The notes under the pieces: model-generated | What the model was told of the DNA's origin: nothing | Database searches by the model: none | Seen by the model: only the letters and a program-made list of their open reading frames with translations | Shown here: positions 1 to 64,000 of the stretch, in pieces | Numbering within the stretch: position 1 is the first letter of the stretch | How the letters are laid out: each line of letters opens with the position of its first letter | Program-made: the position numbers and the translations under genes | Sequence record: HM035025 | From: Shigella phage Shfl2 | DNA: 64,000 nucleotides | Reading direction: 5' to 3' (one strand)

Positions 1-1907
1 ACTTCATCTACACTGAAGTACTTCATCATAAAATCTAATTCAGGATACTTGATAATTTTATCAATATATCGTTTAGCTGAACTTGAATAACCTACATACT
101 TATCATAATCTACATCATCAAAAGCATCTACATATAAATCACGCAAAGCTTCAAAAATGCATTGGCACTGACCGAGTTCTTTTACCTTTTTCTGTAAAAG
201 CGGACGAATAACATAAAATTCATTAATGCCAATAAGATTAGCCATACGAATCAAAATATTCATAGATGGATGACAAAGAGATGTAGTACCATCCATAGAG
301 AAAATATCAGAACGATGCATATACGCTACATAACCAGTAATTTCATCTGCTTCTGATGTGAGCGTAAATAGTTCCTCTTTTTCCCATCGCCCATCTTTAA
401 TTTCAAATTTAAATGCTGTAGCAGCTTTAGGACGAGGAGCTTTACTTTTAACTACCTTTGGAATATAGCTTTTAACTAAAGCTTCAATTTCTGACAAATA
501 ATGAATGTTAACTTCATCATTTTCAAACATTGCCATAATATCAGGGAGTAAATCAATCTGTGATTCTACTTCCGGATTAATAAACAGAAGACGCTCATTG
601 TGATGAATATTTAAGGTGTTATTAAATTCACTATCATCTAATGCACGTGCTAATCCACGGACAATATTAACACGATTTTTAATATTATCAATAACGATAT
701 TAATTTTTGTTGTATTAATACCAAACAGACGATAACTTGATGCAATGGCTGAAGTTTCATGACTTTGCTTAATGCGCTTCAGTCGAGGGTCAAGATTTAC
801 TTCATACACAACCCCTGCATTACATAACTTACTATCAGGTTCAAACATACTCTGCATCTTCTTATATGACAGATTTTTAGTCGTGAATTTGACTGAATTA
901 CTAATCATATAATCTCGAGCAGAATACCCCATCTTCATCAATTCACGATATGTGTGACGAGGAGATGTAGATTCTTTAAATCGTTTTACATCTTCATTAA
1001 ATGCTTTCTCACTGAGTTCTTTAACTCGTTCAATGATATTTTTACGAGTGCGATCATCTAATGAAAGAGCTTCGCGTGATGGAGCAATATCCAGTGAACC
1101 CATTGGAAACTTAATGTAATTCACTTCATTGCGAATGCTTAACCAGTTGCGGTCTCTAATAACACCATCAATAGGATAAACAATACCACCATAGATAGCA
1201 TATAATCCACCACGATCAGGCCAGTATCTTTCTGGATTTACACCGTAATAATCATCAAAATCCGGAAAATAGTCAATTTCACGGTCAAGACCATTAATGA
1301 TAGCCAAATCTTTGAACGGTCGCATGATATAAGAAACTTCATAAGCAAAGTTTCTAAAGTCTTTTTCTTCAACTGGAACTACGATTTCAATACCAGTTTT
1401 ATCATCTGGACCCATTTCTTTTACGAATGTAGGTTTAATTTGTGGACCATCGCCATCCATGTAAGCTACATAACCACGAATTTCACCTTTATGATACGAA
1501 GTAATACTAAATGTATCAGTATAACTAAACGGAGATTTAGAACCTAAACCAAATCCGCCAATAAAGTCATTAGATTCGGCTTTAGATGAACTGAAGTATG
1601 AATTATACAGACCAGGAGAATTATCATCACCCTGAATATCAAAATCACTCATACCGGGACCAAAATCTCGGCAAACAAATCGTGGATCTAAACGTCCTGG
1701 AACTTGAATGATAAATTTTTCAGGATTTCCATTAAGAGCATGGGCATCAATCATGTTGGTAATCAATTCACGGACTACTGCGCGAATTTTGTTTGTATAC
1801 AAATCAGATGACAGAATTTTAAATACTTTAGGAGATGCTGTGATGCTAAATGCTTTTGATTTAGAACCATTACCAAGAATTGTTTCTTTTTCAGTGGTGA
1901 TAATCAT
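1..1907 (-). CDS. rIIA: rIIA protein, N-terminal part; C-terminus lies beyond window start
   Basis: Minus-strand translation from ATG at 1905-1907 reads [32 protein letters not shown]..., matching T4 rIIA N-terminus as recalled; GAGGA SD upstream; frame open to position 1; absent from ORF track because no in-window stop. Confidence 0.88.
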
Positions 1908-1917
1908 AATTTCCTCA

Positions 1918-2121
1918 TTAATTCATATTACGCTTAATAACTTCAGCAACTTCTAGCAGTTCATCTTTAGTTGCGGTGTCGGATTGAATTTTATCTCTAA
2001 TATCTTTAAAGCGGTTTTTAAATTCTTCGGCTTCTCCCATATCGAAAAAGCGTTGAATGATTCTATATTCTCGATGAACTGCTTTATCAAAAAGTTCTAA
2101 ATTTACTTTATATGATTTCAT
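1918..2121 (-). CDS. small conserved ORF upstream of rIIA (rIIA.1-like)
   Basis: 67 aa ORF at the position of T4 rIIA.1, between gene 39 and rIIA. Confidence 0.55.
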
Positions 2122-2146
2122 TTCAATATCCTCATTTGCCCAATTA

Positions 2147-2176
2147 ATTATACCACATCCTTGTGGTAAAGTAAAC
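2147..2176 (-). promoter_or_regulatory. T4-type early promoter (-35 GTTTAC / -10 TATAAT) reading into rIIA.1-rIIA
   Basis: Minus strand reads GTTTACT-17 nt-TATAAT; the spacer holds the palindrome CCACAAGGATGTGG; the -35 overlaps the gene 39 stop codon. Confidence 0.55.
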
Positions 2177-3996
2177 TACTGGCTCATCCATTCTTTACGA
2201 AGGTCAGCATTATCTCCCATGAGCATTTCAAAAAGCTCTTTCCAATTCTCAGGAAGTTTAACAACATCATATACTGGGTTTTGAATCATCTCACGATATT
2301 CAGATTTTTCCAAAGAGCCAAGTCCCTTAATATAACGGATGCTATGTTTAGGTAGAGCATCTTTGGCACTCTCATATTCAGCGACTGTATAAAACCATTC
2401 TTGTTTTTTACCGACCTGAGCGATGATTACAGGAGTTTTGACAAAGCGAATTCGTCCTTGCTCAAACAGTTCTGGCCAATTACTAAAAAACCCGAGCAGA
2501 GAAGGATAAATGCTTCCTAGACCATCATGGTCAGCATCAGTCATAATAGCAATATTATGATAATTCAAGTTTTCAGCTTTTTCACCGAGAACTAATCCAG
2601 TGATTGCGCAAATATCAAATAGTTCTTTGTTTTTAAGCATATCAGCATATGACATACCCCAACTGTTGAGAACTTTACCGCGCAATGGATAACCACCGTG
2701 AAGTTCTTTATCACGAACATCAATAAGATATCCGATAGCCGAATCACCCTCGGTTAAGAACAATGTAGTATCAGCATCTTTACCACAAAGATTCGCTTTG
2801 ATATGTTTATGAACCTTTGCCTTAGAAGCCTTTTTAGCTGCTTTAGTTTCTGCTGCTTTTTCTGCTGCCAATTTACGAGCTAATGCTGCTTCAATAATTG
2901 GCATCAAAATTGCTTCATTATTTAGAATAGCACGTGAAATCTTTTTAGCATCAAGTTGAATATGACTACGAATTTCACCAAAAGGAGAAGTAAGTCGTTC
3001 TTTAGTTTGAGAATCAAATCGCATGTTTTTCATATCACGGACAAACATAACGATAGTCAAACATTCTTTGACACGTGCTTTAGTTACATCAATTTTGAAC
3101 TTACGTTTGATTTGTGGAATAAGGTCTTCACAAATATCATCCATAACACAGTCAATGTGATGGCCACCATTCTTAGTGTGAATGTTATTCACATAAGTTA
3201 ATTGACGAAATCCATCTGGTGAACGACCAACCGCAATAGAACAATTTTCTTGTTCTTGAACAATAGCATGTTCATCATACTGTCGTGCATATTTCTTAAA
3301 ATTGCCCTGAACCTTTTTACCATTAAAGGTAAATTGAATATCAGGATAAACAACAGCAAGTGTCTGGAGACGATCTAGTGTAATGTCAAGATAAACTTGG
3401 GACAGCTCATTAGTTTCAAATGACATAAAATCAGGAATGAAAGTAACACGAGTTCCTTTCCATTTTCCTGGAATAGTTTCCCATGATTTATTTTCCATGC
3501 CATTTGAACAACGAACTACAATATTATTTTGACCGTCGCCAGTTTCACCAACAAACATCACAGAAAAAATGTTTGTCAAACTAGAACCAACACCATTCAT
3601 ACCGCCGGTGACACGTTCTTTATCATCACCGAAGTTACCACCTGCTTTTGGAATAGTCCACGCAGCAACAGGACCAGGAATTTCTTCACCGGTAGGTGTT
3701 TTAACCATCGCTTGTGGAATACCGCGACCGTTATCTTCAACTGTTACCTGATTATTTTTAATGTTAACATTAATTTTATTCGCGAATTTAAACTTAGTAC
3801 GAATACCTTCATCTACTGAGTTATCGATAATTTCATCAATAAGCTTAACAAGACCAGGTACATACTGAACACTTTCCCATTTACCAAACAGAAAGCGCTC
3901 ATGCATTTCATTAGCTGAAGAGCCAATGTACATGCCGCTACGCTTTTTGATATGTTCAATATCGCTCAGAATTTTAATTTCATTCTTAATCATCAC
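2176..3996 (-). CDS. 39: DNA topoisomerase II large (ATPase, GyrB-like) subunit, unsplit form
   Basis: 606 aa, starts MIKNEIKILSDIEHIKKRSGMYIGSS; GHKL ATPase motifs (VEDNGRGIP, GxxGxG); a single continuous ORF, unlike the T4 39 + 60 arrangement. Confidence 0.9.
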   Translation of the reverse strand: MMIKNEIKILSDIEHIKKRSGMYIGSSANEMHERFLFGKWESVQYVPGLVKLIDEIIDNSVDEGIRTKFKFANKINVNIKNNQVTVEDNGRGIPQAMVKTPTGEEIPGPVAAWTIPKAGGNFGDDKERVTGGMNGVGSSLTNIFSVMFVGETGDGQNNIVVRCSNGMENKSWETIPGKWKGTRVTFIPDFMSFETNELSQVYLDITLDRLQTLAVVYPDIQFTFNGKKVQGNFKKYARQYDEHAIVQEQENCSIAVGRSPDGFRQLTYVNNIHTKNGGHHIDCVMDDICEDLIPQIKRKFKIDVTKARVKECLTIVMFVRDMKNMRFDSQTKERLTSPFGEIRSHIQLDAKKISRAILNNEAILMPIIEAALARKLAAEKAAETKAAKKASKAKVHKHIKANLCGKDADTTLFLTEGDSAIGYLIDVRDKELHGGYPLRGKVLNSWGMSYADMLKNKELFDICAITGLVLGEKAENLNYHNIAIMTDADHDGLGSIYPSLLGFFSNWPELFEQGRIRFVKTPVIIAQVGKKQEWFYTVAEYESAKDALPKHSIRYIKGLGSLEKSEYREMIQNPVYDVVKLPENWKELFEMLMGDNADLRKEWMSQ

Positions 3997-4045
3997 TTAT
4001 CCTCGTTTGGTTTCGGGAATATTATACTCCGGTAATCATAAAGCT

Positions 4046-4063
4046 AAAGGCCCGAAGGCCTTT
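4046..4063 (-). terminator. stem-loop with CGAA/UUCG tetraloop downstream of lipoprotein gene
   Basis: aaaggcc-cgaa-ggccttt inverted repeat abutting the stop codon. Confidence 0.45.
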
Positions 4064-4335
4064 TATTTAAAACGAATAGTTGAATCCTTAAAGAACAGCC
4101 CAGAACATACTGTTCCTTCTACTTTCTGCCCGGTAGGTCCAATAGCACGAAATCCAGTATGTTGGAAATCATTTTCAGAGCAACCAAACCAATTGTATCC
4201 AGTGATTTCAATATTAGTAAACCCACTTGAAGACAAAACTTTGGTTGCATTATCAGCATCAGTACATCCTACTAAAGATACTGCTAATACTAATGCCGCG
4301 ATAGAACGATTAATATATTTCATAATTTCACTCAA
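4063..4335 (-). CDS. small lipoprotein (signal peptide plus lipobox LVGC)
   Basis: 90 aa; N-terminal hydrophobic segment ending LVGC then a Cys-containing mature part. Confidence 0.55.
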   Translation of the reverse strand: MSEIMKYINRSIAALVLAVSLVGCTDADNATKVLSSSGFTNIEITGYNWFGCSENDFQHTGFRAIGPTGQKVEGTVCSGLFFKDSTIRFK

Positions 4336-4699
4336 ATTTAATGGCTTGAAGAAGACTAATAATTCTCAAGCGACTTCTTTCATCTTTAACTGTAAAAGAA
4401 AGAGGGTCACCAGATTTCATAGTAATAGTACATTCAAAATCAAAATCTTCGGAAACTTCTTTGAAGAAGTCAAATTCTTCATCATAAATTAGAACATTAC
4501 TCTGACAACTATGAAGAATTTTTCCATCATTTCCAGATGCTGTACTAATCATCGTAACATTGCGACCTTTCATATCTTCAACGATAAATTCGCTTGTAGA
4601 TATTACAGCATTAATAGAACCATTCCTATAAATAGCAGACATTAGATATTTCTTTTCTTCGCCTTCGCGAATACGATATTTCTTACCGATTTTAAACAT
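4328..4699 (-). CDS. hypothetical protein
   Basis: 123 aa ORF tightly packed between neighbours. Confidence 0.45.
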   Translation of the reverse strand: MFKIGKKYRIREGEEKKYLMSAIYRNGSINAVISTSEFIVEDMKGRNVTMISTASGNDGKILHSCQSNVLIYDEEFDFFKEVSEDFDFECTITMKSGDPLSFTVKDERSRLRIISLLQAIKFE

Positions 4700-4701
4700 A
4701 A

Positions 4702-4878
4702 TTACCCTTTAAGTAAGTCGTAAAAACCACCATTCACATGCTTAGGAGCAGAAGGCCGATGAGTAGACAAACGATGACATTTAGGGCAAACATCATTTTC
4801 TCGTTCAGAAATCTTTTTAATTTTTTCATATTCATGCCCGCAATCTTCGGATTGGCATTTATAATCATACATTGGCAT
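4702..4878 (-). CDS. FmdB-family zinc-ribbon protein (58 aa)
   Basis: Hand-translated: MPMYDYKCQSEDCGHEYEKIKKISERENDVCPKCHRLSTHRPSAPKHVNGGFYDLLKG; two CxxC pairs; fills the gap exactly; below the 60 aa cutoff of the ORF track. Confidence 0.55.
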   Translation of the reverse strand: MPMYDYKCQSEDCGHEYEKIKKISERENDVCPKCHRLSTHRPSAPKHVNGGFYDLLKG

Positions 4879-4880
4879 AA

Positions 4881-5300
4881 TTATTCCTTAAAGTGTGCTT
4901 TCAACATCTGATACAAGGACCATGCCTGTTCATTATTTTCAATAGTAACTTTCATGACCGGGAATTCTGTGAAATCTTCTATTTGTTCTTGCTCTTCCTG
5001 CTTTTGCTCTTCAGATGCCTGGTATGGATTTTCTACTTCATCAAAGAACTCAGCTTCGTTAGTAGAAAGCCAGATAAAGTTTTCATCAAGGATATCACCA
5101 TGTTTTGCATATCCAATTGTGCCAGTAAATGACATAATTTTAGTAGGACGACCAAGATGGTCAGCATCTAAAATTTTAAAAGGATGCATACCTAAACGGC
5201 GTGCATAGATTCCGTTATCAGTATGGTCTTTAATAAAAGCTTCTTGAGCTTGTTTATTTTTAAATTGATACCATTTATTAACTTCAAATCTAATAGCCAT
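4881..5300 (-). CDS. hypothetical protein (position and size compatible with T4 goF)
   Basis: 139 aa; acidic Q/E-rich tail; assignment by synteny only. Confidence 0.45.
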
Positions 5301-5515
5301 TAATAAATTTCCTTCCAGTAAGTTGTGCCATCTTCAGTAATTTCACGAAATACACCGTAAATTGGTTGTTTATCACCAACCTTTTCATACACATAAACCG
5401 AAGTCAAGTGAGTAAACTTAACGGTATGTTCCTTTTGAACTACTACCAAATCTGGATCGAATAATACATCTTCAAATTCATCATTAGTGCAATTCTGAAC
5501 AATTTTACGTTTCAT
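5300..5515 (-). CDS. hypothetical 71 aa protein (size and position compatible with T4 cef)
   Basis: 71 aa; synteny and length only. Confidence 0.4.
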
Positions 5516-5528
5516 TACAATTTCCTCA

Positions 5529-5798
5529 TTAATTGAACAGTGGAGCGATGCGTTTCAGAAGAGTAGCAGCACCTTTGGCGAATTTTACATCATGAAAAAC
5601 AGTTTCTTCTTCCGTTACAACACGAGCTTTAATGTTTTCACAATCCCAATTTTTACGAACAATCTTCAAAAGCTGCAGTAAATCTTTACATTCAGCAATA
5701 TCGATAACACATCCACGAGAATCTTCCATTATCGCACGATAACCGTAAACCATACCATAATCGTTGAAAGATTGTTCGATGATAATTAAGTTTTCCAT
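5529..5798 (-). CDS. hypothetical protein carried on a repeated promoter/5'UTR cassette
   Basis: Likely start at MENLIII (GGAG SD); upstream leader resembles the cassette found at 25.3, 49.7, 51.2 and 54.8 kb. Confidence 0.45.
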   Translation of the reverse strand: MENLIIIEQSFNDYGMVYGYRAIMEDSRGCVIDIAECKDLLQLLKIVRKNWDCENIKARVVTEEETVFHDVKFAKGAATLLKRIAPLFN

Positions 5799-5895
5799 TT
5801 TATTCTCCAAGTTGTTTTCTGTATCAGTAGTTGATATTGATATAGTACCATAATCAACTACTGATGTATATAGTTTTATGAAAAAATTTTAAACT

Positions 5896-6387
5896 TTATG
5901 CATAGCGAGCTTTGCTATAGTGTTTAATCCAACTTTCAGGAATGACTTTGTATGTTCCTAAAAATACCACGTTGTACAACTTAACGCCATCTTCTACCCA
6001 CTGATCGGTAATGTATGCACACATAGCACGAGTGCGTTGTTTAGATCCTTTCTCGTCTTCAATAAATTCGAATTCATAAGGAGCAACGAACTTAATAGCC
6101 TGACCGAGTTTCCACTTAAAGTCTACACCTACATGCGAAGTATCAATCGTTTCAATTCCTTTAGCAGGAACAGCTTTCAAAAACGCAGACTCAAGAAATT
6201 TCGCACGAACATAGCCAAACTGAGGTTTAGACTTTCCATCTTTAGGAATGATACGCACTTTTACTTCAGAATCTTCATCTTTAACACCATGTTTAAGCTG
6301 AATACTTACAATTTCGACCAATTTTCCTGCTGCTTTAGAACGAGATTTATCAGATACACGAGCAATTTCACCAATATTAATAATCAT
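5896..6387 (-). CDS. motB-like protein
   Basis: 163 aa at the T4 motB position (T4 MotB ~162 aa); C-terminal region paralogous to the next ORF. Confidence 0.45.
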   Translation of the reverse strand: MIINIGEIARVSDKSRSKAAGKLVEIVSIQLKHGVKDEDSEVKVRIIPKDGKSKPQFGYVRAKFLESAFLKAVPAKGIETIDTSHVGVDFKWKLGQAIKFVAPYEFEFIEDEKGSKQRTRAMCAYITDQWVEDGVKLYNVVFLGTYKVIPESWIKHYSKARYA

Positions 6388-6462
6388 AGTTATCTCTCAC
6401 TTGTTAAAAAGATTTTATACTCCACGAGGGACCATTATACTCTGGTCCCAAGAGTTTGTAAA

Positions 6463-6963
6463 CTAGCTTACACGAACATTAATCACTGCGCTGCGAGGAA
6501 CTACAGAGTATTCTCCAGCATGAACTACATTAAGAAGTTCAACGCCATCTTCAATCCATTGGTCAGTTACCCAACCGCCGACCGGATTCGCAAATGGACG
6601 ACGAATGTAAACCGCCTTACACAACAAATCAGTCGGGTCTTCAATTTTTTCAACTGGTGCCACATACATAGAAACTAAATCCATATCAATATGGGATTTT
6701 TCCTCTTCTTTTTCAATTTCTGTCAATAGACTAAAATCTTTTTCATAAATAATAAGCGATGACACCATTCCATAATAGTTTCTAATTTCAATATACATCA
6801 TGCCGATAAGAATTCCGCTATTAACACTAATAACAGTAAAAGGATATCCGCCGGTTAAAGCAAGAAGTTCACAAAACTTATTATGAGCTGTATTAGATAG
6901 TACCGGAAAATTCTTAATTTCATCAAATTTTTTCAATTGATAAACAGCATTATTTTTAATCAT
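6463..6963 (-). CDS. hypothetical protein, C-terminal domain paralogous to motB-like ORF
   Basis: 166 aa; ...WVTDQWIEDGVELLNVVHAGEYSVVP vs ...YITDQWVEDGVKLYNVVFLGTYKVIP in 5896..6387. Confidence 0.45.
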   Translation of the reverse strand: MIKNNAVYQLKKFDEIKNFPVLSNTAHNKFCELLALTGGYPFTVISVNSGILIGMMYIEIRNYYGMVSSLIIYEKDFSLLTEIEKEEEKSHIDMDLVSMYVAPVEKIEDPTDLLCKAVYIRRPFANPVGGWVTDQWIEDGVELLNVVHAGEYSVVPRSAVINVRVS

Positions 6964-6973
6964 AATTTTCTCT

Positions 6974-7516
6974 TTAATCTAAAGTAATAAAGCCTTTTAA
7001 TTCAGCATGCGATTTACGGAACATTACTTGGTGTCCGCCAATTATAACTTCATCTTCAGGAACTTCGTATACAGCGAGATAAAATCCTTTAGAAGATAAT
7101 TCTTCACGCTCTTCTCGAGTGAACCATCTCATCATATCATATTCACTAGCGAAAGCAAAATGATAAAGAGCTATAAACCATCCTGGAATATAGTGATCTA
7201 CGCCTACATATTCCTCTTTCTCAAATTTAGTATTAATTGCTATATTAGCATTTTTAACTAATAATTTGTCTTCGCGCGGAAGAGGAATTCTTTTGTTATC
7301 ATTACTATGATGTGTAAAATTAGGTCTATCATAACCTACGTGTAATAACCACTCTTCGCTCCATGAATCTATTATACTCCTGTATGGCGTTATTTGAACA
7401 CAAAGATTTCGACGTATTGTTATAGCATCTTCACAATTAAGAATACTAAACGATGATTCAACACGATAAATTTTCATTTTATTATCCTCAGTAGCTATGG
7501 TGTTATAATACCACAA
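6974..7516 (-). CDS. hypothetical protein
   Basis: 180 aa ORF. Confidence 0.45.
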   Translation of the reverse strand: MWYYNTIATEDNKMKIYRVESSFSILNCEDAITIRRNLCVQITPYRSIIDSWSEEWLLHVGYDRPNFTHHSNDNKRIPLPREDKLLVKNANIAINTKFEKEEYVGVDHYIPGWFIALYHFAFASEYDMMRWFTREEREELSSKGFYLAVYEVPEDEVIIGGHQVMFRKSHAELKGFITLD

Positions 7517-7540
7517 CTAACCGAGGAAGTAAACAACTTT

Positions 7541-8224
7541 TTATCGTTTTGTTGGAAGAGATAGAGGATCGCACTCTTCCTCTGATGGAGCATCTTCAAG
7601 ACCCATAGCATATCGCAAAGCATACTTCATCATCAGGATGTCTTTCGCACAGTCATGAATAGAATCATGCGCAACGAATCCATCTAAAGTTCCCTTTGGA
7701 AGAGGACACGTGGTCATATCACGAACAAGCAGAAGTGCTTCAATTCTGGTACGAATATCACGTTGATTCCAGAATTTACATGGTTCTAACTTAAATGTGT
7801 CAAGTTCATTCTCAGAAACGCCGTTAAGACGCTGAATATCGCGAATAAGATCGACTAAAATTGGAAAATCAAATGACATTCCACGGCACCAGCCTTGAGA
7901 TTTCCAAGGATCGATGTTATGTGCATTAATGTAATCATTAAATTTTGCAATACCATCGATAGTGCTTACATCTTCATCTGATGGCGCAATATTTTTTCGA
8001 GCTTCAGGAGACTGATTTTTCCACCATTCGATAGTGCTTTTAGTAAAAAGACGATGTCCTTTTTGGCTTTTTAAATCAAACTTGATTTTAATGCCGCGTG
8101 AAACTAATTCATCAAATGTTTCAACTACTTCTGGATTAGGATCAAAGGCAATAACAGCTAAGTCAATAACAGCTGCTTTTTCACCGCTTCCCATTGTTTC
8201 AAAATCTATAATAAAATCAAACAT
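7541..8224 (-). CDS. dexA: exonuclease A (DEDDh 3'-5' exonuclease)
   Basis: 227 aa; starts MFDFIIDFETMG with DxE and later H/D motifs typical of DnaQ-like exonucleases; T4 dexA size and position. Confidence 0.82.
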   Translation of the reverse strand: MFDFIIDFETMGSGEKAAVIDLAVIAFDPNPEVVETFDELVSRGIKIKFDLKSQKGHRLFTKSTIEWWKNQSPEARKNIAPSDEDVSTIDGIAKFNDYINAHNIDPWKSQGWCRGMSFDFPILVDLIRDIQRLNGVSENELDTFKLEPCKFWNQRDIRTRIEALLLVRDMTTCPLPKGTLDGFVAHDSIHDCAKDILMMKYALRYAMGLEDAPSEEECDPLSLPTKR

Positions 8225-8499
8225 TAAATTTTCCTCGCTAAATCGCGAATTTGACCTACAGTATAATCTTGGATATAAACTTTATTAATGGGCTCATCAA
8301 TAAATTTTGCCATAGATTCAATATCTTTTTGTATCTCTTCAAGACTGTATACTATCTTTAAAGCTTTTTCGCGAATAGTAACATTATCAGGTCCTGAATT
8401 TTCTTGAATGACAGCTTTAACATTTGCCATAAGAGATTTAAACTGATGCAAACTTAATTCAATCATTAATAACCGCCTTATAAAGATGGCTAATTTCAC
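8224..8499 (-). CDS. hypothetical protein (dexA.1-like)
   Basis: 91 aa; paralogous to the next ORF (LEEIQKDIESMAKF vs LEEIERDLIALEFF). Confidence 0.4.
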   Translation of the reverse strand: MKLAIFIRRLLMIELSLHQFKSLMANVKAVIQENSGPDNVTIREKALKIVYSLEEIQKDIESMAKFIDEPINKVYIQDYTVGQIRDLARKI

Positions 8500-8719
8500 C
8501 TAAAACATAATCACTGATTGTAACAGTTTTCACTTCACCGCAAAAGAATTCTAATGCAATCAAATCTCGTTCAATTTCTTCCAATTGAAGCATTAACTTG
8601 CCTGATTCAGTTTTCACATTTTTGCGATTTTTGCTATAAGCTATTTCATAAATTTCGCTTACTTTATCTTGAAGAAGATAAAACTGGTCTTTAGTTATTT
8701 CCACGAATAGCTTCCTCAA
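8459..8719 (-). CDS. hypothetical protein (dexA.2-like)
   Basis: 86 aa; tandem paralog of 8224..8499. Confidence 0.4.
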   Translation of the reverse strand: MRKLFVEITKDQFYLLQDKVSEIYEIAYSKNRKNVKTESGKLMLQLEEIERDLIALEFFCGEVKTVTISDYVLGEISHLYKAVIND

Positions 8720-8951
8720 ATTTAATTAGTAATTTACAGACACTTTCATCTAGTGTAATTACCGTATCTGTATTACTGTGATATGATTGTTTTTCAATTC
8801 GTTTAATTGCTAATATAGTATCACTTATAAGATAAAGCTTATGAAGGAGCTCAGCTCCTGTTACCATAACATCGAGATTATCTTGCTTATTAGTATGCTT
8901 CCTTATACCATCTATTAGACGATTTAAATATTTTGAATTGATGTTAATCAT
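8691..8951 (-). CDS. hypothetical protein
   Basis: 86 aa ORF. Confidence 0.4.
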   Translation of the reverse strand: MININSKYLNRLIDGIRKHTNKQDNLDVMVTGAELLHKLYLISDTILAIKRIEKQSYHSNTDTVITLDESVCKLLIKFEEAIRGNN

Positions 8952-8957
8952 ATAGCC

Positions 8958-10277
8958 TCACACATAAAACACATCATAACGACCACGTGTTACACCAACA
9001 TAAAGAAGCTGCTGAGCTAGTTCAGCATCTGCATAATGAATGCAAGGTGTATAGATGAAAGCACGGTCTACAGACATACCCTGAGCTTTATGGAATGTTG
9101 ATGCAGGAAGTGCTTTCACTTTACTAAACTGTGATTTAGCATCCCAAAAATCACTCCACGGAGCTTTTCCGCCTTTGTTCCAATTTTTATAAGTTTCTGC
9201 CGTTTTACCTAAAAATAGGTTAAACTTATATAGCTCTTCATCAGATGAAATTATTTTAATCTTTTCACGATAATATTCATCATCACCATAAGTTTCTACT
9301 GTTAAATCCCAATGACGAATTAGGTATTCTCCAGAAACACCACGAGCTTTAACAAACGTCGATGTATACTCTGCTTCTATAATACGAACTAATTGTCCGT
9401 TATTAAAAATAATTTCTGACACAGGCTTTCCATCAATTTTATATGTTTTAATTAATGGTTCCTGCATTACAATAATTTCACCAACAATAAAATCTTTATC
9501 AGTTTCAAAAATCTTTTTGCGAATAATGCTATTTAACTTGTCAACGGATTTATTCGTAAATGCCATTACACGATTTTCAAACAAATCATCTAGCGATTTG
9601 ACGATTGAAAAATAATTTACCATAAAATCGCGTAAAGCGGTATCACCAGTAAATCCACGTACTCCATGCCCGTCAACAATTTTATCATAAATCCACTTAC
9701 CATTACGAACATCAGTAGCTACATCAATAATAGGAGCATTACTGCGTTTAACTTCAGTGAGTTCACACTGATAAAAATCTTTATGTGTAAAGAATGGACT
9801 GATATAAGCAGTGTTTTCTCCTGGGTCAACAGGTCTAATTTGCTTATTATCACCTATTCCAATTATAGTACACCACGGCGGGATAGTTGAAAGCAGAATT
9901 TTAAATAGCTTTCTATCATACATTGACACTTCGTCGCAGATTAATACCCTGCATTTAGCCAAATCTGGTACTTCTTTTTGCTCAAAAAGAACGTTTTCTT
10001 CGTATGTTACTGGGTTAATTTTAAGAATACTGTGAATAGTACTCGCTTCTTTCCCTGATAGTTTTGAAAGAATCTTTTTAGCTGCATGAGTAGGAGCTGC
10101 TAAAATAATGCCAGTTTCGCCCGTAGATATTAAGGCTTCAATGATGAACTTAGTAAGAGTAGTCTTACCAGTACCAGCAGGTCCATTAATAGTTACATGA
10201 TGTTTCTTTTCTTTGATAGCCCTCATAACGATGTTAAAGGCATTTTTCTGGCCTTCGGTCAAATCATCAAATGTCAT
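8958..10277 (-). CDS. dda: Dda DNA helicase (SF1B)
   Basis: 439 aa; Walker A GPAGTGKTT; starts MTFDDLTEGQKNAFNIV as T4 Dda. Confidence 0.92.
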   Translation of the reverse strand: MTFDDLTEGQKNAFNIVMRAIKEKKHHVTINGPAGTGKTTLTKFIIEALISTGETGIILAAPTHAAKKILSKLSGKEASTIHSILKINPVTYEENVLFEQKEVPDLAKCRVLICDEVSMYDRKLFKILLSTIPPWCTIIGIGDNKQIRPVDPGENTAYISPFFTHKDFYQCELTEVKRSNAPIIDVATDVRNGKWIYDKIVDGHGVRGFTGDTALRDFMVNYFSIVKSLDDLFENRVMAFTNKSVDKLNSIIRKKIFETDKDFIVGEIIVMQEPLIKTYKIDGKPVSEIIFNNGQLVRIIEAEYTSTFVKARGVSGEYLIRHWDLTVETYGDDEYYREKIKIISSDEELYKFNLFLGKTAETYKNWNKGGKAPWSDFWDAKSQFSKVKALPASTFHKAQGMSVDRAFIYTPCIHYADAELAQQLLYVGVTRGRYDVFYV

Positions 10278-10585
10278 CGTAAATTCCCTGCAATTGGTAT
10301 ACTAACAATACGCCCAGTATCTAAAATTCGCCGATATAATCTTTGTGTGTCTACATCAGGCTTAACGTGTTTAACTTCTATTTTATTAAACCAAAACTTG
10401 CGTGGAGTCTCAACTAATCTCGGAATTCCCATACCTAAAGCTAGTCGATACTGATCTTTAAGAGTAGTAAATACTTTATCAGCAATCTCCCTTTCAAAAA
10501 ATACAGCAGGACGATGTTCATCAAGAGGAACAGGCACCGCAAATCCATCTTTATCTCTATACACTATCGCATATACATAAAACAT
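10274..10585 (-). CDS. hypothetical protein (dda.1-like)
   Basis: 103 aa ORF. Confidence 0.4.
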   Translation of the reverse strand: MFYVYAIVYRDKDGFAVPVPLDEHRPAVFFEREIADKVFTTLKDQYRLALGMGIPRLVETPRKFWFNKIEVKHVKPDVDTQRLYRRILDTGRIVSIPIAGNLR

Positions 10586-10586
10586 A

Positions 10587-11333
10587 TTATCCTCGGATAA
10601 GTTTAAAAATTGAACAATTTAGCGGGTATCCTCTTTTCAGTTTAAGTTTATCAATAAAAGACAAGTTTTGATACCGCTCTACACCTTGAATAATTTTATC
10701 ACACATATCATATTGCATTTCTGCTTCTGACAACTTTTTCACAGTTTTCCAATCCGAGCCTTTAAGAAGAACGTTCAATTTAACAACTTCAGCGCCTTCT
10801 GCTATACGAGAACCATCAATACGAGCTTTGAGTGCTATAATCGTTAGCTTAACGTCAGAAGTTTGTTTTGATTTAGAAAGCTGAGAAATGTGCTCAATTC
10901 GGTTTTCACGTTTTTTCTGTATAGCTTTAATTTGATTATAAGTCTTTTTGATTTTAGCCCATTTCTTTTCATCTAAATTTAGTTTATGAACTTTTTTCGC
11001 AGATGAACGACCAATTCGCAAAGCAAATAAATCACGCTTTTCAATCAACTCTTCTAAAGTATAATCAGACCGAAATGTATTATACTTTTTCTTTACTGCA
11101 ATAACATTCCCTTTAATATATCCAACGTTATTATCAAAACGTTCTAATGATAATTTCTCTCCTTCAATACGATTATCAAAAGGTTCTCCTGAGTAAGCGC
11201 AAACTTTCTGATCTAAAATGTTCTTAATGTAATTGAAGTCTAAGTTAAAATCTTTAGAACGTCTTTTGGCAGATGCCTGAGTATGCTCTAGACGACGTTT
11301 AATTTTACGAATTTGATTATTAGACAGTTTCAT
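10587..11333 (-). CDS. hypothetical basic protein (size and position compatible with T4 srd)
   Basis: 248 aa; lysine/arginine-rich; synteny between dda and modA. Confidence 0.4.
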   Translation of the reverse strand: MKLSNNQIRKIKRRLEHTQASAKRRSKDFNLDFNYIKNILDQKVCAYSGEPFDNRIEGEKLSLERFDNNVGYIKGNVIAVKKKYNTFRSDYTLEELIEKRDLFALRIGRSSAKKVHKLNLDEKKWAKIKKTYNQIKAIQKKRENRIEHISQLSKSKQTSDVKLTIIALKARIDGSRIAEGAEVVKLNVLLKGSDWKTVKKLSEAEMQYDMCDKIIQGVERYQNLSFIDKLKLKRGYPLNCSIFKLIRG

Positions 11334-11449
11334 ATTTTTCTCACGGACGGGTTAACTACTTATACTATAACATTTTTACTTCAGCTTGTAAACAACTTTA
11401 TGAAAAATGCTTTAAAACTTTCATGGTATAATGAATCTAAGTCCTTCCA

Positions 11450-12052
11450 TTATAGATTAAATCCTTCAAAATCAAGAGTATAGATAGTGTATGTTGAATA
11501 CTTTTTATACTCGTATCTATCCGCAATTCTAAATACACTTCCAGCTGGTATCATTACTTCTTGTTCATCTGAAACTAATTCCATATTACGATAGCGATGG
11601 CTATCCGGAAATTTAAAACTCGGGCTATATTCTTTACAACGTAAAGCTTTTATAGCATACTCCTGGAAATTAAACACCATAGGAGCTTTGAATTCAAAAA
11701 TAACTTGTGTGTTGTATTCTAATCCAGAAGCAAAATGTAGAGCTATATTTTTATCATATGAAGCTGATACTACTTTATCAAATGTAATAATATCAATTCC
11801 TTGATTTAACACCTGCTTAGTCTCAACTGGAACACCTCTCCAAAGAGGTTTATCGTTTGGTTCCAAACGAGATTTGATTATTTCATTTAACCAAGAATGA
11901 TCGTCTGGCTTATTAGTAATACAATGAATTAAAAGTTCAATTTCGGATAAATTAAATCCTTCAGAAAGTAATTCTTCACGAATAGAAGCACGCACCGATG
12001 CATCCATTGATTTGATTTTAAAATCTTTTAATTGCATTGCTGAATATTTCAT
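11450..12052 (-). CDS. modA: ADP-ribosyltransferase ModA
   Basis: 200 aa; R...STS...E-x-E style ART motifs (RGV, SASYD, EQEVMIPAGS). Confidence 0.8.
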   Translation of the reverse strand: MKYSAMQLKDFKIKSMDASVRASIREELLSEGFNLSEIELLIHCITNKPDDHSWLNEIIKSRLEPNDKPLWRGVPVETKQVLNQGIDIITFDKVVSASYDKNIALHFASGLEYNTQVIFEFKAPMVFNFQEYAIKALRCKEYSPSFKFPDSHRYRNMELVSDEQEVMIPAGSVFRIADRYEYKKYSTYTIYTLDFEGFNL

Positions 12053-12684
12053 TCAACTACCTCAATATCATACACTTTAAATGTTCCAAACGAATCGTGT
12101 AATTTTTCTTTTGAAATAGAAGTTATTTTATACTTTCCAATTGGAATCATCCATTCTTGTTCATGTACAATCATCATTAAGTTATCAGTACGTTCTGAAT
12201 CTAATCCATCAGTATCTTCATATGTATACTTAAACTCAGTATTAGGAGAAGAAAGTATAATATCGCTGATATGGTCAGAGTAATTAAAAGCTTTATCAGT
12301 TTTTAAGCGAAGTACTATTTCAGTGAAATATTCAGCATAAGAAAAAGAACACGCTGTATGCAAACTAGTAGTAAATGAATCTACTCTGTTCGTTGAAAAC
12401 ACTTCTCCAACTTGTAAATCTTTAATGAGTTCTTTTGTCGATTTTGATATACCACGATATAGCTGATACGGCGATTTAGTTAAATGCTTTTTAACGATTT
12501 TATTCAACTGCCGATGAAGAGCTTCATTCTTTTTGGCTTCCATACATTGCCAAAGAACTGACTGCTCAAAGTCAGTAAATTTTTCACAGACCTTTTTATA
12601 CATATCATATTGAAAATCGACACTTTCAGCTTTTATAGATAACTGTTCAACATCTGCAGGATTAATAATCATGATAGCCTCCAT
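12049..12684 (-). CDS. modB: ADP-ribosyltransferase ModB
   Basis: 211 aa; paralog of ModA with YRGI, FSTNRV, HEQEWMIPIG motifs. Confidence 0.78.
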   Translation of the reverse strand: MEAIMIINPADVEQLSIKAESVDFQYDMYKKVCEKFTDFEQSVLWQCMEAKKNEALHRQLNKIVKKHLTKSPYQLYRGISKSTKELIKDLQVGEVFSTNRVDSFTTSLHTACSFSYAEYFTEIVLRLKTDKAFNYSDHISDIILSSPNTEFKYTYEDTDGLDSERTDNLMMIVHEQEWMIPIGKYKITSISKEKLHDSFGTFKVYDIEVVE

Positions 12685-12698
12685 ATACTTCAGAAGCT

Positions 12699-12728
12699 AT
12701 CATATCATCGTTAGAAAGGAAAGTAAAC
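12699..12728 (-). promoter_or_regulatory. T4-type early promoter
   Basis: Minus strand GTTTACT-17 nt-TATGAT upstream of the modB operon. Confidence 0.45.
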
Positions 12729-12739
12729 AACTTTTTGAA

Positions 12740-12922
12740 TTATTTTGCCCAGGGAGCCCAGGGCGGAGGGTCAAGATGGTATGAAGCTAGTTCTTCTAGA
12801 AGAGCATCTGGGGCTTCAATTCCATAATTCTGTAATACTATACGGTATTCTTTCTTATAATCACTAGAATCATTCTGGATATTCGTAGAATGATTATCTT
12901 CTAACATCTCAAATAAATCCAT
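12740..12922 (-). CDS. hypothetical small protein
   Basis: 60 aa ORF downstream of an early promoter. Confidence 0.35.
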   Translation of the reverse strand: MDLFEMLEDNHSTNIQNDSSDYKKEYRIVLQNYGIEAPDALLEELASYHLDPPPWAPWAK

Positions 12923-12930
12923 ATTAATTC

Positions 12931-13401
12931 CTAGCGATAAAAACCAAAATAACGATTAGTTTCAATAATCTTTCTTTCTTCTTCTGACATTCTCCAGCGT
13001 AGTCCAACATCAAAATGAGCCCAGACCATCTTAACAAATGCATTTATATCTTTAATATCTTCAATAATGAATGTTTTACTTTTAGAAGGTTGACTCGCTA
13101 ATTTAACTTTATCGTCTTCAAACAGGTCAAAAAGACCATATTCATGAGCTCTTTTATAGCCTTTAATAGTTAAAGCTTCAGAAGAAGAAAATGGTGAATC
13201 AGTATTCTGCAAAATATCTTCAGTATGTTTTATAATTAGAATAACATTTTCTGGATATTTTCTTTCTTTTATATCTTTAATTAAAAGATCCGGATTTTCT
13301 GCTAAAGGAATAATTAATGAGCACTTTTTATCAAGTGTATTTACTGATTTACCTTCTTTGGACATAAATTCTATTGAATAATGTTTTGCTACTTCAATCA
13401 T
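12931..13401 (-). CDS. hypothetical protein
   Basis: 156 aa ORF. Confidence 0.45.
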
Positions 13402-13546
13402 GTGATTTCCTCTTGCCTACTAATGGGCCGTCAGGAATTTTGTTTTCCTGGATATATTTCTCATTTTCTTCCATCATTTTACTGCCAATTTTAAGAAGCA
13501 AATCCAATGCTTCATTTGCTTTAGCCTTGGCCTCTTCTAGCGTCAT
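13397..13546 (-). CDS. hypothetical small protein (49 aa)
   Basis: Hand-translated [50 protein letters not shown]; stop overlaps the next start in an ATGA arrangement. Confidence 0.35.
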
Positions 13547-13554
13547 ATCTCTGT

Positions 13555-13758
13555 TCACGATTTATCCCCATAGATGTCTCTCATCAATTTAAGCGCTGAG
13601 CGTTCTAATTTCTTTTCTTTCTCAGCACTAATCATTGATTTCATCCATTCTTCTGATTCGTTCTGCATTTCTTTATTTGCTTGTTCAACCCAACCATCAT
13701 CAATGTACATTGAGTTTGGTCTACTGAACCATTCAAGCATTTTCTTCAGAACTTTCAT
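13555..13758 (-). CDS. hypothetical small protein
   Basis: 67 aa ORF. Confidence 0.35.
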
Positions 13759-14230
13759 TTGTTTTACCTAAAACAACAGTAGGAGCATCATCAAATTCAT
13801 GAATTTTTAGCAAATTTGGATGTAAACTATTCCATACAGAAGAAATAAAGTATGATAAAGCATCTTCACTCACAATTATAAATTTATTTCCTTTATCTAT
13901 TTTCCAGCTATATACTGAATCATACGAATAGAAAGATAAAGGTTTATCATTATATTGTTCTGCGCTAACATTAATGTATTCGGATTTAGTAAATGCTTCA
14001 ATTGCTCTAAACGGAATATTTGGTACAGTTTCAATAATTCCGATCTTTTTAAGTTTTATTTCAGCATCTTCTGGAACTGGCATTGAAACAAAATTTTCTA
14101 CGAGATACATTGGGTCACAATAACCCTTATCAATCATTACTGCTACGGTAATTGGAACGTCTTTAGCAAACGACATACTATTACTGCTAATATACATTTC
14201 AAACAAAATCGCTTCCATAATTTTCCTCAA
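13733..14230 (-). CDS. hypothetical protein
   Basis: 165 aa ORF. Confidence 0.45.
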
Positions 14231-14568
14231 TCACAAGATGTAGATGAACAACTAGAATCACAAGAACTTCCACACGAATCGCCCGTCCATACATGAACAG
14301 GAACATTAGTGTCATATGAATCAGAACTAGACTGTGTATTCTGCGTATTAGATGATGTAGTAGGTGTTGACCAGCGCCAAGGATTTTTATAATATTCTTG
14401 GGCTTCTTCATAAGTCATAGTAACTGCTTCTACTGTTCCATCTCCCATATAAACATATTCAACTACAGTTAAAGGGAGGTAGTCATTTGAAATAGGAACT
14501 ACACCTTCTCCGGGAGTTGTAGAGAAAAAATCCGTAAAGAAACTTTTAAACCAATTAAAGATAAACAT
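14227..14568 (-). CDS. hypothetical protein with Cys/Ser-rich C-terminal tail
   Basis: 113 aa; tail [18 protein letters not shown]. Confidence 0.4.
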
Positions 14569-14774
14569 TACAAAAAGCCTCTCTTGAATTCGACTTGCTT
14601 CTCGCCATAATCATATCGAATCTCTGCATTAAATTCGACAGAACCATCTGCGTACATCATAAATGAGTGCACAACAACTTCTGTAGACCATGACTGCAGT
14701 TCATATTTCTTCATTACATGCCGTGAAATGATAATATCTAAATCTTCATTTGGTTTAATCCAACGATTTAACAT
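14568..14774 (-). CDS. hypothetical small protein
   Basis: 68 aa ORF; early promoter upstream (gtaaac at 14825-14830). Confidence 0.4.
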   Translation of the reverse strand: MLNRWIKPNEDLDIIISRHVMKKYELQSWSTEVVVHSFMMYADGSVEFNAEIRYDYGEKQVEFKRGFL

Positions 14775-14840
14775 AGTACTCTCCTCTATAAGATAATTCT
14801 ATTATACCATACTCATTTTGGAAAGTAAACCAGTAAAATG

Positions 14841-14865
14841 AAAAAGGACTCCCGAAGGAGTCCTT
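14841..14865 (-). terminator. intrinsic terminator downstream of soc
   Basis: GGACUCC-UUCG-GGAGUCC hairpin followed by a U-run on the minus-strand RNA. Confidence 0.65.
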
Positions 14866-14869
14866 GAAT

Positions 14870-15115
14870 TTATTCACCAGTTACTTTCCACAAATCTTCG
14901 TTTGCAGTAATCCATTCAGTACGTTGATTTTCTTCATATACTGTAGAATATGCTGCTTTTTCTGAAGGGAATATCTGGTAATGAGCTCCAGAAATTTTGT
15001 GAACGTCAGAATAAAGAGGGAAAGCTACAGAAATTTCCTTTCCTTCAATTTTCTTATTTCCATCTAATTTCTGCTCAAATGTTTTGATATTAACATAACC
15101 GCGAGTACTAGCCAT
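14870..15115 (-). CDS. soc: small outer capsid protein Soc
   Basis: 81 aa; MASTRGYVNIKTFEQKLDGNKKIEGKEISVAFPLYSDVHKISGAHYQ... matches T4 Soc as recalled; AAGGAG SD. Confidence 0.93.
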   Translation of the reverse strand: MASTRGYVNIKTFEQKLDGNKKIEGKEISVAFPLYSDVHKISGAHYQIFPSEKAAYSTVYEENQRTEWITANEDLWKVTGE

Positions 15116-15131
15116 GTAATTCTCCTTTTAT

Positions 15132-15341
15132 TTAAATTACATGATTATTTATAATAAATTCTCGCGGAACGTTAAAATATCCGATTTTAGTTAATATAAC
15201 AACATCACCGTTAATAACTACCGGAGAATAATCGTCTGGAGCATTAAACTTCCAATGAGCTCTAATATTATATCCATCAGAACCAAATGCTCGACTAGCC
15301 GGTCTCCCGGCTTTTTGCCATGCATAAAAATCAAATTTCAT
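15132..15341 (-). CDS. hypothetical small protein (soc.1-like)
   Basis: 69 aa ORF. Confidence 0.4.
   Translation of the reverse strand: MKFDFYAWQKAGRPASRAFGSDGYNIRAHWKFNAPDDYSPVVINGDVVILTKIGYFNVPREFIINNHVI
15146..15153 (-). promoter_or_regulatory. late promoter TATAAATA upstream of soc
   Basis: Exact TATAAATA on the minus strand about 30 nt upstream of the soc ATG. Confidence 0.55.
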
Positions 15342-15538
15342 TTTGAATGCTCTATAATTAATTTTAAGGCTTCTTCATGCACCTTACCTAATTGTATATG
15401 TCCAGTTTTAATTGTGTAAGCTTTGTGGAGCTGATTAGATAAGAGCTCGTATGTGAGCTCCTTGTCATAATTTTTAAATAGCTGGTCAATACGTTTCTTG
15501 TGGGCTTTCTTAAGCTGGCGTTTATTTAAACGAGCCAT
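15338..15538 (-). CDS. hypothetical small basic protein (soc.2-like)
   Basis: 66 aa ORF. Confidence 0.4.
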   Translation of the reverse strand: MARLNKRQLKKAHKKRIDQLFKNYDKELTYELLSNQLHKAYTIKTGHIQLGKVHEEALKLIIEHSK

Positions 15539-16056
15539 TAATAACCTCGGTCTTGACGAGCGAAGTTTTCAGCATTTTTCAGATAATAAAGTTTAAAGAT
15601 TTCTTCAGCTGACATTCCAAGAGCAATGAATTTATTCATGAAAAAGTGAAATTGATCAATCAATTCAAATTTAATTTCAAGTTGATCTTCAGGAGATAAA
15701 TCTTGAATTTTCTTGGATTGCATTTCAGAATAACGTTTCTTCCAAGGTTTCCATACAGCAGAAGCTTCTTTTTCGCCATTGCTCATACCACCAAGAGAAG
15801 TATATAGCTCGCGAGTTTCGTCTGCGATATAATCGTCTTGGTTTCGCAACCAAGCAAGAACTTCTCCTGCAGTTTCAAGTGAATCAGGATGACGATTTGT
15901 TTCTGGTTTATCATTAGCCAAACGAATCTGTAAATGCCGCTGCATATCAAGCATAACCTGCAGTGGGTCAATATTGTGCATAATATTCTCAGCATATGCA
16001 CGATTTGCTTTATCAACACCTTCGATCAAATGAGCACATTCATTAAAGTAAGCCAT
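15538..16056 (-). CDS. 56: dCTP pyrophosphatase (MazG-like), gene 56
   Basis: Start set at internal MAYFNECAHLIEGV (SD AAGGA upstream), giving 172 aa; EE/D metal-binding motifs; the track's longer 203 aa form adds a hydrophobic extension that overlaps the plus-strand ORF. Confidence 0.75.
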   Translation of the reverse strand: MAYFNECAHLIEGVDKANRAYAENIMHNIDPLQVMLDMQRHLQIRLANDKPETNRHPDSLETAGEVLAWLRNQDDYIADETRELYTSLGGMSNGEKEASAVWKPWKKRYSEMQSKKIQDLSPEDQLEIKFELIDQFHFFMNKFIALGMSAEEIFKLYYLKNAENFARQDRGY

Positions 16057-16127
16057 TATTTTTCCTTTCAATTCATGGGTTAGTAGATTAATTATACAAT
16101 AAATATATAAAGCAATAAGGAGGACAT

Positions 16128-16328
16128 ATGGTACAAAAATTAATGGCACTTGTTAATGCCATCAAAGGTAATAAAAAACGTATAGCTTTTACTATTTCTG
16201 CTATGGTAGGAATTTTACTCTGGAACTTTATTTTATCACCTGTTGCAATTGCACATGGTATTAATATTCCAGTAGTTACTCTTGATACATTTGTAGATTT
16301 AGCATTTGCTTTAGTTGGGTTAATTTAA
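16128..16328 (+). CDS. plus-strand small two-helix membrane protein
   Basis: 66 aa; AAGGAGG SD 4 nt before ATG; two hydrophobic segments; lies where no minus-strand ORF exists between 56 and 61. Confidence 0.4.
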   Translation: MVQKLMALVNAIKGNKKRIAFTISAMVGILLWNFILSPVAIAHGINIPVVTLDTFVDLAFALVGLI

Positions 16329-17353
16329 ATCTTAGCATATTTAGATAGCCGCATTTTAGCCATTAACCCCTGCGCAATATTATTTTTCATATATTCCATA
16401 ATCTGTTCAGGGGTTGCACCTTCCTTTCTAATCATATCATTGACATCTTTTGATTTCCAGGGAGATTTATCCCAAAACATAACCCTTTCTCCTGCATCAA
16501 CTAATTTAGTCATTCGCTTGATAGTGTCAGGGTGACGAGGTTCATTATCTAAGACCCACACTCGTCTATCTTTAAATGGAACAACTTCTAGGTCTAATTG
16601 ACCACCCGTAATAGCTATACCATTTTCAATAAAAAGCGAATCTATAGGTCCTTCTAGAACATATACATCACCATCTTTAACTCGTTCAACACCGTAAATT
16701 TTTGTTGCCTCAGGATAAGCTTTGATGGTGATATACTTTTGTGGAGCATCTTTCTTTAATGCACGTCCTTGAAAAGACTCAGCTTTTCCATTTGCATTAT
16801 AAATTGGAATAACAAGACGAGGCTCAGAAATTTCCTTTTTGTATGTTCCCGGTGCTATGCTATTAACTAATTTAGGCCATTCGGTTGTAAACCAAAGATA
16901 TTTCCATTTATCCTTTGGAATACAACGAGCTTTTACATATTTTATAATTGGATGGTCTTCCGCCAGTTTATCTAATCTAACACATGACGGAAGAGATTTA
17001 ATTATTTTCTTCTCAGGTTGTTTAGGAAGTTCTTTAGGTTTTTCTACTGGACGACTTTTACCTTTTTCTTTTCTTATTTCAAAGATATACTCACGATATA
17101 AATCAGGTTCAAACTCCTTTAAATATATTCCGATTGGTGCGTGATAGTTACAGTTATAACAATGAATATTTCCTTCATTATTATCACCATAATACCATCC
17201 ACGGGCTTTATTTTGGTCGGTTTTTGAATCTCCACAAACAGGACATCTAAACCGCAATTTAAAAGTTGAACTATTATTTACTTGTGTGAATTTAGGTAAA
17301 TGAGCTAATGCACGATATGCAAACTCATTATCAATCCAAGGTATTGATGACAT
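16325..17353 (-). CDS. 61: DNA primase
   Basis: 342 aa; zinc ribbon CPVCGDS...CYNC and TOPRIM-like C-terminal region; size matches T4 gp61. Confidence 0.92.
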   Translation of the reverse strand: MSSIPWIDNEFAYRALAHLPKFTQVNNSSTFKLRFRCPVCGDSKTDQNKARGWYYGDNNEGNIHCYNCNYHAPIGIYLKEFEPDLYREYIFEIRKEKGKSRPVEKPKELPKQPEKKIIKSLPSCVRLDKLAEDHPIIKYVKARCIPKDKWKYLWFTTEWPKLVNSIAPGTYKKEISEPRLVIPIYNANGKAESFQGRALKKDAPQKYITIKAYPEATKIYGVERVKDGDVYVLEGPIDSLFIENGIAITGGQLDLEVVPFKDRRVWVLDNEPRHPDTIKRMTKLVDAGERVMFWDKSPWKSKDVNDMIRKEGATPEQIMEYMKNNIAQGLMAKMRLSKYAKI

Positions 17354-17355
17354 TT

Positions 17356-17520
17356 TTACTCTTCTTTTTCTTTAGATTCCTCTTTTTTCTTTTTAGGAAT
17401 CTGTTCAGGACCTTTATTTACTATAGCACCTGACGTTGTTCCAGTGGAGATATTTTCAGGATTACCACCTGAATCTCCAGCTACCATATCTTCTTTGATA
17501 AATTCTTTATATGTTTTCAT
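17356..17520 (-). CDS. small acidic/lysine-rich peptide with capsid-targeting-sequence-like N-terminus
   Basis: Hand-translated MKTYKEFIKEDMVAGDSGGNPENISTGTTSGAIVNKGPEQIPKKKKEESKEKEE; GAGG SD; first 10 residues resemble the T4 internal-protein CTS MKTYQEFIAE. Confidence 0.4.
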   Translation of the reverse strand: MKTYKEFIKEDMVAGDSGGNPENISTGTTSGAIVNKGPEQIPKKKKEESKEKEE

Positions 17521-17521
17521 A

Positions 17522-17878
17522 TTAACCTCTATTCATAAAAGCATTAAAAATTTGGTCATCAATTGATGGAACAGCAACCTTTTCTACATCATTTAACAAA
17601 TCATTAATTTCATCAGATAGCATAACGCATGTACCTTTATTTCCTGTAATTGTTACTGCGCAATTACGAACGTTTTCTTTATCAAATTTTAGGTTAATAT
17701 TTTCGTAGTGAAAATCCTTTAATGCCGAATATATTTTTAAAATGAAATTGTCTTTTACTACAATAAAACCGACTTCACTATTAAAACGCGGCTCATGAAA
17801 ACTGTAATAAACCTTTTCATCTATAAAATCGTATGAAATTTTTTCCATTTTTAAATATGAAAATTCAGAACTATACAT
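17522..17878 (-). CDS. hypothetical protein (61.1-like)
   Basis: 118 aa; C-terminus ...SIDDQIFNAFMNRG shared with the next ORF. Confidence 0.45.
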   Translation of the reverse strand: MYSSEFSYLKMEKISYDFIDEKVYYSFHEPRFNSEVGFIVVKDNFILKIYSALKDFHYENINLKFDKENVRNCAVTITGNKGTCVMLSDEINDLLNDVEKVAVPSIDDQIFNAFMNRG

Positions 17879-17879
17879 A

Positions 17880-18506
17880 CTAACCTTTATTCATAAAAGC
17901 ATTAAAAATTTGGTCATCAATAGAAACATTTACTTTAGACTGTTTTTCTGATGGTAATTCATATCCACATATTACAATTTTGTGATCAATATCAAAATAC
18001 ACAGAAGCAATATGATTAATGATGTTTTCAGTAAAGTCTAAATCAACATCAATATCTTTTTGACCACAGCCCAAAGGATAAATAATGCGAGTAATTCGAT
18101 TATCTTTAACAAATATTCCACCGACATACTCTGTGCTGCGTTTAAAGTCTACACGCCGACGAAATGAAAAATATTCAGGCTCTCTATGAGCTCGGCTCAT
18201 AGGACACAACGAGTAACTAGAATAAGAGATGTCAAATCCTACGCCTTCAATATGAGCCAAAGTGTCATGATTAAACCAATTATAATCGTACGCCAAATCC
18301 ATTAGATTATAATATGTAAAAGGCACCGGATTAACATCATTAGTCACAAGCATGTAATTAGCAACTGCTATAATTTCATTGTTTTTAACGAATACAAACC
18401 GTGATTGATGCGAATGACCTGGACCCGCGTTTTCACGATTAATGATATAACACTGGGCACCTTTATATTTGTATGTATCTTTGCACTTGTGCATTTGATA
18501 GAGCAT
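17880..18506 (-). CDS. hypothetical protein (61.2-like)
   Basis: 208 aa; C-terminus ...SIDDQIFNAFMNKG. Confidence 0.45.
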   Translation of the reverse strand: MLYQMHKCKDTYKYKGAQCYIINRENAGPGHSHQSRFVFVKNNEIIAVANYMLVTNDVNPVPFTYYNLMDLAYDYNWFNHDTLAHIEGVGFDISYSSYSLCPMSRAHREPEYFSFRRRVDFKRSTEYVGGIFVKDNRITRIIYPLGCGQKDIDVDLDFTENIINHIASVYFDIDHKIVICGYELPSEKQSKVNVSIDDQIFNAFMNKG

Positions 18507-18799
18507 TATTCACCTACCACTTCAGCGATGATATTTTTATTATTAAAGTTTTTATCACAATACAGAACGTAATTGTATTGCATTACACCACCGGACTTAA
18601 GCTGTTTTTGTACTTCAGCTTTCATTTCAGGACGATCACGCTCAACGATATTCATAATATCCGCTTCAATTTGAGTTTCAACTTCAGTCTGATCTGCAGT
18701 CATAGACCATTCACACAAATCTTTATCATATCCTGCCATAGCAGGCTGAGCAGCACAAAAAGCTAAAGCAAAAATTGCAGCAAAAACAAATTTTTTCAT
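18506..18799 (-). CDS. sp: Spackle periplasmic protein (superinfection exclusion / lysozyme inhibitor)
   Basis: 97 aa; signal peptide MKKFVFAAIFALAFCAAQPAMA followed by GYDKDLCEWSMTADQ..., matching T4 Sp (61.3) as recalled. Confidence 0.82.
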   Translation of the reverse strand: MKKFVFAAIFALAFCAAQPAMAGYDKDLCEWSMTADQTEVETQIEADIMNIVERDRPEMKAEVQKQLKSGGVMQYNYVLYCDKNFNNKNIIAEVVGE

Positions 18800-18856
18800 G
18801 ATAATCTCCTCAGTAGTTTATGTTTATATAGTATCTCAATTTCTAACAAAAGTAAA

Positions 18857-19111
18857 CTATTTTATTTCCTCAAGTTCGTTAATCAATAAAAGTTCTCTGA
18901 CGCTAAAAACAAAGAAAAATGTGTTCCCATCAACCAGAGCATGACCGCTAATAGAACACCCTCTGCGGAATTTAGAAACTTCACAATCTAGAACTGTAAA
19001 GGGTTTTAATCCTATGACTTTAGCTGTGCGTCTATTCAGTTCACAACCACTTGCGAATTTTTCCAAATCTTCTTCTGATTTAAACTGATATTCTCTATTA
19101 ACTAGCATCAT
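18857..19111 (-). CDS. hypothetical protein in the sp-dmd island
   Basis: 84 aa ORF with its own early promoter (gtaaac at 19159-19164). Confidence 0.45.
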   Translation of the reverse strand: MMLVNREYQFKSEEDLEKFASGCELNRRTAKVIGLKPFTVLDCEVSKFRRGCSISGHALVDGNTFFFVFSVRELLLINELEEIK

Positions 19112-19174
19112 TTTCTTTTCTCCGCGATTAGCTGATAGAATTACTATAACACAACTCTATCAGCTTGTAAACTA

Positions 19175-19417
19175 CTATTTTACTAGCATCAATAACTGTT
19201 TCTCTAATTTGACGATTTTACGAAAGTATCTTTTGCATTGGCGAATCTGTCGCTTCGTAGGGCGCACAGCAAACTTAATAAATTCCACTCGACCAAATGG
19301 AGGACTTTCTTCTGCTGGAATATCTAACACCAATTCCCACGTATCTGCAACAAGTGCTTTGAATTGAGTATTTTTCCTGACATTATACGGAGTAGGTTTA
19401 AATAAAACAATATGCAT
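19175..19417 (-). CDS. hypothetical small basic protein (61.4/tifA-like position)
   Basis: Start set at MHIVLFKPTPY (GAGGA SD), 80 aa; immediately downstream of dmd. Confidence 0.45.
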   Translation of the reverse strand: MHIVLFKPTPYNVRKNTQFKALVADTWELVLDIPAEESPPFGRVEFIKFAVRPTKRQIRQCKRYFRKIVKLEKQLLMLVK

Positions 19418-19418
19418 A

Positions 19419-19601
19419 TTATCCTCGACAATCAACTTCACATACTTTCTTGTCATCAATGAAAGCTTTAACTAGCGCTTTATTAACTTCAGCATATTGA
19501 GTAGTAGCCCATTGAACGTCATCTTTCATCATTGTGATTTCTTTAGTAAACATGCTTTCATTCTTAAACCACCCCATAAAAACTACCTTTACCAATTCCA
19601 T
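19419..19601 (-). CDS. dmd: Dmd antitoxin (discriminator of mRNA degradation)
   Basis: 60 aa; MELVKVVFMGWFKNESMFTKEITMMKDDVQW...; size and position of T4 61.5. Confidence 0.78.
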   Translation of the reverse strand: MELVKVVFMGWFKNESMFTKEITMMKDDVQWATTQYAEVNKALVKAFIDDKKVCEVDCRG

Positions 19602-19659
19602 AACAATCTCCTCATTTAACCAACAAGACTACTATACCATAGTCTTGTCGGCTTGTAAA

Positions 19660-21087
19660 CTAAAATTTTAATTCATTCGCTAAAGCATCTAACTGAGCTC
19701 GAGTGGATTCGTTTCTTTGATAGCGATTCTGCTCAGCCTGAATCTGTTGTGAACCTGCTACTTCGTTCACTTCTGTTGGAGTAGAATCTTGTTCAATTTC
19801 TACCCATTTTTGATTTCCTTTTTGAACACCCATCAAAAACTTATTCCACTTATTCTTATCACCATATCGTGATTTGATTTGCTTAATGAGTTGTTGTTCA
19901 GCAGCTGCTAGCTCCTCGGTTTCAATGACCGCAAGCATAAAATCAGCTGTTGCTGGAAGACCAGCAGATTCTGCAATATCGCTCATGTTAACATCGGAAG
20001 AGTCCCAAGCTTGTTTACCGACCTGTGCTGCAGTCCAAAGAACAGTTTCGGTTTCAACAGCAAGAGCACGCAATTCCTCTGCAATAGCTTTAACAGTTGT
20101 GTAACTATTTTCTGAATAAACTCTAATGCGGCAAGATTTACAAATACCCAGATAGTCGACAATAATGATTGTTGGAACAAAATTCTTTTTGAGCTTCAAT
20201 TCGTTTAAAAGTGATCGAAATGTATTAGCATCTGCTCCACCAGTAGGATACTGTTTAACGATTAAACGACCAAGGGTAGATTTCTCACGCCATTTTTCCA
20301 TTTTTCCTTTATACTCAGCGTAAGAAATATGCCCATCATCAATGTCATCAAGAGAAACATCAAGCATATTAGCATCAATACGTTTAGCACAGACTTCTTC
20401 TGCCATTTCCATGGAAATGTAAAGAACATTATGTCCGAGCTGTAAATAATCTGCTGCTAATGAACAAAGTCCTAATGATTTACCAACGTTAACACCAGCC
20501 ATTAAAACGTTCAATGTTCCAGTTTCAGCTCCGCCTTTAGTAATTTTATTTAGAATTTTGAGTCTAAATGGAACCTTACGAGCTTTATTCATATAAGATA
20601 GCCAACGTGCTTCGTAGTCATCCATCCAATCATGACCAACATAGCTATCAAATGAAATTGATAATGCTTGGCGCATGATGTCAGGAATAGCACCAACATC
20701 CGGCATTTTCTTATTTCGTTTTTCTGGAGGAAGCTCAGCATTAGTTTGAATTTCGATTATTTTAGACGTAGCATTAAACATCGCCCTTTGCTGAACATAT
20801 TTTTCTGTTTCTTTTACTAACCAGCTGTGGTCTTCTGGAGAATCAGCCAGTTTTGAAATAAGTGTTTTTACACCAGAATATTCTGTTTCAGTAAATGAAC
20901 TATTTTCTAATGCAACATTTAACGCATTAATAGATGGAACGCTATGGTACTCATTAACATGAGATTTAATTAATTTGAATGTATTTTTAGCTGGACCACT
21001 TTCAAAATATTCTGAATCCATATATGGCCAAACTTTTGAAAAATAAGCTTGATCAAATATAAGATGAGAAAGAATAATTTCTACCAC
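19660..21087 (-). CDS. 41: replicative DNA helicase (DnaB family)
   Basis: 475 aa; Walker A GVNVGKS; size matches T4 gp41. Confidence 0.95.
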   Translation of the reverse strand: MVEIILSHLIFDQAYFSKVWPYMDSEYFESGPAKNTFKLIKSHVNEYHSVPSINALNVALENSSFTETEYSGVKTLISKLADSPEDHSWLVKETEKYVQQRAMFNATSKIIEIQTNAELPPEKRNKKMPDVGAIPDIMRQALSISFDSYVGHDWMDDYEARWLSYMNKARKVPFRLKILNKITKGGAETGTLNVLMAGVNVGKSLGLCSLAADYLQLGHNVLYISMEMAEEVCAKRIDANMLDVSLDDIDDGHISYAEYKGKMEKWREKSTLGRLIVKQYPTGGADANTFRSLLNELKLKKNFVPTIIIVDYLGICKSCRIRVYSENSYTTVKAIAEELRALAVETETVLWTAAQVGKQAWDSSDVNMSDIAESAGLPATADFMLAVIETEELAAAEQQLIKQIKSRYGDKNKWNKFLMGVQKGNQKWVEIEQDSTPTEVNEVAGSQQIQAEQNRYQRNESTRAQLDALANELKF

Positions 21088-21096
21088 ACTTACTCC

Positions 21097-21459
21097 TTAA
21101 AAGAATTTAAATTTTTTCTTTGACCTTTTATTAAATGCATCTTGTAGTTGCATTGTAATACATTTTTCTACATGAGGAGCTAACTCAGCTTTTCTTTCTT
21201 GGTCAAGAACAGCAAAGTCCATTACAACCTTTCCATCAACCCAATCTAATTTTGTCACATACACAATGTGTGTAGAACCATCTTCTAGTTTAATGACAAT
21301 CTCCTGGATAACATTTTCCATGGCAGATTTAATTATCTTAAGAGATTCATTAAAAAGACGTTCTTTTCTTTCTTCTTCCCCCTCCGAAGAGGGGGATTCG
21401 TCGATAATTTCTAGATCTAAATCCAAATCATCTTTATTCATTAAATTCTTCCATATCAC
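21097..21459 (-). CDS. hypothetical acidic protein at the T4 gene 40 position
   Basis: 120 aa between 41 and uvsX; start overlaps the uvsX 3' end so the true start may be an internal Met. Confidence 0.5.
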   Translation of the reverse strand: MIWKNLMNKDDLDLDLEIIDESPSSEGEEERKERLFNESLKIIKSAMENVIQEIVIKLEDGSTHIVYVTKLDWVDGKVVMDFAVLDQERKAELAPHVEKCITMQLQDAFNKRSKKKFKFF

Positions 21460-22615
21460 TTAACTGATCTAGGTCAGTTTCTAAATCAGCTGCTGATTTA
21501 CTTTTACTTTCTGGAGATTTAAATTTTTCAACCTTTGAGTTAATCAATTCATCAACTTCAGCTTCAACAATTTCATTGCTATCAATAGCACCTAACTGAT
21601 AAGCACGTTTAATAGCATCTCGGAATGGTTGATGCTTAAATAAAGGACCCCAGAATGTAGTGCAATTGGTATCTTTTGCACGCCAAGATTTTTCTTCGCG
21701 AATCATCTCGCCGGTTTCTTCATCAAGAAATTCACGAGCATACCAACCATTTTTAGGTTTTACTACAAATCCTAATTCAAGAGCCATATCTAACAATCCA
21801 GAATAAGGATCGATGCCACCGTCAAATTTAACATCAATAAAGAATTTACTTTTTTCTTTAACGGTACGAGATTTTTCTACATTTAGAACAAATTGATACC
21901 CCTGAAGATCAGAACCATCTTTAATCTGACGCTTACCGATAATGAATACAGTATCAGCCGAATACATTACGCCTGTACCACCTGTCATCACGGTTTTACT
22001 AAACATTTCAATTGTTTCAATTGTGTGGTTAACCGCAACACATGGAATGTTTTTAATACTAAAATAAGGAGTAACAATACGGAATAATGACTTCAGTGAT
22101 TTAGCACGAGTCATATCTGCCACAGATTTTTCATTCAAGGCATCTTCCGTTTCTTTCTTGGAAGCCATATTACCGATTGAGTCGATGAATACAATAACCT
22201 TTTCACCGCGCTCAATAGCTTCAAGCTGATTCACCATATCAATTTTCAGCTGTTCAACTGACTGAATCGGCGTATGAATTACTCGTTCTGGGTCAACCCC
22301 CATGGATCGCAAATAAGCTGGAGTAATACCAAATTCGCTATCATAGAATAGACACACCGCGTCAGGATATTTGTTCAAATATGCCGCAACCATAGTCAAA
22401 GACATATTTGATTTAAAGTGTTTAGAAGGCCCTGCGAAAATAGTTAAACCAGACTGCATACCGCCATCAATTGCACCAGAAATAGCAATATTAAGCATTG
22501 GGATTTTTGTACGAATTACATCCTTTTCATTAAAGAATTTAGATGTAGTCAGTTCAGCAGTCATTTTAGAAGTGGAAGCTTTAATCAAACGGGATTTTAA
22601 ATCTGCAATAGACAT
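21434..22615 (-). CDS. uvsX: UvsX recombinase (RecA family)
   Basis: 393 aa; Walker A GPSKHFKS; MSIADLKSRLIKASTSK... as T4 UvsX. Confidence 0.95.
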   Translation of the reverse strand: MSIADLKSRLIKASTSKMTAELTTSKFFNEKDVIRTKIPMLNIAISGAIDGGMQSGLTIFAGPSKHFKSNMSLTMVAAYLNKYPDAVCLFYDSEFGITPAYLRSMGVDPERVIHTPIQSVEQLKIDMVNQLEAIERGEKVIVFIDSIGNMASKKETEDALNEKSVADMTRAKSLKSLFRIVTPYFSIKNIPCVAVNHTIETIEMFSKTVMTGGTGVMYSADTVFIIGKRQIKDGSDLQGYQFVLNVEKSRTVKEKSKFFIDVKFDGGIDPYSGLLDMALELGFVVKPKNGWYAREFLDEETGEMIREEKSWRAKDTNCTTFWGPLFKHQPFRDAIKRAYQLGAIDSNEIVEAEVDELINSKVEKFKSPESKSKSAADLETDLDQLSDMEEFNE

Positions 22616-22692
22616 TCATTTTTTCCATAGGCAACATTATATTTTCCTCACTGGTTAAAGATAGAGTAATTATAACACAATAAATTTAGGCA

Positions 22693-23541
22693 TTAATCAA
22701 CTGCTATTGGATGAATAGCATTAAACTTATGAAATGCTTCTGATTTTTCTTTACGCGAAACACACATGCGAAGAACCTTTAATGGCTCGTCTTCTTCACC
22801 CAACGATTTTCGTTTTTCAATATTAGAAGTTTTCCAACGAGCTTGCTCTGGAAACTCTCTATTGATTTGCTCAAGCGCTCTATTATGTTTAGAATTACTA
22901 CGAATTGAACTGCACCCGCCAGGAGCTTGTGCTTTTCCAGATACAACCAGATATTTGAACAAGGCCAAATGCGGATAACCTTGATTAATTAAATTGAGAA
23001 ATGCATACATATCTTCACATAAATCAATTTTTCCATACCCAATTTGTTCTGTCGTAAGTTTTCCGAGGTCATACCATGTATTCGTGAATCCATATGAATT
23101 TTCACGATAATTACCCCAAGATGAAGTAATTTTAAAAATAGGTAGACGAGCATGGCCATGATAATACCCACAATCCATGGCATCTTCAACGTATTGAATC
23201 AATTCATAGAACTGTTCACGAGTCAATTGATTGACTTTATCCACACAACGACGATCATCTCTTTTTCGCATTGAACTCATACGAATAGTAGTATCATCAT
23301 CAATCATCCAGATTCGTTGACCTGCATACATATCAGTAATTGCTTTACGAGTACCAGCAATTCCATTAACATCATCAGGAATAGTTATAATTTTAGCTCT
23401 AGACCCGTAAGCGTCATAATAAGCTTTTTCTTCGTGTTCACGTACTACAATATGAGGTTCATAATCAGATGGAAACATATCAAGGGCAGAAACTGCCCCT
23501 ACGCGTTGATAGCTTGGAATTACGAATTGAATCATTTCCAC
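22693..23541 (-). CDS. GT-A-fold glycosyltransferase at the beta-gt locus (likely HMC-DNA glucosyl modification)
   Basis: 282 aa with IDDD (DxD) motif; unlike T4 beta-gt in length and sequence; position between uvsX and 42. Confidence 0.55.
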   Translation of the reverse strand: MEMIQFVIPSYQRVGAVSALDMFPSDYEPHIVVREHEEKAYYDAYGSRAKIITIPDDVNGIAGTRKAITDMYAGQRIWMIDDDTTIRMSSMRKRDDRRCVDKVNQLTREQFYELIQYVEDAMDCGYYHGHARLPIFKITSSWGNYRENSYGFTNTWYDLGKLTTEQIGYGKIDLCEDMYAFLNLINQGYPHLALFKYLVVSGKAQAPGGCSSIRSNSKHNRALEQINREFPEQARWKTSNIEKRKSLGEEDEPLKVLRMCVSRKEKSEAFHKFNAIHPIAVD

Positions 23542-24272
23542 TCACCGTTATAATCTTTTTTCGCAATATGAGTTTCGCCAGTTTTCCACCAATGGTCAAC
23601 CAAATAAAAATGACGGGAATACACATGAAGGCTCCCGACATTCCATATAATGGAACCTGCTTTATACTGACGAGTTGAATCACCTGCATTCAAATCAGAT
23701 ACTAATTTATCTAGTACATATTTTTGCCATGCATAATCATTACGGAATCCGAAGACCACGTCATTTGAACGCATGTTAACCACTGCATTAATTTTCTTAT
23801 CACGAATCAGGTACTGTACTGTATTAGTACACATGAAATCCGACATGCCATCTTTATTGTAGTCAAACTGCATGGATGGACGAGTATAAATCATGATACC
23901 GCGTCGAGAATCAGGATTTTGACCAAGTTCAGCTAAACACATATCATACTGGGCATAGTTATCTTCTGACCAGATGGCCCAACCATAATTCGAGTTAATT
24001 TCGCCTTTAGAAGATGCTACCTGCTGCCAAATCTTCGGCGTTTCACCTGGAATATCTTTAACAAACAGACTTTGAGACTTATACCATTCAAGTTCACGCT
24101 GAATGTATTCATCATTAAGAGCGCCAAAAATAAAAGGTTCATCTGCTACAAATGATGCACCAATAATTTCAATAGTTTTAACCCCGGTTTTATCAATTAC
24201 GAAATCTTTTTCCTTTAATGCAAGACCCAAATCAAGACGGATTTCTTCAACTGTCATATAATCGTTAATCAT
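23532..24272 (-). CDS. 42: dCMP hydroxymethylase
   Basis: 246 aa; thymidylate-synthase-like fold signatures; T4 gp42 size and position. Confidence 0.93.
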   Translation of the reverse strand: MINDYMTVEEIRLDLGLALKEKDFVIDKTGVKTIEIIGASFVADEPFIFGALNDEYIQRELEWYKSQSLFVKDIPGETPKIWQQVASSKGEINSNYGWAIWSEDNYAQYDMCLAELGQNPDSRRGIMIYTRPSMQFDYNKDGMSDFMCTNTVQYLIRDKKINAVVNMRSNDVVFGFRNDYAWQKYVLDKLVSDLNAGDSTRQYKAGSIIWNVGSLHVYSRHFYLVDHWWKTGETHIAKKDYNGEWK

Positions 24273-24425
24273 TTAAACCTCAATTGATGCATTCATATTT
24301 AATTTGTAACAGTAATAAACTCCAACCTATAATAAGTGGCGGAATCATAAGAGGAACTGTTACGCTATAGTATATACTTATTATAATCATCAAGATTAAA
24401 AGCAATACTGCTAAAATTTTGCTTT

Positions 24426-24677
24426 TCATTCCTTCTCTCTGATGATAATTACTTGATTTTGCTGTACAGATTTTTTAGTTTCACCTGCAATTGACCAAAT
24501 AAAAGTAATAAACCAACCAATGATTGACCAGTTAAACAGTAAAGATGTGAAAAAGATTCCTACTGTCGATTTTGACCCACGCATCAAGGCGATGAACCAT
24601 GGAAGCATGTATATAATAATAGCCAACACGCCTGAAACTAAAACCATAAAAATTGAACCTGCTACTAAAGTTTCCAT
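24426..24677 (-). CDS. imm: immunity protein Imm (membrane, superinfection exclusion)
   Basis: 83 aa; two hydrophobic helices; METLVAGSIFMVLVSGVLAIIIYMLPWFIALM... Confidence 0.88.
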   Translation of the reverse strand: METLVAGSIFMVLVSGVLAIIIYMLPWFIALMRGSKSTVGIFFTSLLFNWSIIGWFITFIWSIAGETKKSVQQNQVIIIREKE

Positions 24678-24684
24678 GTTTTCC

Positions 24685-25065
24685 TCACTTAGTCAAATTT
24701 TTTACACATGAATTATAAGAATTCACTACATACTCCATCGGAGCATTTTTACCTGTACGCCATTGGTAATTATTAGCCCAATTGGCCCAAAGCTCAGCGC
24801 AGTAGTTTTCAATTTTTTCTTCGCGTGTAATTACATCTGAATTACGATATGCTTGAGCAGATTCATCTGGGCGAATAGCTTCGTCAAAATTCGCCTGCAT
24901 CTGTTCTACTGTCTGTTTTGGAGCTTCTTTATAACACTTAACATTAGGATTATAAAATTTGCTTGAACAGTTTACAATTTTTCCTACATCAGATTGATTT
25001 ACTACCGGTCCTTGAGCTACACAGCCAGTAAGACCTAATGCAATAACCAAAATAGCGATTTTCAT
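24685..25065 (-). CDS. lipoprotein (signal peptide plus lipobox LTGC)
   Basis: 126 aa; MKIAILVIALGLTGC... Confidence 0.5.
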   Translation of the reverse strand: MKIAILVIALGLTGCVAQGPVVNQSDVGKIVNCSSKFYNPNVKCYKEAPKQTVEQMQANFDEAIRPDESAQAYRNSDVITREEKIENYCAELWANWANNYQWRTGKNAPMEYVVNSYNSCVKNLTK

Positions 25066-25075
25066 AATAATTTCC

Positions 25076-25312
25076 TCAAATACAAGTAGTAATTACTCCA
25101 GTAGTGCTTACACAGGTATTACCTAATTGAACACCCAACGTTCCATTAGTATTCATATGAAGATTATCATCAATTTTTGTTGATACTTTACCATTCATGT
25201 GAATAATAGTATTAGATTCAATCACATTCTGAGTGTCATTTTCAATATCAATAAATGGAACAGTTGCTAATGCAACTAAACACACTGCTAAACAACCATA
25301 AACAATTTTCAT
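25076..25312 (-). CDS. small secreted protein carried on a repeated promoter cassette
   Basis: Start at MKIVYGCLAVCLVALA (GGAG SD); signal peptide; the upstream 52 nt are identical to the leader of the AAA+ gene at 51.15 kb. Confidence 0.5.
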   Translation of the reverse strand: MKIVYGCLAVCLVALATVPFIDIENDTQNVIESNTIIHMNGKVSTKIDDNLHMNTNGTLGVQLGNTCVSTTGVITTCI

Positions 25313-25377
25313 TTTATTCTCCAAATCCGTATCAGTTGATAGTTGTATAGTACCATGGAAGAACGGGGATGTAAACA
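25305..25377 (-). repeat. repeated early-promoter/5'UTR cassette, copy A
   Basis: Minus strand GTTTACA-17 nt-TACTAT then CAACTATCAACTGATACGGATTTGGAGAATAAAATG; 52 nt identical to 51148-51199. Confidence 0.7.
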
Positions 25378-25457
25378 GTTTTGTGAAAAATTTTTAATGA
25401 ATTTACAGGACCTAGAATCATCTATTTTTCCTAAGTATAGATTTATATTACTTGTAT

Positions 25458-25480
25458 GAAAAAGGGACCCGGAGGTCCCT
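25458..25480 (-). terminator. intrinsic terminator downstream of gene 43
   Basis: GGGACC-UCCG-GGUCCC hairpin followed by UUUUU on the minus-strand RNA. Confidence 0.65.
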
Positions 25481-25492
25481 AGATTTATTCTA

Positions 25493-28189
25493 TCAGCCAA
25501 ACAGGAAGTCTAACGAAGCTTTTTCCTCATAGTCCATACCTGCCGATTCACACATGCCCGCAAGCGGTTTAACAAACGATTTTTGGAACAAAGTTGAGTA
25601 GTCAATCCAAGATAGTACGTCAGAACGAATTTCTTTTGGAAGTTCCGTACCCGATGGCCAAGCAATGCACTTGTCACCAAATGGATTTCCCTCACGTAAC
25701 GGAAGAACCATTACCTTATTTCCATCCAAAATTGGAGCTACACCTAAACCGCTAACAGCTCGACGATAAGTTAGCACCCCACGAATATGGAACGGGCATT
25801 TAAACCCTGGCCAACCTTTATCGTCATATTTCGCTATATCGTTCGCGGTTTTTACTTCAGCAATAACTTTATAGTCAAGTTGACGGTATTCTTTCTCAAA
25901 GTTCTTATAGTATTCTTGAACAGACTCTTCGCCTTCCTGAAGAATACGACGAATACTTTCTTCGAGAGCTTCTTGTACTGCTTTTGGTGTTGAACTCTGC
26001 TGAGTTTCCATACCCATGATTTTTAGATGTGGTTCAGCAAATCGCTTATCTTCCATATCATAAACGTTCAGAGCATAACGTTTTTTCGCTTTCCAAAATC
26101 CACCAACACCCTTTGAACCAAGTGGAGGGCAAGAAATAGCTTCACGGTCCATATGCATCAGATGCTCGCGATTATTCATATAATCACATAACTCACGATA
26201 TGCAACATCAATCATAGGTTCCATCTTTTTCTTACCAAACTGATTCATGAATTCAACTAAATCATTTTGTTCTTTAAAGCGGTCAAGACCTACTTTTTCA
26301 ATTACTTTATCTACACAAACATATACCGAATCAGTATCACCTGCTGCGATGAAATCTTCGCCATTAGTTCCACATACTTTATTCAGATACTCATTAATTT
26401 TACGAGCAATCCACTGAATACCAACTTGACCAAAAATTGTGATAGCAGTAGCATTTCGCAAATCATAGTAACGGAAATGAATATTACCAAGAGCACCATA
26501 AAGACTGTTAATAAGAATTTTACGGTTCAGCTGATTTGTGTTAGCAAGTGTAGCTGCTTTTTCACATTCTTCAATCAAACTATTGAGAACAGATTCAGTA
26601 TAATTCGATAGTTCATTTAAGAAATCATTACTGAACTTAACATATCGTTCAACTTCCGGTTTAGTTGAACAAGACCCTGCGCCTTTCATAATAATCTTTT
26701 TAATAGCTTCGGCATTCATTTCTTCAGCGAACATTTTCTTTTTCCAATCTTTACGCTGGAAAAATACTTTAGCGATTTCCTTTGGAATGATACCTTCTTG
26801 ATGCTTATCATACATCCATCCATTCGGAGAACAAGAATATTCATCACTCGGTTTAGGAGCTGTTCCTGCGATATATTCATGAATTGGATGAACTTTAAAC
26901 TGACCACGAATAGTCTCAGGACTAATGTTAACCTGACGAATAATGCTCGGATACAGAGACGTCAAGTCAAAACTCATAATGTATCGACGAGCAATTGGTT
27001 TAGGTTCAAATACAAATGCACCCGGAAAACTCTGTTTAACGTGTGAACCTTGTTGAGGAATAACCTTATGTTCACCTTTCAATGAGTTAAAAATAATAGC
27101 ATCCCAAGTTTTAATAGGACTCATTACACCAGAAAAAGGCATTTTAGCGTAATAAGACATACTTAAAACTAGATCGATAAACCCGCGAATTTTATCAATT
27201 GCTTGAACTGATTCTACGTCAATGATGTTATAACTAATGTATCGTTGATGATTAGTCTCACGAAGTTTATTAATAGGACCGTCGTATGGTAATTTACCTT
27301 TTTTGGTTTCATGTTGAGCAACTGATTCCAAAGAGAATGATGGCAAATTAGTAAATGCGAATTTTTTGTACAAATCTAAATAATCAAGAATAGATACGCC
27401 ATCAATAGAATAAATTTCTTTGCTACCGTACATATTTTGAATTAGTTTAGATTTTACTCGACCGATTGGAGAGAAGCGTTTCATACTACGTTCACCGAGA
27501 ACCATTTTAACACGATTCATGATATACGGAACGTCAAATCCCTCAATATTCCAACCGGTAAAAATAGCAGGTCGTTTCTGTTCCCAGAGATTAATATATT
27601 CCATGAGCATATCGCGCTCATTATCAAATGGCATATAAATTACTCGGTCAAGAATTTCTTGAGGAACTTCATCACCACCTTCACAGTCAAGCTTAGCAGC
27701 TAACTTTGCATCCCATTTTGATACTGAACCGTACATTGAATTCAACAAATCAAAGACGTAAAAACGGTCGTCAATTGAATCATAATGAGTGATAGCATCA
27801 ATTTCATATTCTGCTTTCATTGGGTCAGGAAATTTATCACCAGTAACCTCAATGTCACAGTTAGCTACACGAACAAATTTTCGGTCATAAACAATTTCTG
27901 AACCATATGTATCACTGATATAAGCGAGTTTAAAATCGTTCATACCGAGAGCTTCGAGACCGATGTCTTCCATTCGCTTCATCCAGTCTCGTGCATCTTT
28001 CATTGATGGAAATTTTTGAGGAGCACAGTTTTTACCATAAATGTCTTTGTATTTTGACTCTTCCTTACAATGCCTAAACATAGTCGGAAGATATTCTACT
28101 TCACGAGTACGTTCCTTTCCGTTTTCATCAATATAGCGCTCAACAATGTTATTTCCGACTGTTTCGATAGAGATATAAAATTCTTTCAT
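25493..28189 (-). CDS. 43: DNA polymerase (family B)
   Basis: 898 aa; exonuclease and polymerase motifs (DTDS, KILINSLYG); exact T4 gp43 length. Confidence 0.97.
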   Translation of the reverse strand: MKEFYISIETVGNNIVERYIDENGKERTREVEYLPTMFRHCKEESKYKDIYGKNCAPQKFPSMKDARDWMKRMEDIGLEALGMNDFKLAYISDTYGSEIVYDRKFVRVANCDIEVTGDKFPDPMKAEYEIDAITHYDSIDDRFYVFDLLNSMYGSVSKWDAKLAAKLDCEGGDEVPQEILDRVIYMPFDNERDMLMEYINLWEQKRPAIFTGWNIEGFDVPYIMNRVKMVLGERSMKRFSPIGRVKSKLIQNMYGSKEIYSIDGVSILDYLDLYKKFAFTNLPSFSLESVAQHETKKGKLPYDGPINKLRETNHQRYISYNIIDVESVQAIDKIRGFIDLVLSMSYYAKMPFSGVMSPIKTWDAIIFNSLKGEHKVIPQQGSHVKQSFPGAFVFEPKPIARRYIMSFDLTSLYPSIIRQVNISPETIRGQFKVHPIHEYIAGTAPKPSDEYSCSPNGWMYDKHQEGIIPKEIAKVFFQRKDWKKKMFAEEMNAEAIKKIIMKGAGSCSTKPEVERYVKFSNDFLNELSNYTESVLNSLIEECEKAATLANTNQLNRKILINSLYGALGNIHFRYYDLRNATAITIFGQVGIQWIARKINEYLNKVCGTNGEDFIAAGDTDSVYVCVDKVIEKVGLDRFKEQNDLVEFMNQFGKKKMEPMIDVAYRELCDYMNNREHLMHMDREAISCPPLGSKGVGGFWKAKKRYALNVYDMEDKRFAEPHLKIMGMETQQSSTPKAVQEALEESIRRILQEGEESVQEYYKNFEKEYRQLDYKVIAEVKTANDIAKYDDKGWPGFKCPFHIRGVLTYRRAVSGLGVAPILDGNKVMVLPLREGNPFGDKCIAWPSGTELPKEIRSDVLSWIDYSTLFQKSFVKPLAGMCESAGMDYEEKASLDFLFG

Positions 28190-28247
28190 AGATATTCCTT
28201 AGTTTATAGCCCGAGTTATTAGGCTCTTGATATATTATACTCCAAAT

Positions 28248-28265
28248 AAGGGGCCGAAGCCCCTT
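28248..28265 (-). terminator. stem-loop with UUCG tetraloop downstream of regA
   Basis: aaggggc-cgaa-gcccctt inverted repeat. Confidence 0.5.
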
Positions 28266-28267
28266 GC

Positions 28268-28636
28268 TTAATTACCAATCGTATATTTAGGAACGAGTTT
28301 CCATTCGTGTTTTTGTTTAAAAGAAATAACTCGGAAGTTATTGGTTAAATCTTTCATAAAAGTTCTTTGACCAGGAACGATTTCAATCAGCCCCCAATCT
28401 TCTAACAGCCACGCAATCGAATCACGACGAACTTCATCTTCTTCTGTCATTTCAACCTGACGGCCATCCATACGAAGCATTTCTTTAAAATGAACGATAT
28501 AATATAGTCCTTTTTTCTGGAGAATGTGGCAGGACTGATACAGAACTTTATCTTTATTATTAGCAATTCCCATACGAGTCAAAGTTTCTTTTACTTTCAG
28601 AAAATCTTCAGGTTTTTTAAGAGTAATTTCAATCAT
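28268..28636 (-). CDS. regA: translational repressor RegA
   Basis: 122 aa; MIEITLKKPEDFLKVKETLTRMGIANNK... as T4 RegA. Confidence 0.93.
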   Translation of the reverse strand: MIEITLKKPEDFLKVKETLTRMGIANNKDKVLYQSCHILQKKGLYYIVHFKEMLRMDGRQVEMTEEDEVRRDSIAWLLEDWGLIEIVPGQRTFMKDLTNNFRVISFKQKHEWKLVPKYTIGN

Positions 28637-28637
28637 T

Positions 28638-29201
28638 TTACCATTCCAATGCTAGTTTTTTGAGTTGTTTCTGTTCTTTTACATTCTTAGTCACTTCTTT
28701 TAAAAAATCATCCGTGACTAAACCTTTTAGTTCTTTTAATACTAAAGGAAGTTTTCCATTTTTAGTAAGAATTGATTTATAGTTAATTGCATCATTTGTA
28801 TTAACTTGATACCGCTTAGCAAGTAACTTAATAATCAATACTTCAGTAGAATCTTCGACCAGTTTTGCCCATTTACCATATCTTTTACCCCGAGGAACAG
28901 CAGCCATCAGGTAATTAAAATGGGCTTCATCGCTTAAACCTGATCCAATTAAATTCATAGCATATACAGCTGGCATGCATTCAGGAAATTGTGATAATGC
29001 ATTTTCAACCATGAATTTTGAATAATCTTTTTGAGCAATAGAGCATTTAGTTTTATTATTAATAGCTCCAATTATTTCAAAAAACTCATTTTCAGCTTTT
29101 TCTTTAAAAGAATCAGCAGCGGATTGGACAGCTGTCCAATCTTTTGAATACCAAGCAACTTGATGCTCGTTTAATTGAATATCATCTTCAAATAAGCTCA
29201 T
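28638..29201 (-). CDS. 62: clamp loader small subunit
   Basis: Start at [22 protein letters not shown] (187 aa) as in T4 gp62; the track's 194 aa form starts 7 codons earlier. Confidence 0.88.
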
Positions 29202-29202
29202 A

Positions 29203-30162
29203 TCACTTCCACTGCATTTCACATGCTAACTGAATGAAAAGATAAGCTAAATGCAATTCAGTATTAGCTGCAATACCATGATACTGATTATTTTCGCCGA
29301 CAATTTCGTACATACGAATAATACTCTGTGGAGTTACACGTGAATAGATTTCTTCGGCAAGTTTACCCACGAACCACGAATAATCGGCTGCATATTTTGG
29401 TGCTAAAGCTCTGAGTTGTTTAACATCTTTATTTTTGAGAGACTCAAGAACATCATCAATAGCACCACGATCGTTAGTAACCAGTGATAAAATACCAGCA
29501 TCCAAAACACCTTTAGATGAATAACTATCGAGCTCGCCAATAGTTTTACGAAAATCAGGAAAATTCTTTTTAACCAAAGCTGCTACAACTTTCATATCAG
29601 CTATAGCAATTCCTTCATGCTTGCAGATTTCAGTCAATCGACGAATCATCTGCTTCATCATTTCAATTTTATCTTCATCGGTTGGTTGACCGAATGTAAT
29701 AACTCGGCAACGTGACTGAAGTGGTTTAATAATACCATCAATATTGTTAGCAGTAATAATAATACTACAGTTTGAACTATAAGCTTCCATAAAGGAACGA
29801 AGATGTCGCTGAGATTCTGCTAATCCTGAGCGGTCAAATTCATCAATAACGATTACTTTTTGACGACCATCAAATGAAGCGGCGCTGGCAAAATTAGTCA
29901 AAGGACCACGAACGAAATCAATTTTACAATCTGATCCATTCACAAACATCATATCAGCATTTACATCATGACACAATGCTTTTGCTACAGTTGTTTTACC
30001 TGTTCCTGGAGAAGGAGAATGAAGAATAATATGTGGAATCTTACCTTTACTTGTAATAGATTTAAAGGTTTCTTTATCAAAGGCGGGAAGAATACATTCA
30101 TCGATAGTAGATGGACGATATTTCTGTTCAAGAATGTGTTCTTTTTCATTTACGGTAATCAT
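29203..30162 (-). CDS. 44: clamp loader ATPase subunit (AAA+)
   Basis: Start at [17 protein letters not shown] (319 aa); Walker A GTGKTT; SRC motif. Confidence 0.93.
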
Positions 30163-30194
30163 AATTTCCTCATTCAAGTTTTAGTGTAAATTAT

Positions 30195-30210
30195 AAAGGG
30201 CCGAAGCCCT
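30195..30210 (-). terminator. stem-loop with UUCG tetraloop downstream of gene 45
   Basis: agggc-cgaa-gccct inverted repeat. Confidence 0.45.
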
Positions 30211-30213
30211 CTA

Positions 30214-30900
30214 TTAAAAATCATGGGTAGAATCAGCTTCAAGAGCTACTACATAATTCGCGTGTTCACCTTCAAATTTAGCAGCACCTTGTTTACCTTT
30301 TGCCCAGAGCAGAAGTTTATAATTTCCTGGTTGCATTTTCATATTTGCCATATTGATAATGAAATTAAATGTATTTTCACCATCATAATCACCAAGAGTC
30401 AAAGAATATTTAACACGGGTCAGAGCAGAATCTTCTACTTTATTAAAACCGTTAATTACAATTTTACCTTCTTTTACCGTGATAGCAATTGTATCAATCT
30501 GCAGACCACGAGATACACGCAATAGCTGTTGAAGGTCTTCAGCTTTAATTTCAGTAACAACAGATGCTACCGGGAATGGAATTGGTTTATTAGGAGCAAC
30601 TACTGTACTCGGATCGGCTGCTGGCCAAAAAATTGTTGAACGAGCATCAGCAATTTTAATATTTCCATCTTCTGACTGAGAAATTTCTGCATCATCATTA
30701 ACTAGAGACAGAATACCGAGAAAACCGTTCAAATCGTAAATTGCTACATCAAAATCAATAACGTCAGAAATATTTGCTTCCGCATAAGTTGTACCATTAA
30801 CTGCACGAGTCATAATAAATTGACCGGATTTAAGCATAATACCAGAGTTAATAGTAGCGAAATTTTTAAGCAGAGCAGTAGTATCTTTAGACAGTTTCAT
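30214..30900 (-). CDS. 45: sliding clamp
   Basis: 228 aa; MKLSKDTTALLKNFATINSGIMLKSGQFIMTRAV... as T4 gp45. Confidence 0.95.
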   Translation of the reverse strand: MKLSKDTTALLKNFATINSGIMLKSGQFIMTRAVNGTTYAEANISDVIDFDVAIYDLNGFLGILSLVNDDAEISQSEDGNIKIADARSTIFWPAADPSTVVAPNKPIPFPVASVVTEIKAEDLQQLLRVSRGLQIDTIAITVKEGKIVINGFNKVEDSALTRVKYSLTLGDYDGENTFNFIINMANMKMQPGNYKLLLWAKGKQGAAKFEGEHANYVVALEADSTHDF

Positions 30901-30917
30901 GTAATTTCCTTCAATTC

Positions 30918-30955
30918 AAATGAGATTTAATTTTATAACTAATTTAATAAAGCAA
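30918..30955 (-). promoter_or_regulatory. MotA-dependent middle promoter upstream of gene 45
   Basis: Minus strand TTGCTTTA (MotA box) followed by a TATAAA-like -10. Confidence 0.45.
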
Positions 30956-31345
30956 TTAACGATTAAAATCAGCCGCAATTGTTTCCGCAACAATTTGAGC
31001 AGCAACAATTAGACGTTCATCTGCATTACCACAATAATCATCTTCAAGGCGTTCACCACATGAAGTCATAATAAACTTAGCACCAGCATTTAAAGATTCT
31101 GTCGTATGTTTGCGCATTAGTTCAATCCATTTATCACTCACTTCACGATCGATAGCTTCATAATACGCATGACGAGCAGGTGCAGATTTAATTTTGTTCT
31201 GAATAACTTCCATTGCGTTATCAGAAAGAGACAAAACCCATGCTCGACGAATTTTATTTTGGTTTTGTGGATTTGATTCAGAACGCACGTGTTTTGGCTG
31301 AATATCTTTTACATCAACAGTATAATTCACAGTAATTTTAGTCAT
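30956..31345 (-). CDS. rpbA: RNA polymerase-binding protein RpbA
   Basis: 129 aa at the T4 rpbA position and size. Confidence 0.75.
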
Positions 31346-31354
31346 AATACACCT

Positions 31355-31543
31355 TTAGTCATAATAATCAGTAACAGTCCAAGCTTCATTTCTATTGGAC
31401 ATTATTTTTGTATATTCTGCTTTAAATGCATTCCTAAGCATAGATTCAGTAACTATATGCTCTTCATTAGAAAAATTATTTCTCAGAATATATCGTTTTA
31501 TTTCAGGAAAAGTTAATAAATGCTGTCCAGTTGAATATTCCAT
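31355..31543 (-). CDS. hypothetical small protein
   Basis: 62 aa ORF. Confidence 0.4.
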   Translation of the reverse strand: MEYSTGQHLLTFPEIKRYILRNNFSNEEHIVTESMLRNAFKAEYTKIMSNRNEAWTVTDYYD

Positions 31544-31598
31544 GTTTTTCCTCCATAGAGATTATACTCTAATAAATTAAAGCATAATCTCTTATAAA

Positions 31599-33281
31599 TT
31601 AAACCATTACAGTAAATCGACCAACTTTCTTCATTTGAAGATGCTGACCATATTCTTGTGGGTCATGGTCTTTATGCGAAATTATAAAAACATTAGTATT
31701 TTTCATTGAATTTATAATATTCGCTACACCTTTAATACCTTCGGCATCAAATGACCCATCAAATACTTCATCGAGTATTAATGTACTAATACTAACACCA
31801 GATACAATAGAAGCAATATCACGCCAAGTAAATAAAAGAGCAATATCAATTCGTGCTTTTTCACCTTCACTAAATGAAGCATAACTAAAATCTTCACGAC
31901 CACGGGATTTAATTGTCTCATTAAATTCTTCATCTAATGTAAACACATAATCCGCTTCCATTATTTTAAGATAATGGTTAATCTGCTTATTAAATAATGG
32001 AATGTACTTTTTAATAATAGCACCTTTAATACCAGAATCTTTGAGCATATCAGTCAAAATTCCTCGGTGGTATTTTTCCATTACTAAATTAGTTTTTGTC
32101 TTAACAATTTTATCAAGTTCTTCTTGAAGCAGTGCTATTTCATCAGCATGGTCAATAAACTCAGAAGATGCTTTTTCTATAGCCGCTTTAACCTTTTTAG
32201 CTTTATCTACCGTCGTGATTAGAGATTGCTTTTTATTGCGAATATCATTTGCCAACGACTGCTGGGTTTTAATATTATCTCGGTATTCATCAACAAGAAC
32301 TTTTAAATTATCACGATGTGTTGAAAGCTGTTCAAACGAATGCGTGCATTCAGAAACTTTATCTTTAATTTTAGAAACAACTTTATCACCGGAACTTAAT
32401 TGTGACAAGCAGGTTGGACATAATCCACCTTCGTGATACATATTAATGACTTTATTATACGAGTCAATTTTTGATTTAATTAAAACTGCTTCTTGACCGA
32501 TTTTATTAAATGCATCAGTCGGGTCTTCGTCTAAAACAATATTAACTAATCTTTCATTAGCTTCTTCTATTTCCGATTTTAGCGTTCTAGCTTCTTTTGC
32601 CAAATCATCATACATATTTTGAAGACGAGTAAGGTTGTCACCCGTTAATTTTTTCTGGCGTTCAACGTTATCATTATATATTTTAATTTGTTGGATAATA
32701 CTATCTTTTTTAACATCAAGCACTTGGTTTTGTGAATTTAATTCACGTATTAGTGCTTTATTAAGCTTATCCATTTCAGCTAATGTTCCTACCTCAAGCA
32801 GGTCTTCCACAAGCTTTCTTCGTGCAGGGGTCGACAAACCCATGAAAGGGGTATACCCTGCTGTACCAAGGACAACAATCTGCTTGAAACTGGCATATGA
32901 CATTCCGATAAGCTGTTCAAATTCTGCTTGGAAATCTTTACTGCTGGCAGATTCATTAAGACGTGTACCGTTAACGGTGATTTCGAAAACGTTTGGTTTT
33001 TGTCCTCTTTTGATATAGTACTTTTTCTCATCATATTCCATCCACAGTTCAACTAAAAGTTCTTTCTTATTTGTGCTGTTTATTAATTGACCTTTCTTTA
33101 CATCACGAAATGGCTTGCCAAAAAGCCCAAATGTGATGGCTTCTAACATAGTAGACTTACCACCGCCATTTCGTCCAGTAATAAGAGTTTTTTGAACCTT
33201 ATCTAGTTGAATGTCAATAGGATTTCCACCTACTGACATTATATTTTGATACCTAACTCGGTTTAGTTTAAAATTCTTCAC
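31599..33281 (-). CDS. 46: recombination nuclease ATPase subunit (Rad50/SbcC-like)
   Basis: 560 aa; Walker A GRNGGGKST, central coiled coil with CPTC zinc hook, signature/Walker B at the C-terminus. Confidence 0.95.
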   Translation of the reverse strand: MKNFKLNRVRYQNIMSVGGNPIDIQLDKVQKTLITGRNGGGKSTMLEAITFGLFGKPFRDVKKGQLINSTNKKELLVELWMEYDEKKYYIKRGQKPNVFEITVNGTRLNESASSKDFQAEFEQLIGMSYASFKQIVVLGTAGYTPFMGLSTPARRKLVEDLLEVGTLAEMDKLNKALIRELNSQNQVLDVKKDSIIQQIKIYNDNVERQKKLTGDNLTRLQNMYDDLAKEARTLKSEIEEANERLVNIVLDEDPTDAFNKIGQEAVLIKSKIDSYNKVINMYHEGGLCPTCLSQLSSGDKVVSKIKDKVSECTHSFEQLSTHRDNLKVLVDEYRDNIKTQQSLANDIRNKKQSLITTVDKAKKVKAAIEKASSEFIDHADEIALLQEELDKIVKTKTNLVMEKYHRGILTDMLKDSGIKGAIIKKYIPLFNKQINHYLKIMEADYVFTLDEEFNETIKSRGREDFSYASFSEGEKARIDIALLFTWRDIASIVSGVSISTLILDEVFDGSFDAEGIKGVANIINSMKNTNVFIISHKDHDPQEYGQHLQMKKVGRFTVMV

Positions 33282-33541
33282 AAAAGATTCCTTTTAATGT
33301 ATCTTTTAGACCATTCTATCATATCATCATAATCTAAAAAGTATTCATCAAATTCAGCCATGCAAACAACACCTTGTGCTGCTTTTGATGTGATATAAAT
33401 TATTCCAACATATCTAGAATCTTCTTCGGTGTAATCAATATTTGCTATGAATTCATCATTAATGTCAAATGTCGAAAACTTCACAGTATGCATCCTTAAT
33501 ACAAGATACAGCCATATCTTGTAATGATTTAGGTGTGTCAT
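33278..33541 (-). CDS. hypothetical small protein (46.1-like)
   Basis: 87 aa ORF; overlaps the next ORF so the start is uncertain. Confidence 0.35.
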   Translation of the reverse strand: MTHLNHYKIWLYLVLRMHTVKFSTFDINDEFIANIDYTEEDSRYVGIIYITSKAAQGVVCMAEFDEYFLDYDDMIEWSKRYIKRNLL

Positions 33542-33728
33542 TATCTAAAATGTTGAAGTTAAAAGATACAGCCCAATCTGTACAGACCGTAACCTTTTTA
33601 ATACAATTATCTTCAACCTCTAACGGTTCAAACCAATATTCAATAATTTCTTTATGACCAATATCATCTTTTACTTCGCATTCAAAATGCTTACTCATCA
33701 TAACATTTTTAAATTCATCAAAAGTCAT
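33465..33728 (-). CDS. hypothetical small protein (46.2-like)
   Basis: 87 aa ORF. Confidence 0.4.
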   Translation of the reverse strand: MTFDEFKNVMMSKHFECEVKDDIGHKEIIEYWFEPLEVEDNCIKKVTVCTDWAVSFNFNILDNDTPKSLQDMAVSCIKDAYCEVFDI

Positions 33729-34744
33729 TGTGCTGCCTCTACATATAGCTGGTTTGCATATTGAATAAGTGCTTCACGGTCAGAATCAGTGATGTCTGGA
33801 ATTGCATTAATGTATTCTTCCATCAACGTCTGAAGAGATTGAACTTCAACTTCTTCACTGTCATCTGACTCGACAGAGTTATCAATCTTTGACACAACTC
33901 GTAATGAATGCACAACTTTTTCTAGTTCAGATTCGAACTTCGTTAGATTTTTGTCTACTTCAGTTACTATAACACGTACTGATAGATTTGTAAAATCTTT
34001 ATAGTCAATTTTTCCTTTAAATGGATAATGAATTCTACGATGCCAGGTAGTATTGTTTGGAATAAATTCCATTCGTTCTGTTTCTGTATCAAACATCCAG
34101 AACCCGCGAGGGTCATTCTCGTCACCTGCAGTTAGTGTCCATGGTGTCCCAATATATCTGACGTTAGCAGCCTCAGAGATAGTATGGAAGTGACCAGACC
34201 ACACTTCTTTATAAGTCTTAAGGAAATCAGGTTCAAGACCATGAGATTTCATTCCTTTATAAAAATAAAATCCATTCAGTTCCCAGTGACCAACACAAAA
34301 AGAAGCAGATGAAGTTTTGATGTGCTCAAGAATTTCACCAGTATTTTCTTCACACATCCAAGGAATTAAATCAATTAAACATCCGTCAAAATCTACTGTT
34401 GTAGGCTTATCATACACTTTAACATTGGGATATTTAGCCAAAAGCTCAGTAGAGGCATTTGGAGTTAAAGTATTTTTAAAGTGCATATCATGGTTTCCTA
34501 CAACAGTATGTAGGGTAATACCAGCATCATCAAGCATTTGAACTATTTCACGGGCGAACTCCATAGTTTTATGCGTGATTGCTTTTCGCACATCAAAAAT
34601 ATCGCCGTATTGAATCCATGTAGTAATTCCATTTTTCTTAGAATATTCTATTGCTTGTTTAATTCCATCCAACTGAATAGATTGAACCCACTCATCATCA
34701 GCTTTAACGCCTAAATGCCAATCACCTAAATTTAAAATTTTCAT
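33725..34744 (-). CDS. 47: recombination nuclease subunit (Mre11/SbcD-like phosphoesterase)
   Basis: 339 aa; calcineurin-like motifs (DWHLG, GDIFD, GNHD). Confidence 0.95.
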   Translation of the reverse strand: MKILNLGDWHLGVKADDEWVQSIQLDGIKQAIEYSKKNGITTWIQYGDIFDVRKAITHKTMEFAREIVQMLDDAGITLHTVVGNHDMHFKNTLTPNASTELLAKYPNVKVYDKPTTVDFDGCLIDLIPWMCEENTGEILEHIKTSSASFCVGHWELNGFYFYKGMKSHGLEPDFLKTYKEVWSGHFHTISEAANVRYIGTPWTLTAGDENDPRGFWMFDTETERMEFIPNNTTWHRRIHYPFKGKIDYKDFTNLSVRVIVTEVDKNLTKFESELEKVVHSLRVVSKIDNSVESDDSEEVEVQSLQTLMEEYINAIPDITDSDREALIQYANQLYVEAAQ

Positions 34745-34881
34745 ATATCAAGAACCGTCATTGAAATGCAAAATAAAATTATTGAAATAAACCCATCTGG
34801 CGTGCTAAAGAACCCAATCCAACATGCTCTAGTGAATAGATAAAATGCAAGAAAAAGTATCACATATCCAAGAAATATCAT
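34741..34881 (-). CDS. small hydrophobic membrane peptide (46 aa)
   Basis: Hand-translated MIFLGYVILFLAFYLFTRACWIGFFSTPDGFISIILFCISMTVLDI; stop overlaps the gene 47 start (ATGA). Confidence 0.3.
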   Translation of the reverse strand: MIFLGYVILFLAFYLFTRACWIGFFSTPDGFISIILFCISMTVLDI

Positions 34882-34904
34882 TATATCAAACTCCGTATAA
34901 AGCT

Positions 34905-34922
34905 AAAGGGCCGAAGCCCTTT
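34905..34922 (-). terminator. stem-loop with UUCG tetraloop at the 3' end of alpha-gt
   Basis: aaagggc-cgaa-gcccttt inverted repeat overlapping the stop codon. Confidence 0.5.
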
Positions 34923-36123
34923 ATTTTGTAATAATGTCAAACTGTTCTTTAAAGCAGAAGCTTGAATCTTGATGCTGATACAAAAATTCATAAGCTTTTT
35001 CGCGTTCACGGTCATAAAGAGCTCGGTCAGATGACAGTTCTTTAATACGTTCAAATGTTGATTCCATGTCATTTTCATCAAACCAAACGATACCGCTATC
35101 ATGTGAAATTAACGGAGTATTATCAACACGGAATTTTAAATTTTCGCCAGTAGATTTCCAAAATACTGGAATTGTTCCACATGCACCGAGCTCGAGATGA
35201 GTATATTCTAAAGAACGTTGTAGATATTTTTTGTCCAACTTACTCAGCTGATAACCAAATCCGGATTTACTCATGCGTTCAAGCATTTCGCTATTTACAT
35301 AACGGTCAAGAATTTGCGTTGGCAAATTAGGAGCAATTTTAATTTGGTCTACTTGATGAAGACGATAATACTCGTATGGAATTCCTTTTTCTTTAATAGG
35401 AATGAACGCTGGAGAACGTTCCAGACCTTCCATAATAGTACTTAGTCCTGCGGGTTTAAGATGTTTTTCATGAAAATCAAACATCTGATAAAAACCTTTC
35501 CATGTAGTCGTACGACCAATCCAACGATTGATATTCATGTTAATTTCAGAAACATCTTTCCAGTAGGTTGACCGAACCTTCGCAATATCCATAGGAGGCT
35601 GAAAGTTATATACGGTCGGTGCTTCTTCAATGTCATCAAACAGAGAAACAGTTTCTGGATACCATTCTTTCATCAGAACTTTATTAAAATCACCATTATC
35701 AGAATGGCTAAAAATAACATCAGCTCGACGAACAGTTTCTTCTAATCCCAAATTTCGGCGCAAAGAAAGAGAAGAATGGTCATGTTGATAAACTACAACA
35801 CGAACAGAAGGTTTAATGTTATCAATAATTTTTTTATAGTTATTAATAGTGTCTTCTTCAACCGAAGTAGCAGGAACTGAATTGATAATTAGAATATCAC
35901 AATCATTTACCAGCTTAAGTGTTTTATCATATTCTTTTGCCAATAAAACCGGAATTGAAAATGATTTATAATCATGCGCACAATTACGAGTAAATGATTT
36001 ATCTTTAGCATAAACCAAAGTTACTTCATGACCATTTTTAATAAACCAATCACGTTGCTCGAGTGAGAATTTTGTTACACCACAACCTTCAAGACCTCGA
36101 GCCATAAAAATACATACTTTCAT
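34921..36123 (-). CDS. agt: DNA alpha-glucosyltransferase
   Basis: 400 aa; starts M[K/R]VCIFMARGLEGCGVTKFSLEQRDWFIKNGHEVTLVYAKDKSF... as T4 alpha-gt. Confidence 0.93.
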   Translation of the reverse strand: MKVCIFMARGLEGCGVTKFSLEQRDWFIKNGHEVTLVYAKDKSFTRNCAHDYKSFSIPVLLAKEYDKTLKLVNDCDILIINSVPATSVEEDTINNYKKIIDNIKPSVRVVVYQHDHSSLSLRRNLGLEETVRRADVIFSHSDNGDFNKVLMKEWYPETVSLFDDIEEAPTVYNFQPPMDIAKVRSTYWKDVSEINMNINRWIGRTTTWKGFYQMFDFHEKHLKPAGLSTIMEGLERSPAFIPIKEKGIPYEYYRLHQVDQIKIAPNLPTQILDRYVNSEMLERMSKSGFGYQLSKLDKKYLQRSLEYTHLELGACGTIPVFWKSTGENLKFRVDNTPLISHDSGIVWFDENDMESTFERIKELSSDRALYDREREKAYEFLYQHQDSSFCFKEQFDIITK

Positions 36124-36142
36124 TTAATATCCTCTTTGTTTT

Positions 36143-36172
36143 GGTTTATTTTACCAAAAATTTATAAAGCAA
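36143..36172 (-). promoter_or_regulatory. MotA-dependent middle promoter upstream of alpha-gt
   Basis: Minus strand TTGCTTTA MotA box followed by GGTAAAAT -10-like element. Confidence 0.4.
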
Positions 36173-36173
36173 T

Positions 36174-36193
36174 ATAGGAGCCGAAGCTCCTAT
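36174..36193 (-). terminator. stem-loop with UUCG tetraloop
   Basis: ataggagc-cgaa-gctcctat inverted repeat. Confidence 0.4.
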
Positions 36194-36366
36194 CCGCATA
36201 ATACGCCATACAGAGGCTCATTAGAACTTTTAAATTTTATGCGCTTATATGTTATAGTTCCTTCTGCTTTAGCTTTATCATGAGACTCTTTAAAGCGTCT
36301 CATCATTTCCTCTTTAGAGGAACGAATTTTATTATAATCTATTTCAGAAGTCTGGGTGTTCATCTT

Positions 36367-36573
36367 TCATAACTGCCACCATTTTTTGACTTGATAAGAA
36401 TCAACCCACACTTTCATATTAGGGTCTGCTCTTACAATAGGAGGATTAACTTCTTTAATTGAACTATCATGGTATTCTTTTTCAGAAATTTTCACACAAA
36501 GATGACCATTCAAAGATTCAGTAAATCCTGCATTAATTTTAAGACGCTTGAATTTTACGTGTGTAAGCATCAA
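36367..36573 (-). CDS. hypothetical small protein
   Basis: 68 aa ORF. Confidence 0.4.
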   Translation of the reverse strand: MMLTHVKFKRLKINAGFTESLNGHLCVKISEKEYHDSSIKEVNPPIVRADPNMKVWVDSYQVKKWWQL

Positions 36574-36856
36574 TCATATCCTCAATTTGCGATCTAGTAG
36601 TCTTCCAAAGAATACTGATGAGTTCATCGTTATATGGCTGTTTTAGAATATCCCGACTTTTCTTGATAGCATATTCGTATTGAGCAAAATTATTATTTTC
36701 AGCTGCGATCTGAGCGTGCTTATAAAGACGATTCAGTTCGCGTTTGTTTTTAGACAATAACTTATTTGCTTTTCTTTCTGCTTCAAGACGGTTCTTTTCT
36801 TCAATAGAAGAAATAAGCTTTTCCACTTCATCATTAATTTCGGGTTTATCAGTCAT
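36539..36856 (-). CDS. hypothetical protein
   Basis: 105 aa ORF. Confidence 0.4.
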   Translation of the reverse strand: MTDKPEINDEVEKLISSIEEKNRLEAERKANKLLSKNKRELNRLYKHAQIAAENNNFAQYEYAIKKSRDILKQPYNDELISILWKTTRSQIEDMIDAYTRKIQAS

Positions 36857-36857
36857 A

Positions 36858-37076
36858 TTATTTCTCTAATATAAAATAAAAATCATCATCTGTTAAATGA
36901 TACCGATAGTTTAATTCTACACCATTAGATTTAAAAGCGGTATCATACGGATTTTCTGGATCAATATCAATGTCAAGAGCTAAAACTTCCCTGAGATACA
37001 TTTTAAGTAAATAGGGAATAGCTTCAACTTCAGGTATTTCTTCCAAGAATCCGGAGAGGTTAATCGTTAGCCTCAT
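36858..37076 (-). CDS. hypothetical small protein
   Basis: 72 aa ORF. Confidence 0.4.
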
Positions 37077-37617
37077 ATAAAAAATCCAAACTAGGAGAAT
37101 CGTCTACAACACTTTTCTTTTCAGCCCCCGGTGTTCTATAGGTTGATTCTTCGTAATGCGTCATTTTATCATAGATGTCTTGAATAAAAGTTTCATCTAC
37201 TAACGCAACCATATCGTCGTCACGGCTGTCATAGACATTGTGAACGAAGTAACTATATTTCTTTGCAACTTCCTTACGTTCTTTTTTAATACGTTGGACG
37301 AATGCATTAAAACAAGCTTGAGTTATATATGCATGTGGGTTTTTATATTTCGTTTCATCAAAATTGTGAAGCCCCTTAATAGAAGCTTCTATACCATCTG
37401 CAATCATTTCTTGTTTCCAAGACTGGGTGTATCCTGAAAAGTTGAAACGTTTAGATAAGCCTTCTGCAATAAGCATAATGGCTAATCCGATAGTATCATT
37501 TTGACGAACTACTTTATTTGGGTCTTTATTATTTGCTAATTCTGTTTTCCAATCAATAATAGCTTGTAAAAGCTCTTTATTGTTTACGTAATTATATTTA
37601 GGCTTAGTTTCTGACAT
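37060..37617 (-). CDS. 55: late-transcription sigma factor gp55
   Basis: Start at [24 protein letters not shown] (185 aa) as T4 gp55. Confidence 0.92.
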
Positions 37618-37695
37618 TTTCACCTCTTAGCTCAATTCATAGATCTATTATATCATAATATTTGAAGATCTATCTTAAAGCATAGAGGATATCAG

Positions 37696-37965
37696 TTATC
37701 TAAGTAAACAGTATGCTTGGAACACTTTCTCCATCATCTTTTTAAATTCATGAATATCTATATAATGACTAGTTAGATCAGCATGATATAAAAAGTCTAA
37801 AAACTTTTCATGTGTACTAACATATTCGCTTTCATTTAATTCAGAAACATGGCTTTCCCAATATCCAACACCAGTCTTATTTGGGAAAAATGAAATTTTC
37901 ATGTATTGGTCAACATAGAAAATGCCATAATTTTCAATAGTAATAGAAATATTAATAAATTTCAT
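37696..37965 (-). CDS. hypothetical protein
   Basis: 89 aa ORF. Confidence 0.4.
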   Translation of the reverse strand: MKFINISITIENYGIFYVDQYMKISFFPNKTGVGYWESHVSELNESEYVSTHEKFLDFLYHADLTSHYIDIHEFKKMMEKVFQAYCLLR

Positions 37966-38177
37966 ACATTCATCAACTTAGCCGCTTCAAGAGCTGCATC
38001 TAGTGAATCAAATTGGTCAACATATTCAATCAATTCGCCGTAATTAGCGTATAACCACCATTGACTGAATTCATATTCAAGGATAAATCCATTTCCCTCA
38101 ATTTGAGTTAAACCAATGCCATTTGTATTTACTTCATATCCGGCAAGACGCAAATCATTAATAAGAGCTTCGTTCAT
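37962..38177 (-). CDS. hypothetical small protein
   Basis: 71 aa ORF. Confidence 0.4.
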   Translation of the reverse strand: MNEALINDLRLAGYEVNTNGIGLTQIEGNGFILEYEFSQWWLYANYGELIEYVDQFDSLDAALEAAKLMNV

Positions 38178-38179
38178 AA

Positions 38180-38506
38180 TTATGCCTTAGTAATTTTCAG
38201 GTCAGCAAATTTTTTCTTGCGTTGATTTTTCATGCGACGAATAGTTTTATCGGAAATTTCATGCTTTTGATAAGCTTTAGATTCTACACCAAAAGCTTTA
38301 ACATCAAATTCTGACAAGATATATTGAACCAACAATTCACGGACAGTATTGCGTCCAATCTTCTGATCATTCTGTTTCATCGTTTGATGAAGCTCTTTTT
38401 CCCATTTATCCAAAATTTGAGGAGTTACAATATCGCCTTTTTCTAACAAAGAAACTACTTTATCATATGCGTAAGAATTGATGGCGTTTTTAATTTGAAT
38501 AGTCAT
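38180..38506 (-). CDS. hypothetical protein
   Basis: 108 aa ORF with basic C-terminus. Confidence 0.4.
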   Translation of the reverse strand: MTIQIKNAINSYAYDKVVSLLEKGDIVTPQILDKWEKELHQTMKQNDQKIGRNTVRELLVQYILSEFDVKAFGVESKAYQKHEISDKTIRRMKNQRKKKFADLKITKA

Positions 38507-38541
38507 ACATTATCCTCAATTGCGTTAAAATTTTATTATCC

Positions 38542-38560
38542 AAAAAGGGCCGAAGCCCTT
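38542..38560 (-). terminator. stem-loop with UUCG tetraloop
   Basis: aagggc-cgaa-gccctt after an A-run on the plus strand. Confidence 0.5.
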
Positions 38561-38759
38561 AGCTAAACTGTTTGGCACCCTTCCAGCCTTCGTACATCAT
38601 TGCGGCTGATATTAATATTGCTCCTGCGCATTTTGAATATTTGTGATTCCAAAACCAGTTCAGAAAAACTTCGTCATCAATACCCTGGGCTATCATATTT
38701 TCAAAGAACTGGCGACGAGCTTCAGCAATTCGTTGCGATAATTTAGATTCAGGATTCAT
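38559..38759 (-). CDS. hypothetical small protein
   Basis: 66 aa ORF. Confidence 0.4.
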   Translation of the reverse strand: MNPESKLSQRIAEARRQFFENMIAQGIDDEVFLNWFWNHKYSKCAGAILISAAMMYEGWKGAKQFS

Positions 38760-38975
38760 TTAAATTTTCCAGTTACCATTTTCATCAATAAATTTAATCC
38801 AGTCATTTACTGACCACTTGGTCGTATCGCCTTTTGGAGCAACATTTAAAGTATATAATCCCTGCTTAAAAAGCATTCGTTTGATATTCATATTTTCCTC
38901 AGCTGTAACGATAACACTCGTTTGATTTACGTTTAGCAACTCGTTGAGAAGTATTATAATCAAAATCATCGTCAA
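38760..38975 (-). CDS. hypothetical small protein
   Basis: 71 aa ORF. Confidence 0.35.
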   Translation of the reverse strand: MTMILIIILLNELLNVNQTSVIVTAEENMNIKRMLFKQGLYTLNVAPKGDTTKWSVNDWIKFIDENGNWKI

Positions 38976-39237
38976 TGTAAACTGATTTTTTCAACTTTCT
39001 TACTTCACCGCGTAATTGACGATTTAGCTCATCTTTAACTTCTGAATCAATACCTTTCATTCTACGCCATTTATCTGAGCGAAAAATGTTTTCAACCATA
39101 TCTTTATGACTTACACCATCAGGAGCTTTACGCTTTCCGAAATAGTCATAATCACGCACTTTTAAGTCTTTACGACGATACGTTTTACCCATGGAGTTTA
39201 ATTTCCTTAGCAACTGAACTAAATACAGCACGATCAC
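38899..39237 (-). CDS. hypothetical basic protein
   Basis: 112 aa ORF; true start probably the internal MGKTYRRKDLK. Confidence 0.4.
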   Translation of the reverse strand: MIVLYLVQLLRKLNSMGKTYRRKDLKVRDYDYFGKRKAPDGVSHKDMVENIFRSDKWRRMKGIDSEVKDELNRQLRGEVRKLKKSVYIDDDFDYNTSQRVAKRKSNECYRYS

Positions 39238-39486
39238 AAATCATACGTTTGTTCCATTTAATCACAGTATAATGAACATCTAAATCATCGACTGCTGTAA
39301 CAATAACGATATGTCCGTTAACACGATAGTACTGGTCAATTTTAATCTCTTTATCAACCATATCAATTCCTCAAAGGTAATTCATATGTTAATAATACCA
39401 CGGTTTGAACTTGTTGTAAACAACTTTGTGAAAAATATTTTAGGGAATGATAAGAAAGGAACGATAGCTTAGAATGGTAATATACA

Positions 39487-39506
39487 GAATGTGAGAAAGA
39501 AAGGCC
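39487..39506 (-). terminator. GC-rich stem-loop downstream of nrdH
   Basis: ggccc-aga-gggcc inverted repeat. Confidence 0.45.
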
Positions 39507-39519
39507 CAGAGGGCCCGTC

Positions 39520-39828
39520 TTAATCTTCTATGATATCTCTATCATATCCAAGTGAAATGAGAGTTTCTTTGAAGTGTTTAATGTTCTTTTGTCTAGAATC
39601 ATTGATGAAAATGACTGGATAACGAATGTTAAGAGATGTGAATCCAGCGCGTTTAGCAAGAGATACAATCAGTGGACGATCATACTCAATCTTACCATTA
39701 TTTGTAAGAACTTTATAGAAAGTAAAAGGAGCATTGAGCTCCTTTAGAAGTTTTGTAACTGATTGACATCCAGGACAACGACCTACTTCATCTGGAATTC
39801 CATAGACTTCAATCTTGTTTTGTTTCAC
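39520..39828 (-). CDS. nrdH: glutaredoxin-like protein NrdH
   Basis: 102 aa; CPGC redox motif. Confidence 0.82.
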   Translation of the reverse strand: MKQNKIEVYGIPDEVGRCPGCQSVTKLLKELNAPFTFYKVLTNNGKIEYDRPLIVSLAKRAGFTSLNIRYPVIFINDSRQKNIKHFKETLISLGYDRDIIED

Positions 39829-39830
39829 AA

Positions 39831-40043
39831 CTATTCCTTACTAAGAGCAGCATTCAGCTTATTAGTAATTTTATCCAGACGCTCATTGAACTCACTAGAA
39901 GATAGTCCTTTTTCTGGAGAAATCAAACTAATCACGAAAAATATAGCAATAAAAGGAATAAGGAAAATAGCTCCAACTGCCATAAACAGAAAGAATGTTA
40001 CAGTTGTAAGAAAATCAGCTAAACCTTTACGAAATTTATACAT
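39831..40043 (-). CDS. small membrane protein
   Basis: 70 aa; one long hydrophobic segment. Confidence 0.45.
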   Translation of the reverse strand: MYKFRKGLADFLTTVTFFLFMAVGAIFLIPFIAIFFVISLISPEKGLSSSEFNERLDKITNKLNAALSKE

Positions 40044-40161
40044 TTACCTTTACCTTTAATTGATTAACCAAGCATTGATAAGTACTAAACTATATTGTGA
40101 ATAAAATTCTGGACCAAAATGAAAAATCATATCATTTATAGTATCCATAATGTAATTCAAT

Positions 40162-40632
40162 TTAATCATGTTTCCACACCCCATCGGTATTTGACCAAAG
40201 TCGCTGATTATCTGATCCTCGCCACAGCTTTTTAGTCGGAAGATTTTTCTCATACTTCCCATCAATAATAACATCAACATATTTAAGCATTTCTAGTTGT
40301 TTAATATCTTCAAACTTATATCCTGTCCACAACCAAATGCTTTTATTGGGATAAAGATTTTTTACTGTTTGAACAATACAATGAATAACATCGCGGTTAT
40401 CAGGATAAAGAGGGTCACCTCCAGTTATAGTTAATCCTTCTATATAATCATTATTCAAACATTCAATTAATTGTTTTAGTGTTTCACCAGTGAATGGAAC
40501 GCCATTTCTAGCATTCCATGTTGATTTATTATAACACCCTTCGCATTTATGCAAACAACCTGTAACGAAAAGAACGACCCTGCAACCAGGGCCATTCACA
40601 AAATCGCAAGGATAAAATCTATCATAATTCAT
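40162..40632 (-). CDS. nrdG: anaerobic ribonucleotide reductase activase (radical SAM)
   Basis: 156 aa; CxxxCxxC cluster (GCLHKCEGC). Confidence 0.92.
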   Translation of the reverse strand: MNYDRFYPCDFVNGPGCRVVLFVTGCLHKCEGCYNKSTWNARNGVPFTGETLKQLIECLNNDYIEGLTITGGDPLYPDNRDVIHCIVQTVKNLYPNKSIWLWTGYKFEDIKQLEMLKYVDVIIDGKYEKNLPTKKLWRGSDNQRLWSNTDGVWKHD

Positions 40633-42446
40633 TGGTGTTTAACCCTATGCATGATTTCTTTATTTTTGCCAAGATTAAATCCGCGCTCGTTCGGATTTCC
40701 CAAATAACCACATGTTCTTCTTATTGTGTTCATCTTTTTAGGATCAGTTTCTCCACAGATAGAACAAACAAATCCGTTTTCAGTAGGAGTCATTTCATGG
40801 GTACTTCCGCATGTAAAACACTTATCTACTGGCATATTAACACCAAAATAATCTAAATGCTGTGCAGCATAATCCCACACGGCCTCAAGACCTTTTAAGT
40901 TATTTTTCATATCAGGAAGTTCAACATAAGAAATGTGACCACCTGTCGCAATGAAATGATATGGCGCTTCACGAGAAATCTTTTCAAACGGAGTAATATT
41001 TTCTTCTACTGAAACGTGGAAACTGTTAGTGTACCAGCCTTTATCGGTAACATCTTTTACACTTCCATATTTTTCTGTATCAAGTTTACAGAAGCGGTAA
41101 CAAAGGTTTTCAGCAGGAGTCGAATATAAACTAAAAGCAAATCCGGTTCTTTCAGTCCACTGCTTAAGACGAGCATTCATTTTAGTTAAAATTTCTTGTC
41201 CAATATCACGACCGACAAGAATATTCAATTCGTGAATACCAATGTATCCCAAAGACACTGAACTTCTGCCGTTTTTAAATAACTCAATTATATCGTCATC
41301 AGGTTTAAGACGAACCCCGAATGCACCTTCTTGGTAAAGAATAGGAGCAACAGTCGCTTTAACTCCTTTTAAGGAACTAATTCTACACATCAATGCTTCA
41401 AAACATAAATCCATTCGCTCATTGAATAATTCAGTAAATTTCTGTTCATTGAACTGTGTTCCAATATAAGAATCTAACGCGATGCGAGGAAGATTCAGTG
41501 TTACAACACCAAGATTATTACGTCCATCAAGAATTTCATTACCAGTCGAATCTTTCCATACGCTCAAGAAACTACGGCAACCCATTGGAGAAACAGGAAC
41601 AGATGAACCAGTGATAGCTTTATTGTTCTTAGCCGAAATGATGTCAGGATACATTCTTTTGCTTGCGCATTCTAAAGCAAGCTGCTTAATATCATAGTTC
41701 GGATCGTCTTTATAAAGATTAACACCTTCTTCAACGAACATAACAAGTTTAGGGAAAATAGGAGTTATCCCGTCACGACCAAGACCTTTAATACGATTTT
41801 TCAGAATTGCTTTCTGAATCATTCGTTCAGTCCAGTCAGTTCCCGTACCAAATGTAATTGTTACAAAAGGCGTTTGCCCGTTTGAACTAAAAAGAGTATT
41901 TACTTCATATTCATAAGCTTGAAATGCATCGTATACGTCTTTTTCTGTTTTAGATTGAGCATAATTCAACGCATCAGCGATTTGCCATTTTTCTGCATCT
42001 TCAATATGTTTTGCATAGGTGCGTTTAACATAAGGAGAAAGTACTTTATCTACATTCGCAAAAGTCGTTCCGCCGTATTGATGGGAAGCAACCTGTGCAG
42101 TAATTTGTGCCATAATTGCAGTAGCAACACCGATTGATTTAGGAGTTTCAATCTGTGCATTACCGAGCTTAAATCCGTTCTCAAGCATTCCTTTTAAATC
42201 TACTAAACAGCAATTAGTAAATGGAAGAGCAGGGGAATAATCAATATCATGGAAATGGATAATTCCGCTTTCATGTGCTTTCATAATAAAAGACGGGACC
42301 ATATTTTTGGCAATGTGCTTAGACACAATACCAGCCATAAGGTCCCGTTGAGTTGGAAAAACACGAGAATCTTTATTAGCATTCTCGTTTAAAAGGTCTT
42401 TATTAGTTTTATGAATCAATCCTTCAATTTCTTTTTCAATTGTCAT
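40629..42446 (-). CDS. nrdD: anaerobic ribonucleoside-triphosphate reductase, uninterrupted
   Basis: 605 aa; C-terminal zinc ribbon and glycyl radical region; continuous ORF with no intron. Confidence 0.95.
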   Translation of the reverse strand: MTIEKEIEGLIHKTNKDLLNENANKDSRVFPTQRDLMAGIVSKHIAKNMVPSFIMKAHESGIIHFHDIDYSPALPFTNCCLVDLKGMLENGFKLGNAQIETPKSIGVATAIMAQITAQVASHQYGGTTFANVDKVLSPYVKRTYAKHIEDAEKWQIADALNYAQSKTEKDVYDAFQAYEYEVNTLFSSNGQTPFVTITFGTGTDWTERMIQKAILKNRIKGLGRDGITPIFPKLVMFVEEGVNLYKDDPNYDIKQLALECASKRMYPDIISAKNNKAITGSSVPVSPMGCRSFLSVWKDSTGNEILDGRNNLGVVTLNLPRIALDSYIGTQFNEQKFTELFNERMDLCFEALMCRISSLKGVKATVAPILYQEGAFGVRLKPDDDIIELFKNGRSSVSLGYIGIHELNILVGRDIGQEILTKMNARLKQWTERTGFAFSLYSTPAENLCYRFCKLDTEKYGSVKDVTDKGWYTNSFHVSVEENITPFEKISREAPYHFIATGGHISYVELPDMKNNLKGLEAVWDYAAQHLDYFGVNMPVDKCFTCGSTHEMTPTENGFVCSICGETDPKKMNTIRRTCGYLGNPNERGFNLGKNKEIMHRVKHQ

Positions 42447-42916
42447 TTTAAACTCTTTCTAAGCTGCTTCTTGAATGAAGCTATTAACTGTGTTTTTGTG
42501 TCAGATTCATTATATTCAAATCCTCTTTGAAGCATCTCGGCCATCATTTCCTCTTTTCCTAAACGAGAAAATTCCTTTGATTTATCTCCAACGAAGTTAG
42601 GGTGAATATTATTTTGGGTGTAATCGGATTTTAAATAAGTAAGTAAATTTTCTAACCATTCAAGATAATCAACACCTTGTCCCTTTAAGCCAGAACGATT
42701 AAATTTGTGCTTCATTTGACCTTCTGCGGCATTACAGAGATTACAAAGCAATCCACGTACCTTTCCTGCTTTTGGTCCATTTAATTCATGGTCATGGTCG
42801 AGGTGATTAGCTTGAACATCAGGATTTAGTTCTCGTTGGCAAATTAAGCATTTACCGTTTTGTGCATCATAAAATTTCTGTTTTTCTTCTTTATATAATT
42901 TGCCAGTCAATAACAT
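42443..42916 (-). CDS. 49: endonuclease VII (Holliday junction resolvase)
   Basis: 157 aa; MLLTGKLYKEEKQKFYDAQNGKCLICQREL...; Cys-rich zinc site; T4 gp49 size. Confidence 0.92.
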   Translation of the reverse strand: MLLTGKLYKEEKQKFYDAQNGKCLICQRELNPDVQANHLDHDHELNGPKAGKVRGLLCNLCNAAEGQMKHKFNRSGLKGQGVDYLEWLENLLTYLKSDYTQNNIHPNFVGDKSKEFSRLGKEEMMAEMLQRGFEYNESDTKTQLIASFKKQLRKSLK

Positions 42917-42957
42917 AATAAACCCTTACCTTAAATAGATAAGGGTATTTATTATTT

Positions 42958-43461
42958 TCAAGTATTGTAAAACATTTGATTCAATCGCTTATATTGCCGA
43001 ATCTTTTGGTCAGAAAAAGAAATTTGGGTTTCAAGCCATTCAATATATTCTGCCGCAGCTTGCATCAAATTTCCTTCATAGCCATCGTTATTTTCTTGTG
43101 CAGCTAATTTAGCTAATGCGTATGGAATACGTTCACCTTGAAAATCGGCTTTAGGCTTCTGAACAACTTGATTAGTTCTCTCTACAACTTCTTCAATTTC
43201 ACCATTTTCTACTGATTCAGTATTCCACAAGCACCAATACGTAGTTGGCTTATCGTAGATGTTAATAATCTTTCCATCAGAAAGTTCAATTTCAATAATT
43301 CCAGTATCAGGTTCTATATCATCTTCACATTCTTTTGCAAGTTCACGAACTTTAAAGACAGTACCTGCACTAAGTTCCGGCCAGTAATTACATAGCTCTT
43401 TATCAGCACGATTAATTCTAAACCACTTATCTACTGTAATCATGTCCCATCTCCATATCAA
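42958..43461 (-). CDS. hypothetical protein (size and position compatible with T4 pin)
   Basis: 167 aa; synteny only. Confidence 0.35.
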   Translation of the reverse strand: MIWRWDMITVDKWFRINRADKELCNYWPELSAGTVFKVRELAKECEDDIEPDTGIIEIELSDGKIINIYDKPTTYWCLWNTESVENGEIEEVVERTNQVVQKPKADFQGERIPYALAKLAAQENNDGYEGNLMQAAAEYIEWLETQISFSDQKIRQYKRLNQMFYNT

Positions 43462-43565
43462 TTAAGTCATTTATTGTAGGTTCATTATATACTGTTTCTT
43501 CATCAGTGTAAACCGGTTCTTCCGGCTCTGGCTCTACAGTTTCCCATCTAGCCGCCCACCAAGGT

Positions 43566-43775
43566 TTAACCCCGAAGCTTATTAAGTTCTTCATAATCAA
43601 TCCAGGATTCTAGTCCTGATGGCAAATCAGATTCAATTTCCCAAAGAAGTTCTTCAATTTTCTGAAGACGATCTAGTTCTTCGGCTGGAATAGTAACCAT
43701 TGACGGAGCTCGTGATACATTAATATCGTAAATCATATTTACCCCAGTTTGACCATGCAATCGCCGTATTTCCAC
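43566..43775 (-). CDS. hypothetical small protein
   Basis: 69 aa ORF. Confidence 0.4.
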   Translation of the reverse strand: MEIRRLHGQTGVNMIYDINVSRAPSMVTIPAEELDRLQKIEELLWEIESDLPSGLESWIDYEELNKLRG

Positions 43776-43954
43776 TTAGAAATAGACTTTTCACCGTTAG
43801 AATAATAAACTTCGAGTTTAGCACGATTATTTTTAATTTGAATAACCTTTGCTGTCATCAAAGTTCCATACCCATAGTAAACTGCAACTTCATCACCTAC
43901 ATATACCGCGCTTCCGCGGTAATCGTGAATATAGTCAGTTCCTTCGAGCATCAT
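43739..43954 (-). CDS. hypothetical small protein
   Basis: 71 aa ORF. Confidence 0.4.
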   Translation of the reverse strand: MMLEGTDYIHDYRGSAVYVGDEVAVYYGYGTLMTAKVIQIKNNRAKLEVYYSNGEKSISKWKYGDCMVKLG

Positions 43955-44214
43955 TTAAAATATTCTCGCAGTTGGTCAAATCCACCAATATGACTTCCAT
44001 CAGGAGCAAATACCTGAGGCATTGTCAAGCCGATTTGAGTATCACGACCTAGTTTCGTTAGAAGCTCAGCGATTTTCTCATCATCAAAAACACCTTTTTC
44101 CGGCATAATGTTGATAAATTCAAATGGCTGTTTCTTCACGGTCAAAAGACGTTTTGCATTATCGCAATACACACATTTGTGGATGTTGCTATCATAGCCA
44201 TATACTTTAAACAT
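43951..44214 (-). CDS. nrdC: thioredoxin/glutaredoxin NrdC
   Basis: 87 aa; CVYC active site; MFKVYGYDSNIHKCVYCDNAKRLL... Confidence 0.9.
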   Translation of the reverse strand: MFKVYGYDSNIHKCVYCDNAKRLLTVKKQPFEFINIMPEKGVFDDEKIAELLTKLGRDTQIGLTMPQVFAPDGSHIGGFDQLREYFK

Positions 44215-44215
44215 A

Positions 44216-44458
44216 TTATTCCTTAATTCCTAGTACTTGTTTAAAAGTCTCGTCGTAATCAAGACTTTGGCCCGTTTGTTCTTTATGTTTGTATATAATA
44301 TCACTTACTTCTGATAGCATATTTTTATATGAACGAGTTAAAGCAGATTTAAGCACGCTGTATCTATCAGGAAATTTACCATGTTCATTATAATAAGCTA
44401 TTGCTAATTCACGGACTGCCTTTTCAGCAGCCTCCATATATTCTTTACGCTTGGTCAT
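44216..44458 (-). CDS. hypothetical protein
   Basis: Start probably [15 protein letters not shown] (81 aa); the track's longer form overlaps the next ORF. Confidence 0.4.
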
Positions 44459-44762
44459 TTTCTTCTCGGTCAAATCGGTGTTTACAATGGCGGCATTTAT
44501 AACGAAGATTACTAGTCTGCCAATGGACCAATTGCACCTGTTCAGTTCCACATTCAGGGCAATTAGGAACGTTTTTAGAAGCCCTTTCGCGACGTTTAAC
44601 CATAGCCATAATGGCATCCCATGCTGGAGGTTTAAAATCTAAATCGTCACAACCATGAATCTTTCCACGCATTTCCATATCATCTTCCTCACCAGCCATA
44701 ATAATTTTAATTAAACTGGAATTACTTGAAGCTGCAATGTCTTCTAATAGACGCTTTTTCAT
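44445..44762 (-). CDS. zinc-ribbon protein
   Basis: 105 aa; CPEC...CRHC pairs. Confidence 0.45.
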
Positions 44763-45688
44763 TTCAATACCTCAATAGCATTACGTAAACCATTTGCTTT
44801 TGCATTAAGAGCTTTTAACAATTTGGTGTGTTCTGCAATTTGGGCTTCAACTTCAATCAAACGAGCATTGAGATATTCGCGTTCTTCACTCAGATTATCA
44901 ACCTTTTCTACTTTAGGCTCTTTTACAACTGTCTTATATGTATTAGGGTTCTTCAGTTTAATTAGAATGCGTGAACTGTATAACATTGAACCATTATCTT
45001 CGGTTTCGTCATACATTTCTACTACATCCATAATTTTTAACATCATGCGGAGTTTATAAGACAACGAACGAATAGTTTTGTTGTGCTTATTAATTTCTTT
45101 AGCTGTCATGGTGCCGAGATTACGTGAGTAATAATAAGGAACCTGGATATTAATTAATACTGATGAACCACCTGGCTTGTGTGTTACTTCATCAGCAATA
45201 ACCCAATCCTTAACATGAACTGTATTTGTACGGTCATCGCCCGCGGTAAATAGTTTGCGAGCATGCTTAAAAAGCATATTCACTTGGTCATTGAATTGAC
45301 AAGCAAATTTATCAGCAAATTTAGTTTCAGGAATGGTAGATAACCAATCAGCCAAATGGGTCTTTTTAACATCGTTAACAATAGTAAATTCAACCAAATC
45401 AGTTATAGATGTCTCAGATTTAATAAAGCTCGGCTTCATAAAGTTTTTAATGTTATCGCGAGCTACAGTAGAAGATAACATACGAGAACGTTTAAACCAT
45501 TGAAGCAAATTGCCCAACGAATGAGAATAAGCGTTTTGAGTATCTTTACAGATATGATTTTCCTGGCCAACATATTGAAGGAAATCACGAAGAATATTAT
45601 TGATTACTGCTCTGTGTCCGATCTGATAATTACGGTGTTTAGTAATAAGACTGTCAAAATAATCAATATAATGTTTACGAGTTTTCAT
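44759..45688 (-). CDS. paralog-array protein 1 (C-terminal coiled coil)
   Basis: 309 aa; starts MKTRKHYIDYF; shares a central block and C-terminal heptad-rich tail with the next three ORFs. Confidence 0.55.
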   Translation of the reverse strand: MKTRKHYIDYFDSLITKHRNYQIGHRAVINNILRDFLQYVGQENHICKDTQNAYSHSLGNLLQWFKRSRMLSSTVARDNIKNFMKPSFIKSETSITDLVEFTIVNDVKKTHLADWLSTIPETKFADKFACQFNDQVNMLFKHARKLFTAGDDRTNTVHVKDWVIADEVTHKPGGSSVLINIQVPYYYSRNLGTMTAKEINKHNKTIRSLSYKLRMMLKIMDVVEMYDETEDNGSMLYSSRILIKLKNPNTYKTVVKEPKVEKVDNLSEEREYLNARLIEVEAQIAEHTKLLKALNAKANGLRNAIEVLK

Positions 45689-45740
45689 ATTCTTCTCACT
45701 TGGTTAATGATTTATACTCCGAGCCATCCCTGGCTTTAAA

Positions 45741-46742
45741 TTACTTAATTAACTGTAAAGCTTGTTCAAGACGATCAAGACGATTAACGGATTCTTCCCA
45801 AATCTTTTTAGCCTGCTCATATTCTTTCTGCGCTTTATTAGAAATTTCTAGAACTTCTTTATAAGCTTTTTCTAGTGCAATAACTTCTGGACGAATTTCT
45901 ACCGGTTCAGGAGAATCATCAAGATTATCCATTAGTTCCTCAAGGGTAGTTTCTTCTTTAGGAGTATTCACAATTTCATCACATTTTTGTTGGTAAATTT
46001 CTTTATCAGTCGGTGAGTACGCACACTTTACTTCACGAAGACTAACTACAATTTTATATCCTTCCCAACCGCATATATTCTTAAAAGGATATGTATGAAT
46101 ATTTTCTACTGTTTCCATACAAAGTAATGCAGTCTCTAACTGACGAGTTATAGTGCTAGCAATTGAGAAAAATTTATTAATATTCTTTTGGTTAGCGTTT
46201 GGTGTAAAAAATCCATAATTCACAAAAATAGCTACTTTATTTTCATCAAGCTCATATTCTTTTACGATAATCATATCAGAAGCCAAAGGATGAATTTGAC
46301 GATAATCACCATAACATAATTTAGAAGCTGATTTTAGAATTTGCTTCTTAAAAAGTCTGAAATTACTAATCCAACGACGAGTAAAAATATTCTCAGGGTC
46401 TTCTTTATTATTAAGATGATAAGAATTAACATCACCGAACCAATTATATCCTACTACATCTTTGGTTCGTTTAATTTCTTTCCCAAAATTACCAAGAATA
46501 TCCCGATTAACCAAATATGAAAGAAGACGAGACTCTTTAAAGGTTTTCTTGATAACATCTTTATCTACACGACTAGAAATTTTACGAATTTCATGAATAA
46601 ATTTAGTAGAAGAAACAATACTTGCATCAACACTATTGAGCCATTGATTGATAATAGAAAGAACGATATTTTGACCAAACATCGGTATAGCTTTATCATC
46701 AATAACGCTATTGAATGATTTGATATATTCGTTACGAGTCAT
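45741..46742 (-). CDS. paralog-array protein 2
   Basis: Start probably MTRNEYIKSF (333 aa); central block RWISNFRLFKKQILKSASKL. Confidence 0.55.
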   Translation of the reverse strand: MTRNEYIKSFNSVIDDKAIPMFGQNIVLSIINQWLNSVDASIVSSTKFIHEIRKISSRVDKDVIKKTFKESRLLSYLVNRDILGNFGKEIKRTKDVVGYNWFGDVNSYHLNNKEDPENIFTRRWISNFRLFKKQILKSASKLCYGDYRQIHPLASDMIIVKEYELDENKVAIFVNYGFFTPNANQKNINKFFSIASTITRQLETALLCMETVENIHTYPFKNICGWEGYKIVVSLREVKCAYSPTDKEIYQQKCDEIVNTPKEETTLEELMDNLDDSPEPVEIRPEVIALEKAYKEVLEISNKAQKEYEQAKKIWEESVNRLDRLEQALQLIK

Positions 46743-46770
46743 ATTAATCTCCTCATTAGAAAGTAAGAAC

Positions 46771-46800
46771 ATTATACCACATCCTTGTGGCGAAGTAAAC
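46771..46800 (-). promoter_or_regulatory. T4-type early promoter, near-identical copy of the rIIA.1 promoter
   Basis: Contains the same 19 nt TTATACCACATCCTTGTGG and AAGTAAACTA as 2148-2180. Confidence 0.55.
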
Positions 46801-47825
46801 TAGTTTAGTGCATTTAGTGCATTGTTCAGTTTAGAACGTTGCTTTGTCAGATTTTGAACCCTTGACTGAGCTTGTTCTAACACCTTTTCAGCTTCTAGCA
46901 CTTCATTGGTCGCTTTAAAGAGTTCATCATCTACTGCCTTAAGAGACTTCTCAATCGCGTCAGCGTGCCATTTTTCTACAGGTTTAAGACTCGGATTTTC
47001 AACAGGAAGAAAATTCACTTTATTGAATTTCCATGCATCATTATTACCTGAACTATACATCCAAAATTTAGAATCGTTTGATGAGCAATTGGATAAATTT
47101 AAATTTAAGTTATCTTGCACTTCTTGCTTTTTCTCTTGCGGGACTTCGTCCTTTCTCAAAAAATCGTATTTAAATGAAACAATCATATCAAGTTCATATG
47201 TTGTCGTATCTAACTTAAATCGTTCAAAACGAGGTAAAATCTTAGATTGAACAGCAGCAACAACATCCATATACTTAAATGCTTCTGTCAACTGTGATTT
47301 AAGGCATTCACAAATTGAAAGAGAATTTTTTGTATTAGGTTTAAAGCTAATTCGTGCAGTTCTATTATTTTCTTTTAATGGTCTTACTTCCATCTGAAGA
47401 GTATAACCATCAAATTTCAGATTCTTTAAGTTAATATCAGAACCTTTTAATCGACTCGCAGTTGATAAAATTTGCTTTAATTGTCTACGGAACAGAGCAA
47501 TAAATCTCCATTCAATACGATAATGATTTGGATTGAAAAATCCAGATGATAAATCGACCTTACTTTGACCAACGCCTTGAACAAATAGAGGATTTTTATA
47601 ATCAATAGTTTTACAGAAATCGGTGAGCTGCTCACGAGCAGTCATTTGTGTAATATACCCCGCTTTACTAAAATGACGTAACCATTCACTGCTATTCATA
47701 TATTTAAAGTGAATATCACGATTAACTTTATCAGGGTCTAAATTATTTTGGCACAAAAATGTCATAACATCACGAGTATAGCTGGCATTACGAATCATAT
47801 CTTCAATTTGAGAACGAGTTTTCAT
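46800..47825 (-). CDS. paralog-array protein 3
   Basis: 341 aa; starts MKTRSQIEDMI; central block EWRFIALFRRQLKQILSTASRL. Confidence 0.55.
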   Translation of the reverse strand: MKTRSQIEDMIRNASYTRDVMTFLCQNNLDPDKVNRDIHFKYMNSSEWLRHFSKAGYITQMTAREQLTDFCKTIDYKNPLFVQGVGQSKVDLSSGFFNPNHYRIEWRFIALFRRQLKQILSTASRLKGSDINLKNLKFDGYTLQMEVRPLKENNRTARISFKPNTKNSLSICECLKSQLTEAFKYMDVVAAVQSKILPRFERFKLDTTTYELDMIVSFKYDFLRKDEVPQEKKQEVQDNLNLNLSNCSSNDSKFWMYSSGNNDAWKFNKVNFLPVENPSLKPVEKWHADAIEKSLKAVDDELFKATNEVLEAEKVLEQAQSRVQNLTKQRSKLNNALNALN

Positions 47826-47833
47826 GGTGTTCC

Positions 47834-48760
47834 TTAAGATTTAAGTAAATCAACAATTTTAATTAACTTTTCACGCTCAGATTTAGCTTTACTACTCAAT
47901 CCAGATAGTCTAAAAATTTCATCATCATATTGTTGAATAGAAATATTCAGCTCTTCAATCTGTTTATTAAAATAATCAATTTGTTCAGAATGTTTTTCGT
48001 TACTACGAACTGGTACAGGTTTTGTAGGCAATGTAGTTGAACTGGATTCATTCGGGCGATAAATTAAAATACAACTTGAACCAATAGGGCATTTTGCACC
48101 AGATGAATATTCTAATGTTCCAGCTTCTTTTAAAACTTCAAAAGCTAAACAGAGATGATGCCCCATATTAACATAATCTGTAGAGTGAGCTCTGATGTAA
48201 TAATCATCGCCACGAATACTAAATTTAAAGCATTTAAGGTCTTCTGTATTATTGGTCTTAAAAATCATTTGTTTATCTAGACCTTTAGCTAATCGAGCGC
48301 CTAATGCTAATAATCGGCGTTGATTTTCCCACAAATCCGCAATCATTTGATCGAATGATAATTTTGGCATCAGTCGACCATAAAGGTCATATCCTTTATT
48401 ATAATTACGAAGAATTTCACTCGCATTAATACGAGACAACGCTCCAATTTTATTAAGGGCTTTCATAATGCGATTAGATAAACTCATTCCAGACCCGTTT
48501 GTTCGCTGCAAATGTTTTTCTAATCCAAATCCAATATCAACTTTAAATTTATCTAAAATTTCGGCATGAACATCTCTGTCAATAACATTCAAATCCAAAG
48601 TTGAGTTAAATCTATGAAAAAATTTATCTGGCTCTGCACTGCGAAATACAGTCCATTCATTCATCATTTTTTTATTAACTAAAGATTTAATTACTGCATT
48701 GACATTATTAATTACTACTGACATATTTTCCTCACTCAATTTCAATTTTACTAAATACAC
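47834..48760 (-). CDS. paralog-array protein 4
   Basis: 308 aa; central block LWENQRRLLALGARLAKGL; C-terminal coiled coil. Confidence 0.5.
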   Translation of the reverse strand: MYLVKLKLSEENMSVVINNVNAVIKSLVNKKMMNEWTVFRSAEPDKFFHRFNSTLDLNVIDRDVHAEILDKFKVDIGFGLEKHLQRTNGSGMSLSNRIMKALNKIGALSRINASEILRNYNKGYDLYGRLMPKLSFDQMIADLWENQRRLLALGARLAKGLDKQMIFKTNNTEDLKCFKFSIRGDDYYIRAHSTDYVNMGHHLCLAFEVLKEAGTLEYSSGAKCPIGSSCILIYRPNESSSTTLPTKPVPVRSNEKHSEQIDYFNKQIEELNISIQQYDDEIFRLSGLSSKAKSEREKLIKIVDLLKS

Positions 48761-49139
48761 AGAATATGATTGAACAGACTACATAAGCACCACACACAGA
48801 TTGAACTAATACCATCCCAAAGAACCAAACAATATTATCAAACAGTGTCTGTTTTACGTCGAAAGGACGTAAACTTACAGTAATATTATCACCTTTTTCT
48901 ATTGAAGAATACATCTCTGGGGAAATATATTCACTAAATCTATAACCGTCTTTAAGTTCATATACGGCAATAAACGATAAACTAGACCCTTTTCCTTGTG
49001 TTCCTGTAATGGTATTAACTACAGTAACATCATAATCTTTATAATGCATATAATCATTAATTGCGTAATAACCGTATGCAACTACTACACATAAACAACA
49101 TATCAATAAATTCAATCTTTTAATTATCAACTGTTTCAT
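48732..49139 (-). CDS. membrane protein
   Basis: 135 aa; hydrophobic segments at both ends. Confidence 0.45.
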   Translation of the reverse strand: MKQLIIKRLNLLICCLCVVVAYGYYAINDYMHYKDYDVTVVNTITGTQGKGSSLSFIAVYELKDGYRFSEYISPEMYSSIEKGDNITVSLRPFDVKQTLFDNIVWFFGMVLVQSVCGAYVVCSIIFCVFSKIEIE

Positions 49140-49194
49140 AATAATCTCAATTAAAAGGGCTTAGAACCATTATACCATCCTTGGTATAAAGCGG

Positions 49195-49722
49195 TTATGC
49201 GAGTACCGTCTTTAACCGTTCTTCAAACTTCCGAAGAGTATTTTGGCGTTCAGCTCTTTGCTTTTTGTAAGTTTCAATACGCTCTGAAATGAGAGTGTAT
49301 CGTTCATTTACTGATTCTTTCATAAAATCAGGAATTTCACGAGAAGCTTTAATCTCATCAAATTTATCAATAACAGCTTGCTCTTCAGCAATTAAGTTAT
49401 CATACATTAAAATATCTTTCTTGATGAACTCAATATCTTCTTGAGTTACACGAGATAATTTAGATGCTTTATCCTTTTTGTACTGTTCGTTAGTATCACG
49501 AGACCAGTGTAATGTACGATTTTTATTCGTATTTTTGTAAATTTCTACAATACCAATTTCATCAATAATAACGATCCAATTCCAACGGGATTTGTAAATT
49601 TGTCCTCCATCAACAGTGATTTCACCTCCGATTGAGATGTCATTAAAGAACTTACTCTGTGCTTCAGATTTAAATTTACCATCGTTGTAATTTACTAAGT
49701 TGAAAATATCTTTAGCGTTCAT
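49195..49722 (-). CDS. hypothetical protein carried on a promoter cassette
   Basis: Start at MNAKDIFNLV (175 aa); the track's N-terminal extension is translation of the cassette leader. Confidence 0.5.
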   Translation of the reverse strand: MNAKDIFNLVNYNDGKFKSEAQSKFFNDISIGGEITVDGGQIYKSRWNWIVIIDEIGIVEIYKNTNKNRTLHWSRDTNEQYKKDKASKLSRVTQEDIEFIKKDILMYDNLIAEEQAVIDKFDEIKASREIPDFMKESVNERYTLISERIETYKKQRAERQNTLRKFEERLKTVLA

Positions 49723-49780
49723 TTTCTGTTCCTCCGTAGTTGATAGTTGTATAGTACCACAGAGGAACAGTCTTGTAAAC
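49720..49780 (-). repeat. repeated early-promoter/5'UTR cassette, copy
   Basis: gtaaac -35 at 49775-49780 and shared tatagtacc -10/leader block. Confidence 0.6.
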
Positions 49781-49782
49781 AA

Positions 49783-50097
49783 CTAAAAGAAACTTCTTTC
49801 ACAATTTTTTCCACTGAACCAAGCACTTACCGCTTTCTTAGTCTCAGGAGCAGTGTTATCCATAAACCATTCAAAGGCAGCCTTTTTATGATTCTGGAGG
49901 GCTTCTCGGGCTTTAATCTGCTCACGGTCTATTAACACTAACATATGAGCCTTTCTTGTCACAATGGGCTTCTTATGATTTTTTGAATACTCCCAATCAT
50001 TTGTCCATCGCATTGTCGTTGCGAACTGAAATACTGCTTCTTTAATTTTAGTTTCGTAAATTTCACGAGCCTTTGAGTATAACATCACTACCTCCAT
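49783..50097 (-). CDS. hypothetical protein
   Basis: 104 aa ORF. Confidence 0.45.
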   Translation of the reverse strand: MEVVMLYSKAREIYETKIKEAVFQFATTMRWTNDWEYSKNHKKPIVTRKAHMLVLIDREQIKAREALQNHKKAAFEWFMDNTAPETKKAVSAWFSGKNCERSFF

Positions 50098-50186
50098 TCA
50101 CCAGTTTAATTCTAGTCATCTTTTTGATGGCAGTCCATATAATCTATTTCTGAACTGCCTTTTTGTCATAGAAGTCCTCTTATGAA

Positions 50187-51155
50187 TTATTTCAGAAGAG
50201 TAACTTCAGCGATTTCTTCCCAACCGTTTTTGTCGGTCATAATAAAGTCAGCAAGATAAAGAGCAGTACGCAGTGAAACATTGCGTAAACGATTAACATT
50301 AACTTTCATCCATGATAATGCTTTATAAGTTTCTTCATCAGAAAGACCGCGCTTTTGCATCATGTCAGTTGAAAGAATAACATCTTCAACCCTGACCATA
50401 ATTTCTTCATTAGTGTGAACACCCAAATCTAAATAAACTGAGCGGGACACTAATGCTTGTAAGTGTGGAGCAAGTTTAGTACCACGGTCTAATTCGCGGT
50501 CAATGTCAACGTTTGTGATAAAAACAATCGTTCCTTTAAATTCAAACTCACGGTCAATGCCTTTTTCTTCTAAGTAAGAAGATGCAGTGCTCCAGCAGAC
50601 TTTACGGGTCTCTCCGGTGTCCAGAGCGGCTTTTAGAAGATTAAGAATGTCCATATCAGAGAAAACATCCACATCATCAATCAAAAGGACAGAATTCTCT
50701 TCACGATTATTCCAAAGCTGCTCATAAAGACCAATACCAGAGATTTTACCATTAATGCTTTTATATTCAATGTATCCAATATCATTTGCTTTATTTAAAG
50801 CTTTATCTAAAGAATACGTTTTACCAATACCTGCTGCGCCAGAGATAATCAATGAACGAATATTTCCGTTAATAATACCATTCGTCATCATTCCCATAAC
50901 ATTAAATCTTTTATTAATGCGGGTTTTCATATCTTCATACGATTCTTTAACTTCTTCAACTTTTACACCATCATATGAAATATCTGATTTGTAAACCCAA
51001 ACACCGCGACGTTTACCGTCAATTTCAACAAAAACTTTACCATCTCCTTGTGCATCTACCGGAGCATTATCTGGGAACCATTCGCCTAAGAGCTCAAAAG
51101 TTCCAGAGATTTCTTTACCGAAGTAGATACCCTTATTGATAGTTACAGTTTTCAT
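50187..51155 (-). CDS. P-loop NTPase, AAA+-like
   Basis: Start at MKTVTINKG (322 aa); Walker A GAAGIGKTY, Walker B VLLIDDVD, sensor-1-like IVFITN. Confidence 0.6.
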   Translation of the reverse strand: MKTVTINKGIYFGKEISGTFELLGEWFPDNAPVDAQGDGKVFVEIDGKRRGVWVYKSDISYDGVKVEEVKESYEDMKTRINKRFNVMGMMTNGIINGNIRSLIISGAAGIGKTYSLDKALNKANDIGYIEYKSINGKISGIGLYEQLWNNREENSVLLIDDVDVFSDMDILNLLKAALDTGETRKVCWSTASSYLEEKGIDREFEFKGTIVFITNVDIDRELDRGTKLAPHLQALVSRSVYLDLGVHTNEEIMVRVEDVILSTDMMQKRGLSDEETYKALSWMKVNVNRLRNVSLRTALYLADFIMTDKNGWEEIAEVTLLK

Positions 51156-51262
51156 TTTATTCTCCAAATCCGTATCAGTTGATAGTTGTATAGTACCATC
51201 CAAATCCGTATCAGTTGATAGTTGTATAGTACCATAAAGCTTTATGCCTGTAAACCGTTTTG
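51148..51262 (-). repeat. promoter/5'UTR cassette with internal tandem duplication (2 x 36 nt)
   Basis: CCAAATCCGTATCAGTTGATAGTTGTATAGTACCAT occurs at 51164-51199 and 51200-51235 and again at 25321-25356; gtaaac -35 at 51251-51256. Confidence 0.75.
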
Positions 51263-51279
51263 TGAAAAATTTTTAAAAT

Positions 51280-51302
51280 AAAAAGGGAGCCCGAAGGCTC
51301 CC
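51280..51302 (-). terminator. intrinsic terminator
   Basis: GGGAGCC-UUCG-GGCUCCC hairpin followed by a U-run on the minus-strand RNA. Confidence 0.6.
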
Positions 51303-51304
51303 TA

Positions 51305-52318
51305 TCATTTATAATAACTTCGGTGGTTTTCAAGATAAACCCTCTCAAGGAAGTCATCCCAGAAACCCATGTCTACTTTTTGCTGCATACCGTTCTTAGA
51401 AGCTTCAATAGATGCTGCTTCTACTTGATCGACCACATCTTCCAAAAACTCTTGAACAGTTTTAAATGGGTGTTTACCCAGCTTCACGTCGAGAATAAAT
51501 GGAGCGTCTTGAAGTGGATAGACTAAGTCACCAGTTTTGTAAATTTCCAATAGTTGGAGTCCACCACGACAAGCATGGCTCAGAGCTTTCCAGTCAATAC
51601 CTTCATTCGCTTCAGCCTTACGAGCACGTTCACCATATTCAGCATCTAATTTGTTCAGTGACTGCTTAAGCTCAATAAGAGAAAGCGTTGTCTGATATTT
51701 ACGACCCAATACAGTGTAGAACGTTTGTGGACCTGTTTTCTCATGATTATGGAACACCCATTCACAGAATTCGTTTTCTGGAAGACGATTCTTAATATCT
51801 TCAACTTTAGTGCGACGCTGCTTAATAGAACCATCTTCTTGGTAATCAACCCATTGCTCAGGGATTTGATTAACTACTTTCAATACATCGCGTAATGCAG
51901 CCAAACGAGAACCCTTGACACCGTATTTAGAAGCTTGCTTGCGGACATATCCTAAATAGGATTTCATGTTAGTCGTATAAAAACGAGAACGGTTGTCTTG
52001 AATAAACTTCCACACATCAGGCAAATCAGATTTAACCACTAGTTCAGGCGGAGTGTGAAGCATATCCAATGCTACAGTTTCACCATCTGCTGCTAATTTA
52101 AAGAAATACTTAAGACTGTATAGTTCATGGTCAATATCATCTTTAGTGTTTTTAGATGATGTGTTGTTAGTGTTTTTACTCATGTGCTCTTTAACATTTC
52201 CGATAAGAATATCGCGAGCAGGAGGAACAAAAATTTCTTTAAAATCTACATCAGATTCTGGGGTAGAAGTTCCATAAAGATGACTACCAAAATAGCTTTT
52301 CATTACTGTTTTCATCAT
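51305..52318 (-). CDS. Pol-beta-superfamily nucleotidyltransferase-like protein
   Basis: 337 aa; N-terminal FGSHLYGTSTPESDVDF fits the hG[GS]-x9-13-DhD NTase signature, with a possible third acidic residue in ALDMLH. Confidence 0.5.
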   Translation of the reverse strand: MMKTVMKSYFGSHLYGTSTPESDVDFKEIFVPPARDILIGNVKEHMSKNTNNTSSKNTKDDIDHELYSLKYFFKLAADGETVALDMLHTPPELVVKSDLPDVWKFIQDNRSRFYTTNMKSYLGYVRKQASKYGVKGSRLAALRDVLKVVNQIPEQWVDYQEDGSIKQRRTKVEDIKNRLPENEFCEWVFHNHEKTGPQTFYTVLGRKYQTTLSLIELKQSLNKLDAEYGERARKAEANEGIDWKALSHACRGGLQLLEIYKTGDLVYPLQDAPFILDVKLGKHPFKTVQEFLEDVVDQVEAASIEASKNGMQQKVDMGFWDDFLERVYLENHRSYYK

Positions 52319-52776
52319 TCAGCCTTATATTCAATAACAGGACATACTTTAGCTTTACGAGCTTTTAAAAATTCGACGATAATAGATTTCTTGGGTTGAA
52401 TAGGAGGTAAACCTTTATACGCCCTATCAATATTTTCTACGTGTAAAGCATAATCCTTTTTCCATTTATAATCTTTATATTTTTCACGCAAATGTGCAGG
52501 AATAACAAATGAACCGATAATAAGTAAAACAACCAAAAGCGCAAGTATAAATGCCGATGGAAGAAGAGTCCATAAACTACCGAAAATAATCCAACGCTGT
52601 AGGCTTTCTGCACAAATAATTGTTAACCCTACGAGTATAGCACACCCAAAAATAGAAACGAAAAATGTAGGTATGGCAATAGACCAAAAATATGCGCATA
52701 GTGTCTTAGGTCGTTGCCATTCATCGTTAAACAATTTGAATAATTTATAGTGCCAAGAGTTTTCATTAATAATCAT
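52315..52776 (-). CDS. integral membrane protein
   Basis: 153 aa; two or three hydrophobic helices. Confidence 0.5.
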   Translation of the reverse strand: MIINENSWHYKLFKLFNDEWQRPKTLCAYFWSIAIPTFFVSIFGCAILVGLTIICAESLQRWIIFGSLWTLLPSAFILALLVVLLIIGSFVIPAHLREKYKDYKWKKDYALHVENIDRAYKGLPPIQPKKSIIVEFLKARKAKVCPVIEYKAE

Positions 52777-52778
52777 AA

Positions 52779-53300
52779 TTATCCTTTCATTGAAGGCGTA
52801 ACAGTTGTTAAATACTTAATCATAGCTTCAGCTTCTGATTTTGATAATGAAATTTCTCCATTGTTTTGACGAATAGAAATAAAATCCGGATGACGGTCAC
52901 CACCAGCTTTTAAAATACACATATAAGTATCAGTTTCATCTTCAATATCTGAAATGATTGAAGCAGTTCCGCATGAATGTGGTTTTTGATAAATCAATGC
53001 AGCTTTTCTTCCACCGTTTGACTGTTCATAAACTTTTAACACATCAAACAAATCACTTCTTTTATCAATAGCTAAAATGTTATTTTCATCTTCAATGTTA
53101 AATCCTTCGGATACTTCATAAAGTGTTACCCATAAATCACCAATGTCAATAACAGCATTTACGTTTCCACGGCTTTCAAGAGTATGACAAATTTTCTTGA
53201 TTTCATCATAACTCATTTTAATAATATCATCTCCTTGAATAAGGAAGATGTCATTTTTAAATTCAACGCGAATTAAACCGCTTCCACTTGAAATAAACAT
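52779..53300 (-). CDS. hypothetical protein, paralog pair member
   Basis: 173 aa; C-terminus ISLSKSEAEAMIKYLTTVTPSM matches the next ORF. Confidence 0.45.
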   Translation of the reverse strand: MFISSGSGLIRVEFKNDIFLIQGDDIIKMSYDEIKKICHTLESRGNVNAVIDIGDLWVTLYEVSEGFNIEDENNILAIDKRSDLFDVLKVYEQSNGGRKAALIYQKPHSCGTASIISDIEDETDTYMCILKAGGDRHPDFISIRQNNGEISLSKSEAEAMIKYLTTVTPSMKG

Positions 53301-53306
53301 ATTTCC

Positions 53307-53864
53307 TCACTTTGAAATCATAGTTGGAATAACAGAATCAAGATAAGTCTTTAGTGCAATAGCTTCGTCTTTGTTTAATGTAATGATATGTGATCGAAAA
53401 TCGTCAATTTGACGAATAGATACTACATCTCCCTCTTCATAGCATTTTGACACATTTAAAATAGTTTCATCATTCTGATTACAGGAGTTAGTAATAATAG
53501 CATTACATTTTTTAAACCATTTTAAATTATGTTTTCTTTTAGTAGAATCATAAAAATATTTAATGTTAGTTATAAAATTATCCCAATTATTAATTGATAA
53601 GCACATTGACTCGCTTTTAATATTAAATCCTGGGCATGAAGAATAAAAATGAATTTTATGCTCATCATTAATGTTTACAATTTTATCAGTGTAAGCATAT
53701 TCAATTTGGGTTAAACGAACAATTTCACTAGGCGTAAAATATAACATATCATCTTCTTGCGTCAAACGATACATGTTATTTACTTTTTCGATCGCTAATT
53801 CACCAAAAAGCACACTATCTTCTAATACTAATCGTTTCATATTGATTCTCTTCGACTCACTCAC
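53307..53864 (-). CDS. hypothetical protein, paralog pair member
   Basis: 185 aa; C-terminus ITLNKDEAIALKTYLDSVIPTM. Confidence 0.45.
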   Translation of the reverse strand: MSESKRINMKRLVLEDSVLFGELAIEKVNNMYRLTQEDDMLYFTPSEIVRLTQIEYAYTDKIVNINDEHKIHFYSSCPGFNIKSESMCLSINNWDNFITNIKYFYDSTKRKHNLKWFKKCNAIITNSCNQNDETILNVSKCYEEGDVVSIRQIDDFRSHIITLNKDEAIALKTYLDSVIPTMISK

Positions 53865-54194
53865 AATTACATACTCCTTTGAATAATATCAATAATGTTG
53901 TTCACCAGATTATAAGTAAACATCGGGTGATAATATTGAATCATCACATACACAACAAACAAAATTTTCATTCTCTTCTCCTTGGCAGTTGACAAGATTA
54001 CTATACCATAACCTTGCCAACTTGTAAACCATTAAATGACGTTTTCAATAAAATTCTGAAGCTTTGTGTGAGCATCAACCATGATTTTCATTTCTTCCTT
54101 TGCGAAAGCTGTACCTCTTTCTCGAGCAGAATACTCATAGTCAGAAACTGCATTAGCATATTCTTCAATTAGCTTCATTAAAAACATCTGCTTT

Positions 54195-54389
54195 TCAGTT
54201 TTCATTATTCCACCTAATCATTTCAAGATATTGAACTAACTTAGCTTTGGATTTATCCAAATCCTTTTTAGCTGCTTCTATACCATCGTACGAATATCCT
54301 TCACAATGCTCAACTGCCAATTGGTATGAATCTATTTCAATATCACGTGCTAATTTAATGATCTTTTCAAACTGTTCACGTGTTAGCAT
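54195..54389 (-). CDS. hypothetical small protein
   Basis: 64 aa ORF. Confidence 0.35.
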   Translation of the reverse strand: MLTREQFEKIIKLARDIEIDSYQLAVEHCEGYSYDGIEAAKKDLDKSKAKLVQYLEMIRWNNEN

Positions 54390-54391
54390 AC

Positions 54392-54631
54392 TTAAACTCT
54401 CGTATTATGATCGATAATTTCATCAAGAAACATATCTAAAGCTTCTACAGCATTATCAACTTTAGCTTCAAGTTCTTCAGCGCCTTTATTTGCAATGCCT
54501 GCCGAAAACCAAGCAAAGTCACTAAGTTCCTCGTCTGCTTTGCGAATTAAAGCTACCAATTCTTTAATTTTATCTGCTTGTTCGATACTAATCATTATTC
54601 CACCACATATGAAAGAGAGAATATTGCACAC
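54392..54631 (-). CDS. hypothetical small acidic protein
   Basis: 79 aa ORF. Confidence 0.35.
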
Positions 54632-54783
54632 GCCATGTGAGTTGCAACTTCATCACACATATTATAACGTTTCTTAAGAAGTTCTACAAGTTCTTCACTA
54701 GTAACTTCATCCATGTCGACGAAAAAATCACCATTAATGATGACGTAGATATTTCCTTCTTGATTGAGTGCTTCAATTTTCAT
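54595..54783 (-). CDS. hypothetical small protein carried on a promoter cassette
   Basis: Start at [11 protein letters not shown] (62 aa); the track's extension is translation of the cassette leader. Confidence 0.4.
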
Positions 54784-54841
54784 GATGTTCTCCTCTTTAT
54801 CCGATAGTTGTATAGTACCACAGCTCAAACGGAAAGTAAAC
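54781..54841 (-). repeat. repeated early-promoter/5'UTR cassette, copy
   Basis: gtaaac -35 at 54836-54841 and shared gatagttgtatagtacca block. Confidence 0.6.
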
Positions 54842-54851
54842 CGGTAAAATG

Positions 54852-54874
54852 AAAAAAGTCTCCCGAAGGAGACT
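54852..54874 (-). terminator. intrinsic terminator
   Basis: AGUCUCC-UUCG-GGAGACU hairpin followed by a U-run on the minus-strand RNA. Confidence 0.6.
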
Positions 54875-54878
54875 AATG

Positions 54879-55265
54879 TTATTCGAGGGAAAGAAGATAT
54901 TTACTCTGGTAAAACATTCCAGTAATATCATCTATCGTGCTTTGAATGGCTGGAGGCATTTCTTTATAAATGCTGTTAGATTGGTCTAGTATACGATCAA
55001 TCATTTTAATTGTGTCGGTAGGAAGTTTACTAGCATCTGGAATTGAAGGTGTGTATTTTCTACCAGAATACCCCAAATATTGCTCACCAAATTTATCAAT
55101 CAAATCTGGCAACTCAGAGAAAATAAAATCGTATGCTTTGTGTCTAGCATAACTTTTAGTTTCAAAATGTGCAGAATGAAAATAAGCTTGTGCAGCCATT
55201 AATAAACCTAAGTATTCATCTGCCTTTGAAGGTTTTCCACTTTGTGAAAAGTCGCTGAATTTCAT
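54879..55265 (-). CDS. hypothetical protein (rI.-1 position)
   Basis: 128 aa directly downstream of rI. Confidence 0.45.
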
Positions 55266-55555
55266 TCAGTCTCCAATTTAATGTTCATAATTCTAGCGTA
55301 TGATTGTGCCATCTCCGCGCCTCGCTCTATACATTCAAAATCAGAAGAGCACGGGTCATTTTTATAGGTCGTTCTCATAAAACTATAGAATTGTTCAGAC
55401 GATTCTACGCTTTTATTTTCAAAAAGTGTATAAACGTGCCTAATACCAGATTCCATAAATTTATCAAAATGAGGATCGACATTCGCTTCAATCGGTGGAG
55501 ATAAAGCAAATGCTAATCCTAGCATGGCAAATAGTGCCGTTGCTTTTAAGGCCAT
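55262..55555 (-). CDS. rI: lysis inhibition regulator RI
   Basis: 97 aa; MALKATALFAMLGLAFALSPPIEANVDPHFDKFMESGIRHVY... as T4 RI with SAR-type N-terminus. Confidence 0.85.
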   Translation of the reverse strand: MALKATALFAMLGLAFALSPPIEANVDPHFDKFMESGIRHVYTLFENKSVESSEQFYSFMRTTYKNDPCSSDFECIERGAEMAQSYARIMNIKLETE

Positions 55556-55567
55556 AAAGGCCTCCTA

Positions 55568-55780
55568 TCATTTTTGTCCTGTATTTACTTTATGCCGATG
55601 CACGGCCTTAACTTTATCAAGGTATTTTTCAAAATTTCGCAATCTAGTATAGTCTGCCGGAGATTGGTTGAGTGATACTTCTCGACGCAAAGCTGAAATG
55701 ATATTTCCAACTTCCCTACGAATTTCATCTAATTGAAGCACAGTAAGATTGCGAAGTTGCTTTTCAGTTAATTGTAGCAT
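55568..55780 (-). CDS. hypothetical small protein (rI.1 position)
   Basis: 70 aa ORF. Confidence 0.45.
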
Positions 55781-55805
55781 ATATACCCCTTTAGTTAGAT
55801 AAATC

Positions 55806-55813
55806 TATTTATA
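55806..55813 (-). promoter_or_regulatory. late promoter TATAAATA upstream of rI.1/rI
   Basis: Exact TATAAATA on the minus strand between tk and rI.1. Confidence 0.5.
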
Positions 55814-55822
55814 ACTTTTGCA

Positions 55823-56404
55823 CTAACCGAGCTTTTTAGTTAATTCATTCCAATGTTTTCTACACAAAGAAACATAAATTTCATCACCAATACAGATTTG
55901 ATTACCTTCTTTAACTGGTGTTCCATCTTCCATTAATCGAGCTGTCATAATCGCTTTTTTACCGCAATGACAAACTGCCTTCAGTTCAATAAGTTTATCT
56001 GCAATCGCCAAAAGTTCTTTAGAACCTTCAAACAATTTTCCAGCGAAATCAGTCCTTAATCCATAAGCCATAACAGGAACATTATATGTATCAACAATTC
56101 GACTCAATTGATGCACCTGTTCAGTTTTTAAAAATTGGGCTTCATCTACAAATACGCAATGAATATCTTTTTGTGCTTCAGCCCATTTATAGAACTCGAA
56201 AATATCCATATCATCTGTAATAATATTCGCTTCCTGTTTAATTCCAATGCGAGAAACGACTTCACAGACAGAATCGCGAGTATCAATAGCAGGCTTAAGA
56301 ACTAATACACTCATTCCACGTTCTTTATAATTATGCGCAGCAGTTAAAAGAGAAGCAGATTTTCCAGCATTCATTGCTGCATAAGTAAAAATTAAACTCG
56401 CCAT
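55823..56404 (-). CDS. tk: thymidine kinase
   Basis: 193 aa; Walker A AMNAGKS; C-terminal zinc-binding Cys cluster. Confidence 0.93.
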   Translation of the reverse strand: MASLIFTYAAMNAGKSASLLTAAHNYKERGMSVLVLKPAIDTRDSVCEVVSRIGIKQEANIITDDMDIFEFYKWAEAQKDIHCVFVDEAQFLKTEQVHQLSRIVDTYNVPVMAYGLRTDFAGKLFEGSKELLAIADKLIELKAVCHCGKKAIMTARLMEDGTPVKEGNQICIGDEIYVSLCRKHWNELTKKLG

Positions 56405-56413
56405 ATCACCTTC

Positions 56414-56599
56414 TTAAAGCGTATTCACATAAGCTATTAATTCGTTTTCTTTCTTATCAAACCGATCAGCAAATTCTTCTTGCTGTTCGGGAGATAGCGG
56501 GCCGTATTCATCATAAAAGGTGTTTGCTTCTGTATGCTCATCTAGAAGTTCATGGATAAGCTCAAACAATTTATCTTTTTGTTCTTTACTCAGACTCAT
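56414..56599 (-). CDS. hypothetical small acidic protein
   Basis: 61 aa ORF. Confidence 0.4.
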   Translation of the reverse strand: MSLSKEQKDKLFELIHELLDEHTEANTFYDEYGPLSPEQQEEFADRFDKKENELIAYVNTL

Positions 56600-56765
56600 A
56601 TATTAATTTCCAGGAGTTTTAAAATAATTCGCTTTTGCTTAAATATTTCCATAGTTAAATGACCAGTATCTTTTTGACCGATTCCAATGGCAAAACCTTT
56701 ATTAACAGCGAGTTCAATTAAATTATCAAGCTCACGTAACACTTCGTATTGTAACTCAAAACTAT

Positions 56766-56993
56766 TCATTTTGGTTTACCTTCTTTAACGAAATCAGGAT
56801 AAGGATAAAATCCTGAATAAAATCCTTCACCTTTATGATTGATGCATCCTTTATTAGAACAATAGCACCAATAATCGAAATCACAAGCCATTTCATCGTT
56901 GCATAAAGCAAAAACAACCGGCCACTTACACTTTTCACAATGAGCATTTTTAAGAATACTAGTTTGGCTCATAACCATGTAACCTTTAAACAA
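56766..56993 (-). CDS. Cys-rich small protein
   Basis: 75 aa with about 10 Cys (CEKC, CNDEMAC, CYC, GC); the overlapping ORF 56762..56947 is judged an alternate frame. Confidence 0.4.
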   Translation of the reverse strand: MFKGYMVMSQTSILKNAHCEKCKWPVVFALCNDEMACDFDYWCYCSNKGCINHKGEGFYSGFYPYPDFVKEGKPK

Positions 56994-57181
56994 TATTCTT
57001 CTACGTGCTGTTTACGACCTTTCTTATCAATAAAGGTATATTCAACGAATGTTCCAATATAGTCTTTATCTACATCATGAGGACTATTAATTGGGCATTT
57101 AGTACGGCAAATGCGTTCCCATTGACGAATAATTTCTGCTTTGTTTTTAGGATCAAACGGATGTGGGTAATGTACTTTCAT
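56969..57181 (-). CDS. hypothetical small protein
   Basis: 70 aa ORF. Confidence 0.4.
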   Translation of the reverse strand: MKVHYPHPFDPKNKAEIIRQWERICRTKCPINSPHDVDKDYIGTFVEYTFIDKKGRKQHVEEYCLKVTWL

Positions 57182-57632
57182 AATCCACCACTATTAAATC
57201 AATATCAGGAGTAAACATGTCGATTAATTTAGAAACCTTATCCCAATCACCGCCAGCAATACCACAACCTATGCGTGGAATGTAAATTACTGGTTTAAAC
57301 AAAAGGGTCTCTGCCTGTAGATTTAATTCTATCATGCAGTTTACTAAAGCACCATAATCAAGATTAGGACCCGGTTCGTATTGCGTATACAGGTTATAGC
57401 ACATACTAAATCCTGTAGGATTATGTTTAAAAACAATAGACATATCGCCTAATTTATCACGAGAACCATATTCAGTAGTGGTTTTATCTATTTCTAAAAT
57501 TTTAGGATAGGCCCTTGCTAATTGACCCGCTACACCTGAACCCATAGTATGAAAACAATTGCACCCGTGCGCAATAATATTACCTTGAAGAAATAGGGCG
57601 ACAATATCGCCCTTGATATATTTTACAATCAT
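57153..57632 (-). CDS. macrodomain protein, TARG1/DarG-like (putative ADP-ribose hydrolase)
   Basis: 159 aa; KGDIVALFLQGNIIAHGCNCFHTMGSGVAGQL and PRIGCGIAGGDW resemble the two signature segments of TARG1-type macrodomains. Confidence 0.55.
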   Translation of the reverse strand: MIVKYIKGDIVALFLQGNIIAHGCNCFHTMGSGVAGQLARAYPKILEIDKTTTEYGSRDKLGDMSIVFKHNPTGFSMCYNLYTQYEPGPNLDYGALVNCMIELNLQAETLLFKPVIYIPRIGCGIAGGDWDKVSKLIDMFTPDIDLIVVDYESTLPTSV

Positions 57633-57976
57633 CTAGTACTCAATCCTCGATTATAAGAATCTACTAAACGGTCAACCATTGAATGACAAGCGGCTTTATC
57701 TTTCTCCTCCGCAACTGAACATTCTAAGGTATTCCACTTTTTAGCATATCGTTTTAACAATGTATCATTTTTATATCTACTTGATTTATCTCTTTCTCCG
57801 TCTTTATATGCATATATTAATTTCTGCGCAAATTCAGCTTGGCATGCTTTATTTTTCCCACAATAATCTGCCGCAGTGCGGTTTACATATTCTCTAATTT
57901 CAGTATATGATGTATCTGCTGACGCATAAGCAGAAAATGAAATTAATCCTATACATAAAACCAAAATTTTAGTCAT
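57629..57976 (-). CDS. small secreted protein
   Basis: 115 aa; signal peptide MTKILVLCIGLISFSAYASA; four Cys in the mature part. Confidence 0.45.
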   Translation of the reverse strand: MTKILVLCIGLISFSAYASADTSYTEIREYVNRTAADYCGKNKACQAEFAQKLIYAYKDGERDKSSRYKNDTLLKRYAKKWNTLECSVAEEKDKAACHSMVDRLVDSYNRGLSTR

Positions 57977-58514
57977 TTACTATTTCCAAAAGTTTATTAT
58001 TTTTAAGGTAGTTAGCCTTTTCTAGGACTTCAGAAGCATATTTAGAACCTGCTTTAACATTCCATCCCGAATTATAAGAGGATATTGCTTTTCTTATATC
58101 GCCCTTATGTATATTTAACCAATAAGAAAGTTCAATGTACGCCCAGGAAGCTGAATTGGATCGTTTATTCAACATTCTTTTTATTTCAGCATCGGTCATA
58201 TTATAACCAAGTTCCTTAACTCTTGCTCGCATAGTAGGCAAATAATTTTGGAACATTCCATAAGCGTGATGCTTTGGTTTAGATTTTAAATTAACTCCGC
58301 CAGAGCTTTCTTGCCATAAAATAGCAGCCATTATATGACCTAATCCGCTCTTGTGGATATTTTTATGTGTTTTATATTTTCCATCCTTAGAAAATTGTTC
58401 CCCGAATTGATACGCGTAACGCATGTTATCGAGTTGGACATTACTGAAAGTATGCTCGGAGCTATGTGCCATCATTGAAATGGCCAATAGACCAGCGAGT
58501 AGTGCTTTTCTCAT
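57969..58514 (-). CDS. secreted lytic transglycosylase-like protein (SLT domain)
   Basis: 181 aa; signal peptide; ...WQESSGG...AYGMFQ resembles the SLT catalytic E-S and GLMQ motifs. Confidence 0.5.
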   Translation of the reverse strand: MRKALLAGLLAISMMAHSSEHTFSNVQLDNMRYAYQFGEQFSKDGKYKTHKNIHKSGLGHIMAAILWQESSGGVNLKSKPKHHAYGMFQNYLPTMRARVKELGYNMTDAEIKRMLNKRSNSASWAYIELSYWLNIHKGDIRKAISSYNSGWNVKAGSKYASEVLEKANYLKNNKLLEIVND

Positions 58515-58521
58515 GCTTACC

Positions 58522-58983
58522 TCATTGAGTTTTAATTACTGCTTTAGAAGCCTTTCCTGGTAAACGACGACTATTGATAATTGCCATCCTGCACTGAAGT
58601 GACGGGTCTTTGAACTTCGCATTAGGTTTACAAACTGTAAATCCAAGCCAAAGATTTCCATCTGTGATTTCTAAACGTCCAGGACGATATTCAACCCCAT
58701 CAATAAAATCCTCGTCAATGTCAGGACGCGGAGGCATACTTAGGAATTCATTAACTTCTAAAACATGGTCTTTTATTTTATGGAATAATTCAAAAACGTA
58801 TGTCTCATCAATCTCCCGTTGAATTGCGCGATCAAGAAGATGTTGAGAATATTTTAGATGAAACGATGAGACTCCTGCTGCTTTTGATGCCTCACGAATC
58901 TCATTGTTGATTTGACGAAACTCCGACTCAAAGTGACGACGAAGCTTATTTCGACGGATAAAAACTTCTGTGTTGATAGTCAT
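58522..58983 (-). CDS. regB: RegB endoribonuclease
   Basis: 153 aa; MTINTEVFIRRNKLRRHFESEFRQINNEIRE... as T4 RegB. Confidence 0.88.
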   Translation of the reverse strand: MTINTEVFIRRNKLRRHFESEFRQINNEIREASKAAGVSSFHLKYSQHLLDRAIQREIDETYVFELFHKIKDHVLEVNEFLSMPPRPDIDEDFIDGVEYRPGRLEITDGNLWLGFTVCKPNAKFKDPSLQCRMAIINSRRLPGKASKAVIKTQ

Positions 58984-59042
58984 GTTATTCTCCTCTTAAC
59001 TGATAGAAAAATTATACCACAGTCAAGAGGAAAAGTAAACAA

Positions 59043-59363
59043 TTATTCTTTAAATCTAATCAATTTATTCATAGACTTTGAAACTTCTGCACGAACCTCA
59101 TGTAGGTTTTTGAGTTGCTCAAGACGCTGCTCATAGTAAGCAATTTCATCTTCTTCGAGACAGTCCTGTGAATCTTCTTTAAGATAGCGTGCATAATCCT
59201 GGAAAGCGTTACGGACTACTTCCTGGAAGTCATCAAGACTTTGAATTTTCTTAGGAGCAACAGATACACGACGAGGGGCAGTATAATACTCATAACCAAA
59301 CCCTGCGCTTAATTGAGCCATTAATATTTTTCCTCTGGTTGGAACACAGCACGACAAGCCCAC
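59043..59363 (-). CDS. hypothetical protein
   Basis: 106 aa ORF. Confidence 0.4.
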
Positions 59364-59587
59364 ATACTGGCTTCTTTGAGTTTCGTTTTAGCAATAGTTA
59401 ACTGATCGAGGCTTTCAGCATAATTCTTCGCGAATTCACAGTCTTCACAATTATCTAGTGCTTCCCAAAATTCATCGTATAAAGCATCAAAGATAAGTCC
59501 TAAACGAACTTCAGCATCTTTAATAGCATTCACTTTACCGATTTTCTCTTCAGTATGTGGCTTATAACCCTTAATATCTTCAATCAT
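59321..59587 (-). CDS. hypothetical small acidic protein (vs.4-like position)
   Basis: 88 aa ORF. Confidence 0.4.
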
Positions 59588-59801
59588 ATTTTACTTCCTC
59601 ACCAGTACCTAAATCATATTCAACTAAACGAATAGGCTCATGAATTCCATATCCTTGAACAGAAATTTCTGTCGTAGGATAAATTCCGTTAATATCGCCC
59701 ATGTTCCACGCTTCATTAAATTGCTGTTCGCCTGAATTACTAAACCATTCAGCGAAAGCATTTAGCACATCTTCAGAACCTTCAATAATTATCTTTGCCA
59801 T
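59580..59801 (-). CDS. hypothetical small acidic protein
   Basis: 73 aa ORF. Confidence 0.4.
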   Translation of the reverse strand: MAKIIIEGSEDVLNAFAEWFSNSGEQQFNEAWNMGDINGIYPTTEISVQGYGIHEPIRLVEYDLGTGEEVKYD

Positions 59802-60163
59802 TACAGGCTCTCAGTAAAGGTACGAGCGATAACGTCGCGCTGCTGTTCCGGAGTCAGAGAGTTAAAGCGAACTGCATAACCGGATACACGGATGGTCAGC
59901 TGCGGATATTTTTCCGGATGCTTAACTGCATCTTCCAGAGTTTCACGACGCAGAACGTTTACGTTCAGGTGTTGACCACCTTCAATTTTAACCGTAGGTT
60001 GTGTTTCAATTTCAATTTCACGGGCATACAAACCATAGAAAATTTCTGGGTCTACAAAAGAGTCCTCTTTAAAAGTTTTAGAGACAATAATTCTTACTTG
60101 AATACCGTCTTCAAAATAAATAGTACCTTTATGCGTGCCTTCAAGAATTTGATATGCTTTCAT
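59801..60163 (-). CDS. autonomous glycyl radical cofactor (GrcA/YfiD-like), chimeric
   Basis: 120 aa; C-terminal ~65 aa ([59 protein letters not shown]) match E. coli GrcA as recalled, including RVSGY; that part is GC-rich (59805-59995), the N-terminus is phage-like AT-rich. Confidence 0.8.
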
Positions 60164-60170
60164 ATAAACC

Positions 60171-61084
60171 TCAATTAGAAAATAAATTTATCCAAGATTG
60201 TTCTTTAATTAAAAATGGCTCAGAATCATATGCCATTAAACTTTGTGTAATTAGTCCTTTAAAAGGCCCATCAATAAATTCCATGGTAAAATATGGAATT
60301 TTATTCATTAGCCGTGCATTAGGAGCCGTGCACAAAACTCTGCATCCTTTGAATACGCCTTTTTGTAATTTGTATTGCTTAAGATAAAATTCGCTCAAAA
60401 TGTTATTTTTTGCCAAAATTTCAAAATGATTCACCAATTTATTTTTAATAGTTTTTGGCGAAAAATAAAGATATTCGAAAAGTTGCGAATCTGTCATCAT
60501 TGCATTCCAATCACAAAAAATTGAGGACGAGTAATACCACCAATGCAACATTTACTATTGCAGCAGTACTGTACAGTGTCAATATGAGCATCATAAATCT
60601 TATCCATATCAGGAGATTTGACAGGCTCATCAATTATATACAAAATTCGCGAAAGCGATAAACCTCTGAACTTGCTTCCTTTATTACCAATAAAACTGCG
60701 CACAGAATCAGTAAATAAGCGGAATCGAATATCATCATTAGAATAACGCGAAAATTCCTTTTTAATGTTATTTGCAGAAATTTTAGCGTAAGCTGAAGTA
60801 TTAGAAAGAACAATAACTGTTCCGCCATCATACAACCAATTAGCAGCAAAGTTAGTCACAGCAATTGATTTACCGGATTGACGTCCACCATCTAGTCGAA
60901 GTGTACAATACTGTTTAAGTAAGTCTTCAAATGATAGGATATAATCGTTTTTACAAATTTCTTCTACTCTAGCATCAGAATGGTGTGTAAAAGCATTCAT
61001 CAGGATAGATAAGGACCAGTTAAAAATGTTCTCATTTCTTCTCTCTCTAAGTTTGGGCCATTCCATGGCGCATGAATTGTCCAT
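60171..61084 (-). pseudogene. terminase-like P-loop ATPase split into two overlapping frames (possible frameshifted remnant)
   Basis: ORF 60497..61084 has Walker A GGRQSGKS and Walker B ILYIIDEP but no SD and an N-terminus that runs through a leader hairpin; ORF 60171..60551 continues in the -1 frame; overlap contains an A6/T6 run (60515-60520). Confidence 0.35.
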
Positions 61085-61130
61085 TTCTGTATTTACCCAT
61101 TACCGCACTTGGGCTCGACCTTATTACAGG
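61040..61130 (-). repeat. repeated leader element with 9 bp hairpin, copy 1
   Basis: TAAGTTTGGG-CATTCCATGGCGCATGAATTGTCC-TTTCTGTATTTAC-CATTACCG shared with 61690-61770. Confidence 0.6.
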
Positions 61131-61189
61131 TTGGCGGGAATCCCTCACAAAATCATGAGGTCCAGGTTGTTCCCATATTTCTTATTTGC

Positions 61190-61663
61190 TTATTTGAACG
61201 ATTTAACGTACTGAATAGAACCTTTACTATTCACGAAAGCGATTTTACCATTTTTATTATACATGGTAGCAGTACGCTGATAGCCGTAAGTTTGCTTACC
61301 AGATTGATAACCAACTAATGCAAAATTATCTTCACCCATTTTATTCTGTTTAGCGCGAATGCGTTCATGACCATGTGCCATAAGAACCTTAGCATCACCA
61401 GTTGCAATGGATCGACGAGTTTTTTCATCTTCAACTGTATTAACAAAGTCGTCAAATGAATCAAATTTAGCGTGAGATTTATTATACAGTTTTCCATCTA
61501 CTGCATAATTATATCCCTGTACATCCATCTCAACTTCTGTACCATCATCCAATACAGCAGTGATTTTCTGTCCTTTTTTAAATTTCAAAAGATCAGTAAA
61601 AGATTCAGCAATAATTTGAGAATTAATAGCTGCTTCAGTAATAAATTCTTGATATGTTTTCAT
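61190..61663 (-). CDS. internal protein (IP) with capsid targeting sequence
   Basis: 157 aa; starts MKTYQEFITEA, i.e. the T4 IP CTS (MKTYQEFIAE) with a gp21-type cleavage context; body unlike T4 IPII as recalled. Confidence 0.6.
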   Translation of the reverse strand: MKTYQEFITEAAINSQIIAESFTDLLKFKKGQKITAVLDDGTEVEMDVQGYNYAVDGKLYNKSHAKFDSFDDFVNTVEDEKTRRSIATGDAKVLMAHGHERIRAKQNKMGEDNFALVGYQSGKQTYGYQRTATMYNKNGKIAFVNSKGSIQYVKSFK

Positions 61664-61689
61664 GTGTTTCCTTTAAATGTAAATAGTTT

Positions 61690-61770
61690 TATTCTTTAAG
61701 TTTGGGACAATTCGCACGCATGAATTGTCCGTTTCTATATTTATCTATTACCGGGTTCGAACTCGGCTTT
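61690..61770 (-). repeat. repeated leader element with 9 bp hairpin, copy 2
   Basis: GGACAATTC-gcacgcat-GAATTGTCC hairpin and conserved flanks upstream of the ipII-like start. Confidence 0.6.
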
Positions 61771-61771
61771 A

Positions 61772-62350
61772 TTAAGAATTACCACGGGCTGCATTAGCAA
61801 CGGCATACGCGTACTGAACATTAGCGTCTTTAAACGTACCTTTAGAGGTATCTATTTCTGCCTTAAAGCCGCCTTTAGTCATAACATCGGCAAATTCTTT
61901 ACGGAAAGCCATTGCATCAAGACCTTTCCATGATGATTTATGCTTGGCGAATTCAAGACCAGCGTAGTTGACAGCCTTAGCTAATTTATTATCAATAACC
62001 CATTTACCAGCTTTAGGCACAAACTTCGGGCCTTTCTGTTTAGAGAACAGTTTTAAATTCCAGCGGCGAAGGTCACTGTCGGCTTTAACAAAAGCTGCGT
62101 CTAAGTTACTAGCAACAACATCTTCAATATGAGCAAATTTAAGTCCGTCAACTTCAATATTTAGATCGGTACGCCAGCGAAGTCCTTCCCAAGCGAAGGC
62201 TTTAAAATCGGAAGCTTTTGTAGCTAAGTATCGTTCAATAGGGGCTGTTTTAGGGTCAAAGCCGTTTCCTCGGTAAGTCCACTCGTCTTTATTAATGCCT
62301 TTGGCCTTTTCAACAGAAGCTTCAGCGATAAATTCTTTATACGTTTTCAT
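61772..62350 (-). CDS. ipIII: internal protein III-like
   Basis: 192 aa; starts MKTYKEFIAEA (CTS); size matches T4 IPIII. Confidence 0.7.
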   Translation of the reverse strand: MKTYKEFIAEASVEKAKGINKDEWTYRGNGFDPKTAPIERYLATKASDFKAFAWEGLRWRTDLNIEVDGLKFAHIEDVVASNLDAAFVKADSDLRRWNLKLFSKQKGPKFVPKAGKWVIDNKLAKAVNYAGLEFAKHKSSWKGLDAMAFRKEFADVMTKGGFKAEIDTSKGTFKDANVQYAYAVANAARGNS

Positions 62351-62421
62351 GTGTTTCCTTTAAATATTTTAATTAGTAACTGTGAATATACTATCACAGT
62401 TCCAAGAGAAAGTAAACAACT

Positions 62422-63390
<969 letters not shown>

Positions 63391-63409
<19 letters not shown>

Positions 63410-63879
63410 TCAGTGATAAAGTTATTTAAATTTTGAGCATATTTCTTTTCATCAAAAATCTTTTGTTGTCTGCGTAACCGCCATGGCATTTCAATGAACA
63501 TGCGCCATATTCCTGATAATACTGCTACTGTAAAAATATTAACAAGTATAGTTAAAAGAACCCAATCTCCTATTCTGTCCATTGGATTTTTTATAAAAAA
63601 GTAAAATACGAACGATGATATAGGAAGACTAATGATATACCACAGAAGAACCTTCTTATCTGTGAACCAATCAGCATTCGTTAACTTAGCGCGACCATTT
63701 TGAATACACACGAATTTATCATCTGTTACAGTAAATGGCTTAGCTGCTTGATATCCCATTCTAAACTCCCTAATTAATCGTTTCTTTGTATCTTCGGAAC
63801 AACCATTCCAGTCAACTCTATCAACTGGAATGCCATCATCCCCATCATCTAAATCGTACCAGCGAGTTTTTAAAATCAT
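63391..63879 (-). CDS. hypothetical membrane-associated protein
   Basis: 162 aa; central hydrophobic segments. Confidence 0.45.
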
Positions 63880-64000
63880 TTAATTTTCCTGCAATCGCTC
63901 ACAAACTCTTTCATTGATTCATTTTCAATATAAGACATGTAGCTATTATATTCTTTTAATTGTATTTTGTAATCTTTTTTTCTTTGCCAATTTATTTTAA

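Follow-up and report, generated by a model that had tools for sequence, protein, structure and literature searches.

The window analysed here is the 64-kb stretch (64,000 nucleotides) of the Shigella phage Shfl2 record HM035025. It corresponds to the initial ~64 kb of a T4-type genome, beginning with rIIA and extending to the lysozyme gene e, with a GC content of ~34% and practically every gene on the minus strand. Around the copy in focus DNA polymerase (gene 43) is followed by two small open reading frames (ORFs), imm and gene 42, and this region matches ~550 Tequatrovirus (T4-like) genomes with 90-99% identity. Judged by these matches, the source of the window is a Tequatrovirus, and the window represents the part of a T4-like genome in which the early genes lie. 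Gene 43 is associated with a terminator-like stem-loop (25463..25480, minus strand; AGGGACC-TCCG-GGTCCCT followed by a T run, recognised by eye). The regulatory cassette in focus (25310..25395, minus strand) consists of the UP-like tract AAAAATTTTTCACAAAAC, the -35 element GTTTAC (25376-25371), an 18-nt spacer ending in TGG, the -10 element TACTAT (25352-25347), a 34-nt leader ACAACTATCAACTGATACGGATTTGGAGAATAAA with the Shine-Dalgarno (SD) motif GGAG (25322-25319) and the start codon ATG (25312-25310). The terminator is located 86 nt upstream of this -35 element and is not directly adjacent to the promoter; in the annotation of the related phage SA21RB a terminator is likewise placed between gene 43 and the downstream ORF, and the arrangement in T4 is the same. 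The cassette leads into an ORF of 78 aa (ORF78; 25076..25312, minus strand) with a hydrophobic N-terminus, which belongs to phrog_4189 and is of unknown function. After a gap of 10 nt (GAGGAAATTATTATG) it is followed by the imm.1 homologue (24685..25065, minus strand), the gene that is driven directly by the cassette in T4. ORF78 is hence flanked by gene 43 on one side and by the superinfection-immunity genes imm.1/imm on the other. The deposited annotation of SA21RB (2277-2624) extends the ORF78 homologue to 115 aa with a start inside the promoter, but the SD and ATG of the cassette indicate a predicted product of 78 aa.

This module is not confined to the imm locus. Five minus-strand start codons (5798, 25312, 49722, 51155 and 54783) each lie 3' of TGGTACTAT-ACAACTATC and a leader that ends with GGAG, and they open ORFs of 89, 78, 175, 322 and 62 aa, respectively. 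The pattern GTTTAC-N16-19-TACTAT has five matches on the minus strand (18857, 25376, 49780, 51255 and 54841) in comparison with 0.01 expected from shuffled sequences, and the leader 26-mer GGTACTATACAACTATCAACTGATAC occurs three times in the window versus 0 expected. At 18857 the hexamer pattern fits but the leader differs. In a comparison of the window with itself the copies at 5.8, 25.3, 49.7, 51.2 and 54.8 kb are grouped together (families D1, D3 and D4). The first-pass annotation, which had proposed one module in front of at least five minus-strand genes and a self-comparison as its check, is thus borne out in this main point. Its description of GTTTAC with a 17-nt spacer holds if the -35 element is read as TTTACA/T, which lies 17 nt from TACTAT in four of the five copies; taken literally, the N17 pattern has no match, as the spacer from GTTTAC is 18 nt (GTTTAC-N18-TACTAT, again in four copies). 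The exception is the copy at 5798, where TATACA (ATATAC in the frame of GTTTAC) stands instead and where TCAATATC replaces CAACTATC, so GTTTAC is not common to all five as had been claimed. The extended -10 element with its TGn (TGGTACTAT) and a GGAG or GGAGG located 6-8 nt before the ATG are found in all five copies. An AT-rich UP-like tract, AAAAATTTTT(T)CA(C/T)AAAAC, precedes the -35 element of the copies at 25376, 51255 and 5870, and the copies at 54841 and 49780 have shorter T-rich or A-rich tracts at this position.

The four other cassettes differ in their outer parts. The cassette of the nrdC.10 homologue (51153..51303, minus strand) begins with a terminator stem-loop (51303-51284) and continues with a UP-like tract, the -35 element (51255-51250), the -10 element (51231-51226), a 36-nt unit that is present twice, GGAG and the ATG at 51155; its cargo (50187..51155, minus strand; 322 aa) belongs to phrog_1250 and shows a weak clamp-loader-like match. 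The cassette of the nrdC.8 homologue (49720..49780, minus strand) has GTTTAC at 49780-49775, TACTAT at 49756-49751, the short leader ACAACTATCAACTACGGAGGAACAGAAA and the ATG at 49722, its promoter extends into the end of the ORF upstream, and its cargo comprises 175 aa (49195..49722, minus strand). In the cassette of the mobD.5 homologue (54781..54874, minus strand) a terminator stem-loop (54874-54857) is followed by GTTTAC (54841-54836), TACTAT (54817-54812), the leader ACAACTATCGGATAAAGAGGAGAACATC and the ATG at 54783, and the cargo (54595..54783, minus strand) has 62 aa. The degenerate copy (5796..5890, minus strand) possesses a UP-like tract, TATACA in place of TTTACA, TGG with TACTAT (5847-5842), the long leader ATCAATATCAACTACTGATACAGAAAACAACTTGGAGAATAAA and the ATG at 5798, which opens an ORF of 89 aa (ORF89; 5529..5798, minus strand; phrog_3720) located upstream of cef. 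With respect to cargo function, the PHROG families matched were all of unknown function. A stem-loop immediately upstream of the promoter is present in two of the five copies only, i.e. those of nrdC.10 and mobD.5; none was found upstream of the copy at 49780 in the scan, and none was seen by eye upstream of that at 5870.

The likeness among these copies could reflect functional constraint only. Here, the cassettes would be the strongest early-promoter class joined to an optimal unstructured leader and SD, inherited vertically at fixed loci, and genes would be gained and lost by ordinary microhomology-mediated illegitimate recombination unrelated to the cassettes. Two properties of the promoter and leader regions are in line with such constraint. 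Other early promoters likewise have the UP tract, the -35 element, TGn and the -10 element, and a weak general CTATCA(A/G)CT around +1 occurs at several early-promoter-like sites of the window besides the cassettes, which means that the resemblance between cassettes is in part generic promoter consensus and in part specific for the family. Moreover, the single-copy leaders are less structured than shuffled sequences (minimum free energy 0 to -2.1 kcal/mol, z-scores from +0.47 to +1.73), as expected if open translation starts are selected. Because of this weak folding with positive z-scores, and as no Rfam family matched anywhere in the window, a structured RNA or riboswitch in the leader was rejected. 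The family-specific part of the likeness speaks against constraint as the whole explanation. The 12 nt directly 3' of the -10 element are 100% identical among the copies at 25376, 49780 and 51255, and these are 75% identical to the same stretch in the copies at 54841 and 5871; for most other early-promoter-like sites in the window the corresponding value is ~0.2-0.6, with a few at 0.67. Between the leaders at 25312 and 51155 the identity is ~98% across 55 nt, although the two genes are unrelated and the shared segment includes leader sequence outside the promoter consensus. From the A of the ATG it continues for another ~10 nt (ATGAAAAyTGT), so that identity does not stop exactly at the start codon, as the first-pass annotation had stated, but within ~3 codons of it.

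Chimeric architecture is a further point that constraint does not easily accommodate. In its upstream half (stem-loop, -35 element and TTTCC) the mobD.5 cassette shows 93% identity with the promoter located at 14830, whereas its -10 and start region belong to the TACTAT family; on this comparison the cassette is chimeric. Further early promoters of the window occur in near-identical pairs with their spacers included, namely 2147-2178/46771-46802 (94% identity), 19623-19660/53992-54029 (84%) and 14820-14860/54831-54871 (93%). These pairs mean that the cassette-family phenomenon is wider than the TACTAT-ACAACTATC group.

The nrdC.10 copy is peculiar in that its 36-nt unit TGGTACTATACAACTATCAACTGATACGGATTTGGA, comprising the -10 element and leader, is repeated in tandem (51234-51199 and 51198-51163, minus strand) with a TGG microhomology at the junction. 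The duplication junction, used as a query, had no match elsewhere in the phage collection, only one unit is present in UFV09, the closest relative checked, and with a 301-nt query of this locus the best relatives among the matches listed span ~264-267 nt, i.e. they are ~36 nt shorter, three others carrying an insertion. The duplication hence looks unique to the Shfl2 record. It adds a second extended -10 element (TGGTACTAT) without a -35 element and, as read from the sequence, creates a transcribed AUG that opens an ORF of 15 codons (MVLYNYQLIRIWRIK), whose TGA overlaps the ATG of nrdC.10. This duplication fits the 'recombinational slippage' that was noted for PeSL (promoter early stem-loop) elements by Comeau et al.

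In T4 (NC_000866), TGGTACTATACAACTATC cassettes stand at the orthologous loci, with positions 6608 (before cef), 27058 (imm.1), 53921 (nrdC.8), 55362 (nrdC.10) and 58758 (mobD.5), so that all five window copies occupy the same loci as in T4. Additional T4 copies are found at 70674 (e.8) and 65392 (denV), the latter being more divergent; both denV and its divergent upstream cassette are missing from the window. In the annotations of AF158101 and NC_000866 the cassette loci that were inspected contain no promoter features. Since five of five copies are positionally conserved with T4, movement of cassettes in the Shfl2 genome is not demonstrable, and these orthologous positions are what vertical inheritance under constraint predicts. 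The few differences between copies are suggestive at most of gene conversion between paralogous cassettes: the spacer at the imm locus of the window (ATCCCC...) is nearer to the T4 e.8 copy than to the T4 imm.1 copy, and an ACT indel of the imm-locus copy is common to the nrdC.10 copy but could be explained by slippage.

The cargo genes fall into two groups. The homologues of nrdC.8, nrdC.10 and mobD.5 show 98-100% amino acid identity in close relatives and are widespread, as nrdC.8 is matched in 740 phage records including RB69, mobD.5 in 516 records and the 5' end of nrdC.10 together with its promoter in 507. ORF78 is found in 324 of about 550 records, in most of them with only ~84% nucleotide identity between flanks of 90-99%, and T4 lacks it, having imm.1 immediately behind the cassette. 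Of 492 records with a match to ORF89, 259 contain it in full length, and the others contain shorter partial matches, mostly a 62-nt remnant of the T4 type. By this survey polymorphism among the five cargos is confined to ORF78 and ORF89, and the other three (nrdC.8, nrdC.10 and mobD.5) are near-universal in the genus; that three cargos are conserved in about 500-740 genomes is again in favour of constraint. The T4 remnant of ORF89 is unannotated (6480-6560, minus strand) and corresponds to 5529-5798 of the window; in it ATGGAAAA is joined out of frame to the last ~62 nt, which gives the 11 codons MENSLKVLILF*. From this junction we read that T4 lost ORF89 when an AAAA microhomology gave rise to a deletion within the gene, with a frameshifted remnant left behind, and cassette-to-cassette recombination is not supported as the origin of this polymorphism. 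Nor is it supported for ORF78, as there is no second cassette downstream and both ends share only ATGAAAAT, a possible microhomology. Both junctions agree with the constraint-only reading, in which losses and gains occur independently of the cassettes.

Observations in relatives are less readily reconciled with constraint alone. With a 100-nt cassette query 549 phage records, nearly all of them Tequatrovirus, were matched at 3787 places, which corresponds to ~7 per genome (5-9 among the matches listed). An exact scan of IMG/VR for TGGTACTATACAACTATC yielded 27 loci with downstream ORFs from at least 12 unrelated families, and for six of these neither the window nor the initial 72 kb of T4 contains a homologue. 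The leaders at these loci depart from the common sequence at varying points, giving a mosaic pattern, and the same promoter spacer or leader variant stands before different genes: at locus L027, for instance, an ORF of 37 aa lies behind a cassette of the nrdC.8 type, and at L022 the gene behind the nrdC.10 promoter is an ORF of 49 aa. The nrdC.10 cassette of UGKSEcP2 is the site of an insertion of two ORFs (49 and 87 aa) with another early promoter, and the direct repeat TTGGRGAATAAAATGAAAACT flanks this insertion. What distinguishes the loci L018 and L023 is a module of 345 nt that holds an ORF of 75 aa together with a second TACTAT promoter and has repeated CTATCAAATAAATGAACTGAAAC at its borders. 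By these comparisons the cassette family bounds inserted gene modules in relatives. Together with the leader identity between unrelated genes and the chimeric mobD.5 cassette, the reuse of leader variants across genomes, the shifting points of divergence and the repeat-bounded modules all stand against constraint as the sole cause, as does the publication of mini-circle junctions from RB49/phi1 in the same interval between -10 and SD (PMC2839356). We regard constraint alone as a rather unlikely explanation. The claim of the first-pass annotation that the cassettes mark exchangeable cargo is only partly supported: ORF78 and ORF89 are polymorphic, with breakpoints at short microhomologies and not between two cassette copies, and cassette-bounded modules occur in relatives. 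It went too far for the three near-universal cargos at loci that are fixed in comparison with T4, and the check that it proposed, a comparison of cassette positions and cargo among T4-like genomes, gave the same divided outcome.

Several known systems resemble the cassettes described here. The closest are the PeSLs of the T-even phages PST and T4, i.e. of the same genus, for which Comeau, Arbiol and Krisch 2014 (PMC4122927) give the consensus TTTACW-N17-TAYWAT, preceded by AT-rich sequence and followed by an SD and a start codon that form the 3' end of the element. The TTTACA/T-N17-TACTAT of four window copies fits this consensus, and the AT-rich tracts, the SD and ATG at the 3' end and the presence of multiple copies in early and hyperplastic regions are shared as well; the paper also links PeSLs with indels between close relatives and describes 'degraded' or slipped copies (PMC4122927). 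Differences are the stem-loop, which is directly upstream in only two of the five window copies, and the three cargos that are conserved and not variable. The proposed match with PeSLs holds accordingly for the consensus, the AT-rich tract and the SD/ATG end as given in PMC4122927, and only in two copies for the adjacent stem-loop. The PeSLs of RB49 and phi1 (Arbiol et al. 2010, PMC2839356) likewise combine a terminator, an early promoter and a Shine-Dalgarno sequence and flank small genes of unknown function. Their mini-circles result from crossovers between the -10 element and SD/ATG (PMC2839356), and it is in this interval that the window copies are near-identical. In contrast with the window, they belong to another genus and have near-perfect TTGACA/TATAAT boxes and stems with GN-loop-CN, and their mini-circles were shown experimentally (PMC2839356). 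Canonical T4 early promoters (Hinton 2010, PMC2988021) share the UP/-35/TGn/-10 architecture, and the same sequences are found at the orthologous T4 loci; in contrast with them, the TACTAT-ACAACTATC subfamily also shares a transcribed leader that is outside the general promoter consensus.

A further parallel are the 5' segments of the T-even ip genes (Repoila et al. 1994, as cited in PMC4122927), where repeated modules of promoter, SD and 5' region precede interchangeable genes. There, the identity enters the coding region (MKTY(Q/K)EFI), whereas that of the window cassette family stops within ~3 codons. We take this N-terminus of the ip genes to be a capsid-targeting peptide. Modules of the ip type are also present in the window, with start codons at 61663 and 62350. 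The corresponding internal-protein genes (61190-61663 and 61772-62350, minus strand) have a near-identical SD and N-terminus (MKTYQEFITEA and MKTYKEFIAEA); one is ipIII-like (95% to T4 ipIII) and the other, with 157 aa, replaces T4 ipII (31% identity). A 54-aa ORF at 17356-17520 starts with MKTYKEFIKE as well. The adjacent ORFs 17522-17878 and 17880-18506 (minus strand) have the same C-terminal peptide (SIDDQIFNAFMN(R/K)G), a 49-nt segment is 94% identical between 17518-17566 and 17876-17924, and by these likenesses the two ORFs look like tandem paralogues. For the vs.8 homologue (60497-61148, minus strand) the similarity to T4 vs.8 is spread over two different frames (61148-61029 and 61084-60500), and this suggests that close to its 5' end there is a frameshift or a sequencing error, or that the gene is a pseudogene.

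The repeated modules of 70-100 bp belong to the published PeSL cassettes, a family of strong early promoters with a common untranslated leader, and they are situated in an early and partly hyperplastic region of the genome. The PeSL phenomenon has already been published for T4/PST and RB49/phi1 and the window is one more instance of it. The explanation that we consider best, and probable, is that the copies are paralogous immediate-early promoter and 5'UTR cassettes of Tequatrovirus and represent the PeSL elements in their T-even form. T4 early promoters consist of UP, -35, TGn and -10 elements with extra consensus regions and out-compete host promoters (PMC2988021). From the T4 early-promoter consensus we infer that host sigma-70 RNA polymerase would be recruited to the cassettes via the AT-rich UP-like tract, the GTTTAC/TTTACA -35 element, the TGn extended -10 and TACTAT, and transcription would probably start ~7 nt past the -10 element. 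The resulting leader of ~20-45 nt, essentially unstructured and ending with GGAG and ATG, would favour immediate and efficient translation of a small early gene. The endoribonuclease RegB cuts within Shine-Dalgarno sequences, with GGAG as the motif cleaved in some early mRNAs (PMC2988021), so RegB may cut the GGAG of the cassettes and shut off some early mRNAs. In addition, near-identity of 30-100 bp among several copies per genome would offer crossover places for the very active homologous recombination of T4, and recombination at such copies may give rise to chimeric cassettes, slippage duplications and the gain or loss of promoter-plus-gene modules. A crossover between the copies at 51255 and 49780, for example, would produce a circle of 1475 bp or the matching deletion with a junction inside TGGTACTATACAACTATCAAC, in analogy to the PeSL mini-circles of RB49/phi1 with their crossovers between -10 and SD/ATG (PMC2839356). 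Evolution by chimera formation, slippage and exchange of modules can be read from comparison in the relatives; in the Shfl2 genome itself we infer it.

Alternatively, the leader ACAACTATCAACTACTGATAC... might be a dedicated cis-element, either a common operator recognised by an RNA-binding factor or nuclease of phage or host origin, or a preferred site of recombination or nicking, which would imply a co-regulated set of ~7-8 immediate-early genes. Conservation of the leader beyond the promoter consensus at ~7 places per genome in ~550 genomes would suit such an element, and so would a TATC...GATA inverted motif that recurs in several variants and the presence of a GGAG Shine-Dalgarno of the RegB-cleaved type in all copies (PMC2988021). 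However, neither a stable nor a conserved structure is predicted, an Rfam family match is lacking, leader length and sequence vary to the extent that the nrdC.8 and mobD.5 types share the first 9-17 nt only, and nothing in the window points to a protein partner. We consider a dedicated element of this kind very improbable. That the leader would be more than passive homology and act, through a phage or host factor, as a dedicated cis-signal (post-transcriptional operator, nuclease target or preferred recombination initiation site) of a regulon with ~7-8 genes in every Tequatrovirus is a similarly long shot. If it were true, the 36-nt duplication at nrdC.10 would be a natural variant of the signal, equipped with a second -10 element and the 15-codon upstream ORF. 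Chance resemblance or assembly artefact, finally, has next to no probability as an explanation of the family and is refuted by the shuffled controls (0.01 and 0 matches expected) and by the recurrence of the five copies at these loci in T4 and in hundreds of genomes that were sequenced independently, so that the copies are real; only for the 36-nt duplication (51163-51234), which is unique to the Shfl2 sequence, is an error of assembly or sequencing conceivable.

Regarding the cassettes as the T-even form of PeSL elements, the contribution of the present analysis is a census (~7 copies per genome in ~550 genomes, with two of the five local cargos being polymorphic) together with one slippage duplication that has not been seen before. 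For T4-like phages the repeated promoter-leader cassettes would mean that newly acquired small genes obtain immediate early expression, and that the homology between the copies is at the same time available for the shuffling of genes.

Follow-up and report, generated by a model that had tools for sequence, protein, structure and literature searches.

The nrdC.3 to nrdC.6 locus

The window, by which we mean the whole 64,000-nt stretch of DNA that was analyzed, derives from the genome of a T4-like phage (Tequatrovirus); the region considered here has 98.3% DNA identity to Tequatroviruses. Four consecutive ORFs had been placed at 44759-48760 by the initial annotation, and all of them are present on the minus strand as nrdC.3, nrdC.4, nrdC.5, and nrdC.6, an assignment that agrees with the annotation of phage NR1. 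These genes follow one another on the same strand, are separated by short gaps or none, and are partly co-transcribed.

The nrdC.3 homologue (44759-45688, minus strand, 309 aa) is named from the NR1 annotation and matches phrog_1435 with an E value of 1e-116. Its product is only 60% identical to NrdC.3 of T4, and thus belongs to a different allele class; the nrdC.3 alleles are deeply diverged, with dS ∼1 and dN ∼0.3. The nrdC.5 homologue (46800-47825, minus strand, 341 aa) matches the Pfam family DUF7235 (PF23882) over its full length, 1-341, scoring 399.4 bits where the gathering cutoff is 30, and it is the only member of that family here, as the ORFs of NrdC.3, NrdC.4, and NrdC.6 gave no match to the same model. 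With 94.4% identity, a length within one residue, and the same genomic position, this ORF is the orthologue of T4 NrdC.5 (Y05A_BPT4), and the other three ORFs are its paralogs.

Regarding the remaining two genes, the starts differ from those of the listed ORFs. The nrdC.4 homologue (45741-46742, minus strand) most likely begins at the ATG at 46742, behind a GAGGAG ribosome-binding site, and encodes 333 aa; the listed ORF extends to 46772 and counts 343 aa, and its upstream ATG falls within the -10 box of a promoter. Similarly, the nrdC.6 homologue (47834-48724, minus strand, 296 aa) most likely starts at the ATG at 48724, which is preceded by GAGG, and the listed ORF of 308 aa starts from a GTG at 48760, within nrdC.7. 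Both shortened starts fit the residues at which the PHROG matches begin (11 and 13) and the NR1 annotation, so that the array ends at about 48724 and not at 48760.

The promoter just mentioned is of the T4 early type (46770-46800, minus strand; GTTTAC, a 17-nt spacer, TGnTATAAT), and its -35 region abuts the stop codon of nrdC.5. One member of the array had been described as lying behind a duplicate of the rIIA.1 promoter, which proved correct for nrdC.4: 28 of 31 bases are alike between this element and the sequence upstream of rIIA.1 (2146-2176, minus strand), and shuffled sequences indicate that no such match is expected. In the repeat family D5, the pair agrees at 30 of 32 bases and the other early promoters at 72-78%. 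The likeness is limited to about 34 nt with unrelated flanks, and the pair also occurs in T4, T2, PST, sutha, and fFiEco06. The array is early-expressed, on the basis of this promoter and of the designation of nrdC.5 as an early gene (PMC9391042).

Homology and architecture of the four proteins

NrdC.3, NrdC.4, NrdC.5, and NrdC.6 are confirmed, by sequence profiles together with predicted fold, as diverged homologues of one superfamily. The relationship between NrdC.3 and NrdC.4 is already recorded in databases, since phrog_1435 also matches NrdC.4 (E 4.5e-169), and a precomputed PF26897 (Phage_T4_Y04OP) hit exists for 64/64 NrdC.4 homologues. For NrdC.6, phrog_2257 matches the ORF with an E value of 2.2e-151, and PF26899 (Phage_T4_Y05B) is carried by 105/105 homologues. 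Thus, PF26897, PF26899, and PHROGs 1435, 2351, and 2257 already cover NrdC.3 with NrdC.4, and NrdC.6, with NrdC.5 covered in PHROGs; there they stand as three distinct families that have no assigned function, whereas here all of them are linked.

NrdC.3 and NrdC.4 align directly by BLASTP (E 1e-7 over 226 aa) and by hhalign (probability 97.9%). In hhalign comparisons, the NrdC.4 family matches a clean NrdC.5 family at 94.4% (E 9e-8, 249 collinear columns), and NrdC.3 and NrdC.4 combined match NrdC.5 at 95.7%. NrdC.6 aligns directly with NrdC.3/4 or with NrdC.5 at E 0.01-0.03 and a probability of 2-4%, a weak match that is nonetheless collinear across the globular part and superposes three conserved motifs. 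It is the intermediates from other T4-like genera, namely P0240 with IME523 gp085 (K) and P0234 with P0236 (M), and the predicted folds that place NrdC.6 within the superfamily. K matches NrdC.6 at 97.8%, M at 98.1%, and NrdC.5 at 96.9%, and M matches NrdC.3/4 at 98.4% and NrdC.5 at 97.5%; the alignments that link NrdC.6 through these proteins reach up to 278 columns, and merging NrdC.6 with K against NrdC.3/4/5 with M gives 97.1% (E 8e-11). P0240 itself is matched both by the NrdC.3/4/5 profile (library-wide E 7e-4) and by the NrdC.6 HMM (42 bits).

The hhalign matches extend across the globular parts, beyond the coiled coil, and the earlier proposal of four diverged paralogs therefore stands on homology through the globular part and not on composition alone. 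Moreover, when profiles made from proteins of phages of other genera only were run against all window ORFs with a length of 70 aa or more (192 in number), the top entries were nrdC.6, nrdC.5, and nrdC.4 for one profile and nrdC.5, nrdC.3, and nrdC.4 for the other. No fifth copy of the family was found among these 192 ORFs.

Three shared features had been singled out from the sequence. An M(K)TR start had been ascribed to all four proteins; it is present in three (MKTRKHY, MTRNEY, and MKTRSQ), but NrdC.6 begins with MSVVINN. The conserved central block is real in all four, matching column for column in profile-profile comparison at aa 127-152, 123-147, 105-130, and 131-152 of NrdC.3, NrdC.4, NrdC.5, and NrdC.6, respectively. 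In nrdC.4 it is encoded at 46302-46376 (minus strand; RWISNFRLFKKQILKSASKLCYGDY), with equivalents, also on the minus strand, at 45233-45310 in nrdC.3, 47436-47513 in nrdC.5, and 48269-48334 in nrdC.6. Nowhere else are the genes so strongly constrained (dN/dS 0.00-0.05 in nrdC.5 and nrdC.6), and the block is modeled as a helical hairpin in NrdC.4 and NrdC.6. The heptad-rich C-terminus is borne out as well, by long helices in the models and by a test of a/d positions: over the C-terminal 42 residues of every protein, encoded on the minus strand at 45744-45869 in nrdC.4, 44762-44887 in nrdC.3, 46803-46928 in nrdC.5, and 47837-47962 in nrdC.6, these positions are 75-92% hydrophobic in the best register, a fraction reached by only 0-1.6% of 2000 shuffles. 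The helix ends similarly across the four proteins and, to go by this pattern, probably mediates oligomerization.

AlphaFold models were made of NrdC.4 (mean pLDDT 83, pTM 0.68) and NrdC.6 (mean pLDDT 78, pTM 0.65). Far from having unrelated folds, the two models share one order of elements: a helical N-domain, an alpha/beta core, a floppy linker, and a long C-terminal helix, which spans residues 285-332 (48 residues) in NrdC.4 and is split into 243-272 and 277-295 (30 and 19 residues) in NrdC.6. With Foldseek, the NrdC.4 model matches NrdC.6 of phage JS10 (E 4e-5), and seven hits are common to both models, all of them Straboviridae proteins from T4-like phages of Acinetobacter, Pectobacterium, Enterobacter, Erwinia, and Serratia; the TM-scores are moderate (0.4-0.5) and the rmsd values high. 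No similarity to any solved structure chain was found. That NrdC.6 merely resembles the others through its coiled-coil tail and helix-rich composition, as its weak direct alignment, its different start, and its separate family in Pfam and PHROGs might suggest, is highly improbable, given the collinear globular motifs, the intermediates at 97-98%, the match of the NrdC.4 model to a bona fide NrdC.6, the shared Foldseek hits, and the identical order of secondary structure in both models.

Distribution, loss, and selection

The superfamily was found only in T4-like (Straboviridae) phages, where, depending on the genus, 1, 3, or 4 copies occupy one fixed site beside nrdC; IME523 has a single copy. 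Lineages like NrdC.6, NrdC.5, and NrdC.3/4 are already present in other genera, and NrdC.5-like proteins share 22-27% identity across genera. In other genera, the gene in the third slot resembles NrdC.4 in some cases and NrdC.3 in others, so the fourth copy of Tequatrovirus may have arisen when two alleles were placed side by side, and not through a new duplication. The suggested history of repeated duplication may thus not apply to the fourth copy.

The array genes are accessory and dispensable in the laboratory: natural isolates and laboratory-evolved phages have shed them and stay viable on K-12. In natural Tequatrovirus variants nrdC.4 is missing, along with parts of its two neighbors nrdC.5 and nrdC.3, and in the T4 reference a frameshift removes the C-terminal helix of NrdC.6.

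Selection was assessed as dN/dS (NG86) in seven Tequatrovirus genomes, both gene-wide and in 40-codon windows. The gene-wide values are 0.32 for nrdC.3, 0.21 for nrdC.4, 0.21 for nrdC.5, and 0.16 for nrdC.6, and no value above 1 was obtained gene-wide or in any 40-codon window, the highest being 0.69. The four genes are on average under purifying selection, and the diversifying selection presumed initially receives no support from these seven genomes, a small sample. Nevertheless, protein divergence rises locally at the array: the flanking nrdC, nrdC.1, nrdC.8, nrdC.9, and nrdC.10 have dN/dS of 0.00-0.06, and the array values are 3 to 30 times those of the flanking genes with any amino-acid change.

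A candidate family of immune inhibitors

The proposal that such genes are host-range or anti-defense factors has experimental backing for one member, as a T4 deletion mutant grows again on cells with Dsr1 from E. coli ECOR17 when T4 nrdC.5 is supplied on a plasmid (Srikant, Guegler, and Laub 2022, PMC9391042). That study tested nrdC.5 alone of the four, as its T4 copy, and the term "paralog" does not occur in it; the literature reports neither a mechanism nor a structure or binding partner for NrdC.5. Since NrdC.5 disarms Dsr1, the paralogs NrdC.3, NrdC.4, and NrdC.6 become candidate immune inhibitors. The genes were known already, and the new, modest part consists of the four-way paralogy and these candidate roles.

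We consider it fairly probable that the four proteins are early, dispensable, binding-type inhibitors of host immune proteins, whose copy number rose across genera, first from 1 to 3 and then to 4. NrdC.5 would neutralize the NAD-degrading sirtuin defense Dsr1, as its T4 copy does in experiment, and NrdC.3, NrdC.4, and NrdC.6 would target other defense proteins or variants of a like sensor. The inhibitors would act stoichiometrically, by direct binding and not by catalysis, a view for which the absence of any Pfam enzyme domain in the four ORFs was counted. In the predicted architecture, an alpha/beta core is built round the conserved helical hairpin and followed by a disordered linker and a C-terminal helix that would give the oligomer; the coiled coil, together with the conserved helices, could serve as a common scaffold, with target specificity residing in the parts that change faster, namely the N-terminal 40-60 residues and the core loops.

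An alternative that we regard as unlikely, albeit deserving attention, is that the proteins serve host takeover, or an accessory function akin to housekeeping, and are not directed at immunity; they might, for example, modulate a phage process or the metabolism of the host. The effect of NrdC.5 on Dsr1 would then be indirect, in that NAD is spared, for instance, or the capsid-protein trigger is masked or delayed. The effect is known from phage rescue, which is compatible with indirect action, and gene-wide selection is purifying; moreover, the reported trigger of Dsr1-type sensors is the major capsid protein (PMC13581612), so that interference with the trigger is conceivable. However, a role of this kind fits poorly with the natural and laboratory losses that leave the phage viable on K-12, with the restriction to T4-like phages, the variable copy number and the low identity of NrdC.5-like proteins across genera, and with the outcome of a search for enzyme or nucleic-acid-binding signatures in the family, which found none.

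The capsid-sensing domain of Dsr1 is common to Avs7 and to thousands of defense proteins with different effectors (PMC13581612). A narrower version of the inhibitor hypothesis, which we hold to be a rather speculative one, is that the array comprises specialized blockers of this one modular class of host sensors, shared by Dsr1 and Avs7, with NrdC.5 plugging the sensor of Dsr1 and NrdC.3, NrdC.4, and NrdC.6 plugging diverged sensors on other effectors. If true, the array would track the sensor repertoire of the host, and the coiled coil would match the oligomeric state of the targets.

More doubtful is the idea of a hetero-oligomer to which each of the four proteins contributes a subunit, assembled via their related C-terminal coiled coils for a single joint function, in place of four inhibitors that act independently. 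The heptad helix with its similar ending in all four, and the adjacency of the partly co-transcribed genes, would suit such an assembly, but plasmid-borne nrdC.5 alone rescued the T4 deletion mutant on Dsr1 cells (PMC9391042), phages with a single copy or three copies exist, natural variants do without nrdC.4 and parts of its neighbors nrdC.5 and nrdC.3, and the T4 reference has lost the very helix of NrdC.6.

For inhibition by binding, as proposed for NrdC.5, the model by analogy is DSAD1 of an SPbeta-group phage, described in three reports (PMC10973363, PMC10981675, PMC11087589) as neutralizing the SIR2-domain, NAD-depleting defense DSR2. The target of DSAD1 is DSR2 and not Dsr1, and its likeness to NrdC.5 is an analogy of function, not membership in the family. 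Closer by, the neighborhood of the array includes Pin, annotated as a Lon inhibitor, and Gp49.2, encoded next to nrdC, is an inhibitor of OLD (PMC13096335). The genes of Gp49.2 and of the dmd-tifA-adfA "anti-TA island" (PMC9391042) resemble the array in being accessory, expressed early, dispensable, and grouped in variable regions, and each counters a single host defense, as the array members would; in contrast, those genes are small and mutually unrelated, whereas the array consists of four copies of one fold of 300-340 aa.

Four paralogous genes adjoining nrdC

The four consecutive minus-strand genes nrdC.3 (44759-45688), nrdC.4 (45741-46742), nrdC.5 (46800-47825), and nrdC.6 (47834-48724), identified by position and identity, encode true paralogs, and the array of four diverged paralogs proposed in the initial annotation is real according to profile comparisons, intermediate sequences, and predicted folds. 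The genes themselves and the function of NrdC.5 were already known, and databases already recorded the relationship of NrdC.3 to NrdC.4; the present analysis adds the superfamily that unites all four, along with its structure and copy-number history, and names three candidate counter-defence genes.

The window is the genome of a Tequatrovirus, i.e., a T4-like phage, and starts within rIIA. Over the 5.2 kb around the array, identity to phages slur02, slur04, and R5505 is 98.3%, and 742 phage records match this stretch. The array is bordered by nrdC.7 upstream and by nrdC.2, nrdC.1, and nrdC downstream, and its products share 96% (NrdC.4), 94% (NrdC.5), 97% (NrdC.6), and only 60% (NrdC.3) identity with those of T4. 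Regarding the gene starts, the mechanical ORFs of nrdC.4 and nrdC.6 extend to 46772 and 48760, respectively; the shorter starts are preceded by good ribosome-binding sites and agree with both the PHROG match starts and the published annotation, and the longer nrdC.4 start falls within the -10 box of the nrdC.4 promoter.

Judged by sequence, NrdC.3 and NrdC.4 are plainly homologous (BLASTP E 1e-7, 25% identity across 226 aa; hhalign probability 97.9%), and databases already group them as phrog_1435 and as the Pfam family 'Phage_T4_Y04OP'. NrdC.5 is joined to them by hhalign comparisons made without P0056, a natural NrdC.5/NrdC.3 fusion: the NrdC.4 and NrdC.5 families align at 94.4% probability (E 9e-8), with 249 collinear columns (66-326 / 50-327), and the combined NrdC.3 and NrdC.4 profile matches NrdC.5 at 95.7%. 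A first, non-collinear hhalign match of NrdC.3 to NrdC.5 (129-189 vs 264-320) was rejected, its source being the presence of P0056 in the NrdC.5 alignment; the profile was rebuilt with this protein removed and distant NrdC.5-like proteins of other genera included, and every comparison using the NrdC.5 profile on its own was redone, with unchanged conclusions. When the three families are aligned with plain MAFFT, common motifs emerge, namely an N-terminal TR, F..SR.LS..VAR..L..FGK, RW...FR....IL..A.KL..GD.R, and QL..AL..M..VE, together with the C-terminal helix.

The position of NrdC.6 is less direct. Its alignments with the other families are weak (E 0.01-0.03, probability 2-4%), as would suit an analogue of the other three proteins, and at the same time they are collinear, with the same motifs superposed. 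Homology is nevertheless the more likely reading, and the link is closed in two independent ways, namely by intermediate sequences and by predicted structure. Run against a library of 1.84 billion representative proteins, the NrdC.3/4/5 profile yielded just 19 matches at E <= 0.001, with no cellular relatives among them to lend a function. One protein, P0240, is recognized both by this profile (E 7e-4) and by the NrdC.6 HMM (42 bits), and gp085 of Enterobacter phage IME523 is its relative; these two form group K, and P0234 and P0236 form group M. In hhalign, K matches NrdC.6 at 97.8% and M at 98.1% (278 columns), M matches NrdC.3/4 at 98.4%, and NrdC.5 is matched at 97.5% by M and at 96.9% by K, while the merged NrdC.6 and K profile aligns with that of NrdC.3/4/5 and M at 97.1% (E 8e-11, 214 columns). 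As a control, the K and M profiles, in which the window's genus is not represented, were used to search the window's full set of 192 ORFs with 70 aa or more: the top hits were nrdC.6, nrdC.5, and nrdC.4 for K, and nrdC.5, nrdC.3, and nrdC.4 for M, with no fifth paralog elsewhere among these ORFs.

Predicted structure

The AlphaFold models of NrdC.4 (mean pLDDT 83, pTM 0.68) and NrdC.6 (pLDDT 78, pTM 0.65) have their elements in the same order: the N-terminal part consists of several helices and is followed by a helical hairpin; next come two beta hairpins with a long helix between them; and a low-confidence linker then leads to a long C-terminal helix. The conserved central block of the initial annotation lies on the helical hairpin in both. 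A Foldseek search of BFVD pairs the NrdC.4 model with the NrdC.6 protein from phage JS10 (E 4e-5, probability 1.0), and the two models have seven matches in common, of 300-370 aa, from the other Straboviridae Acj61, Acj9, fHyAci03, PM2, IME523, Cronus, and PS2. A merely compositional similarity between unrelated folds is not what is found, since the two models share both their element order and these matches.

The last 42 residues of each of the four proteins carry hydrophobic residues at 75-92% of the a/d positions, a level reached by at most 1.6% of shuffles. A heptad-patterned C-terminal helix also occurs in NrdC.8 (49195-49722; a/d fraction 0.75, reached by 0.5% of shuffles), a protein that profile search does not relate to the array and that is 100% conserved in six comparable Tequatroviruses.

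For NrdC.3 to NrdC.6, the analysis found no solved structure, no enzyme domain, and no homologue in cellular organisms, and PDB sequence searches with one protein and two profiles returned nothing. The sole local Pfam match among the four is that of NrdC.5 to DUF7235; for NrdC.3, a PHL domain (20.7 bits vs a cutoff of 23.7) and Phage_int_SAM_1 (also below cutoff) were set aside.

Promoters, selection, and gene turnover

An early promoter of the T4 textbook type, GTTTAC-N17-TGGTATAAT, precedes nrdC.4, and it does duplicate, as had been noticed initially, the promoter of rIIA.1 (a 67-aa ORF at 1918-2121): 28 of 31 bases are identical, or 30 of 32 in another register, against 72-78% for the remaining early promoters of the window. 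The likeness does not extend beyond the promoter, and the pair is kept in T4 and other relatives; it is a common promoter cassette, not the duplication of a larger segment. Separately, a 55-nt stretch with 98% identity lies ahead of two unrelated minus-strand genes (25302-25356 and 51145-51199), with a partial third copy at 51181-51235. Within it lie an early-promoter -10 region, the 5' leader, and the opening codons (ATGAAAA), and the genes behind it are nrdC.10 and a small ORF starting MKIVYGCLAVCLVALATVP, whose beginning resembles a signal peptide. NrdC.10 (50187-51155) contains the Walker A motif GAAGIGKT, has weak, sub-threshold matches to AAA_14, AAA_22, STAND-type NTPase models, and phage clamp-loader PHROGs, and is nearly invariant in Tequatroviruses (dN/dS 0.03).

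The array genes have a higher dN/dS than the flanking genes nrdC, nrdC.1, nrdC.8, nrdC.9, and nrdC.10. Among seven Tequatroviruses (NG86 method), gene-wide dN/dS is 0.32 for nrdC.3, 0.21 for nrdC.4 and for nrdC.5, and 0.16 for nrdC.6, compared with 0.01 for nrdC, 0.06 for nrdC.1, 0.00 for nrdC.8, 0.05 for nrdC.9, and 0.03 for nrdC.10. The diversifying selection suggested earlier is not demonstrated by these figures of 0.16-0.32: dN/dS does not exceed 1 either gene-wide or in 40-codon sliding windows, where the maximum is 0.69. Change is fastest in the opening 40-60 codons and in certain core segments, and the conserved hairpin is almost frozen in nrdC.5 and nrdC.6 (0.00-0.05).

The family occupies one syntenic site, adjoining nrdC, with one copy in IME523 (Kanagawavirus), three in C6, MN01, and pEK20, and four in Tequatrovirus. 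Between genera, NrdC.5-like proteins diverge fastest (22-27% identity), followed by NrdC.6-like (33-48%) and NrdC.4-like proteins (43-52%). In three-copy phages, the slot adjoining nrdC.2 holds an NrdC.4-like gene in C6 and MN01 and an NrdC.3-like gene in pEK20 (Mosigvirus; 5998-6942), the latter with 79% identity to the window's NrdC.3. The nrdC.3 of T4 and T2 is only ~60% identical to that of the window despite their common genus, and the phage collection falls into three classes of identity to the window: at least 90%, with 356 records; 75-79%, which accounts for most of the 207 records lying between 60% and 80%; and ~60%, the T4/T2 type, made up of the 84 records below 60% and a few just above. 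Between these classes dS is ~1 and dN ~0.3, compared with a dS of only 0.08-0.22 in flanking genes, which indicates allele exchange by recombination. The first ~40 codons of nrdC.3 have a dS of 0.15 and the rest 0.5-1.3, suggesting a recombination boundary within the gene.

Copies at least 80% identical to the window protein number ~500 records for nrdC.6, 494 for nrdC.5, and 463 for nrdC.4. In ACG-C40 (5805-6216 of its locus, L007), a deletion has removed nrdC.4 and fused the first ~70 codons of nrdC.5 with the final 72 of nrdC.3, and P0056 joins NrdC.5 residues 145-270 to NrdC.3 residues 137-309; in neither case are the joined paralog positions equivalent. Manna and Pinarejo retain only C-terminal remnants of nrdC.4 or nrdC.6. 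In the T4 reference, a frameshift after ...NKQIEEL near the 3' end of nrdC.6 (NC_000866 ~8480-8700) replaces the last ~37 residues, which make up the heptad helix, by an unrelated stretch of 16 (275 aa vs 296); the conserved ending ISIQQYDDEIFRLSGLSSKAKSEREKLIKIVDLLKS is readable in a different frame, and the frameshift could reflect either mutation in a laboratory strain or an error in sequencing.

Counter-defence

T4 is the best-studied lytic phage, and most of its ~130 accessory genes are without a known role. Dsr1 contains a SIR2 domain and is believed to act by depleting NAD. A laboratory-evolved deletion mutant of T4 failed to grow on E. coli ECOR17, deletion of dsr1 from this host brought growth back, and dsr1 cloned into K-12 protected against the mutant; growth on Dsr1 cells was restored by plasmid-borne T4 nrdC.5 (Srikant, Guegler & Laub 2022, PMC9391042). 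Paralogy is not a subject of that paper; full-text search turned up nrdC.3 to nrdC.6 in only four papers, and a literature search for DUF7235 found no mention. The suggestion that the array encodes host-range or anti-defence factors has, for one member, the support of published genetics, with the other three as candidates. The sensor domain that Dsr1 has in common with Avs7 is reported to be triggered by the phage major capsid protein (2026 study, PMC13581612).

The lack of a catalytic signature, a conserved scaffold with variable surfaces and a probable oligomerisation helix, and early production, ahead of capsid protein accumulation, make it the most economical model that NrdC.5 binds Dsr1 and so prevents either its activation or its NAD degradation. 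This action would be analogous to that of DSAD1, described as blocking DSR2, and NrdC.3, NrdC.4, and NrdC.6 may act likewise on other defence proteins. What is established is the genetic effect of NrdC.5; we infer the binding, the oligomerisation, and what NrdC.3, NrdC.4, and NrdC.6 do. Two alternatives to this blocking model are less likely: a single hetero-complex of the four proteins, and a role that is indirect or unconnected with immunity.

The three uncharacterised genes are paralogous to nrdC.5, whose product is the one inhibitor known for the sirtuin defence Dsr1, and this paralogy makes them specific, cheaply testable candidates for new counter-defence functions. Moreover, the family, with one to four copies in T4-like genera, offers a system for studying target switching through duplication, and the conserved helical hairpin, variable N-terminus, and coiled-coil tail give a domain map for work on the NrdC.5 mechanism. 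In practice, these findings bear on predicting the host range of T4-like therapeutic phages, which differ in nrdC.3 allele and gene presence.

Of the nearby genes, Pin is annotated as a Lon inhibitor, and Gp49.2 is reported to inhibit the OLD defence in T6 (PMC13096335). The region adjoining the array is also variable in anti-defence content, because the window has no homologues of T4 gp49.2 and gp49.3 and carries two other small ORFs (69 and 71 aa) at 43427-43954, between 49.1 and nrdC. In three-copy genera, the NrdC.6-like and NrdC.5-like genes are separated by an ORF of 67-71 aa that has two hydrophobic stretches (4857-5060 in locus L004; 4826-5041 in L005); Tequatrovirus has a different hydrophobic ORF, nrdC.7 (135 aa; 48732-49139), ahead of nrdC.6, and its dN/dS of 0.21 is elevated as in the array.

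Follow-up and report, generated by a model that had tools for sequence, protein, structure and literature searches.

The gene at positions 51305 to 52318 of the window (the whole analysed stretch of Shigella phage Shfl2 DNA, 64,000 nucleotides of sequence record HM035025) is nrdC.11. Judged by its sequence, the product is a nucleotidyltransferase (NTase) of the Pol-beta superfamily that can be assigned to the RlaP family (PF10127) as a divergent long member. What is new here is that NrdC.11 belongs to a structurally distinct long-form clade, which is set apart by a variable beta-rich insert and a divergent C-terminal half. The role that we favor, and consider probable but far from settled, is that NrdC.11 adds back nucleotides to healed 3' ends of RNA, ahead of their ligation by Rnl1 or Rnl2. 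The parts of the gene that matter for this assignment are the following:

51305 to 52318, minus strand: nrdC.11 coding sequence, 337 aa from an ATG start, a predicted long-form RlaP-family nucleotidyltransferase

52244 to 52291, minus strand: NTase signature FGSHLYGTSTPESDVD (residues 10-25), with G11-S12 and the carboxylates D23 and D25

52130 to 52132, minus strand: D63, the predicted third catalytic carboxylate (translation DIDHE), at the start of strand 62-68

51689 to 51862, minus strand: beta-rich insert subdomain, aa 153-210, variable in sequence and length

51311 to 51679, minus strand: C-terminal helical bundle, aa 214-336, HEPN-like, with invariant K244, H248, R251 and K279

The open reading frame is real, and a chance reading frame is excluded. 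An earlier note on this DNA had placed the frame at 51305 to 52318, and exactly these coordinates were recovered, on the minus strand and with a product of 337 aa. A second in-frame ATG at 52315 would give a protein of 336 aa and is the start annotated in phages T2, T4 and Lutter. The protein shares 99% of its residues with T2 NrdC.11 and 98% with T4 NrdC.11, both of which carry the RefSeq label 'nucleotidyltransferase', and the DNA of the region is 96-97% identical to that of T2 and other Tequatrovirus genomes. PHROG 388 ('nucleotidyltransferase') matches it end to end (E 1e-136). Homologs were found by tblastn in 1517 phage records, nearly all of them T4-like. The hosts of these phages include Escherichia, Klebsiella, Aeromonas, Acinetobacter and Vibrio, and Sinorhizobium phage phiM12 also carries a homolog. 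Among 1.84 billion cluster representatives, 3426 relatives reach E<=1e-3, and 833 of them also reach E<=1e-30. nrdC.11 is no discovery. It is a long-catalogued T4 gene, and its placement in the RlaP family is already known from the literature. A COG3541 nucleotidyltransferase domain match was published for its orthologs in 2006 (PMC1524935), and T4 NrdC.11 falls in cluster 5 of a recent RlaP similarity network (PMC12776372). The protein is also widely mis-annotated, appearing as 'thioredoxin' in many records.

nrdC.11 is predicted to be the final gene of a five-ORF unit under an early promoter. From promoter to terminator, its companions in the unit are:

54000 to 54028, minus strand: early-type sigma-70 promoter (TTTACA, 17-nt spacer, TG-TATAGT)

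53307 to 53864, minus strand: y05I-like paralog 1, 185 aa from GTG, matching PF24449 and PF24448, ortholog of T4 MobD.1

52779 to 53300, minus strand: y05I-like paralog 2, 173 aa, matching PF24449 and PF24448

52315 to 52776, minus strand: membrane protein, 153 aa, PHROG 944 'membrane protein', with 2-3 hydrophobic segments

51274 to 51303, minus strand: intrinsic terminator, stem-loop 51303 to 51284 with a UUCG loop and a U tract

The unit also includes a 34-aa hydrophobic ORF, listed between the y05I paralogs and the promoter. The Pfam families T4_y05I_N and T4_y05I_C are matched by both y05I-like proteins, which share 25% identity; paralog 1 is almost the same in sequence as T4 MobD.1. The stop codon of the membrane-protein gene overlaps the first ATG of nrdC.11 (52318) as ATGA, and the two genes are probably translationally coupled through this overlap. 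Directly after the nrdC.11 stop comes the terminator, with a stem of 8 bp (6 of them G-C pairs), the UUCG loop and then UUUUUAUUUU. It has a folding energy of -18 kcal/mol, with z = -3.9 against shuffled sequences. Phage vB_EcoM_Lutter carries this gene unit too, with a promoter and a terminator annotated at the equivalent places. The picture drawn in the earlier note, of a last gene behind a membrane protein and two paralogs that ends at a strong terminator, is therefore sound, both in its gene order, which Lutter shares, and in its hairpin.

The composition of the unit is not constant. In T4 the HNH homing endonuclease gene mobD occupies the site of the membrane gene and of the second y05I-like paralog. 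In T2 the membrane gene is shortened, and an extra gene separates nrdC.10 from nrdC.11. Homologs of the membrane protein are found near nrdC.11 in T2, Lutter, a Klebsiella phage (E 1e-23) and Acinetobacter phage ZZ1 (E 4e-7), in the last two within ~1 kb of it, and no such homolog lies near nrdC.11 in Morganella and Aeromonas phages. Because the neighbors differ between T4, T2 and Shfl2, these genes do not form a fixed functional module. Functional coupling of NrdC.11 to the membrane protein and the y05I paralogs was considered and rejected on the same variation, together with the absence of these neighbors from distant phages. nrdC.11 is itself dispensable in the laboratory, and a viable genome-reduced T4 has lost the fragment from nrdC.11 to mobD.3 (PMC9825161).

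The catalytic signature is strongly conserved. In 67 full-length homologs (34-55% identity) the residues G11, S12, G16, S22, D23, D25, N57 and D63 are invariant, and so, further along, are Y132, K244, H248, R251, P268 and K279. The G-S pair, the D-x-D motif and D63 are likewise invariant in the homologs of Sinorhizobium, Vibrio and jumbo Klebsiella phages (28-35% identity). An AlphaFold2 model built on the 67-homolog alignment has a mean pLDDT of 94.4 and a pTM of 0.83. Its core begins with a strand at residues 3-10 that leads into G11-S12; D23 and D25 come before strand 24-31, and D63 begins strand 62-68. As modeled, the three aspartates occupy the standard three-carboxylate placement of Pol-beta NTases. 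Beyond the core, helices extend up to residue 151 and are followed by a beta-rich insert (155-209) and a helical bundle (214-336). The predicted protein is therefore a Pol-beta-type NTase core followed by a HEPN-like helical bundle. Where NrdC.11 matches the Pfam RlaP profile (249 positions), the profile has no counterpart of the insert. The earlier note had called a Pol-beta NTase from the GS...DVD residues and had suggested that conservation in homologs and structure prediction be used to check the call. Both agree with it: the residues are invariant in all 67 homologs, to which D63 adds a third carboxylate, and the model contains the expected core with a pLDDT of 94.

Which NTase family is this? 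PF10127 (RlaP) is the only Pfam family to score above its cut-off (43.8 bits versus 23, E 3.4e-11). The match spans aa 7-135 of NrdC.11 and only positions 23-142 of the 249 in the profile. PF10127 is also matched by 66 of the 67 diverse homologs. Several other families were tried and rejected. The MNT/MntA antitoxins do not fit, as the NCBIfam MntA model, whose cut-off is 60 bits, reaches 13.2 bits and does so over just 18 residues. In addition, such an antitoxin is expected to have ~100-140 aa and a separate HEPN toxin gene, whereas NrdC.11 has 337 aa and a HEPN-like bundle fused to it. CCA-adding enzymes, poly(A) polymerases and OAS were set aside for want of a Pfam match, the generic NTP_transf_2 family scoring 13.9 bits against a cut-off of 21. 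A CD-NTase synthase of the cGAS/DncV type was dropped since PADLOC gives no match and no such structure is among the fold matches listed for the NrdC.11 model. CCA-adding and OAS structures are also missing from the matches listed, and Cid1 appears among the Foldseek matches only at a probability of 0.1 or less. Membership of the Hailong HalB family, with a HalA ion-channel partner, was rejected as well, because PADLOC matches neither NrdC.11 nor the membrane protein. Sequence searches of the PDB with NrdC.11, the clade profile and canonical RlaP returned no relevant match. The nearest solved folds belong to NTases that work without a template or on small substrates and that have a HEPN-like C-domain. 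The earlier note had left it undecided whether the enzyme makes or sequesters signaling nucleotides or modifies RNA. The second option gains from the PF10127 match, and the first loses ground, as no CD-NTase or OAS structure is among the fold matches listed.

Some background is needed to see what an RlaP might do in a T-even phage. The family was reportedly named by Burroughs and Aravind after its linkage to RNA ligase genes. T4 provided the first RNA-repair pathway, in which PrrC cuts tRNA-Lys and the damage is reversed by Pnkp and Rnl1. T4 Pnkp yields a 3'-OH, and Rnl1 and Rnl2 are 3'-OH/5'-P ligases. Another nuclease, RloC, excises the wobble nucleotide, which has been argued to impede T4-type repair (PMC2610378, PMC3458546). 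Phage RlaPs were earlier predicted to restore the nucleotides lost to RloC-type excision before ligation (PMC7824862).

Enzymes that bear on this prediction are the RlaPs of P. fluorescens and P. aeruginosa, described in a bioRxiv preprint of December 2025 by Carruthers, Fatma and Huang (PMC12776372). PfRlaP and PaRlaP add 1-2 NMP or dNMP to an RNA 3'-OH, are inactive on DNA and protein, and prefer Mn2+ (PMC12776372). Given a mimic of a cleaved tRNA, they prefer the break in the anticodon loop over the acceptor end, and RlaP increases the aminoacylation of a tRNA from which one nucleotide had been lost ahead of ligation. In vitro, RlaPs also label full-length tRNAs, rRNA-sized species and single-stranded RNAs, and do so with any NTP. 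The crystal structure of PfRlaP consists of an N-terminal NTase domain and a C-terminal helical domain that form a cleft. The authors of the preprint propose that RlaP is an antidote to nucleotide-excising ribotoxins such as RloC, and they make the point that its need for a 3'-OH is compatible with Pnkp/ligase chemistry (all PMC12776372). The statement in the earlier note that the function is unknown is therefore outdated at the level of the family (PMC12776372), and is still true for the phage protein.

How much does NrdC.11 resemble the characterized type? Bacterial genomes were scanned around an E. coli RtcB anchor, which gave 80 loci, and in 51 of them a canonical RlaP (~255 aa) lies directly downstream of rtcB. 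Comparing the NrdC.11-clade profile with these 51 RtcB-linked RlaPs in hhalign gives an E of 4.9e-5 with a probability of only 67.9% over 114 columns. The aligned region corresponds to aa 4-127 of NrdC.11, with GS, DxD and the third Asp in register. hhalign pairs the NrdC.11 signature with GS...DSDYD, and D63 with the D of DELD in the canonical proteins. The C-terminal half of the clade, compared with the canonical RlaPs in the same way, reaches only a non-significant E of 0.13. It is possible that the two share a K-x3-[H/Y]-x2-R helix (DWKALSHACR versus RLKKYFYVLR), a resemblance read from two consensus sequences. Since the C-terminal half cannot be aligned and there is an extra insert, the choice of substrate may differ from that of the characterized RlaPs.

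The second line of evidence is the company that the gene keeps. In the Shfl2 window no RNA ligase or repair gene adjoins nrdC.11. T4 is similar, with nrdC.11 at 55 kb, rnlB at 109 kb and rnlA and pseT at 134-137 kb (~50-80 kb apart). The immediate neighbors of nrdC.11 in T-even phages are unrelated to RNA repair. Outside the Tevenvirinae other arrangements are found. The phiM12 homolog lies between an Rnl2-type ligase gene (4.3 kb upstream) and an Rnl1-type ligase gene (4.5 kb downstream), all on the same strand. PseT-like and Rnl2-like genes lie upstream of the homolog on one IMG/VR contig (L093). On another (L095) the homolog is the first gene of a same-strand cluster and is followed by an ORF, an ATP-dependent ligase gene, a further ORF and RtcB. 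A further case is an rtcB operon in a Gilliamella MAG, where a canonical RlaP (229 bits, full length) is followed directly by a long-form RlaP of 353 aa that matches the NrdC.11-clade profile both N- and C-terminally (E 1.9e-26). Altogether, a ligase gene is close by in 3 of the 7 phage contexts outside the Tevenvirinae and in one bacterial operon. As a plain count rather than a statistical test, 3 of 7 is suggestive of a ligase linkage that belongs to the long-form clade itself in other genomes, and this too is new here. Records per host genus were also counted. NrdC.11, RnlA and PseT are found in 286, 287 and 286 Klebsiella phage records, in 81 Shigella phage records each and in 69, 69 and 70 Acinetobacter phage records. 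These nearly equal numbers were rejected as proof of a functional link, as all three genes may be near-core in the Straboviridae.

The mechanism that we propose builds on family membership, the conserved catalytic residues, the fold of the model and the proximity of the clade to RNA ligase genes in other genomes. Two divalent metal ions, by analogy with the Pseudomonas enzymes probably Mn2+, would be coordinated by D23, D25 and D63. An NTP and an RNA 3' end would bind in the cleft that separates the NTase core from the C-terminal bundle with K244, H248, R251 and K279, and one or a few nucleotides would be added to the 3'-OH without a template. During infection, host anticodon nucleases would cut tRNA and some of them, RloC for example, would also excise one nucleotide. 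T4 Pnkp (PseT) would heal the ends to 3'-OH and 5'-P, NrdC.11 would refill the missing nucleotide, and Rnl1 or Rnl2 would then seal the break. What we infer is that RNA is the substrate, how many nucleotides are added, in which order the steps take place and that the role is directed against nucleases. Some observations do not sit well with such a refilling role. An enzyme that adds nucleotides without a template cannot rebuild the modified wobble base of tRNA-Lys. Also counting against the role are the divergence of the C-terminal half, the absence of ligase linkage in T-even phages and the dispensability of nrdC.11.

What if NrdC.11 does act on RNA 3' ends, for a purpose other than refilling gaps in anticodon loops? 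This would rest on the same family and active-site evidence, and we consider it unlikely, if still the best of the alternatives. Examples would be the mending of trimmed 3' ends on phage or host tRNAs, or the tailing of host or phage RNA to steer its decay or processing early in infection. Such a purpose would suit an enzyme family whose specificity in vitro is loose (PMC12776372), a gene expressed from an early promoter and the lack of linkage to repair genes in T-even genomes. However, relatives within the clade cluster with RNA ligases, PseT and RtcB, which points to a role coupled to ligation. Moreover, RlaP preferred the broken end of an anticodon loop to an acceptor end (PMC12776372), and NrdC.11 matches no CCA-adding family.

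A less likely idea still is that the long-form clade is functionally as well as structurally distinct, in that the insert and the helical domain with K244, H248 and R251 redirect the acceptor or the product. The insert might recognize one specific broken tRNA, for instance, or the enzyme might carry out a HalB-like synthesis of oligonucleotides together with the co-transcribed membrane protein; either would be an example of such a distinct branch. If this were true, the branch would represent a previously unrecognized counter-defense activity of T-even phages.

Two further readings start from the predicted fold. NrdC.11 might nucleotidylate a small molecule or a protein, in the manner of the kanamycin and lincosamide NTases or the AMPylating MNT enzymes. 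Its fold matches include ANT(4'), LinB, AadA, DrrA and MNT-HEPN complexes, and an NTase core with a HEPN-like bundle is the KNTase architecture. These fold matches are weak and are all that the proposal has to draw on, and we think it very improbable. Least credible of all is that NrdC.11 is a HalB-like synthase of oligonucleotides, either protein-primed or free short oligo(deoxy)nucleotides, which would have the upstream membrane protein as its partner and whose products would act on that partner or serve as a decoy against host defenses such as Hailong: HalB is the nearest solved fold to the NrdC.11 model and Hailong likewise pairs an NTase with a membrane protein, but the identity is 16%, PADLOC matches neither protein, and T4 has mobD instead of the membrane gene, which is also missing beside distant homologs.

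Refilling of healed RNA ends before ligation remains the reading that we prefer. If NrdC.11 does refill excised gaps, T-even phages would already carry the missing third activity of RNA repair. The idea itself is in print for the RlaP family (PMC12776372, PMC7824862). What is added here is a test of family membership, the recognition of the long-form clade, the proximity to RNA ligase genes at the level of the clade and a correction of the 'thioredoxin' annotation. That T-even phages may be able to repair nucleotide-excising damage to tRNA is an attractive prediction.

It is useful to set NrdC.11 beside the systems that it most resembles. Kanamycin nucleotidyltransferase, or ANT(4'), shares with it an NTase core that leads into a HEPN-like helical domain. 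Unlike NrdC.11, enzymes of this type take a small-molecule acceptor, and the structural scores are weak and there is no family match. Hailong HalB (PDB 9dbh, 9dbj) is the oligodeoxyadenylate-synthesizing NTase of an anti-phage system. It differs from NrdC.11 in being a component of host defense, in having 217 aa and in lacking the insert, and the 16% identity is not accompanied by any match at the sequence level. The proteins of T4 (NP_049709) and T2 (YP_010073746) are products of the same gene in the same position upstream of nrdC.10. The characterized relatives are the RlaPs of P. fluorescens and P. aeruginosa, which are encoded between rtcB and rtcA. Compared with the RtcB-linked RlaPs of ~255 aa, NrdC.11 is ~80 aa longer, has the variable insert (aa ~153-210) and has a C-terminal half that cannot be aligned, and in T-even phages its gene adjoins no ligase gene. 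Like canonical RlaP, NrdC.11 has the GS/DxD/D set and, in the profile alignment, the first helices after the core, and going by its model it may also have a similar two-lobed build, with an NTase domain joined to a helical C-domain.

Around the nucleotidyltransferase gene nrdC.11, two further reading frames of the window need to be placed:

50187-51155, minus strand: nrdC.10, downstream of the nrdC.11 terminator
53867-53971, minus strand: hydrophobic small ORF of 34 aa (MKILFVVYVMIQYYHPMF...) with a good ribosome-binding site

The start of nrdC.10 is likely the ATG at 51155 rather than the TTG at 51203. Read from this ATG the product has 322 aa, the same as in T2. It matches PHROG 1250, a family of unknown function. 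A comparison with Pfam gave no match reaching the cut-off; the weak P-loop matches (AAA_14, AAA_22, and nSTAND3) all fell under it. Ahead of the gene, 51163-51234 is an exact tandem repeat of 36 nt (copies 51163-51198 and 51199-51234), and the duplication extends over part of the nrdC.10 early promoter, namely its -10 box, TACTAT, together with its leader. When a 201-nt query across the duplication was searched, the matching stretch in the best-matching phage genomes was just 165-167 nt long, and these genomes therefore carry a single copy. The repeat may be a genuine duplication of promoter and leader, or else an assembly artefact.

The small ORF lies directly downstream of the early promoter of the nrdC.11 unit and upstream of the y05I paralogs. 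In phage Lutter its counterpart carries a CDS annotation. For the membrane protein of this unit (52315-52776), comparison with homologs from Klebsiella and Acinetobacter phages (L088, 1392-1892; L091, 1661-2140) reveals conservation at both ends. Kept in these proteins are the N-terminus, N-x-[NKS]-[ST]-WH-[YF], and the basic tail at the C-terminus, whose last residues are K-(V/I)-C-P-x-I-x-(Y/F). The stretch between them is divergent.

Public names for NrdC.11 orthologs need care. Many GenBank and UniRef entries (P0004, P0006, and P0008 among others) call them "thioredoxin", apparently because the gene name nrdC was carried over, and one entry reads "putative HNH homing endonuclease". Both labels are annotation errors.

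How does the locus compare with its relatives? In T4, mobD, which encodes an HNH homing endonuclease, sits at exactly the position that two genes take up here, one for the membrane protein and one for the second y05I-like paralog (window 52315-53300 versus T4 locus L002, 12430-13209). The first y05I-like paralog (53307-53864) is the ortholog of T4 MobD.1. The window thus has the locus in a mobD-free arrangement. T2 differs at another point, having an additional 486-bp gene between nrdC.10 and nrdC.11 (L001, 4279-4764), annotated "RNA polymerase ADP-ribosylase". This insert is missing from the window, which makes the junction a variable spot. Beyond the phages, the rtcB operon of a Gilliamella MAG (L068, 898-5697) contains two ORFs without a Pfam match between rtcB and two tandem RlaP paralogs, one canonical (255 aa) and one long (353 aa). 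The long form carries the C-terminal motif DAKNMMHTIR, which is of the NrdC.11 type.

Follow-up and report, generated by a model that had tools for sequence, protein, structure and literature searches.

The window analyzed here is a 64,000-nucleotide stretch of DNA from Shigella phage Shfl2 (HM035025), and within it we followed up an ATG-to-stop open reading frame (ORF) on the minus strand at 57153..57632 that encodes a stand-alone macrodomain protein of 159 amino acids (aa). An earlier note on this DNA had placed the gene between tk and regB, and this placement is correct, with tk at 55823-56404 (99.5% aa identity to T4 Tk) and regB at 58522-58983 (99.3% aa identity to T4 RegB). The genes follow one another as in T4 (tk, small tk ORFs, tk.3, tk.4, vs, vs.1, and regB), and the 3 kb around the ORF match many Tequatrovirus genomes at 97.9% identity. 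The upstream neighbor is vs, the valyl-tRNA synthetase modifier gene (57629..57976, minus strand, 99.1% aa identity to T4 Vs), and the downstream neighbor is tk.3 (56969..57181, minus strand, 94.3% aa identity to T4 Tk.3). The TGA stop codon of vs overlaps the ATG of the ORF (ATGA, 57629-57632), which suggests that the two genes are cotranscribed and that their translation is coupled. The start of tk.3 falls 29 nucleotides (nt) inside the 3' end of the ORF, and these two overlaps place the gene in a tightly packed, co-oriented block.

We scanned positions 55500-61500 for promoters and terminators and found 21 promoter-like sites, compared with 24.5 expected from shuffled sequence, a number not above chance. 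A perfect GC-rich palindrome, AGGGCGATATTGTCGCCCT, lies at 57595-57613 within codons 7 to 13 of the gene (KGDIVAL); T4 has the same sequence there, and it was marked as terminator-like in both orientations. This palindrome may have arisen by chance, may form a hairpin in the RNA close to the gene start, or may be a landmark for recombination at the conserved 5' end. A recent preprint (bioRxiv 10.1101/2025.11.20.689424) reports that, of all T4 genes, the neighboring vs showed the strongest depletion in minimal medium, and the same preprint is the source of conditional phenotypes for both vs and the adjacent tk.4.

The T4 gene at the same position is tk.4, which encodes 155 aa and is annotated as "phosphatase; contains A1pp phosphatase motif." The window protein aligns with T4 Tk.4 over 155 residues with no gaps and with 58% aa identity. 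Synteny and this identity together make the gene at 57153-57632 orthologous to T4 tk.4. A search of a large protein database returned 795 homologues of the 159-aa protein, and tblastn with the same query found matches in 2,766 of 50,697 phage records (about 5%). The protein matched PHROG 335 with an E value of 3e-71. Near-identical phages annotate the gene as "phosphatase," "hypothetical protein," or "tk.4 gene product," and the allele found in the window is also carried by the BASEL phages FriedrichMiescher and FriedrichZschokke. In one record of Escherichia phage T4 (OL964745.1, 159,752 bp), the tk.4 match at 53148-53544 is in two pieces that are annotated as two macro-domain proteins, which suggests that tk.4 is disrupted in that T4 stock.

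We assessed the predicted fold by profile and structure comparisons of the kind that the earlier note had proposed, and these bore out the clade it had named. The protein matched the Pfam Macro profile (PF01661) over positions 2 to 117 of 118, with an E value of 3.7e-8 and 33.8 bits against a gathering cutoff of 22. An AlphaFold2 model built with 60 homologues had a mean pLDDT of 94.3 and a pTM of 0.89 and showed the three-layer alpha/beta/alpha macro fold. When this model was compared with the PDB using Foldseek, there were 155 matches at an E value of ≤0.001, and the best 50 of the 155 were all macrodomain-fold structures, led by TARG1 (E value of 1e-9, TM scores of 0.72 to 0.82), BT1257, Poa1p, and the DarG macrodomains of Thermus aquaticus and Mycobacterium tuberculosis. 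A profile of the family scored BT1257 at 70 bits, TARG1 at 63, SCO6735 at 57, and the two DarG macrodomains at 47 and 40, while viral MacroD-type Nsp3 domains reached only 19.6 bits with the same profile. Both signature segments described from the letters are present, with GDI...AHGCNCFHTMGSGVAGQL at aa 8 to 38, of which AHGCNCFHTMGSGVAGQL makes up aa 21 to 38, and PRIGCGIAGGDW at aa 119 to 130. The profiles and the model place the protein among the ALC1-like/TARG1-like macrodomains, a class that includes TARG1, DarG, SCO6735, Poa1p, and ALC1, and not among the MacroD or PARG types.

We aligned 60 homologues of the 159-aa protein, down to 40% identity, and found that H22, G23, N25, C26, G33, A35, D49, N80, Y82, Q84, G88, P119, G122, G124, and W130 are invariant. 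Most of these residues fall in three segments of the minus strand. The first predicted ADP-ribose-binding loop, H22 to Q37 (HGCNCFHTMGSGVAGQ), is encoded at 57522..57569. The segment from N80 to G88 (NLYTQYEPG) is encoded at 57369..57395, with the CAA codon of Q84 at 57381-57383, and the second, phosphate-binding loop, P119 to W130 (PRIGCGIAGGDW), is encoded at 57243..57278. D49 (codon at 57486-57488) is invariant in the 60 Tk.4 family homologues and is specific to this family, as DarG and SCO6735 have Tyr at that position.

We compared these positions with characterized macrodomains in a multiple alignment of SCO6735, BT1257, and two DarG macrodomains, taken from PDB alignments, and PhiKZ gp104, taken from the genome record. 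H22 and N25 of the first loop align with His24 and Asn27 of SCO6735, N25 also aligns with Asn22 of DarG, and G124 of the second loop aligns with Gly128 of SCO6735. Q84 shares its column with the catalytic Lys84 of TARG1, Lys80 of DarG (T. aquaticus numbering), Lys78 of PhiKZ AdfM, and Gln85 of SCO6735. The motif at this column reads NLYTQ in the window and T4 proteins and NMIGQ in SCO6735 and BT1257, versus LITK in TARG1 and FPTK in both DarG proteins and PhiKZ gp104. In these alignments, the Lys that is essential in DarG (K80) and TARG1 (K84) is replaced by an invariant Gln in the Tk.4 family. A profile alignment also put A126 in the column of Asp125, the other catalytic residue of TARG1. The earlier name for the protein, "TARG1/DarG-type," thus holds for the clade and fails for the catalytic residues, and it is too strong a label because the catalytic Lys is Gln84 and the Asp125 of TARG1 is Ala126. 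The prediction that the Tk.4 lineage has a Gln-type active site resembling that of SCO6735 is an addition of the present analysis.

The database labels and part of the sequence similarity could point to an enzyme of small ADP-ribose metabolites, that is, a Poa1p-like ADP-ribose-1''-phosphate phosphatase or O-acetyl-ADP-ribose deacetylase that clears by-products of RNA repair or of sirtuins or signals derived from a defense system. PHROG 335 is labeled "phosphatase," in agreement with the T4 annotation given above, and the protein matches Poa1p with an E value of 1.8e-9 as a single sequence and with 58 bits by the family profile, the two having an HxCNC motif in common. However, we take the phosphatase label of tk.4 and PHROG 335 to come from the old Pfam domain name, A1pp, and not from an assay. 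Clearance of a metabolite also does not explain the DarTG2 phenotype of a T4 Δtk.4 mutant, described below, and we consider this function very unlikely.

The role of tk.4 in T4 has been addressed by genetics. DarT2 ADP-ribosylates thymidine in TNTC motifs of single-stranded DNA, which blocks replication (PMC13309987, PMC11257639), and the T-even phages discussed in PMC11257639 were all resistant to DarTG2 by a factor then unknown. In a transposon screen of T4 on DarTG2-expressing Escherichia coli (HIDEN-SEQ), tk.4 was the single significant hit, and a clean tk.4 knockout sensitized T4 to DarTG2 (bioRxiv 10.1101/2025.11.20.689424, November 2025). The authors renamed the gene adfM, for anti-DarT factor Macrodomain, and proposed from the genetics that T4 Tk.4 enzymatically removes ADP-ribose from DNA (bioRxiv 10.1101/2025.11.20.689424). 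Counterdefense against DarTG, the first of the roles that the earlier note had listed, has thus been shown genetically for the T4 orthologue by both the screen and the knockout. The anti-DarTG2 role of tk.4 is already published for that orthologue and is not new here, and the "phosphatase" and "hypothetical protein" labels in many database records are out of date.

The chemistry that a Gln-type macrodomain might use has a precedent in SCO6735 of Streptomyces coelicolor, which has been shown to remove from DNA the thymidine-linked ADP-ribose that DarT installs, with neither of the TARG1 catalytic residues (PMC9411070). The Q85A and Q85E mutants of SCO6735 are inactive, and N27S is nearly inactive; in the mechanism proposed for it, a water molecule is activated and Gln85 positions the distal ribose (PMC9411070). 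This activity has been independently confirmed with synthetic substrates (PMC12879935). The Gln-assisted mechanism has so far been documented for SCO6735 only.

We consider it likely that the window gene, as the tk.4/adfM orthologue, encodes an orphan, antitoxin-like macrodomain that hydrolyzes thymidine-linked ADP-ribose on DNA. In the proposed sequence of events, DarT2 of the host would mark thymidines in single-stranded phage DNA and block replication. The Tk.4 protein, made from the vs-tk.4-tk.3 block, would bind the ADP-ribose through its two Gly-rich loops and hydrolyze the N-glycosidic link between ribose and thymine, releasing free ADP-ribose and leaving intact, replicable DNA. Catalysis would probably be of the SCO6735 type, with Gln84, held by Asn25, orienting the distal ribose so that an activated water can attack it, and the Lys-based chemistry of DarG and TARG1 would not be available to the protein. 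That the window allele, at 58% identity, acts as T4 tk.4 does and with the Gln chemistry of SCO6735 is inferred by analogy with these two systems.

The alignments bear on this proposal from both sides. The invariant Q84, N25, H22, and G124, aligned with Gln85, Asn27, His24, and Gly128 of SCO6735, speak for a hydrolase. Against it, the protein lacks the Lys that all DarG/TARG1-type thymidine-ADP-ribose hydrolases have for catalysis, Lys34 and Lys89 of SCO6735 are not conserved, and Poa1p, a phosphatase, and BT1257 are by sequence as close to the protein as SCO6735 is.

A hydrolase could have proteins as its substrate and not DNA. As a protein mono-ADP-ribosyl hydrolase, Tk.4 would erase or tune the marks of Alt, ModA, and ModB or those of a host toxin that ADP-ribosylates proteins. 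Both modA (11453-12052) and modB (12052-12672) are present in the window with tk.4, as the earlier note had said, but they lie 45 kb away, so there is no gene linkage. Alt, ModA, and ModB modify arginine, whereas macrodomains of the TARG1 class act on ester-linked Glu/Asp and on thymidine. SCO6735 does remove ADP-ribose from a protein, auto-ADP-ribosylated PARP1, an activity that needs Gln85 and is lost in Q85A (PMC9411070). However, tk.4 was the single significant hit of the T4 screen specifically with DarTG2 (bioRxiv 10.1101/2025.11.20.689424), and we think it quite unlikely that a protein substrate is the relevant one.

It is also conceivable that hydrolysis is secondary and that Tk.4 neutralizes DarT2 mainly as an inhibitor that binds the toxin, or else by keeping the modified DNA sequestered. 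The catalytically dead Q85A mutant of SCO6735 still inhibits DarT in vitro, and does so more than DarG K80A or TARG1 K84A (PMC9411070), and the phage factors AdfA and AdfB act by binding DarT. On the other hand, the C-terminal domain through which DarG binds DarT is absent from the window protein, and the active-site residues are strictly invariant in the 60 diverse homologues, some of which are stand-alone bacterial proteins whose genes do not adjoin a darT gene. This invariance of the catalytic residues, even where there is no DarT nearby, argues for an enzymatic function, and we regard a mainly binding-based mechanism as improbable. The bacterial family members whose surroundings we inspected have no DarT neighbor; in Pelagimonas the gene stands alone, and the other context is that of a T4-like marine phage. 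These contexts gave no evidence that the family originated in a toxin-antitoxin pair.

We returned to the 58% identity between the window and T4 proteins, since the flanking proteins range from 94.3% (Tk.3) to 100% (Vs.1) identity to those of T4, with Tk, RegB, and Vs all above 99%. The divergence is confined to a block on the minus strand at about 57180..57520, from codon 38 of tk.4 to the start codon of tk.3, where identity to T4 drops to about 55% nt and 48% aa; outside the block, nt identity is 98% in vs, 91% in tk.3, and 89% in the first 37 codons of tk.4. Within the block, aa identity to T4 is highest at the catalytic loops (69% for residues 78 to 93 and 64% for residues 117 to 130) and lowest at the C terminus (24% for residues 131 to 155). 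The alleles among the database homologues grade stepwise, with 98, 81, 79, 75, 65, and 58% identity and so on, and some of them combine a window-like C-terminal half with a different segment at residues 44 to 77. This sharply bounded mosaic allele in the present phage is a second addition of our analysis. As read from the alignments, this is the pattern that would result if old alleles had recombined in a cassette-like manner while purifying selection acted on the predicted ADP-ribose pocket, and we infer that it fits an antidefense gene under varied selection. The window and T4 alleles have kept the ADP-ribose-binding loops in common as the rest of the protein diverged, which argues that both are active enzymes, and the 48% aa identity over residues 38 to 155 leaves room for a shifted specificity in the window allele.

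These two additions, taken together, raise a broader idea that we put forward tentatively, as a possibility with the odds somewhat against it: that the whole Tk.4 lineage erases DarT2 damage through Gln, independently of Lys, and that the mosaic alleles are specificity variants. If this is true, the selection on tk.4 alleles would come from a variety of DarT2 toxins or from further defenses that ADP-ribosylate nucleic acids. The natural diversity of tk.4 alleles is a ready panel with which to study how DNA ADP-ribose erasers acquire their specificity.

A second mosaic patch lies beside tk.4, where the segment between tk and tk.3 (56414-56993, minus strand) differs from that of T4. T4 tk.1 had no match in this segment. 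It holds a tk.2-like ORF (56414-56599) with only 54% identity to T4, followed by an ORF of 57 aa (56596-56769) and by a Cys-rich ORF (56766-56993) that encodes 75 aa from a TTG start and is annotated as a 68-aa coding sequence in related phages.

The gene is not the only predicted anti-DarT gene of this phage. A homologue of 61.2/adfA lies on the minus strand at 17883..18506 and encodes a protein with 96% aa identity to T4 gp61.2, so the window holds at least two such genes, the adfA and adfM homologues. AdfA (gp61.2) and AdfN (gp30.3, a NADAR enzyme) are anti-DarTG1 factors (PMC11257639). The T-even phages direct several genes against one defense family, with AdfA and AdfN acting against DarTG1 and Tk.4/AdfM against DarTG2. 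Elsewhere in the window, a tblastn search with the T4 beta-glucosyltransferase gene (b-gt) gave no match, while its T4 neighbors are present, and alpha-gt is found at 34924-36123 with 91% identity to T4. As in T2 and T6, the set used for glucosylation may be a different one in the present phage.

Among known systems, T4 Tk.4 shares with the window protein its locus between vs and tk.3, a similar length (155 versus 159 aa), and the invariant motifs HGCNC, NLYTQ, and PRIG.G. The two differ in the second loop, which reads GAGIGKGN in T4 and GCGIAGGD in the window protein, and protection has been demonstrated for the T4 allele only.

DarG has the same macrodomain fold (PDB 5m3i and 5m31, Foldseek TM scores of 0.72 to 0.77), the conserved Asn noted above, and, presumably, the same substrate. 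It differs in its DarT-binding C-terminal domain, which the 159-aa protein lacks, and in having NFPTKK, with Lys80, where the window protein has NLYTQY. No darT gene adjoins the window gene, whose neighbors are vs and tk.3. We rejected an identification as DarG itself, since the NCBIfam equivalog NF048014 scored 28.9 bits against a cutoff of 250 and matched only the N-terminal positions 2 to 142 of 338; the PADLOC DarG model gave 28.1 bits. ICP1 AdfB was also rejected as the closest analogue, since it is not a macrodomain but a mimic of the part of DarG that binds DarT.

Human TARG1/OARD1 (PDB 4j5r) is the best Foldseek match and has PRIGCG and the trailing Trp in common with the window protein, in which the Lys84/Asp125 dyad of TARG1 is replaced by Gln84/Ala126. 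The top sequence matches in the PDB are yeast Poa1p (6lfq-6lfu), an ADP-ribose-1''-phosphate phosphatase with the HxCNC motif, and Bacteroides BT1257 (2afc/2fg1), which shares the N...Q motif and has no assigned function; identity to these two is 23 to 28%.

PhiKZ gp104, also named AdfM, is a stand-alone macrodomain that counters DarTG2, removes thymidine-linked ADP-ribose in vitro (PMC13309987), and is imported into the phage nucleus (PMC13309987, Cell Rep 2026). It is DarG-like (E value of 9e-25 to M. tuberculosis DarG), with catalytic Asn23 and Lys78, the latter of which is Gln in the window protein, and it aligns with the window protein at 23 bits and an E value of 0.001 in a pairwise comparison. 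By these scores, the two proteins are remote relatives from different lineages. The separation of the Tk.4 lineage from both DarG and PhiKZ AdfM is a further modest addition of our analysis. Since two macrodomain lineages now carry the name AdfM, with Lys in PhiKZ and Gln in the T4-like phages, mechanistic conclusions should not be transferred from one to the other.

Another phage use of a Gln-type macrodomain is found in Streptomyces phage Moab (89688-90161), whose protein is close to SCO6735 (E value of 5e-36) and BT1257 (E value of 4e-39) and whose gene is described in the literature as one half of a toxin-antitoxin-like pair, the other half being a sirtuin gene.

SCO6735 itself (PDB 5e3b) is a bacterial, DNA-damage-inducible protein, unlike the phage-encoded window protein, and the two are only 27% identical. 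Its first loop has GGWGKG where the window protein has HTMGSG, and neither of its DNA-positioning Lys residues is kept: Lys34 is S32 in the window protein, and Lys89 falls in the loop after Q84, which is about five residues shorter in the window protein and contains no Lys. Nevertheless, both are stand-alone proteins that are about 160 aa long and lack a DarT partner, both have Gln at the position of the catalytic Lys, and both conserve the His, the Asn, and the motif PRIGCG-h-AGG-x-W. Gly126 and Gly128 of SCO6735 correspond to G122 and G124, and the second loops are nearly identical (PRIGCGIAGGDW in the window protein and PRIGCGLAGGTW in SCO6735). On these alignments, SCO6735 is the closest mechanistic precedent for the window protein.
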